64,000 nucleotides of DNA from an uncultured Chloroflexia bacterium (GCA_963828165.1 CAWHDR010000001.1:1536001-1600000), one strand, 5' to 3'; shown: positions 1-64,000, counted from the first letter of the stretch. Program-made: numbers and translations. Notes: a model not told the origin generated them from the letters alone.

Positions 1-645
1 GACTTGAGCCACGAGATCGTCCACGGGATGACCACACATCCCGGGATCCCGGTGCCGTCGATCTCGACGTTCCTGACGCACGAGGCGTCCACCGGCAGGT
101 ACGCGCCCGGCACGACGTTCGAGATCGGTCGCATCGACCTCGTCGCGAACACCGGGACGTACATCGACATGCCGGCCCATCGATTTCCCGATGGACAGGA
201 CCTGTCAGGCCTCGAGCTGGAGCGTGTCGTCGATGTCGATGGCGTTCTCGTCGACTGCCGTGGCGCTACGGACCGCGCCATCGGGCCGGACACGTTCCAA
301 GGCGTCGATGTCCGAGGGCGAGCCGTCCTCGTGGCCACGGGTTGGGACGAGCATTGGGGAACCCCGGCCTACCTCAGCGACAACCCGTTCCTGACCGGTG
401 ACGCCGCCGAATGGCTCGTGGGGGCGGGCGCGGCGCTGATCGGCATCGACTCCCTCAACGTCGACTCGCTGACCGACCCGGCCCGACCGGCCCACACCGC
501 GATCCTTCGTGCCGGCATCCCGCTGGTGGAGCACCTGACCGGCGTCGGTGAACTTCCGCCCACGGGCTGGCGCTTCTTCGCCGTGCCTCCGCGGATCGTC
601 GGGATGGCGACGTTCCCGGTGCGTGCCTTCGCGATCGTCGGCTGA
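1..645 (+). CDS. Cyclase family / kynurenine formamidase-like metal-dependent hydrolase (5' end truncated by the window)
   Basis: Frame is open from base 1 (DLSHEI...). Motifs NTGTYIDMPAH, IGIDSLNVD, H...GIPLVEHL and the C-terminal PVRAFA are typical of the cyclase family. Confidence 0.85.
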   Translation, partial: DLSHEIVHGMTTHPGIPVPSISTFLTHEASTGRYAPGTTFEIGRIDLVANTGTYIDMPAHRFPDGQDLSGLELERVVDVDGVLVDCRGATDRAIGPDTFQGVDVRGRAVLVATGWDEHWGTPAYLSDNPFLTGDAAEWLVGAGAALIGIDSLNVDSLTDPARPAHTAILRAGIPLVEHLTGVGELPPTGWRFFAVPPRIVGMATFPVRAFAIVG

Positions 646-709
646 GGCTGCCGCGCGAGCCGGCATCCCGACGACGAAGCCGCGCATCGCGCATCAGCTG
701 AGGGCACGC

Positions 710-1520
710 CTAGCCTTCCGTGTCTGGCGCCCATCCGGGTTTGCGTTTCTCATCGAACGCCGCGAAACCCTCGCGCGCCTCCGCGCTCACGCGCTGGCGG
801 GCGATGACGCGCGCGGTGTGCCACTTGGATGAGCCGTGACCCAGGCCGCGCACCTCACGGACGATCGCCTTGGCGGCGCGGGCCGCAGTCGGTCCGGCGG
901 CCAGCACATCGGCCACCGCAGCCTCCACCGCGGCGTCGAGCGCATCCTCGCCTTCGACGATCTCGTGGACCAGCCCGATCCGCTGAGCCCGCACCGCGTC
1001 GAACCGGCGCCCGCCAGGAAAGAGCGCTCGAGCGTGCGACTCCCCGATCTTCGCGATCACGAACGGTGCGATGACCGCCGGCAGGATCCCGAGGCGCGTC
1101 TCGGTGAACCCGAACCGGGCACCGCTCTCGGCCACCACCAGATCGCCGACGGCGCACAGGCCCATCCCGCCCCCGAGCGCGGCACCCTGCACGCGGACGA
1201 TCAGCGGAACCGGCAGGGTGTCGATGGTCTCGAACATGTCGGCCATCGCCATGGCGTCCTGCTCATTACCCTCGACATCAAGCGCCATCGCCGCCCGCAT
1301 CCAGGCGATGTCGGCGCCGGCACAGAACGAGGACCCATCTCCGGCGAGGATCACGGCCCGCAGGCTCGCGCGGCTCCTCGCGGGCGAGCATCGCAAACGT
1401 CGTCCGCAGCTCGGCGATGACGGATGCGTCGAAGGCGTTGTGCACCTCCGGGCGTGCGAGTGTGACCCGGGCCACGGCGTCCGCGGGGCCGCTGCGCTCG
1501 AGCCGAATGGCGGGACTCAC
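710..1520 (-). CDS. liuC: Enoyl-CoA hydratase/isomerase, probably methylglutaconyl-CoA hydratase; +1 frameshift near 1370
   Basis: N-terminal part VTLARPEVHNAFD is in one frame; FCAGADIAWM, GAALGGGMGL and FTETRLGILPA are in another. GTG start lies 6 nt after a TACGAT -10-like hexamer. Confidence 0.8.
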
Positions 1521-1603
1521 CGCAACATCGTACCGGCGCGCGTAGGCACCGGCGGACCCGGCGCCGACTTTCGAACGGAGCCACGCCGGTCTACCCTGCC
1601 GCC

Positions 1604-2146
1604 ATGGGCCCATCGAATCCGTGGTCGCCGAACTGGCAGCCGGACCCGAGCGGGGGTCGGCTCCTGAGGATTCGCGCCTCACGGCGCGGGGCGTACCTGG
1701 CGGCTGGGATCTACCTGCCGATCGCCACGGTGGCGGCCGTATTCGCCGCCACTCCGCTCGCGACTCTCTGGGCGGAAGTGACGGCGCCGATCGCCATGGT
1801 CGCCGTCCTCTCCGGCGTCGCCGGCGTCGCGCTGCTGGGAGCCGGCCTCGCACCCGCGGCACTCGGGTCGAAGATCGACGCCGCCGTGGTCGGAGTCGCC
1901 ATCGCGATCGGCTGTCCGGTGGCGGCTACCGCGTCGTTCGTGATCTGGGGCTGGGTGATCGATTCCTGGTCCGGCGAGGTTGATGTCGCGGCCTCGTTCC
2001 TACGGGCGGGCGTGACCGCGGCGACGCAGGTGGCGCCGCTGGTCGCCGTGGGCGCCGCGGCCTGGGTCGTGATCCTTCGCCGAGTCAGCGCGCCGCTGCC
2101 GCTCCCGCCACCGTCGACTCCGCCGCCGGCCACTCCAGGACTCTGA
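1604..2146 (+). CDS. Hypothetical integral membrane protein (about 4 TM segments)
   Basis: 180-aa ORF with several hydrophobic segments; TACCCT -10-like hexamer 6 nt upstream of ATG. Confidence 0.6.
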   Translation: MGPSNPWSPNWQPDPSGGRLLRIRASRRGAYLAAGIYLPIATVAAVFAATPLATLWAEVTAPIAMVAVLSGVAGVALLGAGLAPAALGSKIDAAVVGVAIAIGCPVAATASFVIWGWVIDSWSGEVDVAASFLRAGVTAATQVAPLVAVGAAAWVVILRRVSAPLPLPPPSTPPPATPGL

Positions 2147-2894
2147 CCTCGTCCCCCAGGCGCATCCGGCCGGGCTGTTCGACGTCCGCCAGCACCCCGA
2201 AGTCCGCGTGCTTGCCGTCGCGCAGACCGCGGTAGCTGATGATCGTGCGCAACGTGTCGAGGTCACGCTCGCCCGTATCCGGGTCCTGCGTCGTGATCGC
2301 GCAGCGCGCGTCGGGCATGGTCACCCGCAGCACCGCGTCGCCGATGGCGATCCGGCCGCCGATCCAGGTGTCCTCCTCGTGCGCCCGTGCGCCTTCGAGA
2401 TCGATGAGCATCCGGAAACGACGCGGGTCGACCTCGTCAATGCCGGCGTTCGCGGCCAGCTCCCGCAGTGATCCGTCCGAGATGATGCTGGTCGGATTGC
2501 CGGCCCGCGTGCCGCCGGGTCGATCGCAGCGGACGAGGATGATCGGCCGGCCCGCGATGGGCGCCAGGGCGTCGGCCCACGGCCCGATGACCACGTGCCC
2601 GACTCCGGTCCGTCCGTGGATGTGGGTCTCGACGGGATCGCCGAGCTTGACGTCGTCCTCGATGACACTCCCATCCGGGAAGGTCATCCGCAGGGTCGTC
2701 GCGTCGGGATCGGTGTGGGCCGAGACGACGACCAGCCGTCCGACGACGATGCGGTCGACGAGCCGGTTCGACTCGTCCGTCAGGTAGAAGCGACGATCCT
2801 CGGCGACCCCGTGCTCGGTCACGTCGATCTCGGCCGGGTGCTCCAGCCCGAGGCTGCGAACGGGTGCGATCGAAAAGCGGGCGATGCTGGGCAT
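2085..2894 (-). CDS. MOSC domain protein with N-terminal beta-barrel
   Basis: Motifs PVRSLG, DRRFYL, RRFRMLID, EEDTW, RCAITTQDPDTG and FGV. Confidence 0.9.
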   Translation of the reverse strand: MPSIARFSIAPVRSLGLEHPAEIDVTEHGVAEDRRFYLTDESNRLVDRIVVGRLVVVSAHTDPDATTLRMTFPDGSVIEDDVKLGDPVETHIHGRTGVGHVVIGPWADALAPIAGRPIILVRCDRPGGTRAGNPTSIISDGSLRELAANAGIDEVDPRRFRMLIDLEGARAHEEDTWIGGRIAIGDAVLRVTMPDARCAITTQDPDTGERDLDTLRTIISYRGLRDGKHADFGVLADVEQPGRMRLGDEVRVLEWPAAESTVAGAAAAR

Positions 2895-3005
2895 GCGCGG
2901 ATGCTACCGGACGACGTCGTTCGGGATCGAGGACGTCGCGCCCGGTTCGAACCTACACTCCGGACTCCCGCTCTGGTACTCGAGCTCAAGGAGTCACGGC
3001 CACGC

Positions 3006-4544
3006 ATGCCCGATCGCGCTGAACGCCGCCTTCCGCCGATCTCGCAATACCCGGTGCATCCGTTCCTGTTCGCGGCGTACGCGGTCTTGTTCCTCTATTC
3101 CGAGAACCTGGCGGCCGTGCTTCTGGTGGACGTGGGCGACCCACTCACGGTCGCGATCGTCCAGGCGATCGTGTTCTATGCCGGTGCGACGATCCTTCTG
3201 CGCAGTGCTCGGCGGGGAGCGGTGGTCGCGTCCGCCATCCTGATCGCCTGGTACGGCTTCGGCCATGCCGCCCCCGGGCTCGCTGATTCCGGGCTGGATG
3301 AACGCCGACAGCTCGCCCTGTGGCTGTTCGCCGTCGCCGGCGCCGTAGCCTATGCCGTACTCGCGCGCCGTTCCCTGCCGACGATCACGGCGCTCCTGAA
3401 CATCTTCGCGGCGGTCCTGGTGACATTCACGCTCGTCTCCATCGTCCCCTACGAGATCTCACGCGGGGCGCGACCCGTGGCAGCCGTCGAGGCCGGGCTC
3501 ACGGGAACGGGTGTTCCCCCGCCGACGCGTGACGTCTACTACCTCGTCTTCGATCGCTACGGGTCGGCGAACTCCCTTGCGACGGCGTTCGGGATCACGG
3601 ACAACGACCTCCCCGGCTGGCTGGAGACGCGCGGCTTCCAGGTCGTGGCGGACAGCCACGCGAACTACCGTGCGACGGACTTCTCGCTCGCGGCGACCCT
3701 CAACATGACCTACCTGGATCACCTGACGGAGTCGATCGGGCGGGTTTCAGACGACCGGACGCCAGCCCAGTCGATGCTGCAGGGCCACCGGGTCGGGAAG
3801 GAGTTCCAGGCGCTGGGATATCGCTACGTGCATCTCGGCTCGTGGTTCGGACCCACCGTGACCAATGCCGAAGCCGACGAGAACATCACATCCGGGGTCA
3901 CCAGCGAGTTCGAGTCCGTCCTCCGCGATACCACCATCCTTCCCGCCATCGAGCGTGTCCGCGGCGACAAGACAGCGACCCGGACGTTCTTCGAGCGCCA
4001 CGGCGACCTGGCGCTCTTCCAGTTGCGGCAGGTGGCGCGCCTGGCTTCCGCACCGGGACCCAAGTTCGTCTTTGCGCACATCCTCCTGCCGCACGATCCC
4101 TACGTCTTCCGCGCGGATGGCACGCGGTACACCGAGGATGAGGTCCGCGACATGGAGGAGGCGGGCCTCTACGACGGCCAGTTGCGCTTCCTGAACGGGC
4201 AGATCAAGGAGGTCGTCGAAACGTTGACCGCCGGGGGAGACGACACGGATCCGATCATCATCATCCAGGGCGACGAGGGCCCACTGGCCTGTCGGAGCGT
4301 CGATTGCGTCGGGGACGACCCACGCTACTTCGCCCTCCGCTTCGGGAACCTGAACGCGATGTACCTTCCCGGCTCGGACGCCGTCGTGCCGCAGGACATC
4401 ACGTCCGTGAACACCTTCAGGTTCCTGTTCGGGTCTGTGTTCGGACAGGACGTCGAGCTGCTTCCGAACCGCAGCTACACGTGGCCGGACAACGACCACA
4501 TCTACGACTTCCGCGACATCACCGATGAGATCCCGCCGGGCTAG
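3006..4544 (+). CDS. Membrane-anchored sulfatase/alkaline-phosphatase-superfamily protein (LTA synthase-like architecture)
   Basis: About 5 N-terminal TM helices, then VYYLVFDRY, a Thr at the likely nucleophile position (NYRAT), HILLPHDPY and IIQGDEG. Confidence 0.75.
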   Translation: MPDRAERRLPPISQYPVHPFLFAAYAVLFLYSENLAAVLLVDVGDPLTVAIVQAIVFYAGATILLRSARRGAVVASAILIAWYGFGHAAPGLADSGLDERRQLALWLFAVAGAVAYAVLARRSLPTITALLNIFAAVLVTFTLVSIVPYEISRGARPVAAVEAGLTGTGVPPPTRDVYYLVFDRYGSANSLATAFGITDNDLPGWLETRGFQVVADSHANYRATDFSLAATLNMTYLDHLTESIGRVSDDRTPAQSMLQGHRVGKEFQALGYRYVHLGSWFGPTVTNAEADENITSGVTSEFESVLRDTTILPAIERVRGDKTATRTFFERHGDLALFQLRQVARLASAPGPKFVFAHILLPHDPYVFRADGTRYTEDEVRDMEEAGLYDGQLRFLNGQIKEVVETLTAGGDDTDPIIIIQGDEGPLACRSVDCVGDDPRYFALRFGNLNAMYLPGSDAVVPQDITSVNTFRFLFGSVFGQDVELLPNRSYTWPDNDHIYDFRDITDEIPPG

Positions 4545-4556
4545 CGGCCACGGCGG

Positions 4557-5165
4557 TCAGCGCAAACCGACACTCTCCAGCTCGGCTTTGGCCAGCTCCT
4601 GGTATCGGCCGGCCGCGAAGTCGCCGAACGGATCGGACGTGTGTTCGAGCAGCTCCGGGTACGACAGGCGGTAGAGGGCGCGGGTCGCCAGCGCCCGTTC
4701 CATCGCGACTTCGGTCATGTCCCCGCGCCGGATCGCCTTGTGCGCCGCCCGGACATTCGCCAGGCGCGCCGCCCGCCACGGGAGGTAGCGGCTCAACCAC
4801 GGGACCACCATGACGCCGACCACCAGCAGGGCCAGGAGCCGCGCGATCAGGATGAGCAGCGTCTCGAGTTCCTGCCCGACGTAGATCAACGGCTCGCCCG
4901 CCGTGCCGAAGGCGCCGGTCGTGAGGTCGCCGATTCCCGGGCCGACCAGGGGGACATCGGCGAACGCGTCCCCCAGGGCGGCGCCCGCACCCTGGATGTT
5001 GGTGCCGCCGGCCTGGAGCACGCGGCCGGCTTCCGCGAACGACGAGATCACATCGTGGACCTTGGCGCCGAGGACGACCCAGAACGAAACCCAGATCCAC
5101 GTCGCCACGTCCGCGACCATCTCGCGCACACGAGCCGCTGGGACCTCGCTCCATAACTTCAGCAT
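4557..5165 (-). CDS. Hypothetical membrane protein
   Basis: 202-aa ORF with two TM segments and GC3-rich codon usage. Confidence 0.7.
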   Translation of the reverse strand: MLKLWSEVPAARVREMVADVATWIWVSFWVVLGAKVHDVISSFAEAGRVLQAGGTNIQGAGAALGDAFADVPLVGPGIGDLTTGAFGTAGEPLIYVGQELETLLILIARLLALLVVGVMVVPWLSRYLPWRAARLANVRAAHKAIRRGDMTEVAMERALATRALYRLSYPELLEHTSDPFGDFAAGRYQELAKAELESVGLR

Positions 5166-5184
5166 CGTGGCCTCCTGGCGTGAT

Positions 5185-6792
5185 CTACATCCGGAAGACG
5201 CCGAACCTCGTCTCGGGGATCGGAGCGTGGAGGGACGCCTCGAGTCCCAGCGCGAGGACGCGCCGCGTGTCGAGCGGATCGATGACCCCGTCGTCCCACA
5301 GCCGGGCCGTCGCGAAATACGGCGACCCCTCGCGTTCGTACGTCTCGAGGATCGGCGCCTCGAAGGCGTCGCGTTCCGCGTCGTTCTCGAACTCGCCGCG
5401 GACCGTGGACAGGACGCGGGCGGCCTGCTGGCCGCCCATCACCGAGATCCGGGCGTTCGGCCAGGTCCACAGGAATCGCGGCTGGTAGGCGCGGCCCGCC
5501 ATCGCGTAGTTCCCTGCCCCGAAGCTGCCGCCGATGAGCACGGTGAACTTGGGGACCTCGGCGTTGGCGACGGCCATGACGAGCTTCGCCCCGTCCTTGG
5601 CGATGCCGGCCTCCTCGTACTCGCGCCCGACCATGAAGCCCGTGATGTTCTGGAGGAAGACGAGCGGGATGCGCCGCTGACAGGCGAGCTCGATGAAATG
5701 GGCGCCCTTGAGTGCCGACTGGCTGAACAGGATGCCGTCGTTCGCGATGATGCCCACGGGGTACCCATCGATGTGGGCGAAGCCGGTGACCAGGGTCTCG
5801 CCGTAAAGCGGCTTGAACTCGTGGAACCGCGACCCGTCGATCAGGCGGGCGAGGATCTCGCGCACGGGCACGGGTCGACGGGGGTCCGCCGACACCGCGC
5901 TGTAGATGCCGGCCGCGCCGGCAGGGTCGACGGCCGGGGACTCCGGAGTGCGCCGATCCCACGGCGGGGGAGGTGGCTTGCGGTTGAGGTTCGCGACGAT
6001 CGATCGGCCGAGGGCGAGCGCGTGCTCGTCGTCGAGCGCCTCGTGGTCCGCGACACCGGACTTGCGGGTGTGGACCTCGGCGCCACCGAGGTCCTCTGCA
6101 GAGACATCCTCGCCGGTCGCGGCCTTCACGAGCGGTGGGCCGCCCAGGAAGATCGTGCCCGTGCCCTTGACGATGACGGTCTCGTCGCTCATCGCCGGGA
6201 CGTAGGCGCCACCGGCCGTGCAACTGCCCATGACGAGCGCGACCTGGGGGATCGCGGCGGCCGACATGCGGGCCTGGTTGTAGAAGATCCGCCCGAAATG
6301 GTCGCGGTCCGGGAACACGTCGGCCTGGAGCGGGAGGAACGCGCCGCCGCTGTCGACGAGATAGATGCAGGGCAGCTGGTTCTCGAGGGCGACCTCCTGC
6401 GCACGCAGGTGCTTCTTGACGGTCATCGGGTAGTACGTGCCGCCCTTGACGGTCGCATCGTTCGCGACGATCACGCAGGTCGTGCCCTCCACGCGGCCGA
6501 TGCCCGTGACGATCCCGGCGCCCGGGGCGTCGTCGTCGTAGAGGCCGGTGGCGGCCAATGGGCTCAATTCCAGGAACGGGCTGCCCGGGTCCAGGAGGCG
6601 ATCGATCCGTTCGCGGACCGGGAGCTTGCCGCGTTCGCGGTGGCGCTCGATCGACCGGTCGTCGCCCCCGGCACCGCGGCCCGCGACCGCCTCTTGCCGT
6701 TCCCGCAGGTCGTCGACGAGGGCGGACATCGCGTCGTGGTTCGCGCGCGTCTCGGCGGCGGCGGGATCGAGCCGGCTGCGCAGGACGGGCAT
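5185..6792 (-). CDS. liuB: Acyl-CoA carboxylase beta (carboxyltransferase) subunit, methylcrotonyl-CoA carboxylase type
   Basis: Motifs [58 protein letters not shown] and the C-terminal FGVFRM. ATG lies 6 nt after TATCAT. Confidence 0.92.
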
Positions 6793-6870
6793 GCGCGGAT
6801 GATAGGTCGGGCCTGCACCGGGGATGGCGTCCTCGAGCGTGCCGGTCATCAGTTGTACGCCAGTACGTGA

Positions 6871-7020
6871 TGTGCGCGTGGTGCACGTATCGGCGAACAA
6901 GTCCATGCGAAACGGCGTTCGATGCCCGATTGTGCGTGGGATGCACCATCCGGCGACTGAGACAGCCGGATCGAGGCCGCATATGGCCCTCGATCGTCGA
7001 TGGGTCCGTGGGGCGCACGT
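6871..7020. repeat. Three degenerate copies of an 18-bp quasi-palindrome (GTGC-N7-GCAC core)
   Basis: tgtgcgcgtggtgcacgt at 6871, tgtgcgtgggatgcacca at 6931, ggtccgtggggcgcacgt at 7003, with hairpins between them. Confidence 0.45.
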
Positions 7021-7088
7021 CCACGGGCCAAGGGGCGCGGGCCGATCGCTGGAATGGTCGTGTGGCGAACCGACCACGTTGTGCCTCG

Positions 7089-7114
7089 GGAACTCGAAGA
7101 CGGCCTGCGCCGTC
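7089..7114 (+). promoter_or_regulatory. Candidate ECF-sigma promoter GGAAC-N17-CGTC
   Basis: GGAAC at 7089-7093, CGTC at 7111-7114, ATG at 7123. Confidence 0.4.
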
Positions 7115-7122
7115 CCCCGGCC

Positions 7123-7590
7123 ATGCCGAAGAACATCCGACTTCTGGTGGTCCTCGCCGTCCTTGCCGCGATCGTGACGGCTTGTCAGTCCATCCCGGCG
7201 GTGGCCTCGCTGGTTCCCGACGCAGGCCCGCTGGTCGCGGTCACCGTTCGCGGCGGCGAATGCCCCGAGGGTGCATGCGGCGCAACGACCGTCATCGAGC
7301 GCAACGGCCGCGTCCACCAGACGGCGCCCGTGGCGGCGGAGCTCGGGGCACTCGCCCCGAACGTCCTCACCGCGCTCGACGCCGCCGTGAAGACGACCGA
7401 CTTCGACGCCCTCCGTGCGCGGAAGTTCACCGGGGAATGCCCCATGGCCTACGACGGCCAGGAGTTCATCTACGAATTCGGGGCGCCCGGCGGCATGGAA
7501 CGGATCGCGACCTGCGAGACCGAGGTGGACCCGAACGACCCGCTGTTCGTAGCGGTGACGGCAGCCCTGGCCGCGGTCGAGCCTCGCTAG
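7123..7590 (+). CDS. Putative lipoprotein
   Basis: Signal peptide ending in lipobox VTAC; four further Cys (ECPEGAC, ECP, TC) could form disulfides. Confidence 0.75.
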
Positions 7591-7610
7591 CTGAGCTGAA
7601 CGGCGCCGGC

Positions 7611-7961
7611 CTACGTCGGCGCCCGATTTCTCGACACCCCGAGCGCCGTGAGAATCACTCCCACGGCCAGCATCGCCCCCGAGGCCGCGAGCCACGGCGT
7701 GATGTCCGGTCCGCTGCACCCAGGACCGCAGCGCGCGTCCGCCGTTCCGATGACGAACAGCCAGCAGGCTCCGAGCCCCGTCAAGACGCCGCCGAGCGCG
7801 AGCGCCCGGCCCGGCCGAACGCTGAGGAGCCCTGCGGCGACCAGGCCCAGGAGCCCCAGCATCGTCCCGCCGACCAGCGTCGCCAACCCGAAGATCAGGC
7901 CGATGACGAGGCCGGTGAACCACCGTCCACGGAATTCCTTCGATTCGCCGGCCCATGTCAT
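7611..7961 (-). CDS. Small hypothetical membrane protein
   Basis: Begins [10 protein letters not shown], is hydrophobic and has a CGPGC loop. ATGA overlap with the upstream gene. Confidence 0.6.
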
Positions 7962-8467
7962 CGCGCGAGCCAATGTGCTCGATGGCCCACCGGTGGAGCG
8001 AGAGCAACAACGATCGTAGCGAGCACCATGCCGATGCCCACGATCTGCCGGGGTCGATCGATCGAGCCGAACGGGTCGCATCCCGATGACGGGAGGAACC
8101 ATGTCGCCGTGCCCAAGATCGAGACGGCGATGCCGCGAAGCAACTCGTTTCCGGACGGCAGCGGCCCACGCCCCAACCCGGTGATCGCGAGGAATCCGGC
8201 AAAGGCGACGACAGGCCAGCCGGTCATGATGGCTGGCAACATGCACAACGCTCCAGCGGCTCCCACGACCGGAACCGACCCGCGCACGGCCCCGACGACC
8301 GCGATCGCGGCCGGCATCAGGAACAGCGGGAAGAGCAGCGTGCTGCGGCCTCGATCATTCGGGTCGATCGGCGCGCTCAGGACAAGAAAGACGGCGTGGC
8401 CCGCTGAGATTGCCGCCAGGAGCAGGATCACGCTTCGAACCGCGCCGACTTGTCGTGCTACTCTCAT
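7958..8467 (-). CDS. Hypothetical membrane protein
   Basis: Several TM segments; translationally coupled to the next gene. Start position uncertain. Confidence 0.55.
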
Positions 8468-8468
8468 A

Positions 8469-8496
8469 TAGCAAGTTATGAACGCTAAACTCGCTA
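8469..8496. promoter_or_regulatory. Candidate operator, inverted repeat TAGCAAGTT-N10-AACTCGCTA
   Basis: 8/9-matched inverted repeat in an AT-rich patch spanning the regulator's start codon, between divergent genes. Confidence 0.55.
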
Positions 8497-9260
8497 CCGT
8501 CAAGTCGCACGAAAACAATGGCGGTCCCACCACGACCCGCGCCGCTGAGAACCGCCCCGCTCCGACGACCGCGGAAACCATCCGCTTGGAGCTCGCGGAA
8601 GCCTGGGGCGAGATGGGCGCAGCGTGGGGCGTGACGCCGGCCATCGCGCGCGTGCAGGCCTATCTCATGGCCCGCCAGGCGCCGTTGACCGAGCGTGAGG
8701 TCCGCGAGGCGCTGGGCCTCAGCCACCGAGCCGCCAGCCTGGCGCTGGCCGAGGCCGAGTCGTGGGGCATCGTCGAGCGTGTCTCCGAGCCACGCCGGGT
8801 TGGCCGCCGCGGGCCGGCAGGCGTCGCGTACCTCGCCGTCGGGGATCACTTCCAGTGGTTCGGCCGGGTCATCGCTGAGCGCAAGGTGCGCGAAGGGGAC
8901 CCCGTCGTCGCGGTGCTCGAGCAGAAGGCCAGAGAGGCCGCCGCGGCCGCCGCCGCGAATCCCGACGATGGCGAGCTGGCCGATCTTCGGGACTGGCTCG
9001 CATCCTTCGTCGTCTTCGTGCGCCTGTTCGATCGCGCCGTGGGGCTCATCCCACAGCTGGAACCCCGAGAGCTCGAGCGCTCGCTGCAGCTCCTCGACCG
9101 GGTGCCGGACGCCACGATCCTGCGGTTGTTCGACCTCCTCGGCGGCCTCGACGACGACGACGTCCTGGAGCTCGTCGACGCCGTGTCGCGGCTGTCGCCC
9201 AAGGCCGCGCGGCGCGCCACGAAGCTGATGTCTGGAGTCGTTCGCACCGTCTCGCGCTGA
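8478..9260 (+). CDS. GbsR/MarR-family winged-helix transcriptional regulator
   Basis: WGEMGAAWGV..IARVQAYL...PLTEREVREALGLSHRAASLAL..WGIV matches the GbsR-type pattern. Confidence 0.85.
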   Translation: MNAKLATVKSHENNGGPTTTRAAENRPAPTTAETIRLELAEAWGEMGAAWGVTPAIARVQAYLMARQAPLTEREVREALGLSHRAASLALAEAESWGIVERVSEPRRVGRRGPAGVAYLAVGDHFQWFGRVIAERKVREGDPVVAVLEQKAREAAAAAAANPDDGELADLRDWLASFVVFVRLFDRAVGLIPQLEPRELERSLQLLDRVPDATILRLFDLLGGLDDDDVLELVDAVSRLSPKAARRATKLMSGVVRTVSR

Positions 9261-9481
9261 CGGTCCACTGCCTCGGCGTCACCCTGAGTGACGGCTCGAC
9301 CATGAATGTGCATGGACCGGGGCTCGGATCGCCGTTTGGGACGTGCACGCTTGTACGTTCATCGCGAGGGTGCCACCACCGGTGACGGCGAGCCCGTGGC
9401 AGACCGTCGGAGCGTGGTACGAGTCCATCAAGGTCCAGTGCGCGGGGCATGAGCCGCACTCTTGGGCGCACGGGGAACGCG

Positions 9482-9490
9482 TGCGATAAT
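9482..9490 (+). promoter_or_regulatory. Extended -10 promoter element upstream of pdxS
   Basis: TGcGATAAT about 100 nt upstream of the ATG; SD-like GAGGA just before the start. Confidence 0.5.
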
Positions 9491-9593
9491 CGCAAGCGCG
9501 TAAGGGACTCGGCCGACTCGATCGGGCGACGACCCCGGGGCCAGACCCGGCCGGCGATCCGAACGCACAAACCTTGAGGAATCACAGCCCACC

Positions 9594-10481
9594 ATGACCG
9601 TCGAAACGTCCACCTGGGCGACCAAGAAGGGTCTCGCCCAGATGCTCAAGGGCGGCGTCATCATGGACGTCGTCACGGCCGACCAAGCCAAGATCGCCGA
9701 GGATGCCGGCGCTGTCGCCGTCATGGCGCTCGAACGCGTCCCCGCCGACATCCGCAAGGCGGGCGGTGTCGCTCGCATGTCCGATCCCGAGATGATCAGC
9801 GGGATCATGGACGCGGTCTCGATCCCGGTGATGGCCAAGGCCAGAATCGGGCACTTCGTCGAGGCGCAGGTGCTCGAGGCGCTCGGCGTCGACTACATCG
9901 ACGAGTCCGAGGTCCTCACCCCGGCCGACGAGAGCAACCACATCGACAAGCATGCGTTCAAGGTCCCGTTCGTCTGCGGTTGCCGGAACCTCGGGGAGGC
10001 GCTCCGCCGGATCAACGAGGGCGCCGCGATGATGCGGACCAAGGGCGAGGCCGGGACCGGCAACATCGTGGAGGCCGTCCGCCAGCTACGCGACGTGCTC
10101 AGCGAGCTGCGCCGGCTCCAGGGCATGCGTGACGACGAGCTGTTCGTCGCGGCCAAGGATCTTCAGGCACCGTACGAGCTCGTGAAGGACGTCGCTGCGA
10201 ACGGCAAGCTGCCGGTCGTCAACTTCGTGGCCGGCGGGATCTCGACCCCATCCGACGCGGCGCTGGTGATGCAGCTCGGCGCGGAGGGCGTGTTCGTCGG
10301 ATCGGGCATCTTCAAGAGCGAGGACCCGGCACGGATGGCCAACGCGATCGTGCAGGCCACCACGTTCTTCGATGACGCCAAGAAGATCGCCGAGGTCTCG
10401 AAGGGCCTGGGGGCTCCGATGCGGGGCATGGCCCTCGAAGAGATCCCGGAGCAGGAGCGGCTCGCGGTCCGCGGCTGGTAG
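9594..10481 (+). CDS. pdxS: Pyridoxal 5'-phosphate synthase lyase subunit
   Basis: Motifs [44 protein letters not shown] and the C-terminal RGW. Confidence 0.98.
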
Positions 10482-10571
10482 GGCGGGACGGCCCATCCTC
10501 GCGCCGATGGCTCGCAGGGGCGTCGCCTCGGCGCTCGGAGCGCGTGTGACCACACCACGTAGCATCTCTGT

Positions 10572-11207
10572 ATGAAGATCGGCGTCCTCGCCCTCCAGGG
10601 GGCATTCCGCGAGCATCTCGACACGCTCGGCGCCATCGGCGTCGAGGGTGTCCGCGTGCGCGAGCCGGCCGACCTCGACGGGCTCAGCGGCCTGATCCTG
10701 CCCGGGGGCGAGAGCACGACGATGCGTGGACTCATCGAGCGCTGGGGCTTGCGCCAGCCGATCATGGATTTCGCCGACGCTGGAGCGCCCGTCTTCGGGA
10801 CCTGCGCCGGGATGATCGTCCTTTCACGGGAGATCGCGGGCGGCGAAGAGCCGATCCTGCCGCTGCTCGACGTGACCGTCGAGCGCAATGCGTTCGGGCG
10901 GCAGCTCGAGTCGTTCGAGGCGGATCTCGACGTCGACGTCCTGGGCGGGACGCCGGTGCATGCCGTGTTCATCCGGGCACCGATCATCGAACGGACCGGA
11001 CCCGGGGTCGATGTCCTGGCGCGCCTGGACGACGGGCGGATCGTGGCCGTGCGCGAGCGGAACATCGTGGCCACGTCGTTTCACCCCGAGCTGGCCGGGG
11101 AGACGCGCTTCCACCGGCTGGTCGCGACGATGGCCGCCGAGCACGACGATCCGGGCGAGGGCTCCGGACGGCGACCGCACCCGACCCGCCGGACGCAGGC
11201 GCGATGA
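10572..11207 (+). CDS. pdxT: PLP synthase glutaminase subunit
   Basis: Motifs GVLALQGAFREH, PGGEST, GTCAG, RNAFGRQ and FHPE. Confidence 0.97.
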   Translation: MKIGVLALQGAFREHLDTLGAIGVEGVRVREPADLDGLSGLILPGGESTTMRGLIERWGLRQPIMDFADAGAPVFGTCAGMIVLSREIAGGEEPILPLLDVTVERNAFGRQLESFEADLDVDVLGGTPVHAVFIRAPIIERTGPGVDVLARLDDGRIVAVRERNIVATSFHPELAGETRFHRLVATMAAEHDDPGEGSGRRPHPTRRTQAR

Positions 11208-11226
11208 TGACCACGAGGATCGTCGC

Positions 11227-12294
11227 GTGACCGCGACCCGACCGCCGCGCACCCAGGGCAAGGTCCGGGCGGCGCGCCTGACCGACCTCGCCGCGCTCGG
11301 CGAGCTGTCGCGACTGTGCCAGTCGGAGGCCGCCGCGACACGATCGCTCGGCCTGCCGGTGAGCGGCCCTCCGATCGGCGTCTTCAGCCTGTTCCGCCTT
11401 CCGCTCGGTGCCTTCCGCCCGAACGACCTGATGTACGTCTACGAGGGCAGTGGCCGCATCGCCGGCCTCGTGCGTGTGGAACGCGAATCGATCCGCGACG
11501 AGTGGACGATCGTGGAGCTCGACGCCGTCGGGCTCGCCGACGCGGGCGACATCCGCTACCGGCTCGTCCAGCAGATCCTGCGCGAGGGTGCGAAACGGGG
11601 AGCTGCCCGGTTCCACGTCGCGTGCGCCGACGTCGACGGTAACGTCGAGCTGCTCATGCAGGCCGGGTTCATGCGCTACGGGGAGGAACGCATCTTGTTC
11701 CGCGCGGCCAAGACGAAACTACCCGCCCCGTGGACCGAGGACGCCGCCAAGAAGGTGCGGATCCGCCCCGTGCAGGCGATCGATGCGCTCGCGCTCCATC
11801 GCCTCTACCTGACCGCGACGCCGGGACCGGTCGCGCGGCTGGAGGCCATCCGGTTGCCGGACTGGGAGCGCCAGGGGACGCACTGGCGCGTGCCGCGTTC
11901 CAGCCTCGCGCCGATCCTGCGCTTCGCCGATGTCGAGGCGTACGTCCAGGTCGCTCCGGGTGGCGGCAAGGACGGCACCGAGCTCGACGCGTTCGTCCAG
12001 GTCGGCGTCGCGAAGGAGGACCAGCCCCACTACCTGAAGGTCGTTGCGAGGCCGGAGGCCGATGCCGAAGCCATCATCGGATACGGTCTGGGCATCATCG
12101 CCGCACGCACCGCGAAAGGCCGCGACCATCGCCCGAACCACGGTGTCATCTCACCCGTGCGAACCTATGAGGCACCGCTCGATCGCCGACTGGAGGAGGC
12201 TGCCTTCGATTCGATCGCCAGCGTGACACTGCTCATGAAGGAAACCCTCGTCCGCGTGGCCGAGCCGGCCCTCGTGCCGGCCGGCGTGCGCTAA
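11227..12294 (+). CDS. Hypothetical protein, probable tandem GNAT-fold
   Basis: Two GNAT-like starts ([12 protein letters not shown] and [12 protein letters not shown]) and a LMQAGF motif. GTG start inferred. Confidence 0.55.
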
Positions 12295-12313
12295 CCCGTC
12301 CATGGAGGTCAGC

Positions 12314-14377
12314 ATGGGATCCGAGGACCGTCAGCGGGAATCGATCGACGACCTCGACGCGCTGCTCTCGTCCCTGCCGCCTGAGATCGTCGACGCCGTG
12401 CACGCGCTCGAGGAGCGTGAGTCGCTCATCGAGGTCGTGATGGACCTCGGTCGGCGCCCGGAAGGCCGATTCCCTGACGCCGAGGTGATGCTGCTCGAGC
12501 GCGAGATCGTCGACGCCGACATCGCGTTCGTCGTCGAGCACATCGGACTGTTCGGGGACGACAACCGCGCGGGCATCGAGCGGACGCTCCATCGCATCAG
12601 CGCGATCCGCAACCGCAGCGGCAAGATCGTCGGGTTGACCTGCCGGATCGGCCGGGCCGTGTACGGCACGATCGAGATCATCACGGACTTCGTCGAGACC
12701 GGAAAGTCGATCCTGATCATGGGTCGGCCCGGCATCGGCAAGACCACGATGCTGCGCGAGGCTGCGCGCGTGCTCGCGGACGACCTGGGCAAGCGGGTCG
12801 TGGTCGTGGACACCTCCAATGAGATCGCCGGCGACGGCGACATCCCGCACCCGGCCATCGGCAAGGCACGCCGGATGCAGGTGCGCACGCCGTCGCTCCA
12901 GCACGAGGTGATGATCGAAGCGGTCGAGAACCACATGCCCCAGGTCATCGTCATCGACGAGATCGGGACCGAGCTCGAGGCGCAGGCGGCCCGCACGATC
13001 GCCGAGCGCGGCGTGCAGCTCATCGGTACGGCGCACGGCAACAACCTCGACAACCTGATGCTCAACCCGACGCTGTCCGACCTCATCGGCGGGATCCAGA
13101 GCGTGACCCTCGGCGACGAGGAGGCGCGCCGCCGGCGCACGCAGAAGAGCGTGCTCGAGCGCAAGGCGCCGCCGACCTTCGACGTCATCGTCGAGATCCA
13201 GGACCGCGAGCGGGTCGCCGTCCACAGCGATGTCGCGGACACGATCGACGCGCTGCTGCGCGGGGACGCCGTGGCGCCCGAGCTGCGCTGGCGTGACGAG
13301 GAAGGCGTGCATCGATCGCAGGGCCGGCCGCGGCCATCGCCCCGCGAGCAGCTGGGGGCCGAGCGCTTCGCCGGCCTGGTCGGCGCCGGCTCACCGTGGC
13401 GGATGGAGCCGGGCTGGCGGGGTGACGGCTCGGCACGGACGGCGGGCGGCTTCCGGGAGGCCGAACGCGGTGGGTTCCGACCCGGGTACCGCCCCGGCGC
13501 TTCGGGTGGCTGGCGGCAGACCCGCGGTGGCTCCGGTCGCGAGAGCGCGCCGCGCGGATCCATATCGGAGGGTGGCGCATCGGGCGTGATGCCCGGCGAG
13601 CGGATCGCATCGCGGGGACCCGAGGCGCCGTTCGTTTCCGGGGAGATCGCGGATCGGGGGCCGTTGGAGCGAGGCGCCACGTCCACGGCGCTGGAGACGC
13701 GTGCCCGCGAGGCCCGCGAGCTCGAGCGCCAGAAGGCGTGGCGCGACCAGGCGGCCCGCGCCCTGCAGACCCTCAAGGCGGATGAGGGCACGGCGCCTAT
13801 CAACGCCGACGCGCTCGAGGAGGACGAGGATCTCGATGCCCTGCCGCTGGGCGCCGAGGAGGGATCGCACGGCGAGACCGTGCTCGTGCCCGGCGGCTCG
13901 CCGTTGCCGACGCTGCGGGTCCTGCCCCAGGGCATCAGCCGCAAGCGCCTGGAGCAGGCCGTCCGGGACCTCGGGTTGCCGGTGGTCATCGCCCGCGAGG
14001 TGGACGAGGCGGACGTCGTGATGACGCTCAAGAACGAGTACAAGCAGAAGACGCCACTGCTGCGTGAGGCCGAAGAGCGGGCGATGCCGATCTACGTCCT
14101 CAAGAGCAACACGATCCCGCAGATGCAGACGAGCCTGACGTCGATCTTCTCGCTCGAGATCGATCCGCGCGAGGCCGCGATGCGGGAGACGGAAGATGCC
14201 ATCGAGGTCGTGCTGACCTCGGCGGAGCCCGTCGAGCTGTCACCACAGAACGCGTACATCCGGCGGCTGCAGCACCAGATGGCCGAGCGGGCCAACCTCG
14301 TGTCGCGGTCACGCGGCCGGGAGCCGTATCGGCGGGTGCGCCTGTACCCGGACGCCGCCAGATCCGCCTGGCGGTAG
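12314..14377 (+). CDS. Ycf45/SpoIIIAA-family AAA ATPase with C-terminal R3H domain
   Basis: Motifs [12 protein letters not shown], Walker [23 protein letters not shown], Walker B IVIDEIG and R3H RRLQH. SD GGAGG upstream. Confidence 0.92.
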
Positions 14378-14436
14378 TCCCTTTCCTGTCGCACGGGACG
14401 GGGCACGTGGCGGCTCCGCGCGCCCACCCACCCTCA

Positions 14437-14609
14437 TGTCAGCCTGAGACACCATCTCGACACAGCCGACCGTGACCGGCCACACGGTGTCAGCCAGAGG
14501 CACGAAGCGGCCATAGGTGAGCGTGATCGGATGCTCAGACGGCGCCGAACGGCGGTACGAAGCGCTCGATCACGAGCGATCTGTCGCAATCCTGTGCCTG
14601 ACGCTGACA
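14437..14609. repeat. Intergenic element with three copies of a 16-bp motif (two direct, one inverted)
   Basis: tgtcagcctgagacac at 14437, tgtcagccagaggcac at 14488, and the reverse complement tgtcagcgtcaggcac at 14594-14609. Confidence 0.6.
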
Positions 14610-14636
14610 TCGAAGGCATCCCGTGGGGCTGCCCGC

Positions 14637-15386
14637 ATGGCAGACTTGCCCGCCATGACAGCCATCCCTCCAGCCAGGCCCGACATCCGGCGGCCGCTGA
14701 CGTTGCGTCGCGGGCTGCGCCGGTTGAGCACCGGACTCATCGTGTACGGGCTCATCGGGCTGGCGCTGGCGCTCATCGGCGCGTTCGCGTTGGTGTGGGT
14801 CGGGGGGCGCGTCGGCGCGGTGGCCGACCGGACGGGCGAGCAGGTCGAATCGATCGTCGCGACCCTGGACGAGACGGCGAACGTGCTGGAGAGCATGGGA
14901 ACGTCGGCGACGTCATTCTCCGGGACGTTGGAGCGGACACCGCCCGCCGTCCGCCAGACGGCAGCGACAGTCGCGAACCTGCGGGCCAACCTGACCCTGG
15001 TCCAGGGCCAGCTGGCGGCGATCAACATCCTGGGCGCCCGGCCGCTGGCGGATGCCGCGAACCTGTTCGGCCAGATGGCGACCGACCTCGAAGGCCTGGA
15101 CGGCCGGCTCGAGGTGATCGCCGCCGACCTCGATACCAACCGAACGGCGCTGCTCGACAACTCGACGAAGCTGCAGGCGCTGGGGGTGGAGCTGGACGGT
15201 GTCGCGGACGATTTGCGCGCGGGCTCGATCGAGGACAGCCTCGCCGACGTGCAACTCATCCTGGTCGTGCTGTCGGGACTGCTCGTGGTCTGGGCGCTGC
15301 TGCCGGCCGTCGGGGCGCTGGGCCTTGGCTGGTGGCTCCGGCGGGAACTGCTCGACCCCGACGGCGACAGCCTGGTGGCGCCTTAG
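14637..15386 (+). CDS. Membrane protein with coiled-coil region between two TM helices
   Basis: N- and C-terminal TM segments flank a heptad-like helical region. Confidence 0.7.
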   Translation: MADLPAMTAIPPARPDIRRPLTLRRGLRRLSTGLIVYGLIGLALALIGAFALVWVGGRVGAVADRTGEQVESIVATLDETANVLESMGTSATSFSGTLERTPPAVRQTAATVANLRANLTLVQGQLAAINILGARPLADAANLFGQMATDLEGLDGRLEVIAADLDTNRTALLDNSTKLQALGVELDGVADDLRAGSIEDSLADVQLILVVLSGLLVVWALLPAVGALGLGWWLRRELLDPDGDSLVAP

Positions 15387-16826
15387 CGCAACTCGTGGCG
15401 AAGGGCGGACCGGGCGGCGTGGTAGCCACTCATGCCGTGGACGCCACCGCCCGGCGGGGTCGACGACGAGCACAGGTACAGGCCGGGTCCGGCGTGGTAC
15501 GGGTCGAGGCTGGGCACGGGCCGGAAGAAGGTCTGGCGGATGTCCGAGATGCCGGCGTTGATGTCGCCGCCGATGTAGTTCGCATCATGTGCCTCCATCT
15601 GCGCCGGCGAGTGCGTGGCCCGGGCGAGGATCAGGTCGTGGAACCCCGGGGCAAAACGCTCGACCTGGGCCTCGATCCGGCGAGTCATGTCGATGTCGGA
15701 GCCCGGCGGCACGTGGCAGTACGCCCAGGCCGTGGTCTTGCCGGCCGGAGCCCGCGACGGATCCCACGGGTGGTACTGGGCGACCAGCGTGAAGGGCCGC
15801 TCCGCGTGCCGGCCGGCCGCGACCTCGGACTCCGAATGCGCGATCTCGTCAAGCGTGCCGCCCAGGTGGACCGTGCCGGCACGACGAAGGCCGTCGGCGG
15901 TCCACGGGATGGGACCACCGAGGGCCCAGTCGACCTTGAACACGCCCGAGCCGTAGCGGAAGCGTTCGTACCTTGACCGCGTCCGCGGCGGCAGCCGGTC
16001 GCCGGCGATGGCCACGGCGGCTCGCGGCGTCGTGTCGAAGAGCACGGCGCGTGCAGGCGGCAGGTCCTCCAGGCTCGCCACCCGTTCGCCGGTGACGATC
16101 TCGCCGCCGAGGGATCGGAGCTCGGCAGCCAGGGTGTCGGTCACCGCGGCAGACCCGCCGCGGATCATCGGCCACCCGACGGCGTGCGCGTACATCCCCA
16201 GCACGAGTCCGAACGAGGCCGACAACGGTCGGTCGAGCGCGACCATCGAGTGCGCCGCGAGCGCTCCGAACATCGCCCGAGCCGACTCCCCTCGGAACCG
16301 CCCGCGCGCCAGTCCTTCCGCTGAACGCAACGCCGGCAGGCCGAACCGGGCGAGCGCAAGCGGGTGGCGCGGTATGTGCACGACCGGACCGAGCAGTTCC
16401 CTCGACAGCTTCCGCGCATCGCGGACGAGCGGCCCGAACAATCGCAGCCAGGCACCGCCGTCGTCGGTCTTGCGGTCGCGATCCAGGCCCGCCGCGGTGG
16501 CCGTGAACGAGCGCTCGAGCACCGCCGCACGTCCGCCGTCGAGCGCATGGGCGAGTGGCGCGTCGGGATGGATGAGCTCCACGCCGCGAGCATTCCAGTC
16601 GATCGTGCGGAAGAAGGGCGATGCGGCCGTCAGCGGCAGGATCGTGGAGCAGACGTCGTGGCGGAAGCCGGGGAGCGTCAGCTCCTGGGTCCGTGTCCCG
16701 CCGCCGATCGTGTCGGCCGCCTCGTAGACCCGGACGGACCTGACCGGCGCGGGCCAGGGTCAGCGCGGCGGCGAGGCCGTTAGGCCCCGCCCCGACGACG
16801 ATGGCATCGAGATCGGGCGTCGTCAC
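15383..16826 (-). CDS. Phytoene dehydrogenase-related FAD/NAD(P) oxidoreductase; +1 frameshift near 16742
   Basis: Rossmann motif VVGAGPNGLAAA; DPSRAPAGK..WAYCHVP; GLYLCSSSTPPGGGVHGMSGY. Confidence 0.88.
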
Positions 16827-16882
16827 CTGCGCAGCGTAGGCCGTTCGGATGTCGGGCGGCCGGGGCCGTTGCGGCGGTGACG

Positions 16883-17644
16883 TCAGATCCGCCGGCGGAC
16901 GAATCGCCCCGGGGCCCCCGCGGCGTGTATCGCTGCGCGGATCCCGGCGTTGTGGCGGACGTTCCCGACATGGCGCCACTGGCGGCGGCGATCCACGCAC
17001 ACGATCTCAGTCTCTACTTCGACTCCCGTCGCGCCAAGCCGCGCCGCCACGTTTGCCAGCGTGGTTTCCCAGAACCGGTTGTTGACACGATGGCCACCGA
17101 ACACCAGCCCCATCTCGAACAGCGGGTCGCTCGCTCGCTCGAGCGCCTGTGCCTGGATGATGACCGTGCCGCCGGCCGCCCGCGTCGCGCTGAACGTGAT
17201 CCATGCCGCCAACATGTGACCCTCCGGCGACATGAGCGTGAAGGCCTCATCGTCGGCGTACAGCACCAGCACGCCCGTATGGAGCTTGACCGGGCCCGCC
17301 GCCGCCACGGAGAGCAGGGCGACCTCGCCGGGACGGATCCCCGCAAGCGGCGCGTAGAAGGTGTTGCCCTTGGGCCAGAAGCTGGAGAACTCGGTTTTCC
17401 AGGTGGCGATCGCCTCCTCCGGGGTCAGGCTGGTCTCGGCCGGAAGGCGAACGCGGAACGTTTTCTGCCACATCTGCCCGAAGCCTTGGAGAGGCCCCGC
17501 AACGCGTCGCCCAGCCACGGTCGCGGCGACACCTCCGCCGTCCGGGTCGGAGACGGCAAGCCGGTCGACAGGCCGGGCCCAGCTGTCGGCATCGGTTCGC
17601 CGGGGGGTCGACTCGGTCACGGGTTCGCTCGGGCTTGCGCTCAT
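16883..17644 (-). CDS. Hypothetical protein, DUF1990/SRPBCC-like fold suspected
   Basis: FTLMSPEGH..AWITF resembles the DUF1990 TLPGH..GEE.F segment. SD GAGGA upstream. Confidence 0.6.
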   Translation of the reverse strand: MSASPSEPVTESTPRRTDADSWARPVDRLAVSDPDGGGVAATVAGRRVAGPLQGFGQMWQKTFRVRLPAETSLTPEEAIATWKTEFSSFWPKGNTFYAPLAGIRPGEVALLSVAAAGPVKLHTGVLVLYADDEAFTLMSPEGHMLAAWITFSATRAAGGTVIIQAQALERASDPLFEMGLVFGGHRVNNRFWETTLANVAARLGATGVEVETEIVCVDRRRQWRHVGNVRHNAGIRAAIHAAGAPGRFVRRRI

Positions 17645-17671
17645 CGGTCCTCTCGCTTAGCGGATGACCCG

Positions 17672-17705
17672 ATCTTGCGGGGCAACCGTCCGGAGATCGT
17701 TACGA
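17672..17705 (-). promoter_or_regulatory. Activator-type promoter TCGTAACGATCTC-N15-CAAGAT
   Basis: The 13-mer is identical to the one at 22417-22429 and has the same 15-bp spacing to a -10-like hexamer. Confidence 0.65.
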
Positions 17706-17720
17706 GCCGATCCCGGTAGG

Positions 17721-18884
17721 TCACGTGGAACGGCTGCGGACCCAGACTGTGGTCAGCGACGGCCGAACCGCCTGGTCGGCGGCATCGACCAGGGACCTGC
17801 CTACGGCATCCGATTCGACCTCATCACGGAGTCGGCTGCCGAAGGTTTCGACCATCCGCTGATGGTCGTAGCGCGAGCGATAGAACCGTCGGTCGACGAC
17901 CGCCCGTACCGAGCCCCGCACCGGCCCGAATAGTGCGGCGATCGCCAAGGTCGAAAGCGCGACGGGCAGGGTGTCACCACCGGTCAAGGGCACGAGGACC
18001 GCCTGGAGGGCGATGACGAACGAGACATAGAGGACGCCCAGGATGGCGATGACGGCTCCGTAAACGAGCGTGCGCCGGACTACGACGTCGATGTCGTACA
18101 GGCGGTACCGCAAGACGGCGATACCCGCCGCGAGCGGGATGAGAAGGAGAGTGCCGAACACCGCGTAGCCTGCGCTGTCGCCGGCGGTTCCGCGCAGGTC
18201 CATCGCGAGGACGAGCCATGCCCCAGCCTGGAGTGCTGCGGCGAAGGTCATCCACTTGAGTTGCTGACGCTCGATCCCGCGTTCCGCGCGCAATCTCACG
18301 ACCAGGCTCAGGCCGGCAGCAACCGCGCCCGCCAGGAGCGGGAACCAGCCGACGCCACCGCTCTCCAGCGGCGACCCGGTGAATCCAGCGATACCGACCG
18401 GGTTGCGCAGGCGGGGATAGTCCACCAGGGCCGGGGTGAAGGCATTGCCGATCGCGACGAGCAGCGCCCCGCCGATCACCAGAACGGCCGCGATACGCCA
18501 CCGGCGCGATGCCAGCCTGCCGGTCGGGAACAACAGGATCAGCAGGAGCGGGGGAGCGAGCGTGACCGGGAAGCCCCAGGTCGCGACCCATCCGGCCCAG
18601 TCTTGGCCCGCGACCGGCCGCGCGAGGCGGGCGATCGAGTCGAACAGCGCGACGGTCGCTCCGACGACCCCCGTGACCAAGGCAAGGCGGCCGATCACGT
18701 TGCCCGGCTGGCGGCCGACGATCAGTGCACCCACGGCCCCGAACGCCAGGTACGCTGCCGGGAAGAGCACGATGTCGGGCGTCAGCGGTTCCTGGACCCC
18801 GATGGCCCAGAGGACGAGTGCCGCGATCATCGTCACGAGCAGCCCGACGAAGACGATGCCTGCGCGCCAGGGCGTCCGATTCAT
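17721..18884 (-). CDS. Polytopic membrane sensor-like protein with no output domain (paralog 2)
   Basis: About 9-10 TM segments; ERQQLKW, RYRLYDIDVVVRRTLVY and VDRRFYRSRYD; ends in AVRPSLTTVWVR. Confidence 0.8.
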   Translation of the reverse strand: MNRTPWRAGIVFVGLLVTMIAALVLWAIGVQEPLTPDIVLFPAAYLAFGAVGALIVGRQPGNVIGRLALVTGVVGATVALFDSIARLARPVAGQDWAGWVATWGFPVTLAPPLLLILLFPTGRLASRRWRIAAVLVIGGALLVAIGNAFTPALVDYPRLRNPVGIAGFTGSPLESGGVGWFPLLAGAVAAGLSLVVRLRAERGIERQQLKWMTFAAALQAGAWLVLAMDLRGTAGDSAGYAVFGTLLLIPLAAGIAVLRYRLYDIDVVVRRTLVYGAVIAILGVLYVSFVIALQAVLVPLTGGDTLPVALSTLAIAALFGPVRGSVRAVVDRRFYRSRYDHQRMVETFGSRLRDEVESDAVGRSLVDAADQAVRPSLTTVWVRSRST

Positions 18885-20077
18885 CGAGCCGGGCCGCCGC
18901 GGACCCAGACGCCGGCAGACGCGGGCCGCACGGCTTGTGCCGCGACGTCGACAAGACTTCGTCCGACAGCGTCGACCTCGACCTGGTCGCGCAGCTGGCC
19001 GGCGAACCGCTCGAGCGTCTGTCGCGCGTCATAGCGCGAGCGATAGAACCGGCGATCCACCATCCTCTGGACGCGCGCTCTCACGGGACCGAACATCGCC
19101 GCGATCACGAGCGTGGATATCGCCACCGGCAGCGTCTCGCCCCCGATGAAGCCGCTCAGGACCGACTGGAGCGCGAGCACCAGCCCGACGTACACCGCGC
19201 CAAGGATCGCGACGAGTGCGCCGTAGATCAGCGTGCGCCGGATGACGAGGTCGATGTCGAACAGCCGGTGCCGCAGGATCCCGATCCCGACACCGATCGG
19301 GAATCCGCTGAGACCGAGTAACGCCAGCGACCAGGCGGCGGTATCGGAGGTCGCGGCGGCGAGGGCGAGTCCCGCGACGAAGATCGCCGCCGGGTACAGC
19401 AGCCACTTGATCTGCTGGCGCTCAAGGCTCCGGCTCCGCCGGAAGCGCACCACGAGTGAGATGACGGCCGCTGCGGCCATCGCGACGAGGGCAAGGCTTC
19501 CCAGCGGCAGGAACGCAGCAAGGGCGTCGGCGAGCGGCCCGCTAACGCCGAATGGGTTCTGGAAAGCGCCCCCGTAACTTTCGAGGGGGCCCGGCTGGAT
19601 CGCCTGCGCCACGATGAGGACCACCGCGACCCCGATCGCGACCCCGACCACCGGTCGCCAGCGGGGTCCCGGCAGCCGGCCGTCTGGAAAGAGCATCACC
19701 GCAAGCGGGAGGGCGATGCCCACGGCGACGTACCAGCTCCAGCCGCCAGCCCAGGCGACGATTTCTGGACCCGGCAGGCTCGCTCCGGTAAAGGCCACGC
19801 GACCGGCGTACTCGGTGGCGACGATGGCGAGCGAGATGGCGATCCCGACTACCAGGAACAGCCAGCCGACCGGGTTGGCCGGCCGCATCCAGGCGATGGC
19901 GAGCCCGACGCCCGGAAAAGTAATGAAGATCACGGAGATGATCAGGACGTCGATGAAGCTCGGCCGGTCCGGGATCTGCTCGTTGCCGGGCAGCACCAGC
20001 GAGACGAGCCCGGACACATCCATCGCGAGACAAGCGATGAAGAGCAGCAGGGCGAACAGACGCCCGGTCCGTATCAT
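18881..20077 (-). CDS. Polytopic membrane sensor-like protein with no output domain (paralog 1)
   Basis: RPANPVGWL, LFPDGRLPGPRWR, ERQQIKW, RHRLFDID and VDRRFYRSRYD; ends in AVRPASAGVWVR. Overlapping start/stop junctions on both sides. Confidence 0.8.
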   Translation of the reverse strand: MIRTGRLFALLLFIACLAMDVSGLVSLVLPGNEQIPDRPSFIDVLIISVIFITFPGVGLAIAWMRPANPVGWLFLVVGIAISLAIVATEYAGRVAFTGASLPGPEIVAWAGGWSWYVAVGIALPLAVMLFPDGRLPGPRWRPVVGVAIGVAVVLIVAQAIQPGPLESYGGAFQNPFGVSGPLADALAAFLPLGSLALVAMAAAAVISLVVRFRRSRSLERQQIKWLLYPAAIFVAGLALAAATSDTAAWSLALLGLSGFPIGVGIGILRHRLFDIDLVIRRTLIYGALVAILGAVYVGLVLALQSVLSGFIGGETLPVAISTLVIAAMFGPVRARVQRMVDRRFYRSRYDARQTLERFAGQLRDQVEVDAVGRSLVDVAAQAVRPASAGVWVRGGPAR

Positions 20078-20424
20078 CCGAGCCGCAGCGCCTCTTCCTC
20101 GCTGTCGACCACACCGATCGCCTCATCGAGGCGAGTAAGCGACAGGATCTCGCGGTAGTGCTCTGACAGTCCGAAGGCCATCAGCCGCTGGCGCTGACGC
20201 TGGGCCCGGACGAGCAACGTGACGAGCAGGCCGATGCCCGTGCTGTTCATGTACTCGAGCTCGCTGAAGTCGAGGACCACGACCCGTGTCGAGGGGTCGG
20301 CGGCGCGGCCATAGGCATCCATCAATGCGGCGTCCGTCGTTCCGGTCAGCTCGCCTCGGATCGCGATGATCGCAGCGCGCTCGCTGGGTCGACGGACCTC
20401 CAGGACGGTCTCGGTGTCGGGCAT
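20074..20424 (-). CDS. STAS-domain anti-sigma-factor antagonist
   Basis: LDFSELEYMNSTGIGLL carries the phospho-acceptor Ser; SD GGAGG upstream. Confidence 0.9.
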   Translation of the reverse strand: MPDTETVLEVRRPSERAAIIAIRGELTGTTDAALMDAYGRAADPSTRVVVLDFSELEYMNSTGIGLLVTLLVRAQRQRQRLMAFGLSEHYREILSLTRLDEAIGVVDSEEEALRLG

Positions 20425-20455
20425 GGCGGTGCTCCTCCGCTGGGCTGCGTCGTGA

Positions 20456-20791
20456 TCAGACACGGGCCGCGGCCCGGTCGGGATGCAACGTCACGAAATC
20501 GGCGAGCCGGGTGATCTCGAAGATCTCCCGGTAGTGATCGCTGAGCCCGAAGGCGTGCACGTCGCACCGATCGGCGCGGGCGCGAGCGAGGAGCTGGACG
20601 ATGACCGCCAGCCCGGTGCTGTTGATGTACTCGGTGCCACCGAAGTCGAGAACGACCCGATCGACGCCCGAGGCCGCCTGGGCCCACGCCTCGAGCAGGG
20701 CCGTCTCCGCGTCCCCGTCGATCTGTCCGACGAGTTCGATGACGGGTGCGTCGCCCTCGGTCCGGACGCTGGCGTTGAATCGGTCGGTCAC
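20456..20791 (-). CDS. STAS-domain anti-sigma-factor antagonist
   Basis: LDFGGTEYINSTGLAVI and EIFEITRL; GTGA overlap with the phosphatase stop codon. Confidence 0.9.
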   Translation of the reverse strand: MTDRFNASVRTEGDAPVIELVGQIDGDAETALLEAWAQAASGVDRVVLDFGGTEYINSTGLAVIVQLLARARADRCDVHAFGLSDHYREIFEITRLADFVTLHPDRAAARV

Positions 20792-22356
20792 GATGGTGCC
20801 TCCTCGAGGTGGAGTACGAGCTCGGCGGTGTGGTAGCGGCCGTCGGATGTGACGCGGACCGCGTCGACCATCTGCTGGATCAGGAAGATGCCCCACCCCC
20901 GCGGCTTCTGATCGCCGGCCAGCTTGGCCGCGACGTCGGGGGTCTCGACGATCGGGATGGCCTGGTCGCCGCCCTCATCCCGGATGCGGACGACGAGGTC
21001 CCGGCCCTCGACACCGGCCGTCACGCGGACGGGGATCTCGGGCCGGTTATGGTTGCCATGCTCGATCGCATTCATCGTGGCCTCGGCGACCGCGGTCTTG
21101 AGCTTCTCGAGGGTCGGCGTCGCCAGTCCGAGCGGCGCCACGGCCGCCGCCACGCGGTCCATCGCTTCGCGTTCACGGCCGGGCTCGCTTGGCAGCTCGA
21201 ACTCCGTGAGCAGCCCGTCGTCGTGCCAGCCGATGGAGACAAGGGTGATGTCGTCCTCCTGCTCCCAGTCCGGGCCAGTGAACCGTTCCAGCTCAGCGAG
21301 GACCGCCAGGAGCAGGCGGTCGCCGCCATCCGCTCGGGCGATGACGTCGCGAAGTCGGGGGATCCCGAACATCTCGTGGTCGCGCCCGTGGGCCTCGGCG
21401 ATCCCGTCCGACGAGAGGACGAGCTGGTCGCCGCGGGCCAGGCGGGTTTCAGTCTCCGTGTAGCGCATCCCGGGCATCAGTCCGAGCGGCATGCCCGTGG
21501 CCCGCAGCTCCTCCGCGCCCGTCGACGACCGGACGATCGGGAGGTTGTGTCCGGCGTTCGCGAAGCGGATCAGGCCGGTCGCCGGGTCAAGCACGCCATA
21601 GAGGCAGGTGACGAACATCCGCGGGGGCATATCGGCCTGGAGCAGGTCATTGGCGCGCGCCAGGACCTCGCCGGGCGACGCGGCTTCCTGGCCGGCGGCG
21701 CGGAGGAACGATCGTGTGGCCGCCATCACCATCGCCGCGGGAACGCCCTTGTCCGTGACATCCCCAACCGCGAACGCCAGGGTCCCGTCGCTGCGCTCGA
21801 CGAAGTCGTAGAAGTCGCCCCCGACCGCCCTGGCCGGACGGTAGTGGGCCTGGACGCTCCAGCCCGACGGCTGCGGCAGCACCAGCGGGAGGAAGTGCTG
21901 CTGGATCAGCTGGGCGACCTGGAGCTCGTGCTCGAAGCGTTCTCGCTTGACCGCCTCCGCTTCCTGCTCGCTCACGAGCTGGGCGATCCGGAGCGCCGGC
22001 GCAGCCTGCGCGGCCAGGCTCTCGAGCAGCTTCCGATCGTCGGCCGAGTAGTCCTGGTCCGAGAGTCGGGGGCCGAGGTTGAGCGACCCGACCAGCTCGC
22101 CGTGGGTGATGAGCGGGACGACGAGCGAGACGCCCGCCGCGCGCCATGCACGCAACGCCGGGGAGTCAAGTTCGAGGCCGTCGAGGTCGACCGCGCCGTG
22201 CGCCGCCTCGAGGTAGGGGAGCAGCGGGTCGTTCTCGGCGATCGGCAGTGGAGAGGTCGCGTCGGACGGCCGTTCCACCGCGAGATCGGGCGGGACGCTC
22301 GCGGCCACACTGCCGCGCCCGATGGCGCGGCGCAGGGCGCCGCCGATCAGGGTCAT
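20788..22356 (-). CDS. Partial GAF + SpoIIE/RsbU PP2C phosphatase + RsbW-like HATPase_c fusion
   Basis: GAF part LVVPLITHGELVGSLNLG...YSADDRKLLESLA; PP2C motifs GGDFYDF, GDVTDKG, SDG and EDDITL; kinase motifs EATMNAIEHG, IRDEG and RGWGIFLI. Confidence 0.9.
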   Translation of the reverse strand: MTLIGGALRRAIGRGSVAASVPPDLAVERPSDATSPLPIAENDPLLPYLEAAHGAVDLDGLELDSPALRAWRAAGVSLVVPLITHGELVGSLNLGPRLSDQDYSADDRKLLESLAAQAAPALRIAQLVSEQEAEAVKRERFEHELQVAQLIQQHFLPLVLPQPSGWSVQAHYRPARAVGGDFYDFVERSDGTLAFAVGDVTDKGVPAAMVMAATRSFLRAAGQEAASPGEVLARANDLLQADMPPRMFVTCLYGVLDPATGLIRFANAGHNLPIVRSSTGAEELRATGMPLGLMPGMRYTETETRLARGDQLVLSSDGIAEAHGRDHEMFGIPRLRDVIARADGGDRLLLAVLAELERFTGPDWEQEDDITLVSIGWHDDGLLTEFELPSEPGREREAMDRVAAAVAPLGLATPTLEKLKTAVAEATMNAIEHGNHNRPEIPVRVTAGVEGRDLVVRIRDEGGDQAIPIVETPDVAAKLAGDQKPRGWGIFLIQQMVDAVRVTSDGRYHTAELVLHLEEAPS

Positions 22357-22388
22357 GCGTGGCCGTCCGGTGTCGCGATCCGCTTCAT
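22353..22388 (-). CDS. Candidate leaderless 11-aa upstream ORF (MKRIATPDGHA) coupled to the phosphatase start
   Basis: ATG lies 7 nt after GAGGAT, and its TGA overlaps the phosphatase ATG (ATGA). Confidence 0.35.
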   Translation of the reverse strand: MKRIATPDGHA

Positions 22389-22395
22389 CGTGGTC

Positions 22396-22429
22396 ATCCT
22401 CATCGACCATCATTCCGAGATCGTTACGA
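22396..22429 (-). promoter_or_regulatory. Activator-type promoter TCGTAACGATCTC-N15-GAGGAT
   Basis: Identical 13-mer to 17693-17705; heptamer-like repeats CGTAACG/CGGAATG at 11-bp period. Confidence 0.65.
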
Positions 22430-22465
22430 TGCAACCCCGCCCGGCGCGGCACAAGGAGCGACGGT

Positions 22466-24490
22466 CTGACGCTGCGTATCACCCTCCTCGGGCCACCTGA
22501 CGTCCGCATCGACGGCGACCCTCTCCTCGTCGACACGCGAAAGGCGGTGGCGCTGCTCGCCTACGTGGCCATGGTCGGCCGACCGGTCGCCCGCGCGTCC
22601 CTGGTCGACCTGCTCTGGCCGGACGCCGAGCCCGACTCGGGCAGCGGGTCGCTGCGGCGGACCCTCAGCGTCCTGCGATCGGGTCTGGGCGGACGTTGGC
22701 TTGCGGTCGATCGGCGTCAGGTCGCCCTGGCCGGGGAGGAGATCACGCTGGACGTCTCGGTGGCGCGCACCGTGTTCGCGGCTGCGTCGCACGATCACGG
22801 ACCAGGGGAGGCGTGCCCGTCCTGTCGTCGCACGTTGGCGCGCGGGGCGGCCCTCTTCCGCGGCGAGTTCCTCGAAGGGTTCGCCCTGCGCGATAGCGCC
22901 TCCTTCGACGAGTGGCAGACCCTGGAGGCGGAGGCGCTTCGTGGTGAGCACGGGCGAGCGCTCCTGCGTCTCGTCGCACTCGAGGCGGCGGAGGGGAGAT
23001 TCACACACGCCATCGCCACGGGACGGCGGCTCGTGGCGCTCGACCCGCTCGATGAACGAGGGCATCGGGCGTTGATGCGAGTCCACGCGGATGCGGGCGA
23101 TCGGCACGCCGCGGTTCGCGTCTACGACGAGTGCGTCCGGATCCTCGCAACCGAGCTCGGTGTCGCGCCAGACGCCGAGACCACTTCGTTGCACGAGGAC
23201 ATCCGCTCCGGACGTTTCGAAGCGAGGTCCGCGACCGTTCGCCCGACGCCCGCCCCGGCTCCCGCACCCACGTCGGCGTTCGCCGGGCTCGACGCCGTCA
23301 CGAGGGACGTCCTCGCCGCCGCCGCCATCGTCGGGCGGGAGGTAGACCCGGACATCGTGGTTGACGTCGCGGGCCACGGCGAGGCCGACGTGGCAGGCGC
23401 GATCGATCTCCTCGTCGGCGGTGGGATCCTGGCGGAGACCGGCCAGGAGCAGCGCGACTCCTACCGCTTTCGAGACGACCTCATCCGGACCGCAGTCCTG
23501 GAGGAGCTCGGATCGGCCCGGCGACGCGCCCTGCATCGCCGCGCTGCGACCATCCTTGCGACCCGGTTCGATCGTGCCACCGGGGACGGATGGATCGCGG
23601 CGCGCATCGCCGAGCACCTCGCGGCAGGTGCTCGTCCCCTCGAGGCCGCCGCATTCCATCGACGCGCCGCGGAAGCCGCGCGTCGGATCTCCGACCATGG
23701 GCTGGCCGCCGAACAGTTCCGGGCCGCACTCCTGCTGGGCGACCCCGAGCAGGCCGAGCTCTACGCCGCGATCGGCGATGCCGAGACCTTGCTGGGGCGC
23801 TACGGGGAGGCGCTGGCCGCGTACGAGCTCGGGGCCGCGCTCGCCCAGGCGGCTGAGGTCCCTGCCTTCGAGCTCAGGCTCGGCAGCCTGCACCTGCGAC
23901 GCGGTGCCCTTGAGCTCGCGGAACTCCACCTTGCCGCCGCGCTGGTTCGGATCGGCGAAGCGCCGTCCCCCACTCGAGCACGAGTCCTCACCGAATATGG
24001 TCTCGTGGCCGTGCGCCGAGGCGACGAATCGACCGCCCGCGAACTGGCCGACGAAGCGTTGACGATCGCTCGGGCAAGCGCGGACTCGCAGTCGGAGGCA
24101 CACGCGGAGAATCTCCTCGCGATGCTGGCGCGCCGCTCGGGCGATGGCGAGGCGGCCCGCCAGCACCTGCGGCGGAGCCTGGAACGTGCCGGTGTCGCTG
24201 ACGATCCCTCGGCACGCCTCGGGGCGCTCAACAATCTCGCGCTCCTGGAACGGGCGGCCGGGAATCTCGAAACCGCACTCGATCTCACGGACGAAGCGCT
24301 GCGTCGCTGCGTGTTCATCGGGGATCGTCACCGCGAGGCCGCGCTGCGCAACAACCGCGCCGACCTTCTGCACGCCATGGGTCGACCAGCCGAGGCGGCC
24401 GAGGAGCTCGTCCGCTCGGTCACTGCATTCGGGGAGGTCGGCGATCGAGCGGGCCTTCAGCCCGAGATCTGGAAGCTCGTGGACTGGTGA
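22466..24490 (+). CDS. SARP/AfsR-type regulator: winged HTH + BTAD + TPR, with no ATPase domain
   Basis: LRITLLGPP...RKAVALLAY..LVDLLWP, LFRGEFLEGF...FDEW, DPLDERGHRALM and TPR repeats. Probable CTG start 7 nt after AAGGAG. Confidence 0.85.
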   Translation: MTLRITLLGPPDVRIDGDPLLVDTRKAVALLAYVAMVGRPVARASLVDLLWPDAEPDSGSGSLRRTLSVLRSGLGGRWLAVDRRQVALAGEEITLDVSVARTVFAAASHDHGPGEACPSCRRTLARGAALFRGEFLEGFALRDSASFDEWQTLEAEALRGEHGRALLRLVALEAAEGRFTHAIATGRRLVALDPLDERGHRALMRVHADAGDRHAAVRVYDECVRILATELGVAPDAETTSLHEDIRSGRFEARSATVRPTPAPAPAPTSAFAGLDAVTRDVLAAAAIVGREVDPDIVVDVAGHGEADVAGAIDLLVGGGILAETGQEQRDSYRFRDDLIRTAVLEELGSARRRALHRRAATILATRFDRATGDGWIAARIAEHLAAGARPLEAAAFHRRAAEAARRISDHGLAAEQFRAALLLGDPEQAELYAAIGDAETLLGRYGEALAAYELGAALAQAAEVPAFELRLGSLHLRRGALELAELHLAAALVRIGEAPSPTRARVLTEYGLVAVRRGDESTARELADEALTIARASADSQSEAHAENLLAMLARRSGDGEAARQHLRRSLERAGVADDPSARLGALNNLALLERAAGNLETALDLTDEALRRCVFIGDRHREAALRNNRADLLHAMGRPAEAAEELVRSVTAFGEVGDRAGLQPEIWKLVDW

Positions 24491-24515
24491 GCGGCCGACG
24501 GCCGGACGCCGCTCC

Positions 24516-25964
24516 CTAGGCAGGCGCCACGACGAACGGCTGGCCAGCCCGGAATTCCATGTCCGGCGAGGCGCCGATCATGCAGACCGGCCCGTAGGCC
24601 CCGGCCTCGAGCGACACCGAGCTCGTGATGGACCCGCCCGCGCCGGGCTCGTCGGAGGCGCCGCCGGCGTCGATGATCCAGTCGGGCAACACGTCGGTCT
24701 CGACATCGATCGTGGGCAGCAGGGCCGCCACGTCCTCCCACGTGTGCGGCTGGCGCACGCCCACGATCCGAACGGCCGCCGGATCGCCGGTCGTGTTCTC
24801 GAACGTCAATGCGGCCAGGCCGGGTTTCAGGCCGCCGGGCATCTCGAAGGTGCAGGCCGCGCCGTCCCAACGGACCGTGAGCTGACCCGCTAGGTCGAAT
24901 GGGGACACCCGATCTCCACCGACCCCCAGGGCCTCGATGAGGGCCGTCTCGACCGCCTCGCGATCCGCGGCGGTCGCGAACGCCACCGGCCGGCCGGCGT
25001 CCTGCCGGCTGACCCGCCCGGTCTCGTCGACGAGCAGGAGCGCGTCCTCCCAGGTGACGAGGTCGGGTGAGCTCACGGTCAGCGCCGCGAGCTCGTCCCA
25101 GAGTTGCTGGCCTTCGCCGGTCAGGCGGGTCGGGACACGGGCAAGGAGCTCGAAGACGAGGTCGGCGCCGGCCGTCGGCCGGTGCTCGGTCAGGCGTTCG
25201 GGCAGGTCGGGTGGGATCGGCACGTCGGCGGTCGCATCGAGCGGGACCAGCCTGATCGGTGTCGCGGTGTCGAAGATCGCGCTCACCGCCGAAGGGTCGG
25301 CGGCGAGGTTCCATTCGAGGCTGTCGTCGGCCGTGACCCCGTCGACGATGACGTTGCCGGGAACGTCGATCGCGCCACCCATCGCGTGGATCGCCGCGAT
25401 CCGGTCTGCGACCGTCGGGTCGGCGATGACGGCGTCCTCGAGGTTGGTCCAGGGACCCAGGGCCACGACCGTCGGTGAGCTCGGGCTTGCGTCCACGGCG
25501 GCGGTCAAGAGGCTCGCCGCGTCCTCCGCGACGCCTGTGTTCGACGGCGCCGGCATCTCCATCCCCCAACCCTCGTCCGCGTTGAGGCGCCACTCGTCGG
25601 GGAATCGTTGGCCGTCGGGTCCCGGGTCCACCCGACCGCAGGCGAACGGGATCGCGCCGGCCCCGAACTCCTCGAGCACGTACTGCACGATCTGGCGGCC
25701 CGAGGCGCAGTTCGTCACGCCTGTCCCGGTCGGGACGATGGTGATGGCGCGTACGTCGACGCGGGGGTCGCGCAACAGCACGGCCAGCGCCGCCATGTCG
25801 CTGACGTCGACGTCCGTGTCGACGATGATCGGGATGCGTGTCGTGGGTGGATCGCCGGTGACCAGCGGCGGCTCGGTCCCGTCCGTGGCCGCATCGCAGG
25901 CGCCCACGAGCCCGGCCAGGACGACGACGACGACCGCGCCCGCGCGAGCCCGACGGGAAGGCAT
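24516..25964 (-). CDS. Lipoprotein nucleoside hydrolase (IUNH family) with an extra C-terminal domain
   Basis: Lipobox LVGAC; motifs IIVDTDVDVSD, ALGPWTNL, MGG..GN, EWN..ADP, VPLDAT and LWD. Confidence 0.85.
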   Translation of the reverse strand: MPSRRARAGAVVVVVLAGLVGACDAATDGTEPPLVTGDPPTTRIPIIVDTDVDVSDMAALAVLLRDPRVDVRAITIVPTGTGVTNCASGRQIVQYVLEEFGAGAIPFACGRVDPGPDGQRFPDEWRLNADEGWGMEMPAPSNTGVAEDAASLLTAAVDASPSSPTVVALGPWTNLEDAVIADPTVADRIAAIHAMGGAIDVPGNVIVDGVTADDSLEWNLAADPSAVSAIFDTATPIRLVPLDATADVPIPPDLPERLTEHRPTAGADLVFELLARVPTRLTGEGQQLWDELAALTVSSPDLVTWEDALLLVDETGRVSRQDAGRPVAFATAADREAVETALIEALGVGGDRVSPFDLAGQLTVRWDGAACTFEMPGGLKPGLAALTFENTTGDPAAVRIVGVRQPHTWEDVAALLPTIDVETDVLPDWIIDAGGASDEPGAGGSITSSVSLEAGAYGPVCMIGASPDMEFRAGQPFVVAPA

Positions 25965-26157
25965 GCGCTGCATGGTAGGGCCGCGGCGCCCCCATGGACC
26001 GGCGAACGACGTCAGCCCGCCGCCGGACCCCGATCGAACCAGATCCGCTCCCCGGTGAACCGCTTCGTGGCGGGGCGGACCCACAGGCGTTTGATCCGGC
26101 GCAACTCGTCTGGATCGAATCCGCGGGCCAGCATCGACCGGATGCGTGGCCGGTCGG

Positions 26158-27429
26158 TCACCGGGTCGTGGCGGCCATGCGCTCCAGCGCCTCGAGCGCC
26201 CGGTCGACTTCGGCGGCGGTGTTGTAGTGGACCAGCCCGATCCGCAGCACGCCACCGACCTCGGCCTTGCCGAGCCGCTCGATGAGACCGGTCGCGTAGA
26301 AGTCACCGTCCCACACGTAGATGCCCTCCCGTCCGAGCGCTTCCGCGGCCGCCCGCGGGGCGAGGCCCTCGATCGAAACGGACACGGTCGGCACGCGCTC
26401 CGCCGCGCGGGCAGGGTCGGCGATGCCGTGGATGGTCACGCCTGCGATGGCCCCAAGGCCGGCGATCAACTGGCCCACCAGCTCGCGCTCGTACTCGACG
26501 ATGGCGGTCATCCCCGCAACGAGCTCGCGCCGGCGTTCGCTGGCCTCGCCGGCACCCGGCGCCCCGGCCACGTCGCCGTACGAGCGCCCGACGTCACGCA
26601 GGTAGTCGGTCGCAGCCAGCGTTCCGGCGATCGACTCGAAGGCGGCGGTGCCCGTCTCGAATCGATCGTGCGCAGGGCGCACCTTGAATGCTGGCAGCGA
26701 ATCGAGCACCGCAGCCTTGCCGTATAGCGCGCCGAGGTGCGGACCGAACCACTTGTAGGCGCTGCACACCAGGAAGTCGGTGTCGAGCGCGCGGACATCG
26801 ATCGGCCCGTGGGGCGCGTACGCGACGGCATCGATGTAGGTGAGCGCCCCGACCTCGTGCGCACGCGCGACGATCTCGGCGACTGGATTGATCGCCCCGA
26901 CCGCGTTGCTGGCGTAGCCCACCGCGACGAGCTTCGTTCGCGGCGTGAGCTTGGATTCGAGGTCCTCGAGGTCGAGCGTGACATCGTCCTCGCGGATGTC
27001 GACCTTGCGGACCGTCACCCCGCGGTCGGCGGCCATCGCCTCCCAGGTCGAGACGTTCGCCTCGTGGTCCAGGGTGGTGACGACGATCTCGTCGCCGGGC
27101 CCGAGTGTCGCGCCGATCGAACGTCCGACGTGGAGGGTGAGCGTCGACATGTTGTAACCGAACTTGATCTCGTCCGGGCTCGCGGCACCGAGGAAGTCGG
27201 CCACCGCGGCGTGGGCCTCGTCAGCCATGGCGTCGCTCATCTCGCTGGTGGTGAACGCGCCGCCGCTGTTGGCGTTGGTATTCGTGAAGTACGCGCCGAC
27301 GGCGTCGATCACGCGCTGGGGGACCTGGGTGCCACCAGGACCGTCGAGGAACGCGACGGTCTGGCCGTCCTGCTCCCGGGCGAGAGCCGGGAATTCGGTG
27401 CGCAGGGCATCGACTTCGAAGGCGGGCAT
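26158..27429 (-). CDS. PLP-dependent class V aminotransferase, cysteine desulfurase-like (VC1184 subfamily)
   Basis: Motifs FLDGPGGTQVP, LDHEAN, YIDAVAYAPH, CSAYKWFGPH, FETGT and GDFYA. Confidence 0.9.
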   Translation of the reverse strand: MPAFEVDALRTEFPALAREQDGQTVAFLDGPGGTQVPQRVIDAVGAYFTNTNANSGGAFTTSEMSDAMADEAHAAVADFLGAASPDEIKFGYNMSTLTLHVGRSIGATLGPGDEIVVTTLDHEANVSTWEAMAADRGVTVRKVDIREDDVTLDLEDLESKLTPRTKLVAVGYASNAVGAINPVAEIVARAHEVGALTYIDAVAYAPHGPIDVRALDTDFLVCSAYKWFGPHLGALYGKAAVLDSLPAFKVRPAHDRFETGTAAFESIAGTLAATDYLRDVGRSYGDVAGAPGAGEASERRRELVAGMTAIVEYERELVGQLIAGLGAIAGVTIHGIADPARAAERVPTVSVSIEGLAPRAAAEALGREGIYVWDGDFYATGLIERLGKAEVGGVLRIGLVHYNTAAEVDRALEALERMAATTR

Positions 27430-27440
27430 CGAGACTCCGT

Positions 27441-28037
27441 TCAACTCGCGGTTTGGACCGTCGGGTCGCGGGGCAGCAACAGGCCGACCAGTCGATACAG
27501 CCCGTAACCCAGGGCGACGCCGAGGACGTTGATGATGATGTCATCGACATCGGCGACGCGGTACGGCGCGCCGACCAGCACGGACAGGGCAACTTGCACG
27601 GTCTCGAGGGCGAGCGAGATCGCCAGGCCGGCGCCAACGACCGCGGGTAGGGATCGCCAGCGCGGCCAGATGAGCGGCAGGAAGACGCCCAACGGGACGA
27701 AGGCGAGGGCGTTGCCGACCAGGACCCGTCCAGGCGGCCCGTCGAGCCCGAACCGGAGGGAGACGCGGATGGTCTCGAACGGCACGATGTTCGCCCATGG
27801 AAACGGCCACGGCCGGTAATCATCCAGATTCGCCGCTGGTAGCCGCGTCCACGGTGGAAGCGGAAACGGCGTGAACAGCAGCCCGATCAGCACGACGACA
27901 TAGGCCGCAAACGCGAGCCGGATGGACGACGGCCACCGACCGATACGGTCCCGCCCATTTGCCAACGCCACCACCGGCAGGACGATGATCAGTCCGAGCA
28001 GGATGAAGCTGGTCGTGGGGAACGTGTCCGAGCTCAC
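27441..28037 (-). CDS. VanZ family membrane protein
   Basis: Motifs NIVPF, GNALAFVPLG, SLALETVQ, R.ADVDDIIIN.LG. Confidence 0.88.
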   Translation of the reverse strand: MSSDTFPTTSFILLGLIIVLPVVALANGRDRIGRWPSSIRLAFAAYVVVLIGLLFTPFPLPPWTRLPAANLDDYRPWPFPWANIVPFETIRVSLRFGLDGPPGRVLVGNALAFVPLGVFLPLIWPRWRSLPAVVGAGLAISLALETVQVALSVLVGAPYRVADVDDIIINVLGVALGYGLYRLVGLLLPRDPTVQTAS

Positions 28038-28074
28038 CGCTCGATCATCGCACCAGCGAAGCTGGTCAGGCTGC

Positions 28075-29472
28075 CTACCGCTCTTCCATCGTCGCCGGCA
28101 CCCGGGCGTCCTTGAAGATCTCGAGCGCTTCCGTTGCCAGGGATCGTGCCTCGAATGACGCCGTCGCCGGCACGATGACGGCGGAACCGTTCGCCCGGGC
28201 GAGGGCGGCGGCGGCAGCGTGCAGTTCCCGCAGGGTGATGGGTTCCGACGCGCCGTCCAGGGTGGCGATCATCTTCGCGCCGCTCTCGACCTGCAGGTGC
28301 AAGCGCGGACCGGTCGGGGTCGCCTCGAGCGGCAGGACCGAGATGGATGGGGTCGACGCCGGTTCGACTGGCGGTGGGGCCGGAGCGATCTCGGGCTGCG
28401 CCCCGACCGCCGCCGGCGCCGAAGGTGTCTCGATCGCCGCCGGTGTCTCGAGCGACCCGGGGATGGAGGTGGCGCCCGTCGCAGCCGTGATCGGACGATA
28501 CAGGTCGTCCGCTGCCGGGCGCGTCGGCGTGGCCGGCGGCGGATCCACGATGGCCGCCGCCGCATCCGCGATCGACCGGGTGGTGCCGGACGGCGCCCCG
28601 GCCGCGAGCGCAGTGCCGGGCACGACCCCCGCCGCGGGAGCAGCCCCTGCCGCGACCGATGCCTGCCCGCCCGCCAGCTGAGCGGCGCGTCGGCGAACGA
28701 TCCGTCGCTCGATCCACCAGATCAGGACGACCAGGAAGGTCGCACCGATGACGACCATGGCCGTGGCGATGGCCTGCACGACCAGCGTCTCCTGCACGGC
28801 CTCCTCGAGCGTGCCGGAGCCGAACAGGTCGAGATAGGCCGTGAAGCGTGGCGTGAGGTAGCCGCCCAGCAGCCCGACCCACGCCACGAAGATCAGCGCC
28901 TCGTGCTGGATCGACTCGGGGTCGAGCCGGCGGATGACGTCCCGCACGATGGCCGGGACACGGAACAGGTTCAGGCCCGGCAGGAAGTTCTCGACGAAGG
29001 CCATGAACCCGTCCGTGGGCGGATAGCCGAGTCCCAGCGCCGGCATCGCCACCACGACGCGGCTGAGCCAGAACGCCCACCCCGTCAAGGCGAGCACGGC
29101 GACGCCCAGCGTGGCGATGGCGATGCTGCCGGCCACGAGCGATTCCGCGGACTGGCCGAACGCCGGATCGTTGAGCAGCGCCGGATCCTTCAGGATGCGG
29201 CCGAACAGGACGGCGTCCGCGATGGTCGAGACGATCTGCATGACCGGGAGGAAGATCAGCAGCGCCGACGCGAGCAGTGCCGCCCGGCGGGACGGCCGGT
29301 ATTCAGGGAGGGCGATCTCGCGGAGCCTGCCGTGGCCGGTCCCCTCGATCTGCGACGGGTCGACGGCCGCAACATCACGGGGCGTCCGGCAGGCGTAGCA
29401 CTTCTTGGAGCGCAGGTTGTTGACCGATCGGCACTCGCCGCAGACCCAGATGTCCGCGTCCGTGCCGGCCAT
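28075..29472 (-). CDS. Zinc-ribbon + DUF4328-like membrane protein with Pro/Ala-rich tail
   Basis: WVCGEC..N....KCYAC finger, four TM segments with FLPGLNLFRVP, a low-complexity linker and a small C-terminal domain. Confidence 0.7.
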   Translation of the reverse strand: MAGTDADIWVCGECRSVNNLRSKKCYACRTPRDVAAVDPSQIEGTGHGRLREIALPEYRPSRRAALLASALLIFLPVMQIVSTIADAVLFGRILKDPALLNDPAFGQSAESLVAGSIAIATLGVAVLALTGWAFWLSRVVVAMPALGLGYPPTDGFMAFVENFLPGLNLFRVPAIVRDVIRRLDPESIQHEALIFVAWVGLLGGYLTPRFTAYLDLFGSGTLEEAVQETLVVQAIATAMVVIGATFLVVLIWWIERRIVRRRAAQLAGGQASVAAGAAPAAGVVPGTALAAGAPSGTTRSIADAAAAIVDPPPATPTRPAADDLYRPITAATGATSIPGSLETPAAIETPSAPAAVGAQPEIAPAPPPVEPASTPSISVLPLEATPTGPRLHLQVESGAKMIATLDGASEPITLRELHAAAAALARANGSAVIVPATASFEARSLATEALEIFKDARVPATMEER

Positions 29473-30824
29473 CAGTGCTCCGTGGTGCCCGTGAACGACC
29501 AGCTCTCGATACGGAGCGCCGGGACGACGACCCCTCCAAGGAAGCCTTTCAGCGTCTTGCGCTCGCGGGCGACCGCGACCGTGCCCGCCATCGCATCGAG
29601 ATAGCTCTGGGTGAAGCGCAGGTTCTTCACGGGCCCGAGGATACGCCCGCCTTCGACGAGGAATGTGCCATCACGAGTCATGCCCGTGACGATCGCGAGC
29701 TTGGGGTGGACCGGGTTCGTGTAGTGGAACCGCGTGACCAACAGCCCGCGATCCAGACCGCCGATCAGCTCCTCGCGCGACGCGGACCCGCCGGCCATGA
29801 CCTGGTTGAGCGGGAACGGGCCGTACGGATTGGGGGCCGGCAGGCCATGCCCCGTCGACGCCACGCCGTCACGAGCGGCGGTCTGGCCGTCGTACACGAC
29901 CCCCTGGCACACGCCGGCGTCGAGCAGCGTCACCCGTTGCTTGGCCACGCCCTCGTAGTCGAAACCCATCGGGAGCCCCGCGGGGTCGCGCCCGTCGTCG
30001 ACGACCGAGACCAGATCGCTGCCGATGCGCTTGCCGATCTCGACGAAGCTGCGCTCTTCCTGGACGGCGAGGGCCGAGAACCCGAGGTAGCCGAGCATGT
30101 CGAGCAGGTCCACGACGGCGTATTCCTCGAGGACGACGGGGTAGTCGCCGGCATCGATGGCAACCGCGTTCGCGGTCGCGCGCGCCTTGTCCGACGCTTC
30201 CCGGCCGATCGCGGCCGCGTCGATGGTCGTGGCGTCGACCGCGGCCTGCTCCGCGTACCCCGTGCCTCCATTCGGCCCCATGGAGACCGTCAGCAGCTGG
30301 GCCACGGTCCGCGTGCCCGCCGCGCGAACGCCCTTCGAATTGGCCACGGCCGTGGTCTCCGTGCCCGTCGAGAACGATCCGTAGCCGATGACCCCGGCCG
30401 CATCGGCCGCGGCGATGACGGCTCGGACGCCGTCGGCGCGCAGCTCCGGCGAGGCTTCAGCCGTGCCCGCGGCGTAGCCGGCCGGGACATCCTCGATCGG
30501 GGTTGGCTCGGGCAGTCCGCCCCAGTCCTCGAGCTCCTCCACGACCCGGGCGATCGCGGCGGCATTGGCGGCCAGCCGACGGATCCCCTCGTCGTCCGTG
30601 CGCCCCGACGAGGCCACACCCACCCGCTTCCCGACCGCGAACCGCAGGTTGATCGAGACGTTCGTCTCGGCGACGTTCTGGTGGATCTGGCTGTTCGCGA
30701 AGCGGGTCAGTGCGGCGTCCTCGGCCATGACGAGTGCCTCGCACTCGGAGGCGCCTTCGCGCTCGGCGTGGGCGAGGACGCGTTTCGCGAGGCCCAGCGC
30801 GTCGCGGGCCCGGTCGTCGTTCAT
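29472..30824 (-). CDS. tldE: TldE/PmbA family protein
   Basis: Motifs TRFANSQIHQN, FDYEGV, STGH, GLLVTRFHY, TGMTRDGTF and PVKNLRF; directly downstream of tldD. Confidence 0.9.
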   Translation of the reverse strand: MNDDRARDALGLAKRVLAHAEREGASECEALVMAEDAALTRFANSQIHQNVAETNVSINLRFAVGKRVGVASSGRTDDEGIRRLAANAAAIARVVEELEDWGGLPEPTPIEDVPAGYAAGTAEASPELRADGVRAVIAAADAAGVIGYGSFSTGTETTAVANSKGVRAAGTRTVAQLLTVSMGPNGGTGYAEQAAVDATTIDAAAIGREASDKARATANAVAIDAGDYPVVLEEYAVVDLLDMLGYLGFSALAVQEERSFVEIGKRIGSDLVSVVDDGRDPAGLPMGFDYEGVAKQRVTLLDAGVCQGVVYDGQTAARDGVASTGHGLPAPNPYGPFPLNQVMAGGSASREELIGGLDRGLLVTRFHYTNPVHPKLAIVTGMTRDGTFLVEGGRILGPVKNLRFTQSYLDAMAGTVAVARERKTLKGFLGGVVVPALRIESWSFTGTTEH

Positions 30825-30831
30825 GGACGGC

Positions 30832-32280
30832 CTACCACTTGCCGACCCCGACCTGGACATCGCGGAAGCGTGCCCCCGGAACGGCATGCCCGACGTGTCC
30901 TGTCTGGCCAGGCTCGCCCTTCCCGCAGTTGGGCGTGCCGAGCATCACGTAACTGCGCTCGTCGCCCACGGCGTCGCACGATCGCCAGAACTCGTAGGTG
31001 ATGCCGGTGTACGTCGGGTTCTTGAACAGGCGTCCCTTCTTCCCGCCCTTGATCTCGTACGCGACCTCCGTCGCGAACTGGAAGTTCAGGCGCCGGTCGT
31101 CGATGGACCACGAGCGGTTCGAGGCGAGGTACAGGCCGTCGTCGGTGTCGGCGACGATCTCGTCCAGGCTCATCCCGGGCTTGGGCAGCAGGTTGATGTT
31201 CGTCATGCGGATGAGGGGGATGCGGTTCCAGCCGTCCGCCCGCATCGCGCCTCCGCTCTGGCGCCCGATCTTCGGGGCCGTCTCGCGCGACGTGAGGTAG
31301 CCCACGAAGATGCCGTCCTGGACCAGCGGCACCGCTTGGGCGGTCACGCCCTCATCGTCCCACCCGAACGTGCCCAGGCCGCCGGGCGCCGTCGCATCCG
31401 CCACGATGTCGACCAGGTCGGAGCCGTAGCGGAACCCTTCCTCGAGCTTGTCGGTCGTCAGGAAGCTCGTCCCGGCGTAGCTCGCCTCGGTGCCGAACAC
31501 CCGATCGAGCTCCGTCGGGTGGCCGCAGCTCTCGTGGACCTGCAGGTACAGCTGACTCGGGTCCAGGACGATCGTGAACCGGCCGCTCGGGCACTGCGGG
31601 GCGGTCAGGAGCGCGACCGCCTCTTCGGCCAATGGCTGGGCGCGATCCGCGAGGCCGAGGCGGCGGATGAACTCATAGCCGGCGGCCTGCCAGCCGCCGC
31701 CCGAATCGGGGTACGACCGGCGCTGATGCTCGTCGCCGTCGACCGCGTTCGCTTCAACGGCCGACCCCACGTGGGTGATCGTCTGTTCCGTGTACGAGCC
31801 GTCGGTCGCGGCGAACGTCTTCCATTCGCGCTGGGCCGCGTACATCGACTCGGTGAAGGCGATGCCCTTGACCCGCGCGGCCGCCTCGTCGGCGGCGAGC
31901 AGGTCCCCGATCTTGCGCTCGAGCGGGACCGAGAACGGGTCCTCTTCGACCGGGGTCTCGAATCGGCCTGTGGCGGGCGGCCGATCGTCGAGGACCATGG
32001 GGTCGCGCAGTGCGGTGGCGCTGGCGCGGGCGATGCGCACGGCCTCGCCCGCGACGCGGTCCGCCTCGGGCATCGTCAGGATGTGGCTGCTGGCGAAGCC
32101 CCAGGCCCCGTCGACCAGGACACGGATCCCGAACCCTTCGCTCTCCCCGGAGGCGACGCCCTCGACCCGACCGGTCTTGATGGCGATCGATTCGTCGAGC
32201 CGGCGGACGACGCGTACGTCCGCATACCCCGCGCCCCGGGAAGTGGCCGTATCAAGGGCGCGCTGGGTCAGGTCTCGCAT
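30832..32280 (-). CDS. tldD: TldD metalloprotease
   Basis: Zinc motif HESCGH, DDEG, RMTN and the C-terminal CGKGEPGQ. Confidence 0.93.
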   Translation of the reverse strand: MRDLTQRALDTATSRGAGYADVRVVRRLDESIAIKTGRVEGVASGESEGFGIRVLVDGAWGFASSHILTMPEADRVAGEAVRIARASATALRDPMVLDDRPPATGRFETPVEEDPFSVPLERKIGDLLAADEAAARVKGIAFTESMYAAQREWKTFAATDGSYTEQTITHVGSAVEANAVDGDEHQRRSYPDSGGGWQAAGYEFIRRLGLADRAQPLAEEAVALLTAPQCPSGRFTIVLDPSQLYLQVHESCGHPTELDRVFGTEASYAGTSFLTTDKLEEGFRYGSDLVDIVADATAPGGLGTFGWDDEGVTAQAVPLVQDGIFVGYLTSRETAPKIGRQSGGAMRADGWNRIPLIRMTNINLLPKPGMSLDEIVADTDDGLYLASNRSWSIDDRRLNFQFATEVAYEIKGGKKGRLFKNPTYTGITYEFWRSCDAVGDERSYVMLGTPNCGKGEPGQTGHVGHAVPGARFRDVQVGVGKW

Positions 32281-32336
32281 GCGGCGGCCAATCTAGCAGA
32301 GGGTTTGACGAGCGACAGTCGGGCGAATGACCTATT

Positions 32337-34805
<2,469 letters not shown>

Positions 34806-34809
<4 letters not shown>

Positions 34810-35447
34810 GCGAGTCCACTGATCCGCTCCGGCTGCGCGTGGCGTCGGTCACCGACGATGCGGATCGCGCTGTCCTGGTTCGAATCGCAAACGGAGAGCT
34901 CGGAGCCCTTGATGACCTGTACGAGCGTTACAAGACGATGGCCTTTTCGATCGCCTACCGCATCACGAACGATCCGACCCTCGCCGAGGATGTCGTCCAG
35001 GAGGCGTTCCTGGGCGCGTGGCGGAATGCCGCCCGCTACATCGAGGGCCGCGGCAGCGTGAAGACCTGGCTGCTGTCGATCGTCCATCACCGTGCGATCG
35101 ACGCCGTGCGACGGCGACGGCCGACGTCCGAGCTTCCCGAACGCGAGGACGTGCCGCCGGCCGCACTGCGGCTCCCGGACGTGTGGGCGGAGGTCTCCTC
35201 GCGTCTGGATGTCGAGATCGTCCGCGAGGCGCTGGCCGTGCTGTCCGATGTCCAGCGCGAGGCCATCGAGCTCGCCTACTTCGGCGGGTTGACCCAGGTC
35301 GAGGTCGCCGAGCGGACCGCAACGCCTCTCGGGACCGTGAAGAGCCGGATGCGTCTCGGACTGCTCGCGATGCGCCAGCGCCTGCTCGCGGCGGAGGGAC
35401 CCACAGCGTCCGGGACCGGGGCCGATTTGGGGGCCGAACCACGATGA
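34806..35447 (+). CDS. ECF RNA polymerase sigma factor (SigK-like)
   Basis: Region 2 AEDVVQEAFL..W...WLLSIVHHRAID and region 4 LAYFGGLTQVEVA...PLGTVKSRMR. Confidence 0.92.
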
Positions 35448-36325
35448 CCGACATGACCCGGCCGACCCGTCCCGATCTGAGTTGCGACGAGGTGCGCGAG
35501 CTCGCCGCCTCGTTCGTGCTGGGCGCGCTCGATGCCGACGAGGCCGATGCCGTGCGGGCGCACCTGGCGTCGTGCGCCGATCCGCACGTCGAGATGGCCG
35601 AGCTGGGATCGGTCCTCCCGGTCCTCGCGGGGAGCGTCCCGATCGTCGAGCCTCCGGCGGCCCTGAAGGGGCGGATCCTGGCGGCTGCGGCCGCCGAGCT
35701 CGAGACCCGCGGGGCCGGGGCTGCCGAGCCACCCCGGTCGCAGGTCCCGCCAGGCGCGCCGGTCGTGCCAGATGCCCCACCGAGCCCCACGCCGACCCCG
35801 TTCCCGACCGCAGACGAGCGTCAGCGACGGGCCGCCAGCCGATCCGGCATGGCGACCTGGACGATGCGGATCGCGGCCGTGCTGGCGATCGCCCTGCTCG
35901 GCGGCTGGGGCTTGCTGCTCCAGAGCCAGCTCGAGGGCGCGCGACGCTACGAACAGAGCGTCGCGGGCGTGCTCGACGTCGCCGGTCAGCCGGGCTCCCT
36001 GACGGCGGTCCTCACCCCCGACGGCGGCGATGGGCCGGCGGGACTCGCCGCGATCGCGAGCGATGGGACGGTCCGAATCGCGATGCGCGACCTCCCGGCG
36101 ACCAGCGGCAATCAGGTCTACGAGGCGTGGGTGATCGGCAGCGATGGGGTCCCGAAGCCCCTCGGCGGCTTCGCGGTCGGTGAGACCGGGACTGCCTACT
36201 TCGAGGGTGGTGGGCTGCCGACCGAGGAAGGGGTCGTGCTGGCGCTCACGCTGGAACCGGGTCCGGGCGCCACGGCACCGTCGTCGACGCCGGTCTCACT
36301 CGGTACGGCGGTCGCCGCCGGCTAG
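35444..36325 (+). CDS. RskA-type anti-sigma factor with zinc-finger (zf-HC2-like) N-terminus
   Basis: CDEVRELAASFVLGALD...HLASCADPH, one TM helix, YEAWVI and LALTLEPGPG; ATGA overlap with the sigma gene. Confidence 0.88.
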   Translation: MTDMTRPTRPDLSCDEVRELAASFVLGALDADEADAVRAHLASCADPHVEMAELGSVLPVLAGSVPIVEPPAALKGRILAAAAAELETRGAGAAEPPRSQVPPGAPVVPDAPPSPTPTPFPTADERQRRAASRSGMATWTMRIAAVLAIALLGGWGLLLQSQLEGARRYEQSVAGVLDVAGQPGSLTAVLTPDGGDGPAGLAAIASDGTVRIAMRDLPATSGNQVYEAWVIGSDGVPKPLGGFAVGETGTAYFEGGGLPTEEGVVLALTLEPGPGATAPSSTPVSLGTAVAAG

Positions 36326-37357
36326 GTTCCCGCGCCCTGGGTTCCCGCGACCGGCTCCGGCGTGTCCGCGACCGATCCGGCACCCTCGGCCCTGGCCCGC
36401 GTCAATGCGGCCGTTGCGGCTGCGATCAGCGCCTCCGAATCCGTGCCGTCTGCGGGGAAGCGCGCGACACCCGCCGACACCGACACGGTCCGCCCGGCGA
36501 CCGCGGGGAGCGCCGCGATGCCATCGAGAACGCGGCGGGCGACCATCGCGCCGGCCGAGCCTGGCGCGACCAGGACGAACTCGTCACCGCCGATCCGCCC
36601 GACCGTGTCGACGAGGCGAACCGATTCGGCCAGGACCGCCGCGACCTGGCGCAGCACCTCGTCGCCGGCCACGTGCCCGCCTTGCTCGTTGGTGGCCCGG
36701 AAGTCGTCGACATCGAACATCGCGAGGGATAGCTCGCTGCCCTGACGCCCCGCCCGAGCCAGCTCGAGCTCGAGGATCCGTGACGACCGTCCGCTCGTTG
36801 GCGAGCCCGGTGAGCGGGTCGGTGTGGGCCATCCGCTCGAACCATTCGGATCGCTCGGACGCGGTGGACGCGAGGCGCGCCCGGTCCACGGCCAGCGCCG
36901 CGAGCGACGCGAGCGCGGTCAGGGCCTCCCGGTCCTCGTCCGAGAGCGGGTGGGGCGCGGGCCAGACCATCCCGACCGATCCGAGCACGGCCTCCACGCC
37001 GCCGCTCGCAACGACCAGTGGCAGGTACGCGCCCACGAACGAGCCGCCCGACGCCGCCGTGGCCTCTCGATCGAAGACTGCTGCCCGCCCGGTCGCCGCT
37101 TCGGAGAACGGGTGGTCCGGGTCCTGGGCGTCGGCGATGAGGGGGCTGCCTTCCTCGATGCCGTGCGAGGCCGCAAGCGCCAGGCCGGGCCGATCCGGAT
37201 CGGACAGGAAGATCGCTGCGGCCGCCGGCGAGAACGCCGCCACGCCGGCGGCAAGGATCGCCTCGAGCGCGGCGTCGCTGTCATCGCTTGCCGCTGCGGC
37301 GGCGATCGCAGCCGGCAGGTGGGTGCGTGGATCGCGGGACGGACCGTTGACGGGCAC
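36322..37357 (-). CDS. GAF + GGDEF diguanylate cyclase; +1 frameshift near 36781
   Basis: GAF region, AHTDPLTGLAN, DVDDF...GH..GDEVL, RxxD I-site (RLVD) and RIGGDEF. GTG start follows AGGAG. Confidence 0.85.
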
Positions 37358-37466
37358 GGGGCGGACTCCTGCGAACGGAACGGACTTCGGAGCGCGCATC
37401 GTACACCGCCCGAATCGGAGCGGAATCGCGTTGACCCCGTCTCGACCGGCACCGATACTCCCCCGG

Positions 37467-37796
37467 ATGAAGCTCGTCGTCGCCATCGTCCACAACGAGG
37501 ATGCCGGGGCGCTCGTCGACGCCCTGCTCGAAAAGGAATTCCGGGCCACGCGTCTGCACAGCTCGGGCGGCTTCCTGAAGCAGTCGAACGCGACCATCCT
37601 GCTGGGTGTCGAGGACGCCGAGGTGGACGAGGTCATGGGCATCGTGCGCGAGCGCTGCACCTCGCGGACCCAGGTCGTCAACCCGATGCCCCCGATCATG
37701 GAGCCGGGCGAGTTCTTCATGCCCTACCCGCTCGAGGTCGAAGTCGGCGGGGCGACGGTCTTCGTCGTCCCGGTCGAGCGGTTCGAGCGGCTGTAG
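37467..37796 (+). CDS. darA: Cyclic di-AMP receptor, PII-like DarA/PstA (YaaQ)
   Basis: MKLVVAIV..EDA, ATRL.SSGGFL...N.T and EVEVGGATVFV. Confidence 0.9.
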   Translation: MKLVVAIVHNEDAGALVDALLEKEFRATRLHSSGGFLKQSNATILLGVEDAEVDEVMGIVRERCTSRTQVVNPMPPIMEPGEFFMPYPLEVEVGGATVFVVPVERFERL

Positions 37797-37802
37797 TCCG
37801 CG

Positions 37803-38225
37803 GTGGCCTGGACGCCGCCGGCCGTCGGCCAGCGTGGGACGTGGACCAGGACGTTCACGGCCGAGGACGTCGACCGCTACGCCCTGATCACCGGCGACCG
37901 TAACCCGCTCCATTTCGATCCTGATTTCGCCGCCCGCACGCGGGCAGGCCGGCTCATCGTCCATGGCGGGCTCACGACCGGTCTGTTCAACGCACTCGTT
38001 GCCGAAGTACTGCCGGGGCCCGGCAGCGTGTTCCTGCACCAGGAGTGGGACTACCCGGCACCCGTCTACATCGGCGACACCGTGATCGCCGAGGCCGAGG
38101 TGATCGAAGCCCGCCCGGACAAGCCCATCACCACGCTGCGCTGTGTCGCGCGCCGAGACGATGGCACCGAGGTCCTCCGGGGGACGTGCGTCGTCTACAC
38201 CCACCGACCGACCGACTCGAGGTGA
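37803..38225 (+). CDS. MaoC family (hotdog-fold) dehydratase
   Basis: Motifs TGDRNPLHFD, IVHG, LPGPG and PVYIGD. Confidence 0.9.
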   Translation: MAWTPPAVGQRGTWTRTFTAEDVDRYALITGDRNPLHFDPDFAARTRAGRLIVHGGLTTGLFNALVAEVLPGPGSVFLHQEWDYPAPVYIGDTVIAEAEVIEARPDKPITTLRCVARRDDGTEVLRGTCVVYTHRPTDSR

Positions 38226-39463
38226 GTCGGGCGCTCGAGAACGAGCCGGCCGCTCGCTGGCCGCAGCTGACGATCCTCGGGTTCGGGATGGTCCTGGCGA
38301 TGTCCCCATCGTTCGCGGCCGCGGCGGTCGCCCCGATCCTCCGCGAGGAGTGGACCGTCGGGACCCTGGAGCTGCCGTTTCTGACCGTCGTGGTGCAGCT
38401 CGGTTTCGCCGTCGGCGCACTGGGCTTGGCCGTGATCGGCGCGCCTGATGTCATCTCCGGACCGAAGCTCTTCGCTGCGGGAGCACTCGTGGCGGCCGTG
38501 GCCAACCTTGGGTTCGGGCTCTTCGCGAACGACCCGGCCTCGGCCGTCCCGTTCCGTTTCCTGACGGGCATGGCCCTTGCCGCGGTCTATCCCGTCGCGA
38601 TGAAACTGGCTGCCGGATGGTTCCGGCGCGACCGAGGACTGGCCATCGGCGTGGTCAACGGCGCCCTGACCGTCGGGGTCGCGCTGCCCTTCCTCTTCCG
38701 GGCGATCGGCGCGTACGCGGGCGTCGACTGGCGCCCGGTGGTCGTTGCGGCCAGCGTCGCTGCCGTGGCCGGGGCGCTGCTCGTCGGGTTCGCCGCGCGG
38801 AGCGGGCCGCTGGAGGTCGCGGCCCCGCGCTTCTCGCCGGCCATCGCCGCCGCCGCGTTCCGTGAGCCGTCGGTTCGTCTCGCGTCGATCGGCTATTTCG
38901 GGCACATGTGGGAACTCTTCGCGATGTGGACGTGGATCCCGATCTTCCTGATCGCGAGCTTCGCCGTCGCCGGCGTGGATGACCCGGCTCTCGCTTCCCT
39001 GACGGCGTTCGGCGTCGTCGCCGCGGGTGGTGTCGGATCCGCCGTCGCTGGGGCGATCGCGGATCGTGTGGGGCGCACGACGACGACGATCGCGGCTCTG
39101 GCGATCTCCGGGACGTCCGCGGTGATCGCCGGGATCCTGTTCGGCGCGCCCGTGCCGATCATCGTCTTGGTGGCGATCGTGTGGGGCGTGTCCGTCGTCG
39201 CCGACTCGGCGCAATTCTCGTCTGCGGTCTCGGAGCTGGCTCCGCCGGGGACGGCAGGGTCCGCCCTCTCGGTCCAGACCGCCGTCGGCTTCACCTTGAC
39301 GAGCGTCACGATCCTCGGCGTCGGGCTGCTGGACCCGACCGGGGCGGATGGCTGGCGCCTCGCGTGGATCATCCTCGCCCTTGGCCCGGTCGTGGGGATC
39401 GTCGCGATGGTCCGCCTGCGTCATCGACCCGACGCCACCAAGATGGCCAACGGCCACCGATGA
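38222..39463 (+). CDS. MFS transporter
   Basis: About 12 TM segments; GYFGHMWEL, GAIADRVGR and ADSAQFS. Confidence 0.9.
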   Translation: MSRALENEPAARWPQLTILGFGMVLAMSPSFAAAAVAPILREEWTVGTLELPFLTVVVQLGFAVGALGLAVIGAPDVISGPKLFAAGALVAAVANLGFGLFANDPASAVPFRFLTGMALAAVYPVAMKLAAGWFRRDRGLAIGVVNGALTVGVALPFLFRAIGAYAGVDWRPVVVAASVAAVAGALLVGFAARSGPLEVAAPRFSPAIAAAAFREPSVRLASIGYFGHMWELFAMWTWIPIFLIASFAVAGVDDPALASLTAFGVVAAGGVGSAVAGAIADRVGRTTTTIAALAISGTSAVIAGILFGAPVPIIVLVAIVWGVSVVADSAQFSSAVSELAPPGTAGSALSVQTAVGFTLTSVTILGVGLLDPTGADGWRLAWIILALGPVVGIVAMVRLRHRPDATKMANGHR

Positions 39464-39556
39464 CGGCCTGCGTCGGGGCGCTGGAGCATGGCGCCCCGGA
39501 CATCGCCGGTGCCACGACCTGATGCACCTCGACCAGCTGCACCCCATCATGGCCGA

Positions 39557-40063
39557 GTGAGCCCGTTCCGCCCTGACCTCGTCGACTGCTGGATGTTCCG
39601 GGTGGGCCGGACGGCACGAGGGGTCGCTCGTCCCGAGATCCTCCTGCTGCGCCGCTCCGCCGGCCGGATCCTGCCGGGGCTGTGGCAATGCGTGTCCGGT
39701 TCGCTCGAGCCCGACGAGCGCATCGCCGCGGGCGCGCTGCGCGAGCTGGCGGAAGAGACGGGGTTCGGCGTCACCGACATCGAGGCGTTCTACGACCTCG
39801 ACCTCGTGAACCAGTTCCACGAGCCGTCCATGGACGGAGTCGTGACGGCGGCCGTCTTCGCGGTCTGGCTTCGACCCGACTCGGAACCCAGCCTGTCTCA
39901 CGAACACGACGACGCCCGCTGGATGCCGGTCGAGGAGGCCCACCGCAACGTCATCTGGCCGGGCTACCGGACCGCTATCGAACGCATTCGCGACGACCTC
40001 TCCGACCCGGAGCGCGCTCCATGGTTCGAGCTCACCATGGCCGGCGACCGACACCCGCGCTGA
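39557..40063 (+). CDS. NUDIX hydrolase (NudB-like)
   Basis: Nudix box GSLEPDE...ALRELAEETG, plus LLLRRS, WQ and EH..ARW. Confidence 0.88.
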   Translation: MSPFRPDLVDCWMFRVGRTARGVARPEILLLRRSAGRILPGLWQCVSGSLEPDERIAAGALRELAEETGFGVTDIEAFYDLDLVNQFHEPSMDGVVTAAVFAVWLRPDSEPSLSHEHDDARWMPVEEAHRNVIWPGYRTAIERIRDDLSDPERAPWFELTMAGDRHPR

Positions 40064-40105
40064 CCGCAGGCGGGATCGAGCGTCCGGCGTCCTTCGTGGC
40101 GTCGC

Positions 40106-40114
40106 TGGTAGACT
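40106..40114 (+). promoter_or_regulatory. Extended -10 element TGgTAGACT upstream of guaB3
   Basis: The same TGGTAGACT occurs upstream of mreB at 59011; SD GGAGG precedes the GTG at 40160. Confidence 0.5.
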
Positions 40115-40159
40115 CGGGTTCGAGAGGCAGCCCACCGTGAGGCGGCACAGGAGGGCCAC

Positions 40160-41347
40160 GTGATCGACCGAACCGAGTTACCCGAGGCCACCTCCGCGGC
40201 CAGCCGGCGCGTCTTCCACTCCAAGGTCGACACGATCCGGCCCACCTATGGCTTCGAGGACGTCTCGCTGGCGCCCGGAACGGACACGGTCGAGCCGTCG
40301 GACGTCGACCTCACGCAGACGTTCTGCGGCATCCGGCTGGAGATCCCGATCCTGGCCTCCGCGATGGACGCCGTCGTCGATGTCCGGATGGCCGGCGAGC
40401 TCGCACGTCTCGGCGGTCTCGCGGTCCTCAACCTCGAAGGCGTCCAGACCCGCTACGACGACCCCGACGCCGTCCTGGAGCGGATCGCCACCGCGCCCGA
40501 CGGCAACGTCCAGGAGCTCCTCGCCGAGGTCTACCTGCAGCCGATCCGGGAGGACCTGATCGCAGCCCGGCTCGAGGCCATCCACGCCGGAGGCTCCAAG
40601 GCCGCCGTCGCCGCCACCCCCGCGGCTGCGCGAAGGTTCGGTCCGTTCTGCGCCGAGCATGGTGCCGACCTGTTCCTCGTCCAGAGCCAGGTGTCCTCCG
40701 CCCGGCACCTTGCGACGGATTACGACCCGCTTTCTCTCGGCGAGTTCACGCGCTACATGCCGATCCCCGTCGCAGTCGGCAACACGACCAACGCCGAGGC
40801 AGCCTTCGCGCTGATGGAGCAAGGGGCGGCGGCGGTCTTCGTCGGAGTCGGGCCGGGCGCCGCCTGCACGACGCGCGAGGTCCTCGGCATCGGGGTCCCG
40901 CAGGTCACCGCGATCAGCGACGTCGCCGCGGCTCGCGACGCCTACCACGCCGAGACCGGGCGCTACGTGCCGGTCGTCGCGGACGGCGGGATGCGCCGCG
41001 GCGGCGAGTTGGCGAAGGCCGTGGCCGCGGGCGCCGACGCGCTGATGATCGGCTCGCCACTGGCCAAGGCGGATGAGGCTCCCGGTCGGGGCACGAACTG
41101 GGGGATGGCCGCACCCTCGCCGACGCTCCCGCGTGGCACGCGCATCAAGGTCGGCACGACCGCGAGCCTGGAGCGCATCCTGCTCGGCCCGGCGCACGTG
41201 ACCGACGGCAGCGAGAACCTCGTCGGAGCGCTCCGCCAGTCCATGGCGGCGCTTGGCGCCCGCACGATCCGCGAGATGCAGGCGGTCGAGATGGTGTACG
41301 CGCCGTCGACCCAGACCGAAGGCAAATCCTGGCAGCGCGCCCGCTGA
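40160..41347 (+). CDS. guaB3: IMP dehydrogenase family protein, GuaB3 type (no CBS domains)
   Basis: Motifs [43 protein letters not shown] and LPRGTRI. Confidence 0.9.
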
Positions 41348-41385
41348 GCGGGCCGGAGCACACCACGACCGACATCGGCAAGACC

Positions 41386-41721
41386 ATGGCCGGACACGGG
41401 AAGGTCGTCTGGCTGACGACCCGGGGCCGCAGGACGGGTCGACCCCGCTCGGTCGCGATCGGGTTCGCGGACGAGCCGGATGGTTCGGTGCTGGTGGCGG
41501 CCAACGACGACAGCACGGCCTGGGCCCGGAACTTGCTGGAGCAGCCAACCTGTCGAGTCGACATCGGCGGACGGCACTTCAACGCCATCGCGGAGCCGCT
41601 CGAAGGCGCCGACCACAACCGGGCCATCGCGGCCCTGATCCTGCGTTACGGGACGCCGGCCGAGAAGCTCGGGCATGGGCCGTCGTTCCGTCTCCGACCG
41701 GTACCCGACGAGCCGAACTGA
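41386..41721 (+). CDS. Deazaflavin (F420)-dependent nitroreductase-like (DDN) protein
   Basis: Motifs LTTRGRRTGRPR and WARNL..P. Confidence 0.75.
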   Translation: MAGHGKVVWLTTRGRRTGRPRSVAIGFADEPDGSVLVAANDDSTAWARNLLEQPTCRVDIGGRHFNAIAEPLEGADHNRAIAALILRYGTPAEKLGHGPSFRLRPVPDEPN

Positions 41722-42177
41722 TGGCGATCGCCGTCACGATCGAGACGACGATCATGCGGCCGCCAGCGGAGGTGTTCGCGCGCATCGCCGACATCGATGC
41801 CTGGCCGTCGTGGCTCATCGCCAGCGGCATCGTCCGCGTCGACCGCGCGTCCGACTGGCGCGCTCATCGAAGGGGAGCGTCTGACGGTCGAGCAGCGCGC
41901 CGCGGGACGCGCCGGGACGTTCGAGGCGAGGGTTACCGCGCTCCAGCCACCGACCCGCTTCGCGCTCAACGGCAAGGACGGCGACGGCGTGAGCATCGAC
42001 ATCGATGCGGCCCTCGGGCCCGAAAGTGATGGCACGCGCCTGCGCTGGTCGATCCGCATCGGCCTGCCCTTGCGCTACCGGATGTTCGAGTCGATGGCGC
42101 GGCCCCAGGTCGAGCGTGCTGCCGCGCTCGATGTCGAGGCGCTCAAGCGACGCCTGGAGTCGACATCCACGGACTGA
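41721..42177 (+). CDS. SRPBCC/polyketide-cyclase-like protein; +1 frameshift near 41856
   Basis: IETTIMRPPAEVFARIADIDAWPSW...PPTRF...GTRLRW and a C-terminal helix ending LKRRLE. Confidence 0.78.
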
Positions 42178-42277
42178 CATCTGTCCATGCCGGTTGACGG
42201 CTGCGGTCGATGCCGCCGCGGGGGAGTGGCGCCCATCCTCCGCGTGACGACCCGAAGTCACCAGGAGCCTGACCGAG

Positions 42278-42928
42278 ATGACCGCGCCCGACCGCACCTA
42301 CGATCGAGTCCGTTTCCACCGTGGCAGCCGCGGGTTCGCGGCCTTCGTGACCGGTCTGAACGGAGCCATCCTCCTGGGCCTCGCTCTGTTCGCGACGCCC
42401 GCCCTGGGCCTCGACCAGCCGGCCTCCAGCTGGTTCGTGATCCTGGCGGGTGGCGCCGGCATCGGCCATCTCGCGGCGGTCGTGGGTCTGATTCGGGGCC
42501 GCGCTTGGAGCGGCGCCCTCGTCGGCTATCTCGCCGCGGCGGGGATCGCGGTCGCCGGGTTCGGCGCCCTTGCGGCCATCACGGGGCTGGACATCTTCGG
42601 CGCTCGGCGGGGCACATCGGTCGGGTTCTTCGTCTGGATGATCGGCTCGTGGCTGGTGGCCACGCGGTTCGCGCTCAAGGCCTTCACCTACACCCGGCCG
42701 GCCCCGCGGCACGCAAGGCGCCGGGTCGAGCGACCCGCACCGGATGCTCGTCCGCTGACCGGCCTGCGCAAGGTCCGCCGGCCGGCTCTCCTCCAGCCGG
42801 CAACCCGGCCCGCCCGCCTGGCGCGTCCCCTGCCGACCCCGCGGATCGTCCAGCCGACGCCGCGGCGCCTGCCGCAGCCCGCTCCGAGCGCGATCGTCCT
42901 GAACCCGATCTCCACGCCGTTGGCCTGA
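42278..42928 (+). CDS. Hypothetical membrane protein with basic Pro/Arg-rich tail
   Basis: Four TM segments; SD AGGAG upstream. Confidence 0.65.
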   Translation: MTAPDRTYDRVRFHRGSRGFAAFVTGLNGAILLGLALFATPALGLDQPASSWFVILAGGAGIGHLAAVVGLIRGRAWSGALVGYLAAAGIAVAGFGALAAITGLDIFGARRGTSVGFFVWMIGSWLVATRFALKAFTYTRPAPRHARRRVERPAPDARPLTGLRKVRRPALLQPATRPARLARPLPTPRIVQPTPRRLPQPAPSAIVLNPISTPLA

Positions 42929-43102
42929 CCCGGCGTGCGGCCCGTCGCCGCGGGCCGGCCCGGTCGCCCGGCCGGTATGCGTCGTCGCCACGACCGTGGC
43001 GGACCGGCGGCTTCCGGTGCGGTTGCGTACGTCATCTGGCCTACCTGCGACATGACGTTCGCCCGGTTTCCGGCGGTCGCGTCGCGGCGCAGGATGGCGG
43101 CC

Positions 43103-43225
43103 ATGGATACCTTCGGGATGGTCATCCTCGCGATCAGCGCCTTTGCCCTGCTGGAGCTCGCCGCAGCGAACCTCCGGGGCGAGGAGCGGCAAGCTCGCGC
43201 TCGACGGCACGCCGTCCGCCGCTGA
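43103..43225 (+). CDS. Candidate 40-aa single-TM small protein
   Basis: MDTFGMVILAISAFALLELAAANLRGEERQARARRHAVRR; ATG lies 7 nt after CAGGAT. Confidence 0.55.
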   Translation: MDTFGMVILAISAFALLELAAANLRGEERQARARRHAVRR

Positions 43226-43299
43226 CCCTCCGTCGACCCCCCGGGGGTCAGCGCCATCCCCGCCGGCGACCCCCGCGTCGTCTCCATACACTTCCCACG

Positions 43300-43680
43300 A
43301 TGATCGACGAGCCGACCCTGTACGACCGTGCCGGCGGCATGCCGTTCTTCGACGCGCTGGTCGCGCGGTTCTACGCCGGGGTCGCGGACGACCCGATCCT
43401 TCGGCCGATCTACCCGGAAGCGGACCTGGCGCCTGCCCAGCGCCGGCTGACGCTCTTCCTGGCCCAGTACTGGGGCGGTCCGCGGACCTATGACGCGGAG
43501 CGCGGCCACCCACGTCTGCGGATGCGCCACTTCCCGTTCGCCGTCGATGCCGTCGCGCGCGATCGCTGGCTGCTGCACATGCGTGCCGCGATCGCCGAGC
43601 TCGCCCCACCTGCGGACGTCGCGGACGCCCTGGAGCGCTACATCGCGGCCGCAGCCGAGGCGATGCGAAACCGCGACTGA
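43300..43680 (+). CDS. glbO: Truncated hemoglobin, group II (GlbO-like)
   Basis: LYDRAGG...FYAGV..DP.LRP.YP, FLAQYWGGP..Y...RGHPRLRMRH.PF and RDRWL.HM. Confidence 0.92.
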   Translation: MIDEPTLYDRAGGMPFFDALVARFYAGVADDPILRPIYPEADLAPAQRRLTLFLAQYWGGPRTYDAERGHPRLRMRHFPFAVDAVARDRWLLHMRAAIAELAPPADVADALERYIAAAAEAMRNRD

Positions 43681-43711
43681 CTCACCTCCGTGCGATCCGC
43701 TTCGCGATCGA

Positions 43712-44359
43712 CTACGCCCCGCGCAGGTACGTCAACACGGCCAGCACGCGACGGTGGTCATCGACGGCCGGCTCCAGGCCCAGCTTGCTGAGGATCACTC
43801 GGACGTTTCCCTCGACCGTCTTCTCGGTCAGGCCCAGCCGACTGGCGATCGCCAGGTTCGACCGACCCTGCGCCATCAGCTCCAGGACATCCCGCTCCCG
43901 CGGGGTCAGATCGTCCAATGGACCCCGGGGACGGGCGCGCCCGAGCAGCGTCGCCACGACCTCCGGGTCGACCACGGACCCACCGCTGCCGATCCGTCGG
44001 ACGGCGTCCGTGAACTCGGCAAGGTCCGTGACCCTGTCCTTAAGGAGGTATCCCATGCCTTCCGGCGCATCGCGCAGGAGGTTGAGCACGTGACGCGTCT
44101 CGATCACGCTCGAGAGGATGAGGATCCCGATCCCAGGTCGCTCGGCGCGGATACGGACCGCTGCGTCAAGGCCCTCCGTCGTTCGAGTCGGCGGCATCCG
44201 CACATCGATGATCGCCACGTCCGGCTCGGTCGCGGTCAGCACGTCGAGCAATCCATCGACATCACCGGCTTGGCCGACGACGTCGAACTCTGCTGCGGCG
44301 AGCGCCGCAGCCAGGGCCTCGCGTAGCAGGACCGCATCGTCGGCGAGGACTACGCGCAC
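43712..44359 (-). CDS. NarL/LuxR-family response regulator
   Basis: REC domain (LADD, DVRMPP, YLLK) plus HTH (LTPRERDVLELMAQG.SN..IA). Confidence 0.93.
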   Translation of the reverse strand: MRVVLADDAVLLREALAAALAAAEFDVVGQAGDVDGLLDVLTATEPDVAIIDVRMPPTRTTEGLDAAVRIRAERPGIGILILSSVIETRHVLNLLRDAPEGMGYLLKDRVTDLAEFTDAVRRIGSGGSVVDPEVVATLLGRARPRGPLDDLTPRERDVLELMAQGRSNLAIASRLGLTEKTVEGNVRVILSKLGLEPAVDDHRRVLAVLTYLRGA

Positions 44360-46113
44360 GGCAGGTCCGCCCGGATCGTGGTCCCTTCCCCGGGCCGGCT
44401 CGTCACCGTAAGCCGGCCACCGGCCGCGGCGACGCGGTCATCGAGACCCCGGATGCCCGATCCGCGACCCGGGTCCGCCCCGCCCACACCGTCGTCGACG
44501 ATCTCGACGACGAGAACGCCATCGCGTCGGTCGATGGCCACGTGGGCGCGCGTCGCGCGTGCGTATTTGGCCACGTTGGTCAGCGCCTCGGCCACGACGA
44601 AGTACGCGGTCGCCTCCAGTTCCGGCACCAAACGGGTGTCCGGAGCACTGACACTGACCGGCACAGGGGAACGATCCGCGAGCGACTCGACGGCAGCGCC
44701 GAGGCCATCCTCGACGAGGACGGTCGGATGCAGCCCGCGGGCGAGCTCGCGAAGCTCCCCGAGTGCCAGCTCGAGCTCGGTCGTGGCCCGGTCGAGCGTC
44801 CCCGGCAGGCCGGGGTCGGACCGGCCCGCCTGAACCTGGGCGAGCTGCAGGGCGAGCGCCAACGTGACGAGACGCTGTTGGGCGCCGTCGTGGAGATCGC
44901 GCTCGACGCGGCGCCGTTCGGCGTCACCGGCGGCCACGATCCTGGCCCGGGAAGCGCGGACATCCTCGAGCTGGGCGCGGACCTCGGCCTGCAGCCGCTC
45001 ATTGTCGAGCGCCAATCGCGTAGCCGCCGAGACCGATCCCAGGAGTTCAGGCTGTTCCATGAGCGCCGGATCGTGGATCAGCAGTGCGACCGTGTCGCCG
45101 TCCCGCTCGATCCTCGTCACGGAGCGCTCCGGGTCAGCGGCCGCGGGGATCTCGAGCGTGCGGCCGTCAAGGTCGACAAGATCAGCCGTCCCCGGCACCG
45201 GGTAGGCGACCTCGAGAGACGGGTCTCCCAGGGTCTTCGCAAGCACCTCCCGGAGCGTCGGTTGATCGGGCCTTGCCCCGAGCTGCAGGACGAGGTCGGC
45301 GACGCCGCCTCGTGCGATGCGAGCTCTCGTGAGCCCGACGACGAAGCCGATCGGCACGACCGCCGCCGTGACGACCGTCAGGTATTGCCCCAGATCGTCG
45401 ATGGCAAAGCGGTCGAAGATGTTCGTCGTCGGCACGAAGCCCGTCGCGTATTCCACGACGATCCCGATCGCGAACGCCAGTCCGCCAAGCAGGATCGGTC
45501 CGGCGACACGGCGACCGACCGTCGTCTGGGTACGCCAGCGGTCGATGACGAGCACCACCACCGCAACGGCGAGGATCGCGATGATCGTGGAGAAGACCGC
45601 GTCGCCATCGGCGCGCAAGGTGACATCGGAGACGTAGCGATCCGCGACCGCGGGGTCGGTGAGGTCACCGTACTCCGTGGTCGGTCGGATGATCGCGATC
45701 CGGAATACCGTGCGGACGGCAAGGACGCCGAAGAGGCCGCCCACGACCGCGCGCGAAGACCGTGAAGCGAGGCGTCCGGATGGATAGGCCAGGATCAGCC
45801 ACGCCAGCAGGGCGTCGTAGTAGCCCTGGAAGGCATAAGCGGCCTCCGTGATGGCCGGCTCGGCGATCGCCCCGTACGTGCCGACATACCAGGCAAACGC
45901 GATCGTGACCATCAACGGCCCAACGCGGTTACCGGGCCGTCGTTGCCAGGCGATCTGACCACAGACAAGAAACGCGATCCCCGGCAACAGGTCCGCGATG
46001 ACCCAGACCAGCGGCCAGCCAGCCTGCAGGCGAGCCACCTCCGCGCCCAGCCCGAACGCGATCCCCAGCGGCAGCAGGGCGAGGCGGGCAGGGCGCGGCA
46101 GGGTGCTGGTCAC
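44350..46113 (-). CDS. Membrane sensor histidine kinase (HisKA_3 type)
   Basis: About 8 TM segments; ERRRVERDLHDGAQQRL, EALTNVAKYA, DDGVGG and GSGIRGL. Confidence 0.93.
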   Translation of the reverse strand: MTSTLPRPARLALLPLGIAFGLGAEVARLQAGWPLVWVIADLLPGIAFLVCGQIAWQRRPGNRVGPLMVTIAFAWYVGTYGAIAEPAITEAAYAFQGYYDALLAWLILAYPSGRLASRSSRAVVGGLFGVLAVRTVFRIAIIRPTTEYGDLTDPAVADRYVSDVTLRADGDAVFSTIIAILAVAVVVLVIDRWRTQTTVGRRVAGPILLGGLAFAIGIVVEYATGFVPTTNIFDRFAIDDLGQYLTVVTAAVVPIGFVVGLTRARIARGGVADLVLQLGARPDQPTLREVLAKTLGDPSLEVAYPVPGTADLVDLDGRTLEIPAAADPERSVTRIERDGDTVALLIHDPALMEQPELLGSVSAATRLALDNERLQAEVRAQLEDVRASRARIVAAGDAERRRVERDLHDGAQQRLVTLALALQLAQVQAGRSDPGLPGTLDRATTELELALGELRELARGLHPTVLVEDGLGAAVESLADRSPVPVSVSAPDTRLVPELEATAYFVVAEALTNVAKYARATRAHVAIDRRDGVLVVEIVDDGVGGADPGRGSGIRGLDDRVAAAGGRLTVTSRPGEGTTIRADLPCA

Positions 46114-46123
46114 CGGCGGAGCA

Positions 46124-46630
46124 TCACTCGGCCGGCTTCCACGGGTGCATCTCGGTCATCATCCCCAGGACCGGGTCCGGTGGCTCAGGTACGCCGAGAA
46201 CCAGCGTGCCGTTCTCCATCCGCCAGGTGAACCGGACGACGTCGCCGGCATAGTCGGGTGGGAAGGTCGTGGTCTGATCGATGACTCCGTCACCAACGAC
46301 CGTGTACGTGCCGCGGAACAGCGGCCATCTGATCGGCGCATCGGTCGCCTGCGCTGTTGACCAGGTGCCGTCCGACGCAAACGTCGTCGTGAACACTCCG
46401 GCGTTCTCCTTGATCAGCCCCGCGTCCGTCATCCCAGCCCCCCGAAGGTCTTCCTCGGTGATCGTCGAGGTCCACGAGCCGACGGGAAAGCCGTCTGGCA
46501 GCGCAGCGAGGCTGGGGGCCGGGACGTTCGGCGCCGATGCGGGCGCGCTCGGGGTGGCGGCCGTGCATGCCATGGCCACCACCGCAAGCGCGGCGATGAG
46601 CGTGCTTCGGTAGATGCGCTTGGTCGTCAT
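46124..46630 (-). CDS. Putative lipoprotein within the two-component operon
   Basis: Signal peptide ending in AMAC; ATGA overlap with the upstream REC gene. Confidence 0.75.
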   Translation of the reverse strand: MTTKRIYRSTLIAALAVVAMACTAATPSAPASAPNVPAPSLAALPDGFPVGSWTSTITEEDLRGAGMTDAGLIKENAGVFTTTFASDGTWSTAQATDAPIRWPLFRGTYTVVGDGVIDQTTTFPPDYAGDVVRFTWRMENGTLVLGVPEPPDPVLGMMTEMHPWKPAE

Positions 46631-47007
46631 GTCGTCGTACCTCCGCTTGCCCCCTGGAGGATCGCTCGCAGCGTATCTCCGGAGAGTCTCGATTTGGTGA
46701 TGAATCCCGCGGCCCCACTGACGCCGACGCGACGGCCGTAGTCGGACGCGTCTCGAGTCGAAACGAGGACGACCGCCGGGGGCGCGGGTCCCTTCAGCAG
46801 CTCGCGAGCGACGGCGAACCCGTCCAGGTCGGGCAGCTGCACGTCCAACAACACCACCGCCGGCCGGATCCGATGCGCCTGGGTCAGAGCGGCGCCCCCG
46901 TCCGCGGCCTCTGCGACCACGTCGAAGCCCGCCAGCGACAGGAGATCCCGGGCGAATGCCCGGAACCCGTCGTGGTCGTCGACGATGAGGACGGTAGGTC
47001 GGTGCAT
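46627..47007 (-). CDS. Single-domain response regulator (REC only)
   Basis: Motifs LIVDDH, LLDVQLPDLDG and FITK. Confidence 0.9.
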   Translation of the reverse strand: MHRPTVLIVDDHDGFRAFARDLLSLAGFDVVAEAADGGAALTQAHRIRPAVVLLDVQLPDLDGFAVARELLKGPAPPAVVLVSTRDASDYGRRVGVSGAAGFITKSRLSGDTLRAILQGASGGTTT

Positions 47008-47169
47008 GACGGAATCCTGGGCGGGCGCGATCGATCAGGGAACCGTGCTGGCACCCGGAACCTCCCGCGTGCCGGATGCGTGGTGGCGCGGCAGACGCGA
47101 CACGCCGCACGCCCGACGCTGTCGTCCAGGCCCGTTGTATCGGGCCACGTACGTCGGAGGAAGACCCCC

Positions 47170-47658
47170 ATGCGTCGATCGTTCCTCTCAGCCGCCATCG
47201 CGATGGCGTTCATCCTGGCCACCGTGGCTCCCACGCTCGCGGGTGGCACGCGGTCGGTCCGGTTCAGCGGGAGTGACCACTACACGGTCGCTCATCCCTG
47301 TGGAGTCGTCGAGAACACCAGCGTCACCGTTCGCGGGACCGCGTTCTTCGACGCCTCTGGCGCCTGGATCCGAGATCTCGTCGTCTTCGCCTACGACGGT
47401 GTCTACACCGGTCCCTCGGGCTCACTCGCCAATCGGTCACACCAGACGGCCGAATACACACCCGAGACTGGCACCCTGCGCGGGCAAGGCACGTTCATCC
47501 ACGGGGGCCACGTCGGCGTGCTGGCGTACGACGTCGGTCGGCTCGTCTTCGACAGGAGCGACGGCTCGACACTCTTCGCAACGCCGAAGGTCATCCGGCT
47601 CGACGACCCGGGCGCGATGGAGGCGCTCGACGAGGCTCTCTGCGACCTCCTGTCCTGA
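47170..47658 (+). CDS. Secreted hypothetical protein
   Basis: Signal peptide MRRSFLSAAIAMAFILATVAPTLA, a beta-rich body and two Cys; SD GGAGG upstream. Confidence 0.7.
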   Translation: MRRSFLSAAIAMAFILATVAPTLAGGTRSVRFSGSDHYTVAHPCGVVENTSVTVRGTAFFDASGAWIRDLVVFAYDGVYTGPSGSLANRSHQTAEYTPETGTLRGQGTFIHGGHVGVLAYDVGRLVFDRSDGSTLFATPKVIRLDDPGAMEALDEALCDLLS

Positions 47659-47711
47659 GGGACCCTTGACCAATCGCCGACCGCCACCACCACGCGGCTG
47701 TCCTTCACGCG

Positions 47712-47739
47712 CCGGCCCGGGCCTCGAGACCCGGGCCGG
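47712..47739. terminator. GC-rich hairpin upstream of guaA (possible terminator)
   Basis: CCGGCCCGGG-cctcgaga-CCCGGGCCGG forms a perfect 10-bp stem; there is no U-tract. Confidence 0.35.
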
Positions 47740-47788
47740 TACACTGGTGCCTGGCGGGTGACTCGGCGAGCGGAGGGCGGCATCGACG

Positions 47789-49582
47789 ATGACGGAGGCG
47801 ATCGAGGACGAGGCGAGTCGGCCAGCGGAGGACGCGGCGACGATGCCGGCGCCCTCCGATCGCGACCGCGGCAAGACGATCCACGGGGACGCGGCGAACT
47901 CGGGCCATCGCGTCCTGGCCCCGGACGACGCGGAGGTCGAGGCCTATCTCGAGACCGCGCTCAAGGCGCCGGCCCCCGACCGCTCCTCCGATGATCAACG
48001 GGCCGGCGCCGCGGCTTCGGTACCGGGACCCGTCGTCGTCCTCGATTTCGGCAGCCAGTTCGCCCAGCTCATCGCTCGCCGGGTCCGCGAGCTCGACGTG
48101 TACTCCGAGCTGCTCCCGCACGACACACCGTACGAGGAACTGGAACGCCGCGGCACGCAGGCGATCATCCTCAGCGGCGGCCCCAATTCCGTCTACGACG
48201 ACGATGCCCCGAAGCCGGATCCGGCCGTCTGGGGCGGGCGGATCCCCGTACTGGGCATCTGCTACGGGGCGCAACTCATGGCTCGCGAGCTCGGTGGCGA
48301 TGTCCTGGCGGCCGGCAAGCGCGAGTACGGCCCGGCGAACGTCACGATCACGACCGGCGACGGCCTGTTCGACGGCATCGAGCCCAACCAGCCCGTCTGG
48401 ATGAGCCACGGCGACTCGATCACGAGGCTGCCGGAAGGGTTCGCGTCGACCGCCCAGACCGATTCGACCCCGTTCGCCGGCCTGCAGGCGCCAGACCGGA
48501 ACCTGTACGGGATCCAGTTCCACCCGGAGGTCGTCCACACGCCACGCGGCAAGGACGTGCTGCGCAACTTCGTGGTCGGCATCGCCGGCGTCGAGCCGTC
48601 GTGGACGGCATCCAATTTCATCGACACCACGGTCGCAGGGATCCGCGAGCGCGTGGACGCCCACGCGACGGAGACCGGCTCGGACGGCAAGGTCATCTGC
48701 GCCCTGTCGGGCGGTGTCAATTCAGCCGTGGCGGCGGCGCTGGTGCACCGGGCGGTGGGGGATCGGCTGACCTGCATCTACGTCGATCACGGGCTGATGC
48801 GCAAGAAGGAATCGGAACTGCTGCGCGTCACCTTCGAGCGCGATCTCGGCATGAACCTCGTCATGGTCGATGCGCGCGACCGATTCCTCACCCGCCTCTC
48901 CGGCGTCGAGGACCCGGAGCAGAAGCGCAAGATCATCGGCGACGAATTCATCCGGGTCTTCGAGGAAGAAGCCGCGAAGATCGGGGCCATCGATTTCCTC
49001 ACCCAGGGCACGCTCTACCCCGACGTCATCGAAAGCGCGACCTCCGAGACGAAGGCTGCCCAGAAGATCAAGACGCACCACAACGTCGGCGGCCTGCCGG
49101 CCGACCTGCGCTTCCAGCTCATCGAGCCGCTGCGCTACCTGTTCAAGGACGAGGTGCGCAAGGTCGGCCAGGAGCTGGGCCTGCCCGATGCCATGGTCCT
49201 GCGCCAGCCCTTCCCGGGGCCGGGTCTCGCGATCCGGATCATCGGCGAGGTCACGCGCGAGCGACTGGAGACGCTGCGCGAGGCAGACTGGATCGTCATC
49301 GACGAGATCAAGGCGGCGAACCTGTACCGCTCGTTGTGGCAGAGCTTTGCGATCCTCACGCCGGTCCGCTCGGTCGGGGTGATGGGCGACGGGCGCACCT
49401 ACGCCAACGTCGTCGCCATCCGCGCCGTCACGTCCGAGGACGGGATGACCGCCGACTGGGCCAAGCTGCCGTACGACGTGCTCGGCAAGATCAGCAGTCG
49501 CATCGTGAACGAGGTTCCCGGCGTCAACCGGGTCGTGTACGACATCTCCTCCAAGCCGCCGGCCACCATCGAGTGGGAATGA
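47789..49582 (+). CDS. guaA: GMP synthase (glutamine-hydrolysing) with N-terminal extension
   Basis: Motifs [44 protein letters not shown] and the C-terminal [10 protein letters not shown]. The PP-loop reads SGGVNS. Confidence 0.97.
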
Positions 49583-49660
49583 TCGCCCGGCCAAGGGTTC
49601 ACGCCCGACCCTGACCGATGGGGTATTCCTGGCGGCATCCGGCGGGGTAGCATGCACGGC

Positions 49661-50266
49661 ATGACCGAGGAAACCTTGTCCGGCGAGGCGGAAGCCTCCA
49701 TCTGCCCTTGGTGTTCCGCCACATACACGGGCGAGCGGGAGACGTGCCCCTCGTGTGGCGCGGCCCTGACCGCCGACCCGAACACGGACCCGTCACTGCC
49801 GGGGCTGACCGCCATCGACACCGCGGCGATCGTGCGCGCCAAGACACCGAGCCCACGGCCGCGCAACCGGATCATGTCGTGGATCAGCGGCGAATACCCG
49901 GACGAAGGCGGCGGCGTCCCCGCCGAGGCCGGCGCGCTGGCTCCCCCTGACCTTGCCGTCCGGCGCGAGATCCTGCGGCTCGAGCTCGAAGCAGAGGTGG
50001 CGAATCTCCAGGCCGAGGCCGACGCGCTCCTTGCCGAGGCCAAGGTCGAAGGCCGCGCTCCCGGAGTGTCAGAGGAAGACGCGGCGGCATCTGAGGCCAT
50101 CGTCCATGAGATCGAGCGGGTCTCGGCCGGGCTGGACGCGGTCGATGAGGAGCTCGGCGAGACCGCAGCCGAAGTCGCCGAGCCGGTGGCCACGACTCCG
50201 GTCGTGCCCGCGGCTCCGGACGTCGAGGCGTCGCGCGCCGGCGACGAGGCCGCTCCGCCAGCCTGA
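49661..50266 (+). CDS. Zinc-ribbon protein with coiled coil
   Basis: CPWC-x9-CPSCG followed by an acidic helical region; ATG lies 7 nt after TAGCAT. Confidence 0.7.
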   Translation: MTEETLSGEAEASICPWCSATYTGERETCPSCGAALTADPNTDPSLPGLTAIDTAAIVRAKTPSPRPRNRIMSWISGEYPDEGGGVPAEAGALAPPDLAVRREILRLELEAEVANLQAEADALLAEAKVEGRAPGVSEEDAAASEAIVHEIERVSAGLDAVDEELGETAAEVAEPVATTPVVPAAPDVEASRAGDEAAPPA

Positions 50267-50293
50267 CGGACCCTGGCCGCTATCCTTGCGGCC

Positions 50294-50752
50294 GTGCCCG
50301 ACCGACTCCCACCTCCTGGACCCTCCTTCCTGCGCGAGCACGAGGTTCGCGTTCGCGACCACACGTACCGGGCGGGCATGGCCCGGCCATCCGACGCGCC
50401 CGACGGCTGGTGGCTCACGCTGATGTGGGTGGCCGACGACGAGGGCGTCGTCAGCTTTCGGGACGTGGCCCCGGCATCCGGCCCGCCGCCCGACCCCCCG
50501 CTCGGCCGACTCGGCCCGGCGCTCGCCGGCGCGCTTTCCGGGCTCATCCTCGAGGACGCCGGCCGCTTGCAGCTCCGCGTGGCGGCGCTCGTGCCGCCCG
50601 ACGACGAGACCCGGCCGTGGCGCGCGCCCCTCGCGGTTCGGGCTGCGTTCCGGTTCGAGCCGGCGCGCGCCGCGGCGATGGGCGCCAACGAGCTCGCCGA
50701 CACCGTGCTGGCCGGGTTCCGGAAGGCGGTCGAGGGTCTCGGACGACCCTGA
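50294..50752 (+). CDS. Hypothetical protein
   Basis: 152-aa ORF with normal codon bias; GTG lies 7 nt after TATCCT. Confidence 0.65.
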   Translation: MPDRLPPPGPSFLREHEVRVRDHTYRAGMARPSDAPDGWWLTLMWVADDEGVVSFRDVAPASGPPPDPPLGRLGPALAGALSGLILEDAGRLQLRVAALVPPDDETRPWRAPLAVRAAFRFEPARAAAMGANELADTVLAGFRKAVEGLGRP

Positions 50753-50802
50753 CCGGCCTTCGGGCATGAGGTTCGGGCCGACCGGCTAGACTCAGCGGAC
50801 CG

Positions 50803-53800
50803 ATGCGCGACCTGTTCGACGATTTCCTCGAGGACCTTCGCCGACGGGAGGCGGCTGCCCGCGGAGAGGATCCCGACGCAAAGGCGCCGCCTCGTCGCCG
50901 CGCTTCGGGCGACGGTGAACCTGACCCGGACGACCGCGAAGAGGATGACGGCGACCGCGAGCGGGGCCGAAGGTCTCCGCCCCGTGAGCCCAGTCCTCCG
51001 CGCCGTCCGCGAGTGGTCCGGGATCAACGTCGTGGCGGTCGCCGCCGGCGGGTGACCTGGTGGGCCGCCGGGCTCATCCTCCTGCTCGTATTCATGCTCT
51101 TCAGCTTCGGGCTGGACCTCTGGACCGACGCGCTGTGGTACCGGAGCGTTGGTTTCGACGCCGTCTTCTGGACGCGCCTCGGTGCCCAGGTCGGGCTGTT
51201 CGCGGCGGCGCTGATCGGGAGCCTCGTGATCCTGCTCCTGAATATCTACCTGGCCGGTCGGCTCATGCCGCCACCCGACCCGAACCGCACCGGCGGTTCG
51301 TTCCGGAACCTGATGGATCGCATCAACGAGGCGGCTCAAGCGGCCGATCCGGATCGCGGCCCCGGCATGCGTCGGGATGCCGGTGCGGCGCGCCCCGTCA
51401 CGTTCGACTCCGGCGACATCCCCGATCTCACGCCGATCGCCGGCGTGGCGCTCGTGGTCCTCGCCGGGCTCATCGCCCTGGCGATCGGCGGCTCGGTCGC
51501 GAGCGTCTGGGAGACCGTGCTGCTGTGGGTCAACCGTGTGCCGTTCTCGCCCGATGGGGCAGCCGCGATCGCCGATCCCGTCTTCGGGCGGGACATCGGC
51601 TACTTCCTGTTCGAGCTCCCGTTCCTGCGGCTCGTCCAGGCGCTCTTCAACGGCATCGTGCTGGCGTCGCTGGTCCTGGTCTTCGCCCGGTATCTCGTCG
51701 GGGCCTCGCGTGGGAGCCTCGTGTTCACGACCCCGGTCCGGGTCCACCTGGCGATCCTCGGTGGGCTGTTCCTGCTGTCGGTGGCGTTCGGCTACCAGCT
51801 CGACAAGTACGAGCTCGTGTACAGCAATCGCGGCGTCCTCTTCACCGGCGTGAGCTTCACGGACCAGAGCGCGCAGTTCCTGGCGTATGACGTACTGACT
51901 GTCCTGTCCGGCCTTGCCGGTGCCTTGCTGGTCGGCGGTGCGTTCACCCGGATGCTCTGGCCGCTGGGCCTGGTGATCGGCGTGTGGTTGCTGGCCTCCT
52001 TGATCATCGGGCGGTTGTACCCCGAGGCCATCCAGCGCTTCACGGTCCAGCCCAACCAGTACGCGCAGGAGCAGACGTACATCGCCAACAACATCGCGAT
52101 GACGCGACTCGCGTACGGGATCGACCACTGGGAAGACGACCGGCTGTTCCAGGGGGAGGCCGTGCTGGACGAGGCGGTGATCGAAGCCGAGGCGGCGACG
52201 TTCCGCAACGCCCGGCTCTGGGATTACCGGCCGCTCGGTGACACCCTCGACCAGCTCCAGCGCATCCGCCGCTACTACGACTTCCACGACGTGGACACCG
52301 ATCGCTACATCATCGACAGCGTCCAGCGCCAGGTCATGTTGTCCGCCCGCGAGCTGGACCTCAGCCAGAACCCTGCGGCGGCCGGCTTCGTCAACCAGCG
52401 GATCGTCTACACCCACGGCATCGGCGCCGCGCTGGTCCCGGTCAACGAGGTGACCAACGAGGGCCAGCCGCGACTGTTCATCCGCAACCTCCCGCCGGTG
52501 TCGACCGAAGGGGCGCCCGAGATCACCGAGCCGCGGATCTACTTCGGCGAGAAGCCGAGCGGCTACGTGATCACCGGCGCCCGGCAGGCCGAGTTCGACT
52601 ACCCGACGGGCGAAGGGGAGGGCGGGGCCGATCCGGGCACGGAGACGCGCTGGCGGGGTACGACCGGTATCAGCCTCGACACGACCCTCCCGCGACTGCT
52701 GTTCGCGTTGCGCTTCCGCGATCTCGACCTGCTGATCAGCGACCAGATCACCGCCGAGAGCCAGCTCCTGTTCCACCGCTCGCTGGCGGACCGGCTGGAG
52801 CACATCGCGCCGTTCCTGCGCTACGACAAGGATCCGTATCTGGTGATTCGCGATGACGGCACGCTGACCTACGTGCAGGACGCGTTCACCGTGTCCGACC
52901 GCTTCCCCCACGCGCAGGGCTTCGATCCGGCCGGATCCGGACTCGAAGGGTCGCGACTCGGCGACCCCTTCAACTACATCCGCAACAGCGTGAAGATCAC
53001 GATGGACGCCTACGACGGGACGATGAACTTCTACGTCGCGGACGATCAGGACCCGCTCATCCGCGCGTACAGCGGCGTCTTCCCGACGATGTTCCAGCCC
53101 CTGACGGCCCTCCCGGACGACCTGCGGCCGCACCTGCGGGTCCCCGAGGAGCTGTTCAACGTCCAGACGCGCGTGTTCGGGCGCTACCACGTCCGCGACC
53201 CGCTGCGCTTCTTCCAGAGCGACGACCTGTGGACCGTCCCGCAGGCGCAGGGCAGTCAGCAGTCACTGCCCAACGAGGCGTACTACGTGATCATGCGCAT
53301 GCCCGGCGAGGAGGAGGCCGAGTTCCTCCTGCTCCAGCCGATGGTCCCCCTCAACCGGCCCAACATGATCGCCTGGGTCGCGGCACGCCAGGACGAGCCC
53401 AACTACGGCGCGACGCGGGTCTACCGCTTCCCGGCCGACACGACGATCTTCGGTCCTGCCCAGATCGAGGCGCGCATCGTCCAGGACCCCCAGATCAGCC
53501 AGCAGTTCACGCTCTGGAGCCAGGGCGGCAGCACGGTCATCCAGGGGAATCTCATCGTGGTGCCCGTGGGCGATTCACTGATCTACCTCCAGCCCGTCTA
53601 CCTGCAGTCGCAACAGTCCGCGTTCCCCGAGTTCCAGCGGATCATCGTCGCCTCGCCACGCGAGGTCGTCTGGTCCGAAACGCTGGCGGAGGCGCTCGAT
53701 CTCCTGCTGGCGGCCGAGGGCAGCGCGCCCGGGCCGACCGAGCCACCGACGCCGACGCCGACGCCGTCGCCCGGCCCGACGCCAACCCCCGGCCCGACCC

Positions 53801-54021
53801 CGTCGGGTGGCGCGACCGATGAGTTGCCGGCCGACGTCCCGGGCCTGGTCGAGTACGCCAACCGTCACTTCGAGCTCGCGCAGGCGGCGTTGCGCGACGG
53901 GGACTTCGCCCGATACGGCGAGGAGATCGACAAGGTCGAGGCCGCCCTGCAGAGGCTTGGCGAGCTCGCACCCGAATTGGGGCTCGGGTCGCCCGCGCCG
54001 TCGGTCAGCCCCGCGCCATGA
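50803..54021 (+). CDS. UPF0182 family membrane protein
   Basis: LWYRSVGF..VFWT, DPVFGRDIGYFLFELP, NIAMTRLAYG, RLWD, DVDTDRY, YTHG.G, NYIRNSVK..DAYDG and GNLIVVP. Confidence 0.95.
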   Translation: MRDLFDDFLEDLRRREAAARGEDPDAKAPPRRRASGDGEPDPDDREEDDGDRERGRRSPPREPSPPRRPRVVRDQRRGGRRRRVTWWAAGLILLLVFMLFSFGLDLWTDALWYRSVGFDAVFWTRLGAQVGLFAAALIGSLVILLLNIYLAGRLMPPPDPNRTGGSFRNLMDRINEAAQAADPDRGPGMRRDAGAARPVTFDSGDIPDLTPIAGVALVVLAGLIALAIGGSVASVWETVLLWVNRVPFSPDGAAAIADPVFGRDIGYFLFELPFLRLVQALFNGIVLASLVLVFARYLVGASRGSLVFTTPVRVHLAILGGLFLLSVAFGYQLDKYELVYSNRGVLFTGVSFTDQSAQFLAYDVLTVLSGLAGALLVGGAFTRMLWPLGLVIGVWLLASLIIGRLYPEAIQRFTVQPNQYAQEQTYIANNIAMTRLAYGIDHWEDDRLFQGEAVLDEAVIEAEAATFRNARLWDYRPLGDTLDQLQRIRRYYDFHDVDTDRYIIDSVQRQVMLSARELDLSQNPAAAGFVNQRIVYTHGIGAALVPVNEVTNEGQPRLFIRNLPPVSTEGAPEITEPRIYFGEKPSGYVITGARQAEFDYPTGEGEGGADPGTETRWRGTTGISLDTTLPRLLFALRFRDLDLLISDQITAESQLLFHRSLADRLEHIAPFLRYDKDPYLVIRDDGTLTYVQDAFTVSDRFPHAQGFDPAGSGLEGSRLGDPFNYIRNSVKITMDAYDGTMNFYVADDQDPLIRAYSGVFPTMFQPLTALPDDLRPHLRVPEELFNVQTRVFGRYHVRDPLRFFQSDDLWTVPQAQGSQQSLPNEAYYVIMRMPGEEEAEFLLLQPMVPLNRPNMIAWVAARQDEPNYGATRVYRFPADTTIFGPAQIEARIVQDPQISQQFTLWSQGGSTVIQGNLIVVPVGDSLIYLQPVYLQSQQSAFPEFQRIIVASPREVVWSETLAEALDLLLAAEGSAPGPTEPPTPTPTPSPGPTPTPGPTPSGGATDELPADVPGLVEYANRHFELAQAALRDGDFARYGEEIDKVEAALQRLGELAPELGLGSPAPSVSPAP

Positions 54022-55035
54022 CCGTGGGGGCGACCCTGGTCGCCTCGCTCCTGCTCGCGCTGGGGGGACCGCGGACCTGGCCGTTGGCCCTCGCCACGTT
54101 CCTCCTTCGCGGTGGTTTCCTGCTCGTTCTCGCTCCGATCGTCGTGCTGCCGAGCGCGGTCGCCGTGGGGAACGTGCTCACGCCGCTGCTGTCGACGGTC
54201 GTGTTCCGCGGCTTCGCGACGATCGCTGCGCCGCTGGCCTTCGTCGGTCTCTCGGCACTCCTGTGGCTGTGCGGTGGGGGCCTCGTCGCTGCCGCCGCGG
54301 AATCGGAGCTGGCCCGAACGGTCGCGCGAGACGACGAGGCCTGGCCTGCGGGTCGGGCTCCGCACGATCCCCTCCCGGCCGGGCACCCGGCCCCCCGCGT
54401 GCTCGCCGCTCGGCTCATCGCCCACCTGCCCTTGTTGCTCGCCCTGGCGTGGGGAGCGATCCGCATCGTGGCCGTCACGTACCGCGAGCTGACGGTGCCG
54501 TCGGACGTTGGCGTGGCGCTCGTCATCCGGGTGGCTGGCGGCGCCACCGGACGCGGTCGTCGCGGTCGTCGCGGCATGGCTGCTGGGAGAGACGATCGGC
54601 GGGATCGCCGCTCGCCGGGTCGTCCTGCTGGGCGAACGGGTCCCGAGCGCGCTGGGCCGGGCGACCATCCGACTCGTGCGAAACCCGCTGCGCTGCGGCG
54701 TATTGGCCGCGGTCCCGCTCGTCGTGCTGCTGCTCGTGCTCGTCGCCGTTGGTCTGGCGGGTTCGGCGACGTGGGACGCGCTTCGAGCATCGTTGTCGTT
54801 CGGGACGGAGGGCGTGGTGGCGCTCGCGCTCGTGGCGATGCTCGTGGCGCTATTCGCGGGTGGTCTGGTGCTCGTCGCGGTCATTTCGGCCTGGCGCGCG
54901 GCGGTTTGGACCGTGGACTGGGCCGGGACGTTCGGGGGAGCGGGGTATGACCCAGAGGGGCAGTGGAACAGCGGCGTCGACTCTGCCACGCTGCAGGACT
55001 TGCGGCCCCGAGGGGTCGATCCGGACCCGAGGTGA
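54018..55035 (+). CDS. Hypothetical polytopic membrane protein; +1 frameshift near 54546
   Basis: Two hydrophobic ORFs join across one extra base; ATGA overlap with the UPF0182 gene. Confidence 0.65.
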
Positions 55036-55038
55036 TGG

Positions 55039-56089
55039 ATGTCCCCGCAGTCGATCGTCTGCGCAACGTGTAACGCCAGCGTTCCGTACGGACGGCTGTC
55101 ATGCCCGTCGTGCGGTGAGCTCCTGGCCTCGGTCGCCGGTGCGGCTCGATCGGCCAATGGGCGTTCGAAGGGTCGGGCATCGGTCGCCGAGCACGCTGCG
55201 CCCGTGGCTCTGACCGACGTGCCGCCGCAGGCCACGGCCACCGCGCCCCCGGAGACCGAGCGCGGGGCACCCGGGTGGGAGCCTCCGATCTTCCAGACGG
55301 TGTCCAGTACGACCGCCGCCGCCCCGGTCGCTGACACGGCATCGGACGCTGACTCCGCCGACAACCCCGGCTCGCCTGTGGGTACCGGGGCCGGTGCCGC
55401 TCCAGCGTCCGCGGTCGCCTGGCCCGCCGATTTGGTCCTCTCCGACGCCTGGCTGCCCGCCAACGCCATGCAGCCGGCTCCAGCGCCAGCCGTTGCCCGC
55501 CCTCCTGTGCCGATCCCCGCGTGAACCGGGTGCGCCGGGCGCGTATGTCCCGCCGATCGTCCGCGCGGAGCCATCGGGTCCTCCGGCCCCGGCTCGGGCG
55601 TGGGCCGGCCAGGCTGCCGTCGCAGCAGCAGCCGTCTCCAAAGACGACGGACCGCGAACCTCCGCGCGTGACCTCATCGATGCCACGCGTCTCACCGAGT
55701 TCGTCGGCTGGCTGGCCGTTGCCGGTTCGGCCATGGCCGCTGTCGGGTTCCTGCTCCCGTGGGGCATCAGCGTCATCGGGGCCACGGGCATCGGCTACTT
55801 CGATCGCTGGGGTCTCGCTGGCCCGTTCCACCCGATCGTCTTGCTGAGTCTGCTGGCCGTGCTCGGGCTCTCGCTCGTCCGAAACCCCGTGCCGCTGTGG
55901 CTGCGCGTAGGCGTGCTGGGTCTCGGCCTTGGCGCGCTGCTGCTCGGCCTTACCTGGCCGTACATCGTGGCCCTGTCCGGCACCGGCCCCGGGGCGATCG
56001 TCGTTGCGATCGGTGCGGTCGTCCTCGGTGCTGCCGGCGTGGGAGCACTGGCGTCCGACCGTCACGCCGGCGAGGATCAAGCCGTCTGA
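55039..56089 (+). CDS. Zinc-ribbon + Pro/Ala linker + 4-TM protein; +1 frameshift near 55519
   Basis: N-terminal CATC-x10-CPSCG; the C-terminal membrane domain (FLLPW) is in the adjacent frame. Confidence 0.65.
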
Positions 56090-56219
56090 GCCCGGTGGCC
56101 GGCGGGGCCCGCACGGCGTGGATCGCCGGGGTCCCCTGCTACACTGCCGCGCAACATCGACCTGACAATTCACGAGCGTCCGGCCGGTCCAATCCACGTT
56201 CACGGAGGCCCGCCCGGGC

Positions 56220-56888
56220 ATGGATCAGATCCTCGAAGGTATCGGCGATACGATCGGCGACATCATCGCGAGCGACGTCGTCCAGATCGGCGGCCGGATC
56301 ATCTTCGTCTACATCGCGGTGCTGTGGATCGCGTCCGCGTACTGGGCATTCCGCGACATGCAGCAGCGCTCGGACAACGCGATCCTGCCCTATCTCGTCG
56401 CTGCCGGGATCATCCTGTTCACCCCGTTCTTCTTCATCCTCGCCGTGTGGGTCTACAAGATCGTCCGGCCCCACGAGAAGATCGGCGAGGTCTGGGAGCG
56501 CAACCTTGCCGAGGAAGCGCTGCTCGCCGAGGTCGAGGCGATCCACCACTGCCCGACCTGCGAGCGACGGGTCGACGATGAATGGATCATCTGCCCGTCC
56601 TGCCGGACACGCCTGAATCGGGTCTGCCCCAACTGTTCGCGCCTGGTCGGCCTGGACTGGTCGCTGTGCGCCTGGTGCGGCAAGGACTTCGAGCGGCGTG
56701 AGATCGCGGCGGCCGCGACGATCGAGCCGCTGCCGTCCGGCCTGGAGCCGACCGGTCGCATCGCAGCGCCCGCGAGCGCCTCGACCCCGGCCATCCCGGC
56801 ATCGATCCAGACGACCGTCCGGTCACGCGGCACCTCGCGCGGTCCGGGCCGCTCCGCCGCTACCGGGGATCCGCTGCCCGAGCGTTGA
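56220..56888 (+). CDS. 2-TM protein with double zinc ribbon (DZR)
   Basis: CPTC..CPSC..CPNC..CAWC follows two TM segments; SD GGAGG upstream. Confidence 0.82.
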   Translation: MDQILEGIGDTIGDIIASDVVQIGGRIIFVYIAVLWIASAYWAFRDMQQRSDNAILPYLVAAGIILFTPFFFILAVWVYKIVRPHEKIGEVWERNLAEEALLAEVEAIHHCPTCERRVDDEWIICPSCRTRLNRVCPNCSRLVGLDWSLCAWCGKDFERREIAAAATIEPLPSGLEPTGRIAAPASASTPAIPASIQTTVRSRGTSRGPGRSAATGDPLPER

Positions 56889-57927
56889 TCCCATCCGAGC
56901 CGGGCTCCTCGGATCCCGTCGAACACCCTGACGGCCCTCCTGCCAAGGATCTTTCTCCCGCGCGCCCGGGGGCCAGCACCTTCACCATCGAGGGCCGGGC
57001 AGCGCCCGCCCTGTTCGTCGTGGGCTGGCTCGCCACCCTCATCGGCTTCGGTGCCATCTTCGTCGCGCTCCTGGCCGGCGGGAACCCGGGCGCCGCGATC
57101 CTGCTCGCTGCGGGCCTCGCGTTGCTGTCGATCGGGCTGGTCGCTGGGCGCCGGTGCGCAGGGGATCGAGCGACGATCCCGGGCCGACCAGCTCTACAAG
57201 GGTCCCTCGCCGATCCTGGTGTTCGTGGCGTCGGTGCCGGTGTCGCTGCTCGCGGTCCTGGTCATCGCCATCCCGCTCACCATCGTCGGCATCGCCGGTC
57301 GACGGGCCGGTGGGGCGGCTTGCATCGGTCGCGGTCCAGGCGGTCATCTACGCCGGCCTGATCCGCCTGCTGGTCGTCGACACCGGTGCGCTGTCCTGGG
57401 CCGAGATGGGCCTGCGGCGGTTCGATCGCCGGGCGCTCGGCGAGCTGGCCAGCGGCGCACTGTGGGCCGGCCCGGTCATCCTGCTCACGATCCCGGTCGC
57501 GGCCATCCTCAGCCAGATCTTCCCGGTGACCCCGGTCAGCCCGCTGCCCCCGACCGGCGAGGTCCTGGGCTTCGCGATCCACCTCCTGGCGGGGGCCGTC
57601 ATCGCGCCGGTCGGGGAGGAGCTGCTGTTCCGCGCGTTCGCTACGACCGCCTGGGCGCGGTCGCTCGGAGATCGACGGGCGCTCATCCGGGGCGCCCTCT
57701 TCTTCGCCCTCGTCCATGTCCTCACGATCAGCGGGGCGTCGGCCGGCGAGGCGCTCTCGCTCGCGATCGTCGGGTTCGCATCGCGGATCCCCGTGGCGCT
57801 CGCGCTCGGGTGGCTGTTCCTCAAGCGCCGCAGCGTGTGGGCTCCGATCGGACTGCATGCGACGTTCAACGGGATCCTCCTGGCGCTCGGCGAGTTCGCG
57901 GCCCGTAACGGGGTCGTGCCCAGCTGA
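56885..57927 (+). CDS. CPBP (CAAX/Abi-family) intramembrane glutamic endopeptidase; two +1 frameshifts (about 57149 and 57295)
   Basis: Motifs APVGEELLFR, FALVH and HATFN. Confidence 0.85.
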
Positions 57928-58011
57928 CGGTCGTGCTCGGCCCCGGCTGGGTTAGCGGTCGCGAAGGGGCGGTTGAGCCCCCGGTGAGGGCTCCTGACTA
58001 GGCTCTGCGTC

Positions 58012-58073
58012 GTCCCCGAGGTCCGGATGGCGGGGGGAATCGGCGGGCTCTCGTCGTCCGGGCCCTCGGGGAC
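58012..58073 (+). promoter_or_regulatory. Long hairpin in the radC 5' leader
   Basis: Outer stem gtccccgagg/cctcggggac plus inner stem ccggatggcggggg/ctctcgtcgtccgg with G-U pairs. It starts 7 nt after TAGGCT. Confidence 0.55.
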
Positions 58074-58107
58074 ACCTTCGGCCTGCGTCGTCCCAAGGAG
58101 GTTCGCG

Positions 58108-58857
58108 GTGATCGATCCGCAGGTTCCCGCTAGCGTTCGCGGGCACACGATCCGCGAGCTCCCGGCCGCCGAACGACCCCGTGAGCGGCTCGCCCAGCGC
58201 GGGCCCGGCGGGTTGACGGCCGCGGAGCTGATCGCCCTGCTGTGGGGGAGCGGCGTGCGTGGACGGTCAGCGGTGGACCTCGCGACGGATGCCCTGAGCG
58301 GTCACGACGGACTGGCCGGGCTGGCGCGCGCCAGCGACCTCGAACTGGCGGCCATCCCCGGCATCGGCCAGGCCAAGGCCGCCCAGCTCCTGGCCGCCTT
58401 CGAGCTCGGGCGTCGATTGATGGCCGACTGGCCCGCCGGTCGCTGGTCGATCCGCGGACCGCACGACGTCGCGGATCGCCTGATCCTCCAGATGGGCCGC
58501 CTCGAGCGCGAGGAGCTGCGCGTCGTGATCCTCGACACGAAGAACCACGTGCTGCGCGTCGAGACCGTCTACCAGGGCAACGTGAACTCGTCGCTGGTCC
58601 GCGTCGGCGAGCTGTATCGCGACGCCGTCCGGCTCAATGCCGCGAGCATCATCCTCGTTCACAACCACCCGAGCGGTGATCCGACGCCGTCCCCGGACGA
58701 CCTGCACCTGACTGCGGAGGCCCTGGCTGCCGGTCGGCTGCTCGACATCGGCCTGCTCGACCACCTCGTGATCGGGCACGACGCGTACGCCTCGCTCCGC
58801 GATCGGGGAGTGGCGTTCGATCGCCCGACGAACGGTGTCCCTGCACGCGCCGACTAG
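58108..58857 (+). CDS. radC: RadC (JAB/MPN domain) protein
   Basis: ERPRERL, HhH motif IPGIG.AKA..L.AA.ELGRR, HNHPSGD..PS..D and LLDHLVIG; SD AAGGAGGT. Confidence 0.96.
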   Translation: MIDPQVPASVRGHTIRELPAAERPRERLAQRGPGGLTAAELIALLWGSGVRGRSAVDLATDALSGHDGLAGLARASDLELAAIPGIGQAKAAQLLAAFELGRRLMADWPAGRWSIRGPHDVADRLILQMGRLEREELRVVILDTKNHVLRVETVYQGNVNSSLVRVGELYRDAVRLNAASIILVHNHPSGDPTPSPDDLHLTAEALAAGRLLDIGLLDHLVIGHDAYASLRDRGVAFDRPTNGVPARAD

Positions 58858-58881
58858 GCATGACCGATCGCGGAGGGTCAT

Positions 58882-58942
58882 GTCCCCGACCGGTTCAATT
58901 GCCAGCGGTGGGGGGACCACGGCGGTCGCCAGCGTCGGGGAC
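58882..58942. repeat. 61-bp palindromic element downstream of radC
   Basis: Termini gtccccgac...gtcggggac, with an internal direct repeat gccagcg..ggggac. Confidence 0.45.
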
Positions 58943-59010
58943 GAGACTAGTGTAGGGGCGGGGGGAAGGACCCGAGCGATCCGGCCGCGGGCGGTCACGT
59001 CCGGGGCCTC

Positions 59011-59019
59011 TGGTAGACT
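59011..59019 (+). promoter_or_regulatory. Extended -10 element TGgTAGACT upstream of mreB
   Basis: Matches the element upstream of guaB3. Confidence 0.5.
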
Positions 59020-59132
59020 GCGCGGGCTGCCCGGCCCCGTGACATCGGCGCGACCCCGGCCTCATCCCGGCCCGGCGGTCCGCCCGCGACCCGCCCGACG
59101 ACCCCCGTATCGACGAGGACTCTCTCCCTACC

Positions 59133-60185
59133 ATGCTCGACCGCCTGCTCGGCCTCTTCTCCCGCGACATCGGTATCGACCTCGGGACCGCCAACACCCT
59201 GGTCCATGTCCGCGACCGCGGGATCGTCATGAGCGAGCCGTCCGTCGTCGCGATCGATGCCAAGACCAAGCGCGTGCTCGCCATCGGCGCGGAGGCGAAG
59301 CGGATGGTCGGGCGCACGCCGGCCAACATCATCGCGGTCCGACCGCTGCGCGACGGCGTCATCAGCGACTTCGACGTCACCGAGCAGATGATCAAGTACT
59401 TCGTGAACCGCGTGCACGACCGCATCGGGCTCATCCCGCGACCGCGGATGCTGCTCGGCATCCCGTCCGGCGTCACCGAGGTGGAGAAGCGCGCCGTCAA
59501 GGACGCTGCGCTCAACGCCGGGGCGCGCTGGGCACGGCTCATCGAGGAGCCGATGGCCGCGGCGATCGGGGCCGGGCTCCCCGTCTCTGAGCCGTCCGGC
59601 AGCCTCATCGTCGACATCGGTGGCGGCACCACGGAAGTCGCCGTCATCTCGCTCGGCGGCATCGTCGTCTCGCGTTCCATCCGCATCGGTGGCGACGAGA
59701 TGGATCAGGACATCGTCACGTTCGCCCGCCGCGAGTACAACCTGTTTCTGGGCGAGCGGACGGCGGAGGACATCAAGATCGCGATCGGATCCGCCTACCC
59801 CGGGGAGTGGGACGCCCAGCGTGTCACGCTCCGCGGTCGCGACCTGCTGACCGGGCTGCCGCGGAGCGTCGAAGTCGGCGCCGACCAGATCCGCGAGGCC
59901 ATCGAGCCGTCCGTCGCCCAGATCGTCGATACCGTGAAGGACACGATCGAGGAGACGCCGCCTGAGCTCGTGGCGGACATCATGGATCAGGGCATCGTCG
60001 TGGCCGGTGGCGGCGCGCTGCTGGCCGGGCTCGATCGGCGGATCGCCGAGGCGACCCAGATGCCGGTCCACGTCGCGGACGACCCGCTGACCTGCGTCGT
60101 GCGCGGCACTGGCCTTGTCCTCCAGGAGCTCGATGCGATGGATCGCGTCCTCGTCTCGGAGACCTACGCGCGCCCCCCGCGCTGA
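59133..60185 (+). CDS. mreB: Rod shape-determining protein MreB
   Basis: Motifs IGIDLGTANT, EPSVVA, RPLRDGVI, EEPMAAAIG, VDIGGGTT and GGGALL. Confidence 0.98.
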   Translation: MLDRLLGLFSRDIGIDLGTANTLVHVRDRGIVMSEPSVVAIDAKTKRVLAIGAEAKRMVGRTPANIIAVRPLRDGVISDFDVTEQMIKYFVNRVHDRIGLIPRPRMLLGIPSGVTEVEKRAVKDAALNAGARWARLIEEPMAAAIGAGLPVSEPSGSLIVDIGGGTTEVAVISLGGIVVSRSIRIGGDEMDQDIVTFARREYNLFLGERTAEDIKIAIGSAYPGEWDAQRVTLRGRDLLTGLPRSVEVGADQIREAIEPSVAQIVDTVKDTIEETPPELVADIMDQGIVVAGGGALLAGLDRRIAEATQMPVHVADDPLTCVVRGTGLVLQELDAMDRVLVSETYARPPR

Positions 60186-60209
60186 CGGGGTCCGTACGAT
60201 GACGGACCG

Positions 60210-61199
60210 ATGACCTCCCTCCTATCCACCCGAGCCGGCCGCCGCCGAAGCATCGCCTTCACGGTGCTCATCGCTGTCAGCCTCGTCCTCATGGCGTTCT
60301 CCACCAATCCGCTGGTGCGCGACCTCCAGAGCGGCGTTGGCTTTGCGTTCCGGCCGATCCAGAGTGCGCTGGACGAGGTGGCCGGCGGCGTCGCGTCGAT
60401 CGGGGCCGCCATCGCCGAGATCGATCGGCTGCGGGTCGACAACGCGGCCCTGCGGGACGAGAACGAGCGCCTGGCCATCCAGGAGGCCGTCTCCGAGGAG
60501 GTCATGCGCGAGAACGAGCAGCTGACGGCGCTGCTCCAGCTCCGGGCGGGCTTCGAACACGAGACCGTGGCGGCTGCCGTCATCTCGCGCGAGTCGTCGG
60601 AGTTCCGTCGGGCCATCGGGCTGGACAAGGGCTCCAACGACGGGATCTCCGAAGGCGACGTCGTGGTCGTGGCTGGCGGTGCGCTCGCCGGTCGCGTCAC
60701 GCAGGTCGGACCGGACAGCGCGATGGTCGTCCTGCTGACCGACGGTACCTCGACGGTCATCGGGCAGCTCGTGTCGAACGCCGCGAGGGGCCAGGTCGTC
60801 GGCCAGCTCGGCGGCGTGCTCGTGATGGAGCAGATCGACTCCGGCGAGGTCGTCGTCCAGGGCGACGAGGTCGTCACGGCCGGACTGGAGCTGGGTGGTG
60901 GCGTCCGGTCGCCCTATCCGAAGGGCCTGCTCATCGGGCAGGTCGTCGACGTCCGCCGTGACGCGAATGCCGTGGTGCAGACGGCCTACCTGCAACCGGC
61001 GGCGAACCTCGACAAGCTCGAATTCGTGCTCGTGATCACCGACTACGAAGGCGGATTGCCCCCGGTCGAGGAACAGCCGATCGACTGTGGCGAGGGCGGG
61101 GAAGGCACCCTGCCGGAAGGGGAGCAGCCGTGCCTCGACCCGACGCCGCGCCCGACCGCCACGCCGCCCAGCACGCCGCGACCGTCCACGGCGCCGTAG
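60210..61199 (+). CDS. mreC: Rod shape-determining protein MreC
   Basis: N-terminal TM, coiled coil, LDKGSNDGI..GD.V and YPKGLLIG.V. Confidence 0.93.
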   Translation: MTSLLSTRAGRRRSIAFTVLIAVSLVLMAFSTNPLVRDLQSGVGFAFRPIQSALDEVAGGVASIGAAIAEIDRLRVDNAALRDENERLAIQEAVSEEVMRENEQLTALLQLRAGFEHETVAAAVISRESSEFRRAIGLDKGSNDGISEGDVVVVAGGALAGRVTQVGPDSAMVVLLTDGTSTVIGQLVSNAARGQVVGQLGGVLVMEQIDSGEVVVQGDEVVTAGLELGGGVRSPYPKGLLIGQVVDVRRDANAVVQTAYLQPAANLDKLEFVLVITDYEGGLPPVEEQPIDCGEGGEGTLPEGEQPCLDPTPRPTATPPSTPRPSTAP

Positions 61200-61269
61200 G
61201 CCGGGCCAAGCCGGCCCGTACTTTCGGGAGGTCCGGTCCGCGCCACGAGCCCTGCTACGCTTCGCGGCC

Positions 61270-62031
61270 ATGAAGGGCATCGTGCTCGCTGGCGGGACCG
61301 CCACGCGCCTCTTTCCGCTCACGATCGTCACCAACAAGCACCTGCTGCCGATCTACGACCGGCCGATGATCTACTACCCCATCGAGACCCTTGCCTCGAT
61401 GGGCATCCGCGAGGTCCTGGTCGTCGTTGGTGGCAAGAGCGTCGGTGACGTCGTGGAGCTGCTCGGCGACGGCTCGCATTTCGGCCTGGACCTGACGTAC
61501 CGCTATCAGGCCGGTGCCCAGGGCATCGCCCAGGCCATCGGCCTGACCCGCCAGTTCGTCGGTGACGATGCCTTCTGCTGCGTCCTGGGGGATAACATCC
61601 TGCGCGGTCCGGCCCTCGCCGATGTCGCCCGCGAGTTCGAGGAGAGCGACCACGGCGCCGGCACGCTGCTGTATCGCGTCCCGGACCCGGAGCGCTTCGG
61701 CGTCGCGGAGCTGGACGAGAGCGGCAAGGTCGTCGGTTTCGAGGAGAAACCGAAGGTGCCCAAGAGCGACCTCATCCCGATCGGCGTGTATTTCCTGCGT
61801 CCGGACGCGTTCGATGTCATCGGCCGTCTCGCCCCCTCGAAGCGGGGCGAGTTCGAGATCACCGACGTGCTGAATCACTACATCCCCGACGGACGGCTGT
61901 TCACGCGGGTGTACGAAGGCCACTGGACCGATGCCGGGACCGTGCCGTCGCTGCTGCGCGCGTCGGAGCTGGCGCGCGACGACGACGCGGTGGGCCGGCT
62001 GCCGCCACCGTCGGAGCGTCCGATCGGATGA
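61270..62031 (+). CDS. rmlA: Glucose-1-phosphate thymidylyltransferase (short form)
   Basis: MKGIVLAGGTATRLFPLT...NKHLLPIYDRPMIYYP, LGDN, EEKP, RGEFEITD and WTDAGT. Confidence 0.93.
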   Translation: MKGIVLAGGTATRLFPLTIVTNKHLLPIYDRPMIYYPIETLASMGIREVLVVVGGKSVGDVVELLGDGSHFGLDLTYRYQAGAQGIAQAIGLTRQFVGDDAFCCVLGDNILRGPALADVAREFEESDHGAGTLLYRVPDPERFGVAELDESGKVVGFEEKPKVPKSDLIPIGVYFLRPDAFDVIGRLAPSKRGEFEITDVLNHYIPDGRLFTRVYEGHWTDAGTVPSLLRASELARDDDAVGRLPPPSERPIG

Positions 62032-63113
62032 CCGAAGGCCCCACGGATCCCGCCACCGACCCCACGGGGGCGGCCCGCGACTATCGCCGCCTCCTCGTCA
62101 CCGGAGGAGCCGGGTTCATCGGCTCGTGCTTTGTCCGTGACATCCTCGGGCGACGCGACGGCACAGAGATCACCGTTCTCGACAAGCTGACCTACGCCGG
62201 CAACGAGGCCAACCTCGCCGCGATCCGTGCCGACCCGGAGATGGACGCTCGACTGCGCTTCGTGGTCGGCGACATCGCCGACCGGGATGTCGTGAACGAC
62301 CTCGTGCGCGACGTCGATGCGGTGCTCAACTTCGCGGCGGAGTCGCACGTCGACCGGTCCATCCTTGACCCGGAGGCGTTCCTGGTGACCGGGGTCATCG
62401 GGGTCCACATGCTGCTGGAGGCCTGCCGGACCGCGCCACAGCGGCCGCGCTATCTCCAGGTCTCGACCGACGAGGTCTATGGCTCGGTGGCGGAGGGGCA
62501 GTCGCGCGAGACCGACGTCCTGGCGCCGCGCTCCCCGTACGCGGCGGCGAAAGCCAGCGGCGAGCTGCTCGTGCGGAGCTACGTCGTGACCCACGGGCTC
62601 GATGCGGTCGTCACCCGCGGCTCGAATACGTACGGGCCATATCACCATCCAGAGAAGCTCATTCCGTTGTTCGTCACCAACGCGATCGACGACCTGCCGC
62701 TGCCGCTCTACGGCGACGGCCTCCAGCGACGCGACTGGCTGTACGTGTCGGACCACGCCGCGGGCATCGATCACGTGCTCCGTCACGGCCGGACGGGCGA
62801 GACGTACAACATCGCCGGGGGCGTCGAGATGACGAACCGCGATACCGTCGGCCTCCTGCTCAAGCACCTCGGCAAGCCGTGGTCGCTGGTCCGCCACGTC
62901 GAGGATCGGCCCGGGCACGATCGACGCTACGCCATGGACGGTTCCAAGCTGTCCGAGCTCGGTTGGCGCGCGCAGACCACCTTCGAGGACGGCCTGGCCC
63001 GGACGATCGACTGGTTCGTCGACAACGAGCCGTGGTGGCGTGCCGCCCGAACCGGGGACTGGGACGCCTACTACGAGCGCCAGTACGGGCAGCGGCTGCG
63101 GACCGCGACCTGA
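62028..63113 (+). CDS. rmlB: dTDP-glucose 4,6-dehydratase
   Basis: VTGGAGFIGS, DKLTYAGN, AAESHVDRSI, STDEVYG, YAAAK and DRPGHDRRY. Confidence 0.96.
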   Translation: MTEGPTDPATDPTGAARDYRRLLVTGGAGFIGSCFVRDILGRRDGTEITVLDKLTYAGNEANLAAIRADPEMDARLRFVVGDIADRDVVNDLVRDVDAVLNFAAESHVDRSILDPEAFLVTGVIGVHMLLEACRTAPQRPRYLQVSTDEVYGSVAEGQSRETDVLAPRSPYAAAKASGELLVRSYVVTHGLDAVVTRGSNTYGPYHHPEKLIPLFVTNAIDDLPLPLYGDGLQRRDWLYVSDHAAGIDHVLRHGRTGETYNIAGGVEMTNRDTVGLLLKHLGKPWSLVRHVEDRPGHDRRYAMDGSKLSELGWRAQTTFEDGLARTIDWFVDNEPWWRAARTGDWDAYYERQYGQRLRTAT

Positions 63114-64000
63114 TGCGCGTCGCGGTCACGGGCTCGACCGGCCGGCTCGGGTCCGCCCTGGTCACCGCCCTCGGCGAGGCGCCGTTCACGGGCCCGCGCG
63201 GGCCCCTCGCGTGGACCCGGGCGGACCTGGATCTCGACGTACCGGACGGCGTGACCACTGCGCTCGACCGAGACAAGCCGGAGGTCGTGGTGCATACCGC
63301 GGCCTGGACCGACGTCGATGGCTGCGCCCGAGAGCCCGACGTCGCCCAGCGTCGCAACGGCGACGCGACCGGGGTTCTGGCTGCGGCGTGCGCGGCTCGG
63401 GGCGTCGAGCTCCTGGTCGTCTCGACGAACGAGGTGTTCGCCGGGGATCGCGACAGTCGGGTGGGGTACGCGCCCAGCGATCCGACGTCGCCCCCGAACG
63501 CCTACGGCCGCTCGAAGCTGGCCGGCGAACGGGCTGCCACCGAGGCGTTCGGGGAGGCCGGCCGGGACGGCAGTCTCGGGATCGCGCGGACCGCCTGGCT
63601 GTTCGGGCCTCCCGGGCGCGACTTTCCGCACAAGATCCTCGACGCCGCGGCGAAGGCGCAGGCCGAGGGGGCGCCGCTGCGCGTCGTCGGCGACGAGTGG
63701 GGCACGCCCACGTACGCCGCCGACGCCGCCGACGCGATCGTCGAGCTGCTGGGTGCCGACGCCCTCGCCGGTGTCCATCACCTCGTCAACGACGAGGTCG
63801 CCACCCGAGCGACCTGGGCCGAGGACATCCTGGATCGGCTCGGGGTGGGCTGGGCCGTACAGCCCGTGCCTGGAACCACGTGGGCGCGCGCGTCCGTGCC
63901 ACCGCGTTGGGGCGTGCTCGCCGCGACGCCCCTCCCGAGTGGCGAGCCCATGCGTTCGTGGCGCGCGGCGATGGCCGACTACGCGCCCGTGCTCAGGCGC
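63113..64000 (+). CDS. rmlD: dTDP-4-dehydrorhamnose reductase (3' end truncated by the window)
   Basis: MRVAVTGSTGRLG, HTAAWTDVD, YGRSKLAGE, RTAWLFG and GTPTY; TGATG overlap with rmlB. Confidence 0.88.
   Translation, partial: MRVAVTGSTGRLGSALVTALGEAPFTGPRGPLAWTRADLDLDVPDGVTTALDRDKPEVVVHTAAWTDVDGCAREPDVAQRRNGDATGVLAAACAARGVELLVVSTNEVFAGDRDSRVGYAPSDPTSPPNAYGRSKLAGERAATEAFGEAGRDGSLGIARTAWLFGPPGRDFPHKILDAAAKAQAEGAPLRVVGDEWGTPTYAADAADAIVELLGADALAGVHHLVNDEVATRATWAEDILDRLGVGWAVQPVPGTTWARASVPPRWGVLAATPLPSGEPMRSWRAAMADYAPVLRR

Follow-up and report, generated by a model that had tools for sequence, protein, structure and literature searches.

A widespread partner-switching locus with an input GAF domain apparently divided between membrane receptors and a soluble phosphatase-kinase

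How does a soluble phosphatase-kinase that carries only the last part of a sensory GAF domain receive its signal, and could the membrane proteins encoded beside it supply the rest? The question is raised by a locus in a 64,000-nucleotide stretch of DNA from an uncultured Chloroflexia bacterium (hereafter the window; Table 1). A tightly coupled minus-strand operon encodes a PP2C/RsbW-type kinase fusion (PPK), STAS1, STAS2, two membrane proteins (MP1 and MP2) and a DUF1990-like protein. Every gene named in the first-pass annotation of this strand was recovered as an ORF, with Pfam matches for SpoIIE, HATPase_c_2 and both STAS domains. The interval given there, 16883..24490, held for the minus-strand operon, but its plus-strand portion (22322-24490) is a separate, divergent SARP gene. 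In its longest form the STAS1 ORF covers 20456-20896; its GTG codon at 20791 overlaps the stop of PPK, the gene upstream (GTGA), and the ATG codons of MP1 and MP2 overlap the stops of STAS2 and MP1, respectively (ATGA in each case). Judged from sequence, the gene set and its truncation pattern lie far beyond chance, and the truncation points recur in 174 related loci.

Table 1 Genes and domains of the locus, in window coordinates.
Feature	Position	Strand	Basis or remark
DUF1990-like gene	16883..17644	-	ORF; last gene of locus, conserved
MP2, polytopic membrane receptor, 387 aa	17721..18884	-	ORF; tail is a GAF helix 1-strand 1 stub
MP2 cytoplasmic tail, 69 aa	17724..17930	-	Juxtamembrane helix with VDRRFYRSRYD, GAF helix 1, strand 1 (TVWVR)
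MP1, polytopic membrane receptor, 398 aa	18881..20077	-	ORF; tail of same kind as MP2
MP1 cytoplasmic tail, 70 aa (predicted first GAF piece)	18884..19093	-	Alignment to fused L109 segment
STAS2	20074..20463	-	Pfam STAS, E 2.5e-13; YMNSTGI, Ser retained; start codon uncertain
STAS1	20456..20791	-	Pfam STAS_2, E 3.9e-12; YINSTGL; likely GTG start at 20791
PPK (PP2C/RsbW-type kinase fusion), 522 aa, soluble	20788..22356	-	ORF and Pfam
PPK RsbW/SpoIIAB-type GHKL serine kinase domain	20833..21192	-	Pfam HATPase_c_2, E 3.4e-21
PPK PP2C (SpoIIE-type) phosphatase domain	21226..21792	-	Pfam SpoIIE, E 3e-50
PPK GAF remainder, residues ~41-155	21892..22236	-	Partial Pfam GAF_2 match and AlphaFold2 model
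PPK N-terminal 40 residues: basic motif MTLIGGALRRAIGR and variable Ala/Pro-rich linker	22237..22356	-	
SARP-family regulator (BTAD and TPR), divergent	22466..24490	+	ORF could open as early as 22322

Three components by which partner switching is recognised were found in the operon, namely a PP2C phosphatase, a GHKL kinase and STAS proteins with a conserved serine. These are shared with the RsbU-RsbV-RsbW and SpoIIE-SpoIIAA-SpoIIAB modules, which differ from the window in that here the phosphatase and kinase are fused and the locus is without a sigma gene. NCBIfam equivalog scores for the partner-switching proteins were all far under cut-off, including those of the anti-sigma F and RsbW models that matched the PPK kinase domain. 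PPK carries GGDFYD, DVTDKG and EDDIT together with NAIEHGN, DEGG and GWG, which we take to be the motifs expected of PP2C and GHKL domains, and it is predicted to be competent both as phosphatase and as kinase. Besides PPK, the genome has just one other strong HATPase_c_2 match. Neither Pfam nor NCBIfam found a REC domain in PPK.

At maximum extent the PPK ORF spans 20788-22536 (582 aa), with SpoIIE at residues 249-437 followed by HATPase_c_2 at 449-568. Its true start is most likely the ATG at 22356 (MTLIGGALRR...), because 12 relatives begin at the aligned methionine of the conserved MTELTRPIRRLLGR motif, and therefore about 40 residues without predicted structure come ahead of the GAF remainder. 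The first-pass annotation had the phosphatase open directly with these GAF elements; their N-terminal placement stands, but the start moves to 22356. In a 35-row alignment (A1) the N-terminal basic motif was conserved as MTxLTRPxRRxLGR, and AlphaFold2 modelled the first 40 residues at a pLDDT of 45-71 with no secondary structure. The order along the protein is this motif, an unstructured and flexible linker of 25-45 residues, the GAF remainder, PP2C and the RsbW-type kinase.

The GAF remainder is incomplete. Pfam GAF_2 matched PPK at profile positions 88-135 of 136 only, i.e. the last third, whereas in single-chain homologs the match ran over both halves, from 5 to 130 and from 1 to 132 of the 133 GAF profile positions (7-132 in P0012). 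Homologs with the two halves fused had been suggested as a search target and were found, e.g. P0020 (906 aa), P0012 (798 aa) and a gene at locus L109, all uncharacterised. On the fused L109 segment, residues 1-64 are covered by residues 1-64 of the MP1 tail (E 5e-20, 48% identity) and residues 93-218 by PPK residues 36-157 (E 1e-39, 57% identity); the two matches are adjacent and non-overlapping, with a 28-residue variable loop between them.

Structural models agreed with this division. When the fused L109 segment was modelled with AlphaFold (pLDDT 87.5), the equivalent of the MP1 tail comprised helices at 2-34 and 40-55 and a strand at 59-64, with the second helix and the strand joined to the later strands. 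This model covered whole chains of solved GAF domains (e.g. 3o5y_A residues 8-149), with Z up to 12.8 and 404 chains at Z >= 8. The best match of PPK alone had a Z of 5.9, with no chain at Z >= 8, and its model entered solved chains only from residue 41 (3o5y_A), 49 (3eea_B) or 27 (3k2n_A). Residues 41-157 of PPK were modelled by AlphaFold2 at pLDDT >90, with helices at 45-51, 66-73 and 105-155 and strands at 78-84 and 87-93; in GAF terms the model holds helix 2, two long strands and the long C-terminal helix, and is without helix 1 and strand 1. A complete single-chain GAF domain (Pfam PF01590/PF13185) is thus found in the fused relative and not in PPK, and the reading of the PPK N-terminus as a whole GAF on its own, named beforehand as fatal to the idea of a split, was not borne out. 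It is well supported by these alignments and models that the GAF fold is divided, with the receptors predicted to hold the juxtamembrane helix, helix 1 and strand 1 and PPK the rest, as the first-pass annotation had proposed. We found no description of a split-GAF receptor/phosphatase-kinase arrangement in the published literature.

The single-chain relatives share the membrane domain, the DRRFxRxxYD juxtamembrane helix, the GAF and the PP2C domain with the window system, and P0020 and L109 the kinase too, but they are one polypeptide with a loop of 10-70 residues at the site where the window system is cut. Neither STAS nor DUF1990-like genes were nearby at the four fused loci found, and no experimental study of such sensor-GAF-PP2C proteins was found in the literature searched. 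Of the 317 longer MP1 relatives, most were sensor-GAF-HisKA_3 histidine kinases of Actinomycetota and Chloroflexota; they have the membrane domain and linker-GAF junction in common with the window receptors, but carry a two-component kinase as output in the same chain. In line with the first-pass annotation, a GAF usually links this membrane domain to a histidine kinase or to a phosphatase.

MP1 and MP2 are 44% identical overall and 62% identical in their tails, and a Pfam search assigned neither to a family; a crude Kyte-Doolittle scan gave about 10 hydrophobic segments for MP2. Their translations end in ...VWVRGGPAR and ...VWVRSRST, in agreement with the earlier observation that both paralogs stop just past VWVR. 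Positions 213-346 of 679 of the NCBIfam PrsK model matched MP1 residues 268-394 at 23.9 bits against a 300-bit cut-off. With scores of 22-24 bits and no kinase domain, identity of the membrane proteins with PrsK (the XrtA/PEP-CTERM histidine kinase, TIGR02916) was rejected, and the match serves solely to mark where the membrane-GAF junction falls.

Across 122 receptor sequences the tail was the best conserved part, with a top-residue frequency of 0.53-0.74 (residues 261-398) against 0.18-0.51 in the sensor part, and the ORF ended 0-22 residues past the strand in 331 of 378 motif-bearing receptor ORFs. Both observations speak against a reading in which the split is real but the joint non-functional, the tails serving the receptors themselves (dimerisation, stability or another partner), the PPK part being a dimerising helix-and-hairpin module and the genes staying together through co-regulation or because they act in one pathway. 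The confident model of the truncated GAF alone does make a stable partial domain conceivable. A GAF helix with a single strand would, however, have no obvious independent fold, and to the two long strands of the PPK model the fused relative's model adds a third, strand 1. We regard a non-functional joint as unlikely.

The neighbourhood survey proposed earlier revealed a large family extending well beyond this genome. PPK was a separate ORF in 14/14 loci of the genus, 80/80 genome loci and 76/80 metagenome loci, i.e. in 170 of 174 related loci from various assemblies, including cultured Kribbella strains; the 94 genome loci, all split, came from records labelled Actinomycetota and Chloroflexota. 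This breadth bears on the notion that a once-fused gene merely looks split, through frameshifts or assembly errors, or has decayed into pseudogenes. Evident frameshifts do occur in the assemblies of four loci (L017, L019, L026 and L027), and two database ORFs (P0005 and P0010) resemble frame-shifted read-throughs. The start of PPK as a separate ORF is nevertheless conserved in 12 relatives, and no frameshift could fuse the window receptors to PPK because they sit downstream of both STAS genes. Artefact or decay is contradicted by gene order and conservation and is highly improbable; the locus is a real, widespread variant of partner switching.

Receptors accompany PPK in most genomes. Counts ran from 1 to 8 complete receptor ORFs per locus, and at least one receptor stood beside PPK in 77 of the 80 genome loci. 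Within the genus, PPK occurred in 16/24 genomes and receptors in 17/24, including all 16 with PPK, and in the phylum sample 17/18 further genomes with PPK had receptor matches. This pattern is weaker than it appears because gain or loss of a whole locus makes its neighbouring genes appear and disappear together; the relatives behind all these counts are, moreover, not independent of one another. No receptor match was found in 15 of 20 PPK-negative genomes, and those in the other five were distant relatives. Leaving out a fragmented match in G005, the strand-1 stub was absent from 4/5 tails seen there and no stub-ending receptor was found among these 20 genomes, which again argues against a joint without function. 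On the other side, genome G186 (91% complete) had a PPK-like match and no receptor match, and the receptors of G194 were unlinked and dispersed along a 5.1-Mb chromosome. In the fetched DNA of the 76 split-PPK metagenome loci a receptor was visible in only 27, leaving 49 without, among them five long loci (L113, L138, L146, L167 and L177; ~12-13.5 kb) where even a motif search found none. At such loci receptors are either unlinked or absent, and if absent, the truncated GAF would act alone.

Taken with the fold evidence, we infer that the locus rather probably encodes a partner-switching system whose input GAF is shared by two polypeptides, the receptors docking on PPK by completing its fold. 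Each receptor would combine a variable polytopic sensor with the conserved juxtamembrane helix, GAF helix 1 and strand 1; its helix and strand would insert into the incomplete PPK GAF, bringing PPK to the membrane. Receptor conformation could then act through the C-terminal GAF helix on the balance between phosphatase and kinase in PPK, and this balance would set the phosphorylation of the conserved serine on both STAS proteins. Every genome examined had one PPK, yet up to 16 receptor matches occurred in a genome, so the receptors may feed one enzyme as alternatives or as competitors. For the fuller picture of a plug and socket, in which up to about a dozen paralogous receptors complete the GAF of the single PPK by turns or in competition, we judge the chances evenly balanced.

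Docking might instead serve sequestration, with the receptors holding PPK at the membrane (active or inactive) and freeing it on stimulus, as stressosomes do with RsbT, and with the paralogs as a buffering pool. The many receptors per enzyme, within loci and within genomes, would suit this, and the flexible linker and conserved basic motif of PPK could act as a tether. The single-chain relatives, however, keep the GAF permanently between sensor and enzyme, which favours transmission through the fold; sequestration seems rather improbable to us, although nothing in the present data distinguishes it from signal transfer. If fold completion is the mechanism, signals would be integrated without phosphotransfer or separate adaptor domains, which would be a distinct wiring principle in bacterial signalling and would give engineered split-domain sensors a precedent in nature.

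The serine motif (NS[TSG]G-type) was kept in 140/142 relatives of STAS1 and 145/147 of STAS2 (285/289 together), suggesting that both are putative phosphorylatable antagonists. Their targets, or those of the kinase, could include a sigma factor from another part of the genome, the SARP regulator conserved beside the operon and the DUF1990-like protein. As first noted, no sigma factor gene lies within the conserved locus; of the 29 Sigma70_r2 matches in the genome, the closest lies at 34917-35120 of the window, and a distant target is possible. According to PMC6482189, HsbR/HsbA of Pseudomonas aeruginosa and CrsR/CrsA of Shewanella oneidensis also place PP2C ahead of an RsbW-type kinase/anti-sigma domain in one protein, which sets the phosphorylation of a STAS antagonist while the target, a sigma factor or other, comes from a gene at another site; a sigma-less operon is not unusual because switches of this type, as described there, act on factors encoded at a distance. 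PPK resembles HsbR and CrsR in this domain order. It differs in its input, which there is a receiver domain that a phosphorelay phosphorylates (PMC6482189) and here a GAF, REC being absent, with its first elements predicted on separate membrane proteins, and also in having two STAS genes and conserved SARP and DUF1990-like partners.

The divergent gene matched Pfam BTAD (E 2.4e-22) and TPR_12 (E 1.6e-16), and its BTAD domain and predicted DNA-binding N-terminus suggest an AfsR-type member of the SARP family; the NCBIfam AfsR model matched residues 43-331, far under cut-off. Translation probably begins at CTG 22466, with AAGGAG 7 nt ahead, and the matches of relatives open at residue 48-51 of the long ORF. 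This neighbour, absent from the first-pass annotation, recurred in 13/14 genus loci and 45/80 genome loci. The DUF1990-like gene is present as an ORF, but the family named in the first-pass annotation was not reached at threshold (PF09348, E 0.032, 14.8 versus 23 bits), and a profile search gave no solved relative. Weak DUF1990 matches in 11 of 29 aligned relatives (best E 1.6e-5) make distant kinship possible, and the gene was found at 66/80 genome loci.

From 16883 to 22356 the minus strand holds six genes whose starts and stops overlap or abut, and a SARP-type regulator diverges from them. Gene coordinates and Pfam domains agree with the locus as described in the first-pass annotation, apart from the start of PPK, the soluble PP2C/RsbW-type-kinase fusion enzyme. 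Because 12 relatives begin at a conserved MTELTRPIRRLLGR, aligned with MTLIGGALRRAIGR in the window, PPK most likely starts at 22356 and has 522 residues. Matches to SARP relatives start at residues 48-51 of the window's long ORF, and the probable start of this gene is the CTG at 22466, which follows a perfect AAGGAG by seven bases. A consensus scan for promoters and terminators across 16700-22600 found none, including no sigma-70-type consensus in the divergent intergenic region. A profile search with the DUF1990-like protein (last gene of the locus) returned no relative of solved structure at E up to 1. The three flanking genes, assigned by eye, do not accompany the locus in its relatives.

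Features of the partner-switching locus and its flanks (window coordinates)
Feature	Coordinates	Strand	Remarks
FAD-dependent oxidoreductase-like	15383-16582	-	flank, by eye
DUF1990-like gene	16883-17644	-	253 residues; 76-nt gap after MP2; DUF1990 match sub-threshold only (Pfam)
MP2	17721-18884	-	membrane receptor; start overlaps MP1 stop in the same manner as MP1/STAS2; no Pfam match
MP1	18881-20077	-	membrane receptor; ATG overlaps STAS2 stop; no Pfam match
STAS2	20074-20463	-	Pfam STAS
STAS1	GTG at 20791	-	GTG overlaps PPK stop; Pfam STAS
PPK	20788-22356	-	longest ORF reaches 22536; Pfam SpoIIE/PP2C (E 3e-50), then HATPase_c_2 (E 3.4e-21)
PPK-SARP intergenic region	22357-22465		divergent, ~109 bp
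SARP-type regulator	22322-24490	+	long ORF; Pfam BTAD (E 2.4e-22), TPR
Nucleoside-hydrolase-like, secreted	24516-26306	-	flank, by eye
Class-V aminotransferase-like	26158-27444	-	flank, by eye

A GAF fold is very probably divided between the receptor genes and the enzyme gene, as profiles, single-chain relatives, side-by-side mapping and structure prediction all agree. PPK covers only the last third of GAF profiles (Pfam GAF_2 positions 88-135 of 136). On the NCBIfam PrsK model, used solely as a ruler since scores fell far below its cut-off, MP1 and MP2 matched positions 203-347 and PPK positions 408-475. Of 8000 scored candidates, 317 were longer relatives of MP1 (E up to 1e-5), mostly membrane-GAF-HisKA_3 kinases. 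This set also held P0020 (906 aa), with membrane domain, GAF, SpoIIE and HATPase_c_2 in one chain, and P0012, a single-chain relative with a Pfam GAF at residues 353-485 (profile 7-132 of 133). Two fused metagenomic genes, L109 and L119, covered positions 5-130 and 1-132 of the Pfam GAF profile, respectively. The first-pass annotation had read the domain as cut internally, and fused homologs that align both halves contiguously do exist: the first 64 of the last 70 residues of MP1 align with positions 1-64 of the L109 segment (48% identity, E 5e-20) and PPK 36-157 align with its positions 93-218 (57% identity, E 1e-39). The cut lies within the variable loop between the two halves, which spans 28 residues in L109 and 10-70 at the corresponding place in other fused proteins.

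Structure prediction drew the same boundary. The fused L109 segment, folded with a 22-row alignment (mean pLDDT 87.5, pTM 0.78), comprised a long juxtamembrane helix (2-34), a second helix (40-55) and a strand (59-64), followed by a low-confidence loop and then the elements common to PPK. Against solved GAF domains it reached Z up to 12.8, with Z of at least 8 in 404/1000 chains, and it spanned entire stand-alone GAF chains (3eea_B 10-162, 3o5y_A 8-149, 3k2n_A -2 to 174). For PPK residues 1-157 a 35-row alignment restricted to split forms was used; residues 1-40 were unstructured (pLDDT 45-71), and the confident part past residue 40 (>90) contained three strands, two of them long and one very short. 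This model gave Z of at least 8 in 0/778 chains and entered 3eea_B, 3o5y_A and 3k2n_A only from residues 49, 41 and 27, and Foldseek, run on it alone, matched GAFs only weakly (best E-value 5.4e-3). In keeping with the first-pass annotation, which had assigned PPK only the remaining GAF elements, its N-terminus is not a complete GAF on its own (best Z 5.9 versus 12.8 for the fused segment). Completion of the fold in cis by PPK's own N-terminus was likewise rejected, since no structure is predicted for its residues 1-40.

Fission usually splits genes at domain borders, so a cut that is conserved within a signalling fold this small is out of the ordinary. Both pieces were retained in 170/174 fetched loci, whose records are labelled with two phyla or more; such retention implies that the pieces still function together. 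Domains were mapped on stop-to-stop ORFs in 14 loci fetched from the genus, all of which had a separate PPK ORF (14/14) and 2-6 complete receptor ORFs. Receptor matches occurred in 17 of the 24 other genomes of the genus, typically as tandem arrays, and the window's own genome held none besides MP1 and MP2. The usual order was divergent SARP, receptor array, PPK, STAS, STAS and DUF1990-like gene; receptors 3' of the second STAS gene were seen in the window, partly in its closest relative (G023), and also elsewhere (e.g. L032, L127, L176). A profile scan of species genomes identified 545 relatives of the PPK N-terminus. By the submitters' own taxon labels, the best 80 of these loci included Kribbella (three named species and two other strains), Nocardioides, Marmoricola, Aeromicrobium, Solirubrobacterales, Thermoleophilaceae, Gaiellales, Nitriliruptoraceae, Limnocylindria, other Chloroflexota and a few others. 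Among these 80, PPK was its own ORF in every case (80/80, none fused), at least one receptor was present in 77 (the three without being contigs of 1.8-3.5 kb), and at least two STAS ORFs, the DUF1990-like gene and SARP occurred in 70, 66 and 45, respectively. Long open frames had hinted at a fusion between PPK and the final receptor of the array in relatives; this was rejected, as domain maps showed separate ORFs in 94/94 genome loci.

Across all three locus sets, 331 of the 378 ORFs with a DRRF-type motif stopped 0-22 residues past the strand, 34 more had tails of <100 residues that the search pattern did not recognise, and 13 extended further, as read-throughs, receptor-receptor fusions or true fusions. 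Receptor-receptor tandem fusions or two-unit open frames included P0001 (801 aa; the stub of its first receptor unit is altered), an L104 ORF (815 aa) and L016 4351-6756. Database proteins followed the same division: the best 120 of 3617 receptor hits were mostly stand-alone, 380-430 residues long and without a Pfam family, those with a name being 'hypothetical' bar one 'MFS family permease', and the best 120 of 1755 PPK-like hits were mostly 520-560-residue 'SpoIIE family phosphatases'. Searched without filters, the PPK N-terminus recovered 5537 representatives (E up to 0.001); among the best 150, as read from the table, ~19 matched past residue 330 of a longer protein (fused forms), four were giant multi-GAF proteins and most others matched at the N-terminus. 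Giant tandem-GAF proteins P0376 (3952 aa), P0498 (2783 aa), P0503 (2170 aa) and P0468 (1961 aa) carried 7-18 matches to the PPK GAF remainder.

Fused forms were rare in metagenomes as well. With fused P0020 as the query, 80 loci were fetched, 76 split and four truly fused: L109 with a kinase, and L119, L120 and L133, which lack the kinase and carry an additional extracytoplasmic part at the N-terminus. The fetched DNA of these four loci showed neither STAS nor DUF1990-like genes. In fused L119 (4846-8079), L120 (2050-4815) and database protein P0460 the extra extracytoplasmic segment is ~150 residues and gives the impression of being cupredoxin-like; this clade has no kinase domain in the protein and no STAS neighbours at its loci. 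A receptor was visible in only 27/76 split metagenome loci, many of which are short contigs, and neither BLAST nor motif found one in five loci of ~12-13.5 kb with SARP directly upstream (L113, L138, L146, L167, L177). One metagenomic clade encodes the RsbW-type kinase as an ORF of its own, placed after the GAF-remainder/PP2C gene (L124, L125, L128-L130, L132, L134-L142, L144-L146, L149-L153, L161-L163, L165), a second fission of the PPK-type enzyme. Receptors in this clade, where seen, come after the DUF1990-like gene.

The history of the split was traced in a quick, unrooted maximum-likelihood tree of the GAF-remainder-to-PP2C region (72 rows: all 15 fused plus every second of 114 split forms; a careful search was unfinished). 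Several fused forms fell outside a mostly split 63-row clade (SH-aLRT 95) and two fused clades were nested inside it. The fused/split label needs five changes, at least two of them forced by supported branches, so fission or re-fusion at this one loop seems to have happened more than once. Split enzymes appeared slower-evolving than fused ones in this tree, a difference that was set aside because split and fused rows were sampled differently. Rows labelled Chloroflexota and Actinomycetota were interleaved and a few records carried unlikely labels (Saccharimonadales, Steroidobacteraceae, Thermoanaerobaculia), which points to horizontal spread of the locus, to mis-binned contigs, or to both.

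Receptor and enzyme also tracked one another across genomes. In an evenly drawn sample of 301 genomes of the phylum, PPK was matched (E up to 1e-25) in 20, as a single copy in each. Of 18 other PPK genomes tested, 17 had receptor matches (1-16 each), mostly adjoining PPK; they were dispersed in G194, the two parts lay within one open frame in G170 and G117, and G186 had no receptor match despite its PPK match. Within the genus, PPK was found in 16/24 genomes and receptors in all 16; the sole genome with a receptor-like match lacking PPK (G024) held a distant relative with a different tail. PPK-negative genomes had no receptor match in 15/20 and distant relatives (31-34% identical) in five. Tails from PPK-negative genomes (L188, L189, L190, L192) lacked the P....WLR stub, a fragmented match in G005 (L191) being left out, and L193 ended in a helical tail without it. 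Since the genes mostly sit side by side and the genomes share ancestry, such co-occurrence is stronger as support for linkage than as proof of interaction.

Conservation within the receptors was uneven. In an alignment of 122 receptors, the sensor region (residues 1-260 of MP1) was variable (top-residue frequency 0.18-0.51 per 20-residue block), and the last two membrane helices, juxtamembrane helix and stub were best conserved (0.53-0.74), a pattern compatible with diverse inputs that share one transmitter and at odds with a decaying remnant. Positively charged loops and tail suggest, by the positive-inside rule, that the receptor tail is cytoplasmic. On the enzyme side the GAF remainder is nearly invariant, and pairing is many receptors to one enzyme. 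We consider it somewhat more likely than not that receptor tails complete PPK's GAF in trans, by which several sensors would feed one phosphatase-kinase.

The basic motif MTxLTRPxRRxLGR at the PPK N-terminus (MTLIGGALRRAIGR in the window), unstructured in the model, was conserved in aligned relatives. Judged from its sequence, it could be a second docking contact, a membrane tether, or a relic left from a fused ancestor. A Tat signal was rejected, there being no hydrophobic stretch after the RR motif. The region (window 22237-22356) loosely resembles the start of the receptor juxtamembrane helix, P-h-R-R-x-h-x-R / FxPhRxRhQR (19052-19093, 17889-17930), a short likeness.

Downstream of PPK, relatives of the two STAS paralogs retained the Ser motif in 140/142 and 145/147 cases. 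Genome-wide there are just two strong HATPase_c_2 matches and 29 Sigma70_r2 matches; the nearest Sigma70_r2 match (34917-35120, +; 223-residue frame) marks the sigma factor gene closest to the operon and lies outside the conserved locus. HsbR/HsbA and CrsR/CrsA join PP2C and an RsbW-type kinase in one chain, act on a STAS substrate and have targets encoded elsewhere (PMC6482189), and the core of the window's locus is a partner switch of the same kind. In place of their receiver domain, which the window's system lacks, it has a split GAF and receptor array; its STAS genes number two, and its conserved partners are a SARP and a DUF1990-like gene.

Full-text literature outside subscription journals yielded no description of a split GAF domain or of GAF domain fission, and broader searches, at the level of listings and abstract openings, showed nothing with this layout. 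On that coverage, the window's system is a new form of partner switching with an unusual, testable principle. Rv1364c and OsaC are further fused relatives. If receptor tails do complete the GAF, many membrane sensors would share one output enzyme without phosphorelay proteins, and a role would be assigned to two large families, the stand-alone receptors (3617 hits) and the 520-560-residue phosphatases (1755 hits). The system would offer a compact natural design for modular sensors, and it is open to bench work because cultured Kribbella strains have it.
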